A stretch of 64,000 nt of DNA from Felis catus (taxonomy: Eukaryota): positions 63,674,001 to 63,738,000 of the forward strand of contig NC_058384.1 of NCBI RefSeq assembly GCF_018350175.1, written 5' to 3'. The notes under the pieces were generated by a model. The model did no database searches, had not been told where the DNA came from, and worked only from the letters and a program-made list of their open reading frames with translations. Each line of letters opens with the position of its first letter. Within the stretch, counting starts at the first letter, position 1. Below are positions 1-64,000 of this stretch, piece after piece. Made by a program: the position numbers and the translations under genes.

Positions 1-970
1 AGACGATGAGATCAAGAGGCTACAGTATCACGGGATTCCTTCCAGAGTCGGAAGAGGGCCTAGCGACACTTCAGTCCTGCCTGCCGCCAGACCACTTCCG
101 GTGGGGCAGGGGAGGAGGGGCTCTGCTCCATAGAGCCCAGAACCACTTTGTTGGTTGGAGTCCGTGTCACTGGCACGGTGCCAGCTCATTTTTAGCCTGT
201 GAAATGTTTTGACCTTCAGCCTCAGCTGACCCAGTTTCCTATCTGTGGCGTGAGGATTTGGGCTTGCTGTGCTAGACCCGTTGCGTCCCCTCCCCCCTTG
301 GCCCCTCCGGGACGAGCTCTCTGAATTCTTGTCCTCTGTATGTGTGTGAAGGACCCAGCGGTTTCTAAACGTACGTGTGCTTTCAGTACCTTCCCAGGCC
401 ATCTTCAGGTCTTGCTTCTGTGTGTCCCAGATGGGGTTTGTTTCTCTCCAGGTCCTGATTATTTGGTTCCGTTCTTTTCCTAATGACGGGGACAGGTGGA
501 GGGGTCGGGGTGAGGGAGTTGAGGCAGCTCGGCCGCCGTTCTAGATAAGAGTTGCTGAGCTTGGGTCCGCGACTCTCGGTCTTGCCCTGTCCTTTTGATC
601 AGATGGCTCCTCTCCCTGCCCTTCCTGGACTGCCAGGGCGCTTCCCGTTAGCCACGTAGAGAGCAAAGGTGGGACGTGCGAACCCACCTCTGCCCGTTGT
701 TTAACGAGGCCCCAGGGTTTGGATGCACTGGCACCAGCCCCAGGCTTTGGATACATCCAGGTTCTACGTTCTCTTGTGCCACTTCCTTCTTTCTCTTTGA
801 CTTTCTCTCTCCTTCCAGTACGTGGCACTTTTTTGCCTAACCGGTGAGAGTGGCTCTCTGTGTACAGCAACACGTAATCGCTTCCTTGCTGGCCGGACGT
901 AGCTCCTGTTGGCCTGTCAGGAGCTTTCCTCCACTCCGGATCCTCCACGGTGCCCTCACTTTTCCCATAG

Positions 971-1479
971 GGTACGTCTGGCTGGGATGAAGATCTCGCG
1001 CCCCCCGACATCCGTGGGGCACTATAAGATGGTGAAGCACCGAGGAGACAAGGGAAATGAGGAAAACCCCCACAGGTAGGGAGGACCGCCCGCGAACGGT
1101 GACTGGGCCCTGAGGGTTCTGCATCCCAGCCAGGAAACGCCTAGAGGTCCCTAAGTCCCCGGCTGTTTCTCTCTGGGCCTTAGTTCTCCAACCTCTGACC
1201 CTCAGATTTGACCTCCTGGTCCGTACCCAGAATTCTTGGACACAAGATGGGATGAACTCACTGACGTACCGGCTGCTGGCTCGAGAGCTGGGCCCTCTCT
1301 ATACCAACATCACAGCAGACATTGGAACTGACCCTCGGGGTCCCCGGACTCCCTCTGGGCCCCGTTACCCACCTGGTTCCTCCCAGGCCTTCCGCCAAGA
1401 GATGCTGCAGCGCCGGCCCCCAGCCAGGCCTGGCCCTCTGCCTACTGCCAACCACACGGCCCCCCAGGGCTCACACTGA
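971..1479 (+). CDS. B4GALT3: Beta-1,4-galactosyltransferase 3, last two coding exons (971-1075, 1206-1479); 5' part lies outside the window
   Basis: AG/GT-bounded exons translate to (R)[35 protein letters not shown] / [45 protein letters not shown]...QGSH*, the GT7 C-terminus with the B4GALT3 Pro-rich tail. Adjacent to PPOX as expected. Confidence 0.95.
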
Positions 1480-1966
1480 CTCCTCCTTCCTGCCCACCTC
1501 AATCATGAAACTGAATCCGAGGGGTCGTATTCTCCCCGCCCTCGGCTCCTCGCTGCTCTCAGAGGGGACGTGGGGGAACTGAACTCCAGTGCTGGGCTGG
1601 AGGCAAGGGCCTCTCCTCACTGCTGGACTGGAGCTGGGCTCCTTTAGACCTGGGGGTCCCTCTTTCTAGGGTCGCCTGCCAGGGCTTATGACTGTGAATC
1701 CTTGATGTCATGATTTTATGTGATGACTCCTGAGAGTCCCCGGCCCCAGGGGTAAGAGCAGGGCTGGACCCCAAGTCCCTTCCTCTTCCAGGAGAGAAGA
1801 GTGATCCGGCTTTTCCTGGGACCTCTGTGAATATTTATTCTATTTATGGTTCCGAGGAAGTAATGTTTGGTGAAGGAAACCTCTCCCTGGGTACTTTTCT
1901 GCCAGTGCTGGAGTAGCTTCCTCTTCTGGACCTGGCGCAGGGGGCTGGGATTTTGATATATTTTCT

Positions 1967-1972
1967 AATAAA
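1967..1972 (+). terminator. B4GALT3 polyadenylation signal AATAAA
   Basis: AATAAA ~490 nt after the stop, preceded by a U-rich tract. Confidence 0.75.
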
Positions 1973-2102
1973 GGACTTTGTCTTGCCTCTGCTCCCGCTT
2001 GCTGCCTCCCAGGCACCTCGTGCCTCTCTCTGCGACCTGCCCCCCTGCCGCCTCGTGCCTGGAGGTGACAGAACAACCAGACCCAGCCAAGCTGCAGCAA
2101 CT

Positions 2103-2108
2103 TTTATT
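2103..2108 (-). terminator. PPOX polyadenylation signal AATAAA (minus strand)
   Basis: TTTATT on plus, ~55 nt downstream of the PPOX stop. Confidence 0.75.
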
Positions 2109-2162
2109 CTCGTGGGTCAAGAACTGCCGCCAGCGGGGCCAGGAGGAGGTGGGAGTTGGGGA

Positions 2163-6500
<4,338 letters not shown>

Positions 6501-6552
6501 ATCTGCCCCCTAAGCACAAATACAGAGAAGGACATCACTTTTTCTTAATAAA

Positions 6553-6558
6553 TTTATT
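6553..6558 (-). terminator. USP21 polyadenylation signal AATAAA (minus strand)
   Basis: TTTATT on plus ~260 nt after the USP21 stop; part of the palindrome AATAAATTTATT. Confidence 0.7.
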
Positions 6559-6817
6559 CACAAAAAGTGAGGTTGTAGAGGGTCTGGGGGCTGTACACGG
6601 GCAGGGACCTGGGCAGCTCTGTACATGGGGCTGGGAGACGAGGGAGCCTCCAGGTGGAAGGGTACTTCTTAATAAAAAAAATAATGGGAGCTACAACCAC
6701 CGCCTCCCCCCTCCCCGATTAAAAAGACACAAAAATAGACGTCTCTGAGGTAAATGGGGAGCCTGGGGCTTAAGGGTGTTGAAAGGGCGTCACAGGTGCC
6801 AGGGCGTAAAGGGGGTG

Positions 6818-9800
6818 TCACAGGCACCGGGGTGGCTCCTGCATCAGTTGGTAGAACAGCACGTAGCCCTCACTGGACGCCACCTGGTTTTCACTGACAG
6901 GGGAGACACTGGGAGGAGGGGAGAGGGGACGGGGCTTGTGACCGCTCCTGGGTCTTCCCTCCTCCCCGCAAGATCAACCTGGGGCATCTAGGAAGAGCAC
7001 CCTGCCCTTCTGGGGCTTCACATGGGGGACAGGGGAGCGGCGGTGGGGATGGGGCAGGAACGGGGTGGGGGGGGGGCGGGTCTCACCGAGAATCATTGTA
7101 GACGTGCCAGCCAGTCTGGCACCGGCACAGGGCCGTGTAGTGGCCGTAGTGGACGCTGCCCGAGTGGTTGCAAAGGGCATACAGCTGATAGATGGGGCTT
7201 CCTGTAGGGTGAGAGTCGACCACATTCCAGGGCCAGAGCTGGGCCCGCTCCGGCCCGCTCTCCCTCCCCTTCAGAGGAGCTCTTCAGGACCTTCCCTTCC
7301 AGACTTACCGGCTTTGTCACTGGCAAAGTCCCCTAGGCTCAGTCGCTGCAGCGGGAAGTCTACACCTACTGAACTTTTCTTGATGGAGCCTCGGGAGGCA
7401 GAGAATCGATTAAGATCTAAGCCCTGGTTAAGGAGCATGTGTGTGGCGGGGGGGGGGGGGGTGCGGGGGGCAGAGGGCATTTGAAGGGGACTGAATGCTG
7501 TCCATTCCCCTCCGGGAGCAGGGCAGGAAAAGGCGGAGTGGCAGGCTTTTCCTAAGGAAAACTCGATTGCCAAACGTCCAGCCTCGGCACACATGGAAAA
7601 TGAGGGGGGCCAACCGGATGGGACAAATAAGAATTTGAAGATTAGGATACGGAGCACGAGGATTCGGGGGAATCTTTGTACTGTCAACTTTTTGGTACTT
7701 CGTGTTTTCTGCCGACATCGATCACACACCTGAATGAATGTCAAATAACGTCATGTTAATGTGCTCCGCCCCTCAGCCGGCTTTTCTGACACCTTAACTC
7801 ACAAATTTATCGCGCTTCCCATTACTCCCTTCTCCCCGGGGCCACTCCCCTGCGCCCTAGGATTCCTAGGCCGTATCTGAGAGCCCAACACAAACCCAGA
7901 CATACAAATATTATGCCCATATCAAAGCATCATGCGACCCCTTTTACTCAGATGGGCCCCCTCCCCAGGCCTCCCACCCTTACTGTATCCCTTGTGGAAC
8001 CCCACATACTGGAGCATTCTCTGACTCCAGCTCTTCTTCCTTGGTGAAAAGGTTGAAACAATCCCGCAGAGATACCTTGCCCCCGGCAAATCCTTTCTGG
8101 GGGGGGGGAAACAGGAATGAAAGGTCAGCATGTTCTGGATTTGCTCCTCCAACTCGTCTCCATCAAGCCAGGCTTCAGTGCTTCTCCAGACCCCCACAGG
8201 GTTCCCTCCCACGCTCTGGGGGTGGGCAGGGACGGGTCACAGAACCCATGTCCCATCCAACCCTGGNNNNNNNNNNNNNNNNNNNNNNNNNNNNNNNNNN
8301 NNNNNNNNNNNNNNNNNNNNNNNNNNNNNNNNNNNNNNNNNNNNNNNNNNNNNNNNNNNNNNNNNNNNNNNNNNNNNNNNNNNNNNNNNNNNNNNNNNNN
8401 NNNNNNNNNNNNNNGACAGTCATTCTGGGCTGCCAGAGGTGCTCCCTTGGCCCCTCCTCTCTTCCCACCCCTCTTCCTGACCCTTCTTTTCCTAACCCCC
8501 TCGCCCCTCGTCCGCATTTTCACCCTCTAGTCTCGCTCCCACACCCCTTCATGGTATCAGTCTTTCTCCCAAGCCCGCACCCCTCCCCCACGCTGATTTG
8601 CCCACGTGGCTTTGCCCGGTTCCGTACCCACAATCTTGCTGTCTTCTCGCTCCAGGTAACGCTTCCACATTAGGTTGGCTCGGTCATCATCACTACCACA
8701 GGTCAAGGGAAGCGAGGAGCACCCATGAGACGGCGGGGACACCGGGGGGCCCCCCAACACCACGGAAACGACTCGCACCGCCCTGCACCCCACCCACCCC
8801 CAGCTCCTTCTCTACATTTCAAAGAAGCGTCAAAGGAGTAGGTCAAAGGAGTAACGCTTCAGAAGGCTCAGCCGGCTTTCCGGGGAAATCCAAGGTGAGG
8901 GAAAAGAAGGGAATAAGGAAGGACAGGGAAAGAACAGCTGTCTTCACCTGGCTTGAAACTCTTTAGGTCCCTGGTTGTAAATTATCCCCTCTGCCTCAAC
9001 CCAGGGCCATCCCAGCACTGCCCTCTGCCTCCAGCCGTACCCTTGGCCTCCCTGCCTCCTCCGACCTCTTCGCCGCTTCTCAAACCAGCTTCCGGGCTAA
9101 GCGGTTCCCTGGACCCTACATCCTCCATCTGGACTAGCCCACTTCTGTGTGGGGTGAAGGCTGCCAAGCGTGTCCGGGAAGGTGAAGGAGGGAGAGTGAC
9201 CTCACCTCAGCTCCGGTTCTTCTAGCAGAGCCCCCCCGCGGCGGGGCTGAGAGGCAGCTGCACCACTGGCCAAGATGGGTGCAGCCCGGCGGCCGCGTCG
9301 GTTGATTTCGAGGTGCAGCCGCTCCATGAGGAGCTTCAGGAACTCTTGGGCATCCTGCTGGCTGCGGCCAGAAACAGGGTGTGGGCCACCGACCCCCACC
9401 TGGTCCCCAGACACGACCCCCCGCCCGCACGTCGGTGCCCACTTCTCGGATGAAGGACATCCGAGGGCCCCGACCAACGCTGCCAGGGCCCCTTCTCGGC
9501 CCAGAGAGGAGCCTCCTCCCCTCCGGCTCTCCCACCTGTATCCAGAGAAGGAGGGAACGTATTTCTGGAAGACAGCTCGGAATCGGGTGGGATTCACAGC
9601 TTCACAGGAGTCAGGATGCCACAGGGCACCGATCACATCCGCAAAGGCTGTCGGGGCAGGCGTGGGGAGACCAAGGTTAGTGACTAGAAGAGGCGGGCCA
9701 GGGGCGGCTCAGAGGGCGGAGAACCACCTCTAGGGAAGCAGGCAGCAGGAAAAACAGATGGCCAGATGCAAGGTCGGGGCCACCACGACTGGCAGGCGGA

Positions 9801-11616
9801 CCCAGAGGTCGGGGAGAGGACCCGGAAAGGGGGGAGCAAGAGGTGTTGCCCTACCTTCAGTGAGCTCTTGCGCTCGACCCCCTCCAGGCACCTCTTGCCG
9901 GAAGTCCCTCCGCAGACAGAAGTCCCGAAGAGGCCGAGTGCTGCTCAAACACTGTAGCACTGCATTCAGGAAGCACTGGGAGGCGCGAGAGACACGGCCA
10001 TCATTGCTGCAGACCACTGACCTGACGTCTAGAAGGGCTTCAGTGCGCTCCTTCCCCACCTCCCCCAGGTCGGCCCCCCACCACCCCCACCCCCGCACCA
10101 TTTCTCATTCCCGTTAGGGAGGAAGGACAGGAGGCTGGCTCTCACCGTGTTCCCCAGGTTTCGCAGGCCAACGTGACCAGAGCCCAGGAGCAGTGTGTGA
10201 TGAGCCTGGAAGGTCAGAGTGGAGTCAGCGGTTTCCCATCTATCCCGCCCAGCACTCCGACCTTTCAACAGCATGCCGCCCACCGCTTCCCCACCCCTGC
10301 ACCGCACCCCCAAGCTCCACCCTCTTTCCCCCACCAGGTACTGGGGGCTCCCCTACCTCACTGGCCATGAGCATGTAAGCCCATCACAGCTGAGCGCAGC
10401 ACGGACTCGGCCAGGGCTGTCCCACCTGCTCCCCACTTACTCGCCTGCCCAGCTGGCCGGCGCTGCAGCTCCTGGGGCAGCTCCCCAAGCACGGGCATGG
10501 CTGCCCAGCCGCTCCCCATGCCCACCTTGCTTCCCCCAAGGCTTCCCCCACTCCCGCCCCCCGGGGCCCCTTCCTGAGCCCTCTCCTGATGGATACAACT
10601 GCAGTCAACCTAGCTCACTTAGCTTGGGAAATGGACAACCACCCTAACTCAGATGCTCTGAGCCCGCCTCTCTTCAGCTCCAGAGATTAATTAGGCCCAG
10701 GCAGCATCCTAGGAGAGAAGGGGAAGCAAGGGAGAGTAAGGGCCCGGGACCGGGGATGCGGAGAAGAATTCCAAATGGTTGGGTTAATTCTCTGGGGACT
10801 GAAATGGCACACCGTGCTGGGGACTCACAGACACCCCCGAAAAAAAGGTCTGCGAGGCTCGAGGGTACTTAAGTAAGGGAGAGGAGAGTCCAATGAGGGA
10901 CTGGGAAAGGAACTCGGGGAAAAGAGGGAAAGGAAAGCCACCTGATGGCAAGAAAGCTGGAGGCACAGAGGAGCACGGGCACGGAAGGCCACGGGTGCCG
11001 GACAAGTCCTCACCATTTTGTCATCGGAGTAGAAAGACTCAGAGGGCCGGGCCGATATGACGTGAAAGGAGCCATGGGAAGGAGGGGGCTCCGTCCGTAT
11101 ACTGAGCAAGGTTGGGGGACCGGGAAAGCCCCCGAGGCGGCGGAGAGAAGCGCTGCGTCTCAAAGCCGGTGGCTCAGGCCGGAGCGCCAGGCGGCTCAGC
11201 GCAGCCCCGAGCTCCCCAGCGCCACGGTGCCCTCCCAGGGCAATCCCCATAGGCCGCAAGTCCCCACTGCTCACAGACTTGGAACGGGCTAGGTTGGTCC
11301 TGGAAGGGAGAGGCAGAGCCACGGTGGTCGGGGGTGGTGAGCCAGGCAGGGGAACTCCATGATCTGCCCGAAGGGGTCCTCTGGGGCGAGGGCCTGAGGT
11401 CCGACCCCGTCCCAGCTCCAGTTTCTTGAGCCGTTCCTCAGGGGGCCCCGGCCGGGGAGGCAGAGGTCTTAACATGGGGTTCGGCCCAGGGGCTGGGTTT
11501 CGGCGCTCCTTGCTTCGGGCCCGTGGGGCAAATGGTAGCTTGGATCCCACTCGGGGCTGGACATTAACAGGTGGCTCTCGGGTCCGGCCCAGGCGGTGCT
11601 CAGAGGCCTGGGGCAT
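6818..11616 (-). CDS. USP21: Ubiquitin-specific peptidase 21; 11 visible coding exons plus one inferred exon hidden in N-gap 8267-8414
   Basis: Exons 11014-11616 (MPQASEHRLG...), 10146-10205, 9855-9975, 9536-9647, 9206-9361, 8628-8692, [gap], 8010-8096, 7651-7729, 7309-7416, 7087-7201, 6818-6908. Cys box GLRNLGNTCFLN, QQDAQEFL, His box GHYTA...YNDS, end YVLFYQLMQEPPRCL*. Confidence 0.96.
7417..7650 (-). other. U12-type (minor spliceosome) GT-AG intron in USP21
   Basis: 5' splice site GTATCCT; branch point TCCTTAAC (plus 7427-7434) ~8 nt before the terminal AG; no polypyrimidine tract; splicing restores ILVLH-LNRF. Confidence 0.9.
8267..8414. other. Assembly gap (148 N) inside USP21
   Basis: N run. 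Confidence 0.99.
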
Positions 11617-12099
11617 CGTGGACACCACAGGCTGGACCTGGGAGGAGAAGAGAGGGTCAGTATTTGCACGTGGAGGGAGGTGGGAACCAGGGTTACCACA
11701 CTAGCTTCTACATACTCCACAGGCAGGAACCCCGTCTGTCATGTCAGTCACTGTATCCCCAGCACCTCGCATCGTATTGGGCACAAAGTAAATACTCAGT
11801 ATCCGTTGAGTAAGTGAATGAATGACAGCAGCCCCCCGCGTTGGCTCTTTCTGTATTCCTCGTCCCCTTCCTGCAGAACACAGCTTGACTGAAAAGCCAA
11901 GGGTAGTCTCGATCTCGGCGGTCTTTATGATCTAAACGCTCATGACGAGGGCCCCCATACCCGGCTAGTCAACGGGAGGTGCCCTGGGTCACTCAGAACC
12001 TCTGGACAAACGAGGGTGTGGATGTAAGGAAAACAGCCCCAAAGACGGCGTCCCACCCTCAAACCCCTGCCTGCCCTCCGGGCTGCACTGGAGCGGACT

Positions 12100-12780
12100 A
12101 AATGGGTGCCTTGCGAATCACTCCCTCCCCCACCTCTGAGCTGCAACGAGGTGTTGGGGCTCAGGGGCAGTGGCGGGGAGGGAGGTCGAACAAGACCCTC
12201 ATCTCCGCACCTCTCCCACCACGGCAGGGCTTCAGCCGGGTCCGCCCCCCTCGAGGGCAGAAAGGCCGAGGCCGCTGATTGGCTACGGGGTCCGGCGGCG
12301 TAGTCCCTGCGGTCCACGGATGCTGTCCCTCCAGCCCGGATCCCCCAGGCCTGCTGGGCCCCCCGCGCCCTGCCTTTGTGGAGGGCGTCCTTTCGGGTCT
12401 GGAGCGGTCTTCCCGCGGCCTCCCCCCCACGCCATAGCGCCCCGGCCCGTACCTGTCCCCCGGTGAGGCGACGGGGGAGGCCAGCCGGGGCCAAGCCCCA
12501 GCTCAGGGCCACCCCCTACTACCCCCGTGCAGCCCCCCCGAGGGCCGGGCTGCAGCTTTAGCTGCAGCTGTTGCCCAGATCTCTCCCGCCGCAGGGGCCG
12601 CCGCCATCTTTGTTGGTCCCGCCCGGCCACCGGCCACCGGCTTCACCGCCTCTCACGGCGCCTGCGCACCCACACTCGGAATCCACCCACCTCCTTCCTC
12701 GGCGCTTGCGTGAACCCGCCCCCTTGGCTCCGCCGCCGACACCATGGAAACGCAGCCAACTTTAGGACCGCCGGTTCCCA
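12100..12780 (-). promoter_or_regulatory. CpG island / USP21 promoter and non-coding exon 1 (donor at 12452)
   Basis: CpG-rich; YY1 motif CCGCCATCTT 12601-12610; donor GACAG|gtacgg on minus strand. Confidence 0.7.
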
Positions 12781-13467
12781 GATCTGCTTTGAATGGTTTT
12801 TAAACCGTCTCTCCAAAGCAAGTCCCTGCAGCCATAGGGGTCCTGTGACCATAGGGATGAAGATCCGAGGGTCGTAGTATGGCCCCCAGGCTTGCAGACA
12901 GATCCTTGCCGGAGAGCCCGGGTGCCAGTATGGGAAGCTGCGATGCTTGGGTCCGGCCCGCAGACCGGCGAAGCACCCAGCACTCCACACAGGGATGGAA
13001 AGATCCCTGGAGGGCGGGGAACGCTGGTCCTGCAAAACCATTCCTCAGGCATCTTGCAGACCAAAGCAGTAGGCACCCCGCTAAAGGACACCAGCAGATC
13101 TCTGCAAGCAGATCTCAGCAGGAGGGAGAGCTGTCAAGATTTCATTTCCCAGCTCCTCACCACAGCACCCCCCATCTTCCCCTCTCTCCACACTAAGGTC
13201 GTTGTACATGTGCCTTGGGTCTCAGCCAGCTCACCGTCTCTTCACAGTCACCAAAGAGAACCACGGGTCATCAGAGGAAGCAGCTTTTATTGATGAGTTA
13301 TCTCCAGAGACCAAAAAGACTATGCACCCACTTTCCAGCCTGCTTCCCATCCTTCCTGGATCTCACATTGTTCCACCTGGGGAAGGGATATGAATTGCCT
13401 TGGTTTTCCAAAGCCCCCGTCTTTCCCCTCCCTGTGTAGCCTTAGAAATTCAGTGGCGATGGTGTTG

Positions 13468-13473
13468 TTTATT
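13468..13473 (-). terminator. UFC1 polyadenylation signal (a second candidate lies at ~13287)
   Basis: TTTATT on plus ~155 nt after the UFC1 stop. Confidence 0.6.
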
Positions 13474-13627
13474 TTTTTCAGCAATGCCTGATGCGGCTAC
13501 TTAGTAACAATTATGGGTGGAGGGGCTTGGGGGGGAAGCAGGCGGATGAGTAGGAGTGAGGCACAGAAACAGGAACAGAACATAGCCCGTCAAAGGTCCC
13601 TCTGTCCTGCCTCAGTGGCTTGATCCT

Positions 13628-15164
13628 TCATGGGTTGCCTTTCTCTTTATGCTGAATCACGCCCTTCTGAATCAGATCGGGGATTTCCACTGCCAGCCAT
13701 GGACCCAGCTGCAACACAAGGGAGACCCTGTGAGATTACCACCACCGAGTCAAGTGCCTCTTGTCCCATCAGAAGCTCCTTCCTAGACAGACTTTTATGA
13801 GCGTGCCCACGGAAAACACTGTTATTCCCTGTTTACTCTCAGTTGCTTTTCTTACATTGCTCAGTGCCTAATTCCTCTCCCTCCCCTAATATGCCAAATA
13901 ACCCAAACTTACCCCCAGAGCCATGAGATGAGCTAGTCCAAACTTGGGCACGTTCCTGGCCCACAAAGGCTTAAAGTGATCAGTCAGGCATATTTTGCCA
14001 CCCCTATGAGAGGGACAGGAGGAAGAAGGTGTTGACATGCAAGGTTTACCCTAAAGCATAGCAGCCTCTTGGAAGCACAAGATGACAGCCAGTGATCAGA
14101 ATTAGGCACAAGGTTAGCTGAGCACTTTGCCCAGGTGCGGTAGAGGGGAGCCTGGAGGCCTTCTAGGCGCTAGGACAATTGTTGTCTCCCAGAGGTCTTC
14201 CCTAAGGCCTCTTAGACCTTTTCCCACCTCCTTTTGAGTCCTACCTGTACATCTTTGCTGTTTTTCCATCCAGTTCAGGGACTGCAATTTCTGGAGCAGT
14301 AGTGGGGTATGTGATAGGAATCTGGAGGAAATATAAGGCCTTAATGACACAAGCATCGGGATAGAAAGGAACTAATCTAATCACACGTATCTCTTGGTTG
14401 AACTGAAATGTGCGACAAACCCCCCAAGCAGCATGCCGACGCAGGGATGCTGGACGTGGAGAGGAGGAGCTGTCCTCTATGCTTGCTCCAACCCTTAGCG
14501 TTTCCCTCCCATTTTGAAAGTTTTCTCTGGTTCCTCCAAGAAAGGTTAGCTTGTTAACAGCCACCTAATCCCTCCCCTTCCACTAACTTCCATATCTCCC
14601 ATTCCATCAGACTTACGTCAAACTCAATGTCAAACTCATATTTGAGCAGGTCATGGATGTACCAGCATTTTCCAAACCACCTGTAACAAAGACCAAACGT
14701 CAGTCCAATCTGCCCATTCTTCTCGTGCTCAAATAACATCTTCTTGGCTTAGGTGATCAGCCTGGGAGACTCATGGGATGGGAACTGGGGCACTCTGGAC
14801 TGTGGGCGGGAGACAGCTAACAGGAGGCAGGGAAGGCCTGGCAGTGGGCTTTGGGACATTAAAGTGCTCAAGCCATGTAAGATTCCCACTCCCCCAAACG
14901 ACCGAGAGGGTCTGCCTACCGAGTCCCTTCCTTGTTGGACTCCAGTCGGAACCAATCATTGTCGGCATTCTTGTTGTTCTCCACGTACTAAAAGCAGAGA
15001 ATGAGGTCTTTGAGGAGGGAGTTGAGGCCAAGGGCAGTCCTCTTCCCTCAACAGAAAAGGGTGTGTGGTTACTTTCTTAGTGTGTACCCAACTTTTTTTT
15101 TTTTTAAAGCTCATTTATTTTGAGAGAGCATGCACACAAGTGGGGGAGGAGGAGAGATAAAGGC

Positions 15165-15204
<40 letters not shown>

Positions 15205-27934: not shown

Positions 27935-28745
27935 ATCAAAACCACAGTGAGATATCACCTCACACCTGTCAGAATGACTAACCTTAACAACTCTGGGAAC
28001 AACAGATGTTGGCGAGGATGCAGAGAACGAGGGACACTTCTCTCTGCTGGTGGGAACGCAAACTGGTGCAGCCACTCTGGAAGACAGTGTGGAGGTTCCT
28101 CAAAAAATTAAAAATAGAACAACCGTACGACCCAGCGACTGCACCGCTAGGTATTTGTCCAAAGGCTACAAGAGTGCTGATTCCAAGGGGCACATGCATC
28201 CCAATGTTAAAGCACCACTATCAACAATAGCGAAAGGATGGAGAGACCCAAATGTCCATCAAGGATATGGACATGATGAATGGATAAAGAAGATGTGGGG
28301 TATATGTGTATACACACACATACACACACACACACACACACCACTGGAATATTTCTCAGTGATTGAAAAGAATGAAATCTTGGCCTTTGCAACAATGTGG
28401 ATGGAACTAGAGTGTATTGTGTTACGTGAAATAAGTCAGCCAGAGAAAGACAAATATTATATGATTTCACTCATAGGTGGAATTTAAGAAATACAACAGA
28501 TGATCATAGGGGAAGGGAAAAAAAAGAAGATAAAAACAGAGAGGGAGGCAAACTGTGAGAGACTCTTAAGTACAGAGAACAAATTGAGGGTTGCTGGAGG
28601 GGGGATGGGCTAACTGGGCCAGGGACATTAAGGGGGACACTTGTTGGGATGAGCACTGGGGGTTATATGTAAGTGATGAATCACTAAATTCGATTCCTGA
28701 AATCATTATTACATTACATGTCAACTAAAAAAGAAAAGAAAAAGT
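27935..28745 (+). mobile_element. 5'-truncated carnivore L1 (ORF2 C-terminus and 3'UTR)
   Basis: WWERKLVQPLWKTVWRFLKKLKIE.PYDPA...; EILAFATMWMELECIVL.EISQ.EKDKY.MISL. Confidence 0.92.
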
Positions 28746-28959
28746 GATTTATGTGCACTGAGAAAAGAAGGCTGTGGTCCCCAGATGCCTACAGCTGTTT
28801 ACCGCAATCCACTACGCGATGTTAAGGCTTCCTTGCCTTTGGTCCTCTTGCCTAGGTATCCTCAGCCTAGGAGTATCCTATTCTCTGCAGGGTGGTTAGC
28901 TGCTTTGTGGCCTTTGGGTCTCAGTTTCCAAGTCACCTCTTCAAAGAGAGACTTTCCCT

Positions 28960-31900
28960 GGGGCACCTGGGGGGTTCAGTCAGTTAAGCGTCAGACTCTT
29001 GGTGTTGGCTCAGGTCCTAATCTCACGGTTCGTGGGTTTGAGCCCCACATCGGGCTCTGTGCTGATGGTGTGGAGCCTGCTTGGGATTCTCTCCCTCTCC
29101 TTCTCTCTGCCCCTCCCTGCTCGTTCTCACTCTCTCCCTCTCAAAATAAATCAATAAACATTTAAAGAGAGAGAGAGAGGGCGCCTGGGTGGCGCAGTCG
29201 GTTAAGCGTCCGACTTCAGCCAGGTCACGATCTCGCGGTCCGGGAGTTCGAGCCCCGCATCGGGCTCTGGGCTGATGGCTCAGAGCCTGGAGCCTGTTTC
29301 CGATTCTGTGTTTCCCTCTCTCTGCCCCTCCCCCGTTCATGCTCTGTCTCTCTCTGTCCCAAAAATAAATAAACGTTGAAAAAAAAATTTAAAAATAAAA
29401 AAAAAAAGAGAGAGAGAGGGAGTGAGACTTTTCCTGATCACTCATTTTTCTGTCACAGACTTCTGTTCTTTTCCTTCCTAGCACCTCTCTCAATTTAGAA
29501 TATTTATTTTCTTTCCTTAGTGTCTGTATGCTCATGTAAACAGTGAGCTCCATGAAGACCTACCTGTGTCTTTTTTTAAGATTTTATTTTAGTACTTTTA
29601 GAAATGTTTTATTTATTTTGAGAGAGAGAGAACAGAGCACACACATACGGGAGGAGCAGAGAGGGAGAGAGGGAGAGAGAAACTCCTAAGCAGAGCCTGA
29701 CGTGGGGTTTGATCTCATGAACTGTGAGATCATGACCTGAGCCGAAACCAAAGAGGTGAATACTTAACTGACTGAGCCACTCAGGCGCCCCTAAAGATTT
29801 TATTTTCAAATAGTCTCTACACCCAGTGTGGGGCTCAAACTCACAACCCTGAGATCAAGAGTCACTCCACCGAGCCAGCCCAGGCGCTCCAAGTTAAGTA
29901 AATCTAAATGACATTCTTTGCCCGTGTTACTTTGTTACAAACTAGGCGAATGTCATAGACGGTATATCTTTTTTTTTTTTTTAATTTTTCAAGTTTATTT
30001 ATTTATTTTGAGAGAGACAGAAACAGCATGAGTGGGGAGGGGCAGAGAGAGAGGGAGGGAGGGAATCCCAAGCAGGCTCTGCACTGTCAGCACAGAGTCT
30101 GATGCGGGGCTCGAACCCACAAAACTGTGAGATCATGACCTGAAACTGACAGTCGGGCAACACTCAACCGGCTGAGCCACCCAGGCACCCCGATGGTGTA
30201 GCTTGCTTTCAGAAAAACATAGGTTTCCTGACATGTTCCTTTAAACAGAGAATGGGCTAGAATATAGAAGCATTTTTATTTGACTGAACAACCAATCAAC
30301 CAAAGAATTGATTCTCTAATTAGCTAGCTGGGGAGGCTGGTTTAACAGGGGGCCGTTTTGGGTCATGGCCTGTAGGATACCCAGTGGCTTAGAAAAAGTC
30401 ATCCACATGGGGGCAGCAGAGAGCACTGGTAAAGAACCCCAGGGATTTCTGAAACCTGCTGAAAATTCTAATCCATAAATACTGGGTAACATTGATAGCG
30501 CACTTACCATGGGCTAGGTCCTATGCTAACAGTTCATATGTATTAACTTAATATAATCACTAAAACAGTGACCTATGGGGTGGATGTTATATTTGTTTGC
30601 CCTTTTACAGAAGCTCAGAGAAGCGAAGGAACTTGCCCAAAGTCGTTATCAGTGAGTCAGAGCAGGGGAACGAGCAAAGGGAACAGGTTAAGGAGATTTT
30701 TACACAGGTCACTAGGATTCATGACTGATTGTGGTCCCATTCAGAAGCCAGGAGATACTGGAGTTCTAGCTAAGGGCTTATAGTTAGGTTTGAAGTTCAA
30801 ATGAAACTAGGAGCTAACAAGATGTCTGGCTGAAAAAGAATAACATGAACAGATTGCAGTTAACAGACCCAAGAACTAGAGAGAACTGTCAGGTCCACAA
30901 GTCGCTGAAGGGCCAACATTCAAGAGTAAAGCCCAGGCAGGGACACAGGAATCAGAGTGGTCCCGGAAGAGTCAAGAGGATTTTTTTTTTTTAATGTTTA
31001 TTCATTTTTGAGAGAGAGAGAGAGAGAGAGACAGAGACAGTGAGTGCATGTGCATTACGGGGCAGAGAGAGAGGGAGACACAGAATCGGAAGCAGGCTCC
31101 AGGCTCTGAGCTGTCTGCACAGAGCCCAGTGTGGGGCTCGATCCCATGAACCATGAGATCATGACCTAAGCTGAAGTCTGACGCTTAACTGAGTGAGCTG
31201 CCCAGGCACCCCCGAGTTTTGTTTTGTTTTGAAGTTTATTTATTTTGAGAGAGAGCACGGGCAGGGGAGGGACAGAGAGAGAGGGAGAGAGAGAATCCCA
31301 AGAAGGTTCCGCACTGTCAGCACAGGGCCCAAAGTGGGGCTCAGACTCAGGACTGCCCGAGTTCATGACCTGAGCTGAAACCAAGAGTCAGATGCTTAAC
31401 TGACGGAGCCACCCAGGTGCCCCAATTTCCCCAAATTTCTAGTGGAAGCAAGGAGGGGGTAGAAAGGGATCATAAGGCAAGAAACGAAGTTGTTGCTTTC
31501 ACTGTAGAGATGACGGAGAGGTTAAGCCAAGGGGGAAATGGTTTAGCTATGGCTAACACAAAACCTTAATGTGTTCGAAGCACTTTTTCAGGTGACAGGT
31601 GTGACAGTGCCCGTTTCCACACGGGTCTCTCTGCTTTAGCTCGTGTTTTTACAGTTCATCTCAGGAAATCTGCTCAGCTCTGATGTGGCCATTACGATCT
31701 CTTCAACACCTATTACATGTCAAGGCTTCATGTCGAGAGAGTGAACTTCCAAGGCTCCCCAAACAAAACATTCCTACAGATGCAGCCACCAATGGATTGA
31801 CTTAGCTTAGGGACAGCCGGCCAGGCCCTGGGATTTGTAAAGCTCAGTTGCTAAGTTGAAGGGGAGCCCCAGCCCTCCCTTTCGTTTTCCATTCTGAGCT

Positions 31901-32870
31901 TAGAGGCACTGTGGTTTCTCCCCCGTAGGCTTCAATGGGCACACTGGACACCACACTATTGGAGAAGGCCGTTCTCGGCACGCCATTTCCTCTCTGATCC
32001 TCTCACTGCGGTTGCGCTAAGTTTGGAGACGACGGGTGGGCTCATGGAGAGGCATTACTGCCATGACGTCCACATCGCCAGCATGTCAAGCCACTTCCAG
32101 GATGTGGGTATGGAGAGAACGTGATGTTAGTTTTAGTAGTAGACCTGTTTTTCTTTTGGGGGGGACTTACGTCTTAGGGGGCACCCCCCCCCGACATCAC
32201 AGCTACCTATGTCCTGATGAGTCTCCCTCGAGGGAAAGCGAGGGAGCAATCTATGAAGAAAATGAGGTGAGGGGCGCCTGGGTGGCGCAGTCGGTTAAGC
32301 GTCCGACTTCAGCCAGGTCACGATCTCGCGGTCCAGGAGTTCGAGCCCTGCGTCGGGCTCTGGGCTGATGGCTCAGAGCCTGGAGCCTGTTTCCGATTCT
32401 GTGTCTCCCTCTCTCTCTGACCCTCTCTTGTTCATGCTCTGTCTCTCTCTGTCCCAAAAATAAATAAACGTTGAAAAAAAAATTTTTAAAATAAAAAAAA
32501 AAAAAGAAAATGAGGTGAGAGAGGAGGCTGTTTTCAAAGGAGGAGTTCCCATGGGTTCAAGGGGGGAAATGAGTGAGGTAGAAATTTTTGGCTTTTTCTA
32601 AGGAAGACCTCTTCCCTTCGACCTTCTTTATTGGATAATGTTTATTTTATTTCTGAGAGAGAGAGAGAGAGAGCGCGCGCATGAGGGGGAGAGGAAAAGA
32701 GAGGGAGACACAGGACTGAAGCAGGCTCCAGGCTCTGAACTGTCAGCACAGAGCCCGACGCGGGGCTCGAATTCACGGACTGCGGAGATCATGACCTGAG
32801 CCGAAGTCAGATGTTTAACCGACTGAGCCACCCAGGTGCCCCTCTTCTTCATTTTATTTTATTTTCTATT

Positions 32871-32926
<56 letters not shown>

Positions 32927-35090
32927 TTTTAGAGACAGAGAGAGACAGAGCATGAGCAGGGGAGGGGCAGAGAGAGGGAGACACAGAATCCAAGGCAGGC
33001 TCCAGGCCTTGAGCTGTCAGCACAGAGCCCAACTCGGGGCTCGAACTCACATGACTGTGAGATCATGACCCGAGCCGCAGTCGGACGCCCAACTGGCTGA
33101 GCCACCCAGGCGCCCCACCCCATTCCTTTCAACCTTCTTTTTTTTTTTTAATTTTTTTTTTAACGTTTTATTTACTTTTGAGACAGGGAGAGACAGAGCA
33201 TGAACGGGGGAAGGTGAGAGAGAGAGGGAGACACAGAATCTGAAACAGCTCTGAGCTGTCAGCACAGAGCCCGACGCGGGGCTCGAACCATGGACCGCGA
33301 GATCATGACCTGAGCTGAAGTCGTTGGCTGAACCGACTGAGCCATCCAGGCGCCCCCCTTTCAACCTTCTAAAGTAGAGGCTGTTCATCTTCAGAGGATT
33401 GTGCTTTCCTCATCTTGCTAAAACCCGTTCCCCCTTGAAGCCTCAGCCCTCCTGCTTTTTGAGGACCCCCAGCACCTATTCAGTAACCTCTGTCTGCCAA
33501 TTCCCCTATCGTTCTGGGTGGTTTTAGGAAAATCCACGTGACCTCTAGTTAGTTCTTTTTCTTTTAATGAGTCGCCCCCGCCCCCCAGTTACTTCTTGAC
33601 TTGCTCAACTCCAGTCTGTACCCCTACTTTCCTTATCTTCACCATTTCGGCAACACAGGGTTTTCTTTCTTTCTTCCTTTTTTTAAAGAGAGAATCCACT
33701 TCCAATTTTTAAAAAAAAATTTTTTTTCAACGTTTATTTATTTTTTTTGGGACAGAGAGAGACAGAGCATGAACGGGGGAGGGGCAGAGAGAGAGGGAGA
33801 CGCAGAATCGGAAACAGGCTCCAGGCTCCGAGCCATCAGCCCAGAGCCCGACGCGGGGCTCGAACTCACGGACCGCGAGATCGTGACCTGGCTGAAGTCG
33901 GACGCTTAACCGACTGCGCCACCCAGGCGCCCCTCCACTTCCAATTTTAAGTAACCCCGACACCCCATGTGGGGCTTGAACTCACAACCCTGAGGCTCTT
34001 GAGTCGCATGCTCTACCCACTAAGCCAGCCAGGTGCCCCAACACGGGTTTTTTCTGGAGGGCAGCTTCAGGGCCATGGCAAGGAACGGGAGAGGCAGCAA
34101 TGCTGAGTGTGGAAACATGGGTGGTGTCAGAACCGGATTCTGAGATGGGGCTGGCAGCCATGACGCGTAAGGGTGCAAAGCACAGGGATCAGATTCCACA
34201 TATGTGGGGGAAGGTTCATGATCTGCATGTGACCTCTGTGCCAAGCTTCCAGAAAAAGTAGGTCTGGAACTAAAAGCACGTTTCCTGTTAGGTGCCTTTC
34301 TGAGGACATCTGACACTTTTAACAACTGTGATCCTCTTGAAACACTCACTCTCTTCCCTCCGATTCTACAACAGTTATCACCCCATTTCTACTCTTTCTC
34401 ATTGGCTGTTCCTCTTCAAAGATTCTCCGAGGGCTCTTTTTCTACTTGGACTTTAAAAAAAAAAATTTTTTTTTTAATGTTTATTTTTGAGAGAGAGCAA
34501 GCAGAGAAGGGAGACAGAGAGAGAGAGAGAATCGGAAGCAGGCTCCAGGCTCTGAGCCGGCAGCACAGAGCCCGATGTGGGGCTCGAACCCACGAACCGT
34601 GAGATCATGACCTGAGCTGAAGTCAGACGCTCAACCAACTGAGCCATCCAGTGCCCCTCTACCTGTACCTTAAATGCTGGAATTCTCCCCAAAGCACTCT
34701 CCTTAGCCCTCTGCTGTTCTCTGGAGTTTACCCAAATCTATAGCTTCAACTGCCACTGAAATGTTCGTAATTCCGAATTTCTGACCTATATATCACTAAA
34801 GCTTAAAAAAAAAAAAAAGTAGTTTTCTGTAAAGACCACATATGTACATAGGAAAACAAATTCAAGGGGCGCCTAGGTGGCGCAGTCGGTTAAGCGTCCG
34901 ACTTCAGCCAGGTCACGATCTCGCGGTCCGTGAGTTCGAGCCCCGCGTCGGGCTCTGGGCGGATGGCTCGGAGCCTGGAGCCTGCTTCCGATTCTGTGTC
35001 TCCCTCTCTCTCTGCCCCTCCCCCGTTCATGCTCTGTCTCTCTCTGTCCCAAAAATAAATAAAAAACGTGAAAAAAATTTTTTTAAAAAA
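28960..35090. mobile_element. Can-SINE cluster of ~15 copies, including young TSD-flanked copies at 29179-29407+, 32271-32505+, 33710-33933-, 34866-35090+
   Basis: TSDs AAGAAAATGAGGTGAG, TCCACTTCCAATTTT, AGGAAAACAAATTCAA; consensus-like SINEC_Fc bodies. Confidence 0.85.
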
Positions 35091-36285
35091 GGAAAACAAA
35101 TTCAAACAGTAAAGACGGATCTCAAATAAAAAGCATAAATTCCACCCTGCTCAGGCCCACACTCTTCATGGTCAATTTTTTAATGCCTGTGTAAATGTGC
35201 TGTGTGGATTCTTCGGGCATTGCTTTTTTTTTCCCCAGGTAGTAATTTCCATTTAATTTACTTCTACTATTAGATCTGTATATTCAATCGCCATTGGTCG
35301 TTCAGGCCATCCCACAGGCAGCGAAAACTCCTTCCCTTTCTTTGGAATTCAGCCTCGGGCTACACTCGACTGCCAGCCCCCCCCCCCTTTTTTTTTTACA
35401 GACGACACCGTGAGAAAACGGTCTACACTGTCCCTTTCCAGTCGCTCAATTCAACTTACTCTGGTTCCTATCCCACCGCATCTCTGGAACAAGGTGCTTC
35501 AAAATTACTAAAGGCAATTTTGCAATACCCACTGGGTCACATTTTAGTCCACGTTTACCTAATCGCTTACGTTTATCACTTTGACCAGGTTCCCTGATAC
35601 TTCTCTCCTGGATTCCTTCTTCCCCTCGTCTGCCCCTTCTCAACGCCCCCCTTTCCGGTTCTCTTCCCTCATCTCATTTTTCAGACGCAGACATCCCTCT
35701 CCAGGCCGTCTTATCCACTTCCCCGGCTTCAACAACGATCGACCTTCACACGCTCGCTCGCGCGCACGCACACCTCACACTTTTCCGTCGGGCTGCCAAG
35801 CCACGTTACCGAATATTCAATTGTCTGATAGGCATCCCACAGGCACCGAAAACTCGTTCTCTCCCCCAAAACAAAACAGAAAATGGCATCACTTTCCCCC
35901 AGTTGTCCAAGTCAGAGCGCTGGGAAATAACCTCGGCCTCATCCCCATCCCCGATCTAGTTTTCTCCGCCTGCAGTCGCCCTTCTCTAGGGCGGACCACC
36001 CCCGTCTCCTGCCTGGGTAAAAAACTTCCCAACTGGTCTCCTTGCCTCTAACTTCGTTCCCTCCTATCCATTCTCCCTACTGCAACCAGCGATCTTTAAA
36101 AAATGCAAACACAATTGTTCCCTTCTCGGCCAAGGCTCTTCGAATAAAATCACGGCCCTTCGGATAAAATCAACTAATTTACAAGGCCTTGCGCAATCGG
36201 CCCCTCCCATTCTCACAGGCCTCCTCTGTTACCTCTCCTTTCACCCACAGGCTGCTGACAGCTCCAGAACGTATCCGGCCCCCCG

Positions 36286-36323
<38 letters not shown>

Positions 36324-36399
36324 AGCCCCAATTCCCACCAGTCCAAGGTTCGGCTCTGGCGACACTTCCTTCAGGAAGCGGGCGCTTAAAAGGCAAATG

Positions 36400-37450
36400 C
36401 TCAAAGAATGAAATCCGAGGGGGCATCCGAGCAGCGCTCTCGGCTCCGGACTAAGGTTTACGGAAAGTCCGGATTTACCGGAAGTTCAGGGCAAAGGTCA
36501 AATCCCGATCGTGAACCTTTCCCGAAGTTCGCGGGGCAGTCCGACCCTTGCTAGATTCCGCCCTTATGAGTCATGGCTGCTAGTCCCAGTCTTTCGATGG
36601 GTCTCGAAGTCGACACCGGCCGGCTCCGGCGCCGCCAACGTCCTCACACTCGAGGACGCAACCCGCACTCCCTCCTCGTGACGGCCCTGAAGCCGCCGTC
36701 GGGAAGAACTTGCGTTGCCCGCTTGCCCCAAAGCAAGATGGCTGCCAGTCTCTAGTCTCTCGACCCAAAGTGAAGCTATCCACGCCCCGGTTAATGCCGC
36801 TGCCAGGCTGCCCACACCTAGCATGGCCACCCCGGCTCATGCCTCACTATGGTCTCGAAGCCGCCTCTAACCGGCCAGGTTCCGGGAGGCGCTGCTCCGG
36901 ACGCGGCCGCCTCCCCCCCCCCCGCCTCCCCCGCGCCCGCGGCGGCGGCGGCGGCGGCGGCGGCCGGAGCCCGGATGCGGCGGCGTGCGACGGCACGGGA
37001 GGGCGGCGCGGATGGATCCAACATGGCGGCGCCGAGCCTGAGCCGAGAGTGAGGCGGCGGGGCGGCGGGGTGGGGAGGGGGAGGCGAGCGGGACGGGGCG
37101 GGGCCGGGCGGGGCCGCGGAGGGCTAGGGGAAGGAAAGTGGAGGGGGAGGCGGAGGCGACGTCCAGCCCGAGAACCTCGAGAGAGGGAGGTGACGGGACG
37201 CTGCGAGGTGGGGGAGGGGAGCGGCCGAGGGGGCGTGCGGGGGAGGTGGCAACTGTGGGAGCGAGCAGGGGCGAGGCGGGGGATTGGGCGCGGGGAGGGG
37301 CGTAAACAAGGGCCGGGCCGGGCCCGGCCGGGGGTGCTGGCGCGGCCGAGGTGGGAGTGAGGCTGCGATCCCGCCGGATTGAGGGCGGTGGGCGCGGGAG
37401 GGAGCGGCCGAGGGTGCGGAGGGGAAGAGGCTGGTGGCATGTGGTGGGAG
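36400..37450 (+). promoter_or_regulatory. CpG island / DEDD promoter and first exon (donor at 37049)
   Basis: Very CpG-rich; ETS CCGGAAG, DR1-like AGGGCAAAGGTCA 36488-36500, (GGC)n at ~36941-36963, CCGAGA|gtgagg donor; C38 run at 36286-36323 upstream. Confidence 0.8.
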
Positions 37451-38195
37451 GGACTGGACTCTGGAGAGCGGTCTCGGGAGGGGGTGGGAGAGGGTGAGGA
37501 GGGGACTTCAGACGTGTGGGGGGGCGGTTTTGAAAGTGTGAAATTGGAGGTGGGAGGGGGAAGGGCCTAGGGGAGCATTTGGGTGGAAAAGGAGAGCACG
37601 GAGATTGGGGGGAATGGAGAGCGTGGCGGTGTGACGAGGTAATGGGGAAAGTGAGAGACTAAGAGGAAAGTTTGGGAGGAAGGGGAATGGGCTGGGAGAT
37701 AGGACAGTGGAGCTGCACGGGGGATAGAGGTTGGGGGTTTCCCTTTCCCCGTGGAAGGGAAGAGAGGGCAGAGTTAAGCAGCCTCAGTTGCAACCAATTC
37801 TAATTGCCAGGCCTTTCGCTTTTAATAGGGTGGGAAGGGCAGAAGGGAATGGTTTGGAGAAATGCGGAATTGGGAGAATTAGGGAATTTGGAGAACGGAT
37901 GAGGGTTCAAGTGGATTTGCTTTCCAGAGGCTCCCTGACTTACTGCTCCCTTGTTTTTCCTGGTTAGGGAAAGAAGGGAGAACGGGGAAGCCGGTGTCAC
38001 CGCCACCGAAGTGTAGAAGGAGTAAAGGACTTTTCTAGTTTCTAGCAATTAGCAGTGTAAGAATGGGGAAACAGCCATGCTGGTTTGGAGCCCTACATGC
38101 CAGGGTGGAGGCTCTGGAAGTCTGAGAAAGGGAACAGAAAACAGGATGGCATCTGGGCAGCCTGGATAATTAAATGATTGCTTTAGTTTCCAGAC

Positions 38196-38227
<32 letters not shown>

Positions 38228-38872
38228 CCTTCTGTTTAAGTGCTAAGAGGGAGGGGTCAGCGTTCACATATAGGAAAGGTTCCCTGGTGAAATGTAGATG
38301 TATCAGGAAGCCGGGCCTCAGTGGATATTTTGTTTTCACTGTGTGTAAAGGGAAAGGGTGAAGACAGAATTTGGAGGCTAGCTCTGGTCTGATAAGCGAA
38401 GGGATAGAAAGTGCCTTCTTTGGCTGTAATCATTTCCCTGTCTCCAGTTCTCCCTAAAGTTGAAAGTCAGTATTAAAATGTAACAAAAATGTAACGAAAT
38501 ACGTGGGTCTCATAAGGCATTGAGGAGTCCGGTGAGAAGGTATCAGAGGATGATTGGTTTTCCCGCAAGTTGTTGAATTTGGGACCTTTCTTGCCATGAG
38601 CCACCCAGGCTGGAAATTCTGGGAGTTGGTATTGTTTCGTGAATTGGCCAGCAGAGCGTTAGGGAGGCCTGGGGACTTGGTTGGGAGTGAGTTCTCCCCT
38701 TTAGCCCACAGTGGATCACTTTAATCGAAATGGCTTTAGGTGTGTCTGTGTATTTTTGGAACTGGGACTGACTAATTCTTTGGGCCTTTGATGTTTCAAA
38801 ATCAGGCTTGAAAATTGACTCTTTCCCCCTCATTTGTTTTTGTTTTGCTGCTGGCTTCCAACCTTGTGCTAG

Positions 38873-38905
38873 GAAGAGACCTGGGAAATTAAGTTTCTTG
38901 CAAAG
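38873..38905 (+). other. DEDD: 33-nt DEDD 5'UTR micro-exon
   Basis: Long pyrimidine tract plus TAG acceptor, and a consensus AAG|GTAAGT donor. Confidence 0.75.
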
Positions 38906-40800
38906 GTAAGTCTGGAACTTTCTATGTTTTTTTTGTTGTTGTTGTTGTTGTTTGTTTTTTTGTTTTTTTTGTTTTTTTTGAACAATGGAAGGGGATGGGA
39001 ATGGCAAGAGAAATGCATTGGGGTTGAGCCCAGTAAGGGGTTCGAGGCCAGGGAACGTGTGTTTTCACCTGCCCAGCTGAGTGCATAAGACCTGTTGCAG
39101 TCACCGTGTCTCTGGGTAACTGGAAATTGGTAGGAGAAGGAGAGCAGAAATCAGGTGTTTGGGGGCCAGCCCCCAGCTTTGGTTTGTCATTATCTAGTCG
39201 TCTCGGGGAGCTCTGAGAAACACATTTTTTTTTTAACATACAGAACTAGTACTCTAGTACAGTGTCTCTGAATGTTACTCTTGGAGGGCTGCTGAGGCAC
39301 CTCACCTTTGTCTTTTCGTTGTTCAGGGTTCCTGGAATCCTCCTTTTGAAAACATACTGTGTGATTCTGACTTCCAGATATTTGGTTACATTTTCCCTAT
39401 CCCACCAGCAGGAAGGCTCTTTCTGAACTCTTCAGGCTTCTCCATGCTGTTTTCATTCCAACTTTCAAGACCTCACTCTTTTTTAGTTCTTCCACATGAC
39501 TTTCGTCCCTCAGGGCTTCGGCGAGAGTCAAATACCTCTAGCTCCACGAAAATACAGATGTCATCCTTGTTGCGATGATACCAGAGTTGCGTCTTCCTTT
39601 CAAGAGATCATTCTTTTTTGTTGCCTCCACGTGACTGTCCTCTAAGGGCTTCTGAGAGAGCCAAGGACCTCAAAAAAATACGGATGTCCTTCCTGGTTGG
39701 GATGAGACTAGAGTTTGCCTGGAAGTAGAAACCAGATAGACAATTCTGTAGGTATATAGGCACGGTCTGTTGGCCCTGGGCTGGCTTGGGCCTCCCTAAA
39801 GAAAACAGACTAGCAAAAAACTACAGCTCCAGGAAATGCGGCCGTTCCTCGGAATAAAGAATTATTCTTGGGGAACTGTAGCGGGGGGACCCCTGTTAGG
39901 TTCTCGAGTGGACTCAAAGCAGCCCGCGGGGTCAGGACTCTCGTTGAGCGGAGTGTTTGGTCTGTTTCTTGTTATCTGGCAATATTTCAGATACCGGGAC
40001 TCAAAAGGTCTCTTAATTCTGCTGTTTAGAGGGGGGTACGTTCTCCTCACGACTCTGATATCTCTAGGATCTCTGTATAATTTAAGCTGTGTTCCCAAGC
40101 TTCACTGCCACAGAAAGCCGAGGATATTTTGGTTTAAGAGGAAGTTGGGCATGTTCTTTCAGCACTGAAGTTAGATCGATTCTTGGAACCCCATCTGGAT
40201 TGCTAACTGAGTGAACTCACCATCCCAGATGATAATTAAGTGGGGTGGGGGGGGCTGCGTATTAGCTTGCCCGTCAGCCTCCTGACAGTTCTCTCAAGGA
40301 CACGGCCTTGGGAAACTCTAGCCTCTTCTACGTTTTGCTTCATAGAATAAGCAGGAGGTCGGATCAGCAGTCAAATAAGGAAGGGTCTGCAACTCTAGGT
40401 TCAGGACTTGAAAGGTGGCTGTGAGGCCTAAGGGCGGGATCCTTTTTGTCTGTCTTGCAGAGGATGGCATTTCTCTTGTCTTCATAGAGATCCAGATTGA
40501 ACTGGGTCACATTCGACCTCCTGGGATGGGGCCGAAGAGAGTGTAGGCCCACCACTTGCTGCTCACCTGAATGGCAGCCGCAGGTGTCAGAGAAGCCAGG
40601 GTTGGAGTGGGTGGGACTCCTTCGGGTTCGTTGGACTTATGAGTTTATAGTCTGTGTCTGACCGGCTTTGCTTTTCTTCTGAAATACTGTTCGATGGGTT
40701 TGGGTCAGAGGGACCCAATGGCTTCCGTCTCTAGATCTAGGGGGGAAGGTGACATACTGTCTCTCTTCTTTGGCCCCTTTGTGTCATGGTCCATCGAGAA

Positions 40801-41036
40801 CAGGGTTTCTCATCCTCAGCATTATTGACATTTGGGGCTGGATAATTCTTTGTTGTGGGGGCTCTTCTGGGCATTCTAAGATGTTTAGGGACATCCGTGG
40901 CCTCTACTCACTGCATGCCACTGGCACAGTCCTTTACCCCTTCCAGTCATAACCGTCTGAAATGTCTCCAGACATCGCCAGATGTCCGGGGGGGGGGGAG
41001 GGGGGGGGCAGCGTCCTCCGTGGTTGAGAACCACTG
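40801..41036. mobile_element. MER20-like hAT DNA transposon fossil
   Basis: cagggtttctca...attgacatttggggctggataattctttgttgtgggg...aaatgtctccagacat...ttgagaaccactg. Confidence 0.75.
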
Positions 41037-41839
41037 ACCTAGAAGCGCTGATAATTCCTGGCACTTTGAATGATCCAGCCTGGGGTCTAGGACTTAAGGT
41101 GGCTGTTTCTTCCCTCCTATCTAGGGAGTTAACCCTCAGAGGACTGAGGTCTATTACAGAATTGCATCCATTGATATATAATAATTAGGACCATAATGCT
41201 TTCCTGCATTTTGCCTCATTTTCCAGGGGCGAGGTATGTAGGGACCATATTCATTTCCGGGGACTTAAAGTCAGAACACTTTGAATTAGGGAGCTCTCTA
41301 GCAACCTGCTCTTAGGATTGGTTGAATGTGAAACCTGCCCATCTGCTTTTTCTGAGATCCTCATAATCAGCAGCTGGCCAAGAGGAACAGGTGGGACAGG
41401 GAACAGGGAGACGCCTAAGGAGGCTCGGTTTTCTCATGTTGCCTGCTATGAGCAAGGAGTTACTTTCCTTCAGCACCCCCCCCCACCCCGCCCCCATTTG
41501 TACCCAGTAAGTACAACAGGTGAGAGGAAGATACGGAGAAAACTACCCTGTAGTTGGGTAGCTGTTTTCCCAGCTGTTCCCATGCTCAGCAGGCGAGTGG
41601 GGGGTGGGGGGCATCTGGGCTTTCCTAAGTAGCTGTGAGCCGTATTTCTTGTCCGTATATCAAACCCATGTCTGGGGGCTAAGTGAGTGCGGGATGGAGC
41701 TCCCCTTTTCTTATGGGTATGAGTCTCTGCTTCCCTTTTAGGTTCTTGAGGAAGGGAGGATTGGGTTCACTTGCTCTGCAGTTTTCTAAGACCCCATCAA
41801 CTTGACTCTTTGGAAGTGGCTTATTTTATTCTCTCTCTC

Positions 41840-44800
41840 TTTTAAACTTTATTTATTTTGCGAGAGAGAGCGTGCACACACACACTGTGAGCAGGGGAGA
41901 GGCAGAGAGAATCCCAAGCAGGTTCCATCCTGTCAGCGCAGAGCCTGACCCGGGGCTTGATCAAACCGTGGGATCATGACCTGACCTGAAATCCAGAGTC
42001 GGACGGCCACTTAACCGACTGAGCCACGCTGGCGCGCCTTATTCTCTTTTGTAACTTAGCCTCAGTGTCTCGGTGTATAAAACGGGACCACCAATCTTCT
42101 TGCTTAGTAGGGTGCCGTGGTATGGGTGGTTCCACACAGCATAGGGGAGGCTGCGGCTAGCTAGAGTGTATGCGTGGTAACCAGGCTGTGTGTATCTGTT
42201 TTTGTTTTTTTTAATTTTTAAATTTATTTTTGAGAGAGAGAGACACAGAGTGCAAGTGGGGGAGAGGTGGAGAGAGAAGGAGACACAGAATCCGAAGCAG
42301 GCTCCAGGCTCCGAGCTGTCAGCACAGAGCCCGACATGGGGCTCGACCTCACGAACTGCAAGCTCTTGACCTGAACCGAAGTCAGACGCTCAACCGACTG
42401 AGCCACCCAGGCGCCCCTGTGTGGGTTTGTTTCTTAATTGATGCTGCTTTTGATGATCTCTTGGAGACTAAGCTCAGTTCAGTAGGTTGTGAGTACTGTG
42501 TACCAACCTCTATGCATTGCTAGGCACTGAGAATATAAAGGTGAATGTGACTTAGTCCATTTCCACGAATTGCTTAAGATGGGCTGGGGTGATAAATACA
42601 CAAATGGGGCTTAAAAGAAATACGCATGATGTTCCATAGGAGCACAGAAGAGGATTACGTGTCCCAGCATGGAGGTGTGGAGAATGAATTTGAAGATGGT
42701 ATCTGAGCTGACTCGTAAAGGACGAGTAGGAGTTAGCCATGTGAAAAAGAGGAGTGGTATAGGGGGGTAGGGTACAGAGAAGGGAGAGGGGCACTCAGGC
42801 AATGGCAGTAGCCTGAAGAAAGGGACAGAGAAATGAACTGCCTGCTGTATGTGAGTTATAAACAAACTGATAACGGTAGAGAATCAAAAGTGGGTTATGA
42901 GGTTGAAAAGGTAGGCAGGGCCTGATCTCAGAAGGCTTGGTGTGTGGTGTGAGGAGTCTGGAGTGTTCTAGGTAAGGAGGGGGCTGTAGATAGGTCTTAA
43001 GCAGAAAAGCGATGTGGTCAGTTGTGCATTTTATTTTTAAAAATGTGGGTTTTTTTAAATGTTTTTATTTATTTTTGAGACAGAGCGTGAGCAGAGGAGG
43101 GGCAGAGAGAGAGGGAGACACAATCTGAAGCAGGCTCCAGGCTCTGAGCGGTCAGCACAGAGCCCGATGCGGGGCTCGAACTCACGGACTGTGAGATCAT
43201 GACCTGAGCTGAAGTTGGATGCTTAACCGACTGAGCCACCCAGGCGCCCCCCAAAAAATGTTTTTTTCAATGTTTATGTTTGAGAGAGAGAGAGAGAGAG
43301 ACAGAGCATGAGTGGGAGAGAGGCAGAGAGAAACAGAGACACAGAATCCAAAGCAGGTTCCAGGCTCTGAGCTGTCCGCATGAGCCTGACACAGGGCTCA
43401 AACTCATAGACTGCAAGATCATGACCTGAGCTGAAGTCGGACGCTTAACCAACTGAGCCACCCAGGCGCTCCTCAGTTGTGCGTTTTAGATAGCGAATTC
43501 AGCTGGATATGAGGGATGGACTTAGGTGGGTTAAGATTGGTGGGCAGGGGAGCCCTCGAGAGGCTGTTGCCATAGTCCAAGTGAGGGATCATCAGGACCT
43601 GAAGCAGGGCAGTGGCGGTGGAGGTGATTGGAGACATATTTAGAAGTGGCTTCAATAGGAATATATAATGGATCAGGTGATTGGAGCTGTGTTTTGGTGG
43701 AACAGTATTGGGCAGCACGTGTGTGTGACAAGTGTGGATGTGGAAGCCTGGTGCTTGGTCACAGGTCATTGACATTACCCAGCTTGATGCTGAAACTTGG
43801 TGAACCAAACACTGAATTATGGGGGCGCCTGGGGGGCCCAGTCGGGTGAGCGTCTGACTCGATTTTGGCTCAGGTTACGATCACGACTGTGAGATTAAAC
43901 CCCGCGTCAGGCTCTTTGCTGAGCATGGAGCCTGCTTGGGATTCTCTGTCTCCCTCTCTGCCCCTCTCCTCGTTCTCTCTCTCTCGTGCTCTCTCTCTTC
44001 CAAAATAAATAAATATTAAAAAAAAAAACCCACAAATGCCAAATTATAGAACGAGTGTCGGCTGCTGTGGGTCATTGCGAGGGGGTGGGGAAATGACAAC
44101 CACAAGGAAGGAGTAGAAGGGGCATATATCCAAATGGTGCGTGAACATCATTGGTGAGTTCACCTGGCATAGGAGGGTCACGAGCGTGCTCAACGTAGTA
44201 ATGTTCGTTGATGTAAATCCATGAGTTTGGGTGAACATTATTGGTTAGCCTCCTGTGCAGTTAGGCTTTTGAACTTGGTTGGATTGCAGGAAGTATGAGG
44301 ATAAGGTTGGGGGAGGGGGTGGCTCTGGGCTGCAGAGGTCAGGGGTGCTGATCTCTTTGAAATCTCTTTCACAATCATCGCCCCAGCAGTTTCGCATGTA
44401 TTTTCTAATTGGATTCTTAACAAGTCTGAGGAGTAGCTTCTTTCCTTCATGTTTTGTAGATGGGGGACAGTGCGACTTTGAAGTGAGGTGACTTGCCTGA
44501 AGTCACACAGCTACACAGCTAGCTTGTTAATGATACAGGCAGAGTGAAAACTAGGTCTTATCTAAAGATTTTCAGTTTCCCTACTGTCCGTCTGTAGGTT
44601 TGTGTCCCGCAGCTTCCATATTAGTTAAGGGCGAATTCTTGGGGCGCCTGGGTGGCTCAGTGGGTTAAGCATCTGACTTCAGCTCTGGTCACGATCTCAC
44701 AGTTTGTGAGTTTAAGCCCCGCGTCGGGCTCTGTGCTGACAGCTCAGAGCCTGGAGCCTGTTTCTGATTCTGCGTCTCCCTCTCTCTCTGACCCTCCTTG

Positions 44801-44850
44801 GCTCACGCTCTGTCTCTCTCTCTCAAAAATAAACAAACATTTAAAAAAGA
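41840..44850. mobile_element. Can-SINEs in DEDD intron 2 (41840-42038-, 42215-42417-, 43060-43250-, 43265-43472-, 43821-44030+, 44641-44850+) within MIR/L2 remnants
   Basis: Characteristic heads, (CT)n/(GA)n tracts and A/T tails. Confidence 0.8.
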
Positions 44851-45314
44851 AAGTGAATTCTCTACTTTTCTCGGGATTGCCTACCTTTAAGAGGTGAGAT
44901 GGTTGGGGGTAGGAGGGAGAGCACAAAGGGACCAAAAGCAGTATTTGGGGGGCAGGGGAAGAATCGGGGTAACCTCTAACAGCAATTCCTGCTGAGTCTG
45001 CAGCCTGAAGTTGCATATAACACTCTCAGGGAACGCGACCCTGTTTCTCCAGTAGGGTCTGGACTTAAGGTAACAGCCGTTGGATGTGGAGAGCTCTGGG
45101 CTTTATTTTGCAATAATCACTTTTTAAAACGTGATAAACCCTCAGTGTTGCCGTGCGCCAGGCACGGCGTTAGGCGCTGGGGGTTCGGGAGCGAACAAGA
45201 CCAGTTCTTCCACCGGGTGGCTCACAGGCTCTGTTTCCTCGTCCCTACAGTGTAGCGGGGCCCGCGGCCGCCGAGCGGGGACTCTGGACCGCGCCGCGCA
45301 CCTGAGCCCCCGGC

Positions 45315-47700
45315 ATGGCGGGCCTGAAGCGGCGGGCCGGCCAGGTGTGGCCCGAAGAACGCGGCGAGCAGGAGCACGGGCTCTATAGCCTGCACCGCAT
45401 GTTTGACATCGTGGGCGCCCACCTGACACACAGGGACGTGCGCGTCCTTTCCTTCCTCTTTGTCGATGTCATCGATGACCACGAGCGTGGCCTCATCCGA
45501 AACGGACGTGACTTCTTGCTGGCGTTGGAGCGCCAGGGCCGCTGTGACGAGAGTAACTTCCGCCAGGTGCTGCAGCTGCTGCGTATCATCACTCGCCACG
45601 ACCTGCTGCCCTACGTCACCCTCAAGAGGAGACGGGCCGGTGAGGGTGCACGAGGGGCCAGACCGCAGGGCCCGGGGACCAGTCGTGGGAGGCCTGGAGC
45701 CGGCAGCACAGGAGCCCGGGTGGGAGGAGGCGATGACCCTGGGGGCTACCTAGGAGGAGTTAGGAGGCCCGTGGGAGGGTTGGACCGGGGGCGGGGGGTG
45801 CATCTTTTCCTGAAGGACCCCCTCCCCTCCTATAGTGTGCCCCGATCTTGTAGACAAGTATCTGGAGGAGACGTCAATTCGCTACGTGACCCCCAGAGCC
45901 CTCAGCGATCCAGAACCGAGGCCTCCCCAATCCCCTAAAACAGGTAAGAAGATAGGAACTCCTCTGAATTTTCCTGGCTGGCTCGGTCAGCGGAGCATGC
46001 ACTCTTGACCTTGGGGTTGTGAGGTCAAGTCCCATTTTGGGAATAGCGCTCACTTAAAAAAAAAAAAAAAGAAGACCCTAAACTCGTCATTTTTCCAGCC
46101 TCGCCAGCCTGCATGAAAGGGCACTGGGTCTCTCTCACCCCCTCTCCCCCCAGCATCTAGCCCTATAAAAATTAGGTGAGGTGTTAATGCTTCACCTGGG
46201 TCCTGTGATTGTCCCCACATCGTGTGTCCTCTTTTCAGGTCCTGTAGGCTTTTAGTGCTAAGTCTTAAGTGATTCCTTCCTCATTCCAAGAGATCGGTTT
46301 GTATTTCTACTTTTCCCCTACTGTGTTTTTTCCCCTTTTCCCCTCTGGCCAGTGCCTCCCCACTATCCTGTGGTGTGCTGCCCCACTTCGGGCCCTCAGA
46401 TGTGTAGCAAGCGGCCAGCTCGAGGGAGAGCCACACTCGGGAGCCAGCGAAAACGCCGGAAGTCAGTAACACCAGATCCCAAGGAAAAGCAGACATGTGG
46501 TGAGGAAGTTTAAGGGTTCTGGAGGTGGAGCAGATGGGAGGGGGACATACAGAGAAGTGCTGAGACCCCGGGCAGTTCATGCTGTTTAGTGCGAGGCTCG
46601 CATTGAATGGGTGAATGATTTAGTGGGATTGAATGGCCTCATCTGTGGGGAGAGAATTCCTCTGTCTTTGTGGCAGAGTCCAATTCACGTCTTTCTAGTT
46701 AATACGAGATCAAAGGGATGCTGTTACAACATCCTTATTGTAGGATGGACCAAGTTTTGATCGAATACTAAAATGAACTCGTGTGCCTGGGGGCGCCTGG
46801 GTGGCTTAGTCGGTTAAGCCTTGGACTTCGGCTCAGGTCATGATCTCAAGGTTCACGGGTTTGAGCCCCGGCACTGGGCTCTGTGCTGACAGCTTAGAGC
46901 CTGGAGCCTGCTTTGAGTTCTGTGTGTGTGTGTGTGTGTGTGTGTCTCTCTCTCTCTCTCTGCCCCTCCCCCGCTCACGCTCTTTGTCTCTCAAAAATAA
47001 ATAAAGCATTTAAAAAATATATTAAAACCAAAATGAAAACAATTAAATGAACTTGTGCCTGTTAGGAACATACTGCCTAGAAGCAGGGTGCTCCTTGTGA
47101 GGGATGGCAGTGATCTGGCCTGGGCCTGGCCCGTTTAAAGGAAACTCGTGTGTTCAGGCGAGGATTTCAGAGGTGCTTGGAAAAGAACTGGTCCCTGGGG
47201 AGAGGTAGGAAAGCTGTCAGGTGACGTTCCCAGCTCTGCTCCTCCGCTGGTCTTCCAGCCCCCCCGTGCCCGCTTGTCCGCGCCCCCTCCGCAACCGCTT
47301 TGCGTGTCTTCTCCTCCCCACAGACATCAGACTGCGGGTTCGGGCCGAATACTGCCAGCACGAGACCGCTCTGCAAGGCAACGTGTTCTCGAACAAGCAG
47401 GACCCACTGGAGCGGCAGTTTGAGCGCTTCAACCAGGCCAACACCATCCTCAAGTCCCGGGACCTGGGCTCCATCATCTGTGACATCAAGTTCTCCGAGC
47501 TCACCTACCTCGACGCCTTCTGGCGCGACTACATCAATGGCTCGCTACTAGAGGCGCTCAAAGGTGTCTTTATCACAGACTCCCTCAAGCAGGCTGTGGG
47601 CCACGAAGCCATCAAGCTGCTGGTGAATGTGGACGAGGAGGACTACGAGCTGGGCCGGCAGAAACTCCTGAGGAACTTGATGCTGCAGGCACTGCCCTGA
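45315..47700 (+). CDS. DEDD: Death effector domain-containing protein, 4 coding exons, 318 aa
   Basis: Exons 45315-45639, 45836-45943, 46353-46499, 47324-47700 sum to 957 nt. MAGLKRRAGQVWPEE..., DED with RHDL motif, DIRLRVRAEYCQH...LLRNLMLQALP*. Confidence 0.98.
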
Positions 47701-48486
47701 CCTTTCCCCTCTCACCTCTCACCTCTGGGGGACTGCTCCCCCCGCCCACCTCTGGAGCTCACATACTGTTCTGGGGTTTGTTCTCTACCCTTCCGACCAA
47801 TCACACCCCTGCCTTTTTTTTTTTTTTTTTAAAGGAAAAGACAAAGGAAAATGGAAGTGGTGTTCCCCACCCCTCCCTGCACCCACGTGCCTGGGCTTCC
47901 CCTGTTTCCCTTTCCCACGTCCCCTCCTCCTGATGTGCGTCTACAGCCACCTTGCCACTGAGCCGTAAGACAAACGTAGAGGGAGAAGCAAAGTCTATAG
48001 AACATAGTCTTTGTAGGGGATCGAAGTGAACACTGCTTCCGGGTGCATTGCGGGGTCATCAGTACTTCTGGCTTTCTGAGGGCTCTTAAATTTTGTCTGC
48101 AAAAACCAAAGGGCTGAGTGAGGGAGCTGTGTGGAAGGTGGGACTCTGAAGCGTATTTTGGAAACTAATCACCACCCTCTCCCAAATTATAGAATTTTTA
48201 AAAAACAAAGAAGCTGTGGCCCTTTTCCACTCTCTGCCGGCCTCTGGTGCTGCTCCTCTCTGCCTCGTTTCCTCCATTCCATGGCTTGAAACCTCTGCCT
48301 GGTGTGGCGCCTTCCTTTTCCCCCTTTGGTCAAACCCTCCGAAAGGGAGTCTGAGGTAAGAGGACTAGGCCAGCCTAGTTCCCTGCTCCCGCACAGGGCG
48401 GATGGCAAAGGGGTTGCTGATAAAAATACACTCCCCCTGGAAAGGGGAAGGGGGAGTGTGAGACTTCCCTTCCATGTTCAAGTGAA

Positions 48487-48492
48487 AATAAA
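48487..48492 (+). terminator. DEDD polyadenylation signal (a second AATAAA lies at 48858-48863)
   Basis: AATAAA followed by U-rich downstream sequence. Confidence 0.65.
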
Positions 48493-49061
48493 TCATGTAC
48501 CCTGCAGCCCTTTCCCCTTTGCTTTCTTCTGGCTTGGGCGAAGGGCAGTCTAGGTGAAAGCGAAGTCATTCAGTACCCACCCCTCTCTCCTTTTTCCTCC
48601 CCTACTCTCTACCCCACTCCCACGCTCAAGCTTGGGAGCGTGGGGCCGGGACATGCACTGAGTGTCGCACTTTGATCGGGGCAGGGAGGCTTGTCGAAGG
48701 AGCCAGAAGGCCTAGAACCGGAGCCTCGTCCGGCTGGTACGACCCCACCTCCCCTTTTCAGCTCCCAAAGGAGATGTCCAGACACAGACTTTCTGATGAT
48801 TCTATTTTTTTCAATGCCAGTGCTGCTCAGCCCTCCGCATAACTTCAGTTTTCATGAAATAAACAGTGACTGTAGAAAATTCCACCTTTCTGAAACTGAA
48901 ATGGGAGCTCAGGCGAAAGTTTCTTCTTTCTTGAGAAGCTGAGCCTGTGTTCCGCCAAGGCAGTCGAGCTTCTCCAAGTGAGGGGAGCCGCGCCTGGGTC
49001 CCGCCACCAAGTCACGGCAGCGCCAGCTCACGATGGGAGTGTCAGCTCACAGAAGTCAGTC

Positions 49062-51684
49062 TTAAGACCGTGGGTGGCCCAGACTGCCGTAGAGGTCAGG
49101 CCTGCGGTGCTGGAACACAGGCAGCTGTTGGCGCAGCTGTCGCAGATAACGGAGGTCGATTCGGGCAAGGCAGAGGCCTGGTCCTTCAGAGCAGCGGGCC
49201 ACCACTGTCCCCCAGGGATCCACCACCATGCTGTGGCCATAACTTGCTCTCTTCTCGTGGTGGCGTCCACACTGTGCTGCTGCCACGACGTAGCACTGGG
49301 TTTCAATGGCGCGGGCCCGCAGCAACACCTGGGGATGAGGAGACGTGAGTTCACTTACGTACATGGAACGTCCAGTGGGGAATTGATAGGTGACGGATGT
49401 TACAGGCCAGTCTACTCCTTGTGACCATTCTGATAACTGCCTAGGAATGCTTTACTGTTACCTGTTCTCTAACGTGAAGGGCAGCAATCTAGGGAATGAA
49501 TGCTTCCCCCTGGGTGGGAAGGGGAGGAAAATCTTTTCTTCGGCTGGTAGGGCCAAGGGTGGAGAAGGAAGTTTAGAGGAGGCCCTTGGGTTTTGAAGGG
49601 AGGGTCTCTTACCTCCCAGTGGGCTGGGCCCGTAACAGATCCGAAAGCTGAAGGGTAGGTAAGTATTTCTGCTCCGGCCTGAGCCAATGCCAGAGAGAGT
49701 TCAGGAAAGCGCATATCGTAGCAGATCGCTAGACCAATCTGCAATGAAAAAGAGCCTGACACCCCTATTCTGTTCGTCACAGCATCTAGTCGTTACCTCC
49801 CTACCCCGCTCCTTAGGGCTTTCCAGCCTCTGTTACCACCTCAGTGTTCCTACTCTCCTCCCTCGTGTTCCTGATCCCGCATCTCCTCCTCTCACAACTC
49901 CCACCTTGCCTGCTGGTGTGCTGACAGGAGACTCAAGACTGGGCCCCGGAATGGTAGAGTTGCTCTCACGCATAGGCCCCTGCCCTGGAATCTCCACGTC
50001 ACACAGATGGGTCTTCCTGTAAGTGGCCACTACTGACCCTGGAGCAAGATGGAGAAGGAGTGCTCAGTGCTGGTGCCCTAGAAGCACCCAACTTCGTTCC
50101 TCTCCTCCCAGGGAGCTAGCTTATAAGCTAGGATGCGAAGTACAGATGCCCCTTGACCAAGCAAAGAGTTGCGTAACAGTTCTGGAGATCTTTAGGTAGC
50201 AAAGCCTGGGAAGAGGGAGGCTGGAGAGTTCTGAAGTCTCACCCTTGTTGTCCAGAAGCACATGACAATTGTAGATTTTCTGAGTCTGTTCCCAGTCCTG
50301 GCCTCGCTCGTGGAAACCACCCAAGGACAGCCAGAGTCCACATTCCCTGGGGGAGGAGGGGGGCAGGGGGAGGAGGCGACACGGACGACTCTTCTCAAGG
50401 TTCTACCCTCCCACCTGGCAACTCAGGGACAAGTGCCCAACAAAGAAACTACCTTTTCCTCCCCCTTGCCCTGATACCTGGCAAGCTGGGTATATTCTCC
50501 TAAAAGGTTCCCACCCAGTGGCTCAGACAGGCGGAGCGTCTCTGCAGGGTCCCTCGCAACGAAGTCAAATGCCTCCGGCAGGAAAGCCAGGCAAGCACCC
50601 AGTCTGGCAGCCTCTCGAACAAGCTCTGCGCATGTTTTAAAGTTCTGCTGCTTGTCTGGGGTTGAGGTTACCTGGCACACAGCCACCAGCGGTAGTTCCC
50701 AGGAAGAAGAGAAGATGGCCATGGCTCTGGGCCTGTGAATGGCACAAGGCAGGACTCAGATTTCCCAGCACGGGAAAACCCCAGTTTAATGATAAGGGTC
50801 TCAAATGGGGAGGCGGGAGGGCTGGACTGCCCTTTGATTTGTGCTCTTAACGGGGCACAACCACCCACTGATGAAATGTTCTGTGGATGGTTGGTACCCC
50901 AGTGTTTCCCACCATCTGGTCATTTAACAAACATTTACTGAGCATCTACTGAGGCACTGAGGACAGAACAAAACGTGTTACCTGGGCTGTGCACAAAGTA
51001 CTGACGGTCGAGGGATCCGGAGTCCAGGACACAAAAGAAGGGACAGGAGCTGGTGAGGAGGCCTGATGATGAAGCCCAGCCTGAAAATGGTGAGAAATCA
51101 GGACACCGGCTCCGCCCTCAAGGAGTACATTTCTAGGCTTCTCTGACTTTTCACACTGTGGGGCCGAATCAGGGCCCTGCCAGTAACACCCTCTAAGTCT
51201 TCAAAACACTCTTTACTGTAAGTAATTATGGGCTACAGGAAGAGATCATAAAGTGGGAAGACGGAGGAAAGGGCTTTACTGGGCACCTGAATACCTCGAC
51301 TTCCAGTGATCTCATATTAAACTGAAGCCATTTTCCTCAGCCAAACCTAACCGCGCTTCAAAAGTCATCTCCATGAAACTTACTTGTTTTTCCCAGCCTC
51401 TCTTCCTGACTGCACACCTGCACAGCTTTGCTGCTCAAAACATATCCCCTCCCCCCGCCCTTACCCCGGAATCTCTGCGGGGAAATTCACCTTCCCTCCT
51501 TTCCCACCGCCCCGTGCTGGGCAGAGGGCACTGGCACCCAGATCCCAACCCGCGCCCCCACTCTCCGGTTAACCCGTCCGAAAGGGTTCTGCCCCTCTCC
51601 CAGGGGCAGTGTCTCTGTTGCACAAGTTAAAGCACCGCAGGCGGAATTCACCGCGGCCTGCGGGGCAGACGGTAGGTCCTACAT
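49062..51684 (-). CDS. NIT1: Nitrilase 1 / deaminated glutathione amidase, 328 aa long form
   Basis: Exons 51683-51684 (AT of the start codon), 50982-51080, 50478-50732, 50243-50346, 49905-50038, 49613-49738, 49062-49328 sum to 987 nt. Nitrilase triad motifs FLPE, YRKTHL, ICYDMRFPE. Confidence 0.95.

Positions 51685-64000: not shown

What the first reader, a model, noticed from the sequence alone, without database searches (positions are those of the whole stretch)
37019..45305. Three-exon DEDD uORF starting at a perfect TISU/YY1 ATG, with a frame-neutral 33-nt micro-exon
Seen: exon 1 contains CAACATGGCGGC (37019-37030), an exact match to the TISU consensus SAASATGGCGGC. Splicing 37023-37048 + 38873-38905 + 45251-45305 gives MAAPSLSREKRPGKLSFLQSVAGPAAAERGLWTAPRT*, 37 aa. 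It stops 9 nt before the DEDD ATG (45315). The middle exon is exactly 11 codons, so skipping it keeps the frame and the same stop (26 aa form). An in-frame ATG also lies at 36975. Inference: a strong initiator with so short a gap before the main ATG should repress DEDD translation or encode a microprotein with two splice forms. A 3n 'UTR' exon is what coding constraint would predict, although it occurs by chance one time in three.
Basis: partly seen in the sequence, partly recalled or inferred. Interest (0 to 1): 0.7.

Follow-up and report, generated by a model that had tools for sequence, protein, structure and literature searches.

The report
Known upstream ORF of DEDD gene
This cat-family genome carries the same short spliced reading frame ahead of the DEDD gene that is already catalogued as translated in humans; it likely dampens DEDD protein output and probably makes no useful peptide, while in snakes the apparently equivalent start codon is predicted to begin a longer DEDD protein.

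Summary
Both splice forms (37 and 26 codons, exons 26+33+55 nt) are listed among human Ribo-seq ORFs as c1riboseqorf212 and c1riboseqorf211, with strongly negative PhyloCSF and no mass-spectrometry studies. Four unnamed transcript assemblies keep the same ATG, length and stop. The peptide is poorly constrained here: 7 of 17 exon-3 codons changed in this lineage, all by AT-to-GC changes, against 3 of 108 in the adjoining DEDD exon, yet the stop survived. The best reading is a conserved regulatory uORF starting in a common YY1/TISU-type motif (3,286 copies in this genome); repression is inferred, not tested. The 3n micro-exon is no sign of coding: human also uses a 29-nt form, which here would give a 13-codon uORF and a 77-nt gap. 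One point I did not find in print: the uORF is in frame with DEDD, and gene models of 12 snake species run an apparently orthologous ATG into DEDD as a 37-residue extension. The start site of transcription could not be tested.

The parts
36500..37499 (.). CpG-island promoter and first exon region of DEDD
   Evidence: GC 0.69-0.76, CpG observed/expected about 1.0 in two 500-nt bins
36975..36977 (+). Upstream ATG, in frame with the uORF in this genome (53 aa form); human counterpart is 49 nt upstream and out of frame
   Evidence: human c1norep242 coordinates
37012..37041 (+).
   Evidence: translation untested
37019..37030 (+). YY1/TISU-type motif containing the uORF ATG (37023)
37023..37048 (+). 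uORF part in exon 1 (26 nt), followed by GT donor
   Evidence: same size in human c1riboseqorf211/212
38873..38905 (+). 33-nt cassette micro-exon (included: 37 aa; skipped: 26 aa)
   Evidence: human 33-nt exon; included in P0121 and P0250, skipped in P0251 and P0252
38877..38905 (+). 29-nt form of the micro-exon (second AG 4 nt downstream); would end the uORF after 13 codons at TAA 38890-38892, 77 nt before the DEDD ATG
   Evidence: human c1norep242 exon coordinates; same AG present here and ORF computed; use in this species untested
45251..45305 (+). uORF part in exon 3 (55 nt) ending in TGA 45303-45305; GC 0.83; 7 of 17 codons changed in this lineage
45306..45314 (+). 9-nt gap (three sense codons) between uORF stop and DEDD ATG; keeps the two in one frame
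   Evidence: same three-codon spacing in P0007
45315..47700 (+). DEDD coding sequence, exons about 45315-45638, 45835-45942, 46352-46498, 47323-47700
   Evidence: tblastn 100% identity to Felidae DEDD P0145

Best explanation
This is the felid copy of a spliced upstream ORF of DEDD that is already catalogued as translated in human, and it likely works as a peptide-independent brake on DEDD translation. Shown: the ORF, its two splice forms, its human Ribo-seq listing, and the same ATG, length and stop in four other transcript assemblies. Inferred: on transcripts that start upstream of 37023, scanning ribosomes are captured at this strong-context ATG, translate 26 or 37 codons and stop 9 nt before the DEDD ATG, too close for efficient reinitiation, so DEDD comes mainly from leaky scanning, from transcripts that start further downstream, or from the short-uORF 29-nt splice form. 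Inferred: the ATG is held in place partly by the YY1 DNA site, and the stop by the need not to fuse the uORF to DEDD, with which it shares a frame.
For: Human c1riboseqorf211 and 212 have the same exon sizes and lengths. P0121, P0250 (37 aa) and P0251, P0252 (26 aa; P0252 on 52 contigs) end at the same stop. 0 of 57 named placental DEDD records fetched have an N-terminal extension. Peptide not constrained: PhyloCSF mammals -239.16 and -221.74, 0 MS studies; 7 of 17 exon-3 codons changed against 3 of the first 35 DEDD codons (Fisher p=0.009) and 3 of 108 (p=2e-5), 9 of 9 minimal base changes AT-to-GC; 11 of 18 identity is what a neutral simulation gives at 0.2-0.4 substitutions per site (means 12.4, 10.4, 9.0). 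In a CUL2 reporter, shortening the gap from 156 to 90 to 9 nt progressively repressed the main ORF (10.1101/2025.07.28.667205, section 14). 45.8% of catalogued uORFs show constraint on ORF structure but 2.5% on amino acids (PMC13275300 passages).
Against: No reporter, Ribo-seq or start-site data for this locus were seen in any species; one search gave no exonic reads. Stop retention is weak evidence per comparison: 29-49% neutral survival in simulation without indels, about 0.25 under the local AT-to-GC pressure (my arithmetic). The 57 records are a fraction of large clusters (15 of 217 listed for the largest). Mouse Dedd transcription often starts inside the annotated leader (10.1101/2022.02.10.479744 passages), so many mRNAs may lack the uATG. 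Reinitiation has been seen with gaps as short as 6 nt (PMC6614817 abstract). Non-felid orthologues are 14-17 of 17 identical to each other in exon 3, and the last 37 residues of P0121 equal the human peptide, so constraint outside this lineage is not excluded; their species are unknown.
Confidence: 0.64

Rival explanations
1. By-product of a promoter element: the ATG is conserved because it is the core of a YY1 site in a highly conserved CpG-island leader; some ribosomes translate the ORF that follows, with little effect on DEDD because most mRNAs start downstream or bypass it.
For: 3,286 copies of the motif in this genome; in 36% of TISU-motif genes the ATG is not the main start, and YY1 binds the motif (PMC2518114); leader sequence about 170 nt upstream is also conserved (14 of 14 codons identical to P0250, then a frameshifted middle); internal start sites in mouse Dedd.
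Against: Length and stop identical in human, this genome and 4 of 4 assemblies that reach exon 3; no fused placental DEDD among 57 records; human translation of both forms is catalogued.
Confidence: 0.23
2. Functional microprotein with two splice forms.
For: Sandmann et al. class the 37-aa form as 'conserved'; exon 1 and micro-exon residues are 18-19 of 19 identical across orthologues; non-felid exon-3 parts are 14-17 of 17 identical.
Against: PhyloCSF strongly negative and 0 MS studies; the 26-aa form is classed 'primatomorpha - young' by the same score; non-conservative changes (I to P, L to P, K to T) accepted in this lineage; the conserved half overlaps a YY1 site and splice signals; the 29-nt form breaks the frame.
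Confidence: 0.07
3. Relic or source of an N-terminally extended DEDD: the ATG is an alternative DEDD start, open in snakes and closed by a stop in placentals, with occasional readthrough giving a 41-codon-longer protein.
For: uATG and DEDD ATG share a frame in both 3n splice forms; 12 snake species have a 37-residue in-frame extension from an apparently orthologous ATG; one Varanus isoform has a 52-residue extension beginning M-A-A.
Against: In-frame has a 1 in 3 prior; only open frames are visible as protein records; the snake extension is variable (15 of 37 columns against 6 of 102+6 in DEDD) and unlike the mammalian exon-3 peptide; the stop context is not the TGA-CTAG readthrough motif (recalled); the one mammalian record with W at the stop (P0007) looks like a TGA=W call on unspliced DNA.
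Confidence: 0.06

Closest known systems
Human GENCODE Ribo-seq ORFs c1riboseqorf212 and c1riboseqorf211 (DEDD uORFs; Sandmann et al. 2023, PMC10032668, supplementary file 2)
   Same: Same gene, exon sizes 26+33+55 and 26+55 nt, lengths 37 and 26 aa, same stop; P0121, whose last 37 residues equal the human peptide, is 29 of 37 identical to the window's peptide.
   Different: Exon-3 part rewritten by GC-biased changes in this lineage; the upstream ATG is in frame here and out of frame in human.
TISU / YY1 element (Elfakess and Dikstein 2008, PMC2518114)
   Same: Motif with central ATG in strong context in the first exon of a CpG-island gene; the paper postulates that a TISU ATG followed by a stop inhibits the main ORF.
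   Different: TISU is defined at +5 to +30 from the start of transcription; here that distance is unknown and leaders of 120-186 nt before the ATG exist in orthologous assemblies. The paper's core is AAG-ATGGC; the window has AAC-ATGGC.
Peptide-independent repressive uORFs with short intercistronic gap (extended CUL2 uORF reporter, 10.1101/2025.07.28.667205; ORF-constrained uORFs of PMC13275300)
   Same: ATG, open frame and stop kept without amino-acid constraint; 9-nt gap.
   Different: Not tested for DEDD; here splicing offers three uORF geometries.
DEDD2 iORF microprotein (PMC11526972)
   Same: Non-canonical ORF in the paralogous gene, controlled by a cassette exon.
   Different: That ORF overlaps the coding sequence in another frame and has a shown protein and phenotype; no sequence relation to this uORF was tested or claimed.

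Membership tests
Orthologue of human c1riboseqorf211/212 | Same gene, exon structure, start and stop | tested here: met
Orthologue of human c1riboseqorf211/212 | Spliced and translated in this species | tested here: inconclusive
   no exonic reads or joints; no Ribo-seq available
TISU element | Sequence match around the ATG | tested here: met
TISU element | Located +5 to +30 from the transcription start | tested here: inconclusive
   No CAGE data. Human c1norep242 starts 49 nt upstream; ORFs in four spliced assemblies begin 120-186 nt upstream, so at least some transcripts do not meet it
TISU element | Leak-free initiation from a very short leader; YY1 binding | not testable with these tools
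   needs reporters and ChIP or EMSA
Conserved regulatory uORF | Start, open frame and stop conserved across mammals | tested here: met
   human, this genome and 4 of 4 assemblies reaching exon 3; 0 of 57 placental records fused; small sample, ORBL values not seen
Conserved regulatory uORF | Represses the main ORF | not testable with these tools
   inferred from geometry
Microprotein-coding uORF | Coding substitution signature | tested here: not met
   published PhyloCSF -239.16 and -221.74; 7 of 17 codons changed in this lineage
Microprotein-coding uORF | Peptide detected | tested here: inconclusive
   0 MS studies in the 2023 table; the 2026 HLA and PeptideAtlas tables of PMC13275300 were not seen

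The most novel reading that the evidence does not exclude
One ancient YY1-embedded ATG, in frame with DEDD since early amniotes, starts a 37-residue-longer DEDD in snakes and was turned into a repressive uORF in placentals by a stop 9 nt before the main ATG; in mammals a tandem acceptor on the micro-exon then acts as a splice switch between reinitiation-hostile uORFs (26 or 37 codons, 9-nt gap) and a permissive one (13 codons, 77-nt gap), setting DEDD output.
Probability: 0.15. Interest if true: 0.55.

Novelty: already known. Interest (0 to 1): 0.24.

Why it matters
As it stands, little: it is one of about 2,900 catalogued human uORFs, here shown intact in a felid. Two side results have some value. 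The GC-biased rewrite of exon 3 is a natural experiment that separates constraint on the peptide (weak) from constraint on the ORF (apparently kept). The shared frame with DEDD means that a single stop-loss change would give an extended DEDD, the state that snake gene models show, which makes the locus a tidy test case for uORF and N-terminal-extension interconversion and for splice-controlled reinitiation in a gene linked to apoptosis and the cell cycle.

Tried and rejected
Relatives' genomes: none held for this window. Reads: (4 runs, 44990-45385) gave 2 reads and 2 contigs, all intronic, no joints; the tool drops human-like reads, so this says nothing about expression, splicing or start sites. 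Retrocopy search with exon 3 in the own genome found only the locus itself and one weak 94-nt match at 73% identity (L002, not identified), so no processed copy records the leader. P0007 (unnamed NCBI record, W in place of the stop) first looked like a mammal that lost the stop; rejected because it begins and ends in sequence that looks intronic and has 5 W in its last 69 residues, as expected of a TGA=W call on unspliced DNA (inference). Search for fused proteins of 175-2000 aa with the P0121 tail returned only P0007 among 5 candidates (low sensitivity). P0253 matched only upstream leader and was left out of the ORF count. The 3n argument was rejected (29-nt form). The idea that the 13-codon form is less repressive has a counter-result: uORFs under 17 aa were more repressive than longer ones in binned proteomics. 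Paper searches: DEDD+uORF (3 of 5 listed), DEDD+upstream open reading frame (16 of 17), Dedd+hyperconserved, DEDD+translation terms (20 of 23), DEDD+NMD (the listed titles concern RNA decay nucleases, not this gene), uORF+N-terminal extension (15 of 123): no functional study of this uORF and no mention of the snake extension in the listings; the library lacks most subscription papers. Earlier findings of the scan: none. No structure or complex prediction was run; a 37-aa peptide with five homologues would not give a meaningful model.
Full report
Observation. Slicing the window at the stated coordinates reproduces the finding: the 12-mer at 37019-37030, canonical GT/AG ends for the three pieces, a 37-codon ORF with the 33-nt exon and a 26-codon ORF without it, both ending at TGA 45303-45305, 9 nt before the DEDD ATG at 45315. 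The downstream coding exons are 100% identical to a Felidae DEDD record. The motif is the only match in the window (0.03 expected) but one of 3,286 in the genome, against 41 for the reversed pattern. Three things were missed: the uORF shares the DEDD frame (123 or 90 nt upstream); an out-of-frame ATG at 37012 opens 9 codons across the uORF start; and a second AG lies 4 nt inside the micro-exon.

It is already catalogued. In supplementary file 2 of Sandmann et al. 2023 (PMC10032668; I saw the three DEDD rows and main-text passages) the human gene has c1riboseqorf212 (37 aa, exons of 26, 33 and 55 nt, classed 'conserved'), c1riboseqorf211 (26 aa, micro-exon skipped, classed 'primatomorpha - young') and c1norep242 (52 aa, from an ATG 49 nt upstream, using a 29-nt form of the micro-exon). 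PhyloCSF in mammals is -239.16, -221.74 and -356.36, and the number of MS studies is 0 for all three.

Conservation of the ORF. A search seeded from an upstream-extended DEDD record found P0121 (1 hit of 1 candidate), an ORF from a spliced contig whose last 37 residues equal the human peptide. An exhaustive search with P0121 gave 4 hits: P0250 (37-aa form), P0251 and P0252 (26-aa form; P0252 on 52 contigs), and P0253, which matches only upstream leader and was set aside. All 4 assemblies that reach exon 3 end at the same stop. Their species are not given. None of 57 named placental DEDD records fetched has an N-terminal extension, although loss of the stop would produce one; these are a subset of large clusters. 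Per comparison, survival of stop and frame is not rare under neutrality (29-49%, no indels modelled), so the support is cumulative and moderate.

Constraint on the peptide. Exon 1 and the micro-exon give 18-19 of 19 identical residues, exon 3 only 10-11 of 18. Against P0121 and P0250, 7 of 17 exon-3 codons have changed in this lineage, needing at least 9 base changes, all AT to GC, among them I to P, L to P and K to T; the adjoining DEDD exon (GC3 0.83) took 3 changes in 108 codons, all in the first 35 (Fisher p=0.009 against the first 35, 2e-5 against 108). So the same mutational pressure was filtered in DEDD and not in the uORF, while the TGA survived (chance about 0.25 by my arithmetic). 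The 11 of 18 identity fits a neutral simulation at 0.2-0.4 substitutions per site (range recalled). The conserved half overlaps a YY1-type site and splice signals, and leader 170 nt upstream is also conserved yet frameshifted in the middle, so identity there need not be coding. Against this, the non-felid exon-3 parts are 14-17 of 17 identical to each other; without DNA or species names I could not compute dN/dS.

The micro-exon. A 3n length would favour coding only if it were the sole form. Human uses a 29-nt form too, and the same AG is present here. With it, the ORF from 37023 would stop after 13 codons at TAA 38890-38892, 77 nt before the DEDD ATG. The abstract of PMC6614817 gives about 78 nt as the best gap for reinitiation in mammals, but also reports reinitiation at 6 nt. 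In 10.1101/2025.07.28.667205 (passages and section 14) shortening a CUL2 gap from 156 to 90 to 9 nt increased repression, though short uORFs were more repressive than long ones in binned proteomics. A splice switch is therefore possible and untested; its use in this species is unknown.

TISU status. PMC2518114 (sections 5 and 12 and passages) defines TISU at +5 to +30 from the transcription start, shows YY1 binding, finds that in 36% of motif genes the ATG is not the main start, and postulates that such ATGs inhibit translation. The positional criterion could not be tested. Longer leaders exist (49 nt in human, 120-186 nt in the four assemblies), and passages of 10.1101/2022.02.10.479744 report that the mouse Dedd leader overlaps two promoters and that transcription starts inside it. 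I file the site as a YY1/TISU-type motif, not as a shown TISU. Reads from this species did not help: laid 2 reads and 2 contigs from 4 runs, all intronic.

Snakes. Among 120 listed of 433 DEDD hits and their cluster members, gene models from 12 snake species (boas, pythons, colubrids, elapids, vipers) carry a 37-residue in-frame extension that begins M-A-A-P or M-A-S-P; where upstream sequence is shown it reads G-A-A-G-P-N-M against G-A-D-G-S-N-M in mammals (10 of 20 identical, pairwise E=0.006). Of 24 snake-type records, 15 contain this start; the rest use other first exons or start later. One of the Varanus isoforms has a 52-residue extension beginning M-A-A, others are 318 aa; several other lizards are annotated at 318 aa. 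The snake extension is variable (22 of 37 columns invariant against 102 of 108 in DEDD). Orthology of the ATG is likely; translation of the extension is only predicted; and only open frames are visible as protein records. The one mammalian record with W at the stop (P0007) is probably a TGA=W call on unspliced DNA and is not counted.

Mechanism and verdict. Most likely (0.64) a peptide-independent repressive uORF: capture at a strong ATG, termination 9 nt before the main ATG, poor reinitiation, with DEDD made by leakage, downstream starts or the 29-nt form; all steps after 'translated in human' are inferred. This fits the general picture in PMC13275300 (main-text passages; DEDD is not named in the main text): 1,335 of 2,915 uORFs show constraint on ORF structure and 74 on amino acids. 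That paper's supplementary tables (ORBL, HLA peptides, CRISPR) bear directly on this locus and were not seen. Rivals: by-product of a YY1 site (0.23), microprotein (0.07), extended-DEDD relic or readthrough (0.06). PMC11526972 and PMC12313729 (passages) concern DEDD2, not this ORF. Searches showed no functional study of this uORF and no mention of the snake extension. Novelty: already known; interest 0.24.

Noticed in passing
window 45000-45700: A second CpG-rich island (GC 0.61-0.63, CpG o/e up to 0.93) covers exon 3; DEDD GC3 is 0.83 and all inferred leader changes are AT to GC, suggesting lineage-specific GC-biased conversion or a new island, possibly an internal promoter that would bypass the uORF.
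   Followed up: partly
window 45254-45255: A second AG 5 nt into exon 3; if used, the uORF shifts frame and overlaps DEDD (52 or 63 aa, ending at 45388). No evidence of use.
   Followed up: partly
window 36849-37022: A further in-frame ATG at 36849; its first 14 codons are identical to P0250, the middle is frameshifted, the end realigns: conserved DNA without coding constraint.
   Followed up: partly
window 61467-62628: Exons matching the prefoldin part of P0082 on the + strand (prefoldin 2-like neighbour). Several bird, turtle and snake gene models fuse DEDD to prefoldin 2 (P0070, P0082, P0103, P0109, P0110, P0122): read-through transcripts or annotation merges.
   Followed up: no
P0175 (koala DEDD isoform): A 16-residue extension ending A-P-E-P-R-P-S-M could be the same sequence around the stop read in another frame, which would mean a different gap length in marsupials. 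Inference from peptide only.
   Followed up: no
window 12610 and 16980, - strand: Two more YY1-type ATG motifs on the opposite strand, probably at first exons of neighbouring genes.
   Followed up: no
window about 36280-36324: A run of about 40 C upstream of the DEDD promoter; length may be an assembly artefact.
   Followed up: no
L002 (G000:C39:13151714-13151807): 94-nt match at 73% identity to DEDD exon 3; possibly the paralogue DEDD2, not checked.
   Followed up: no
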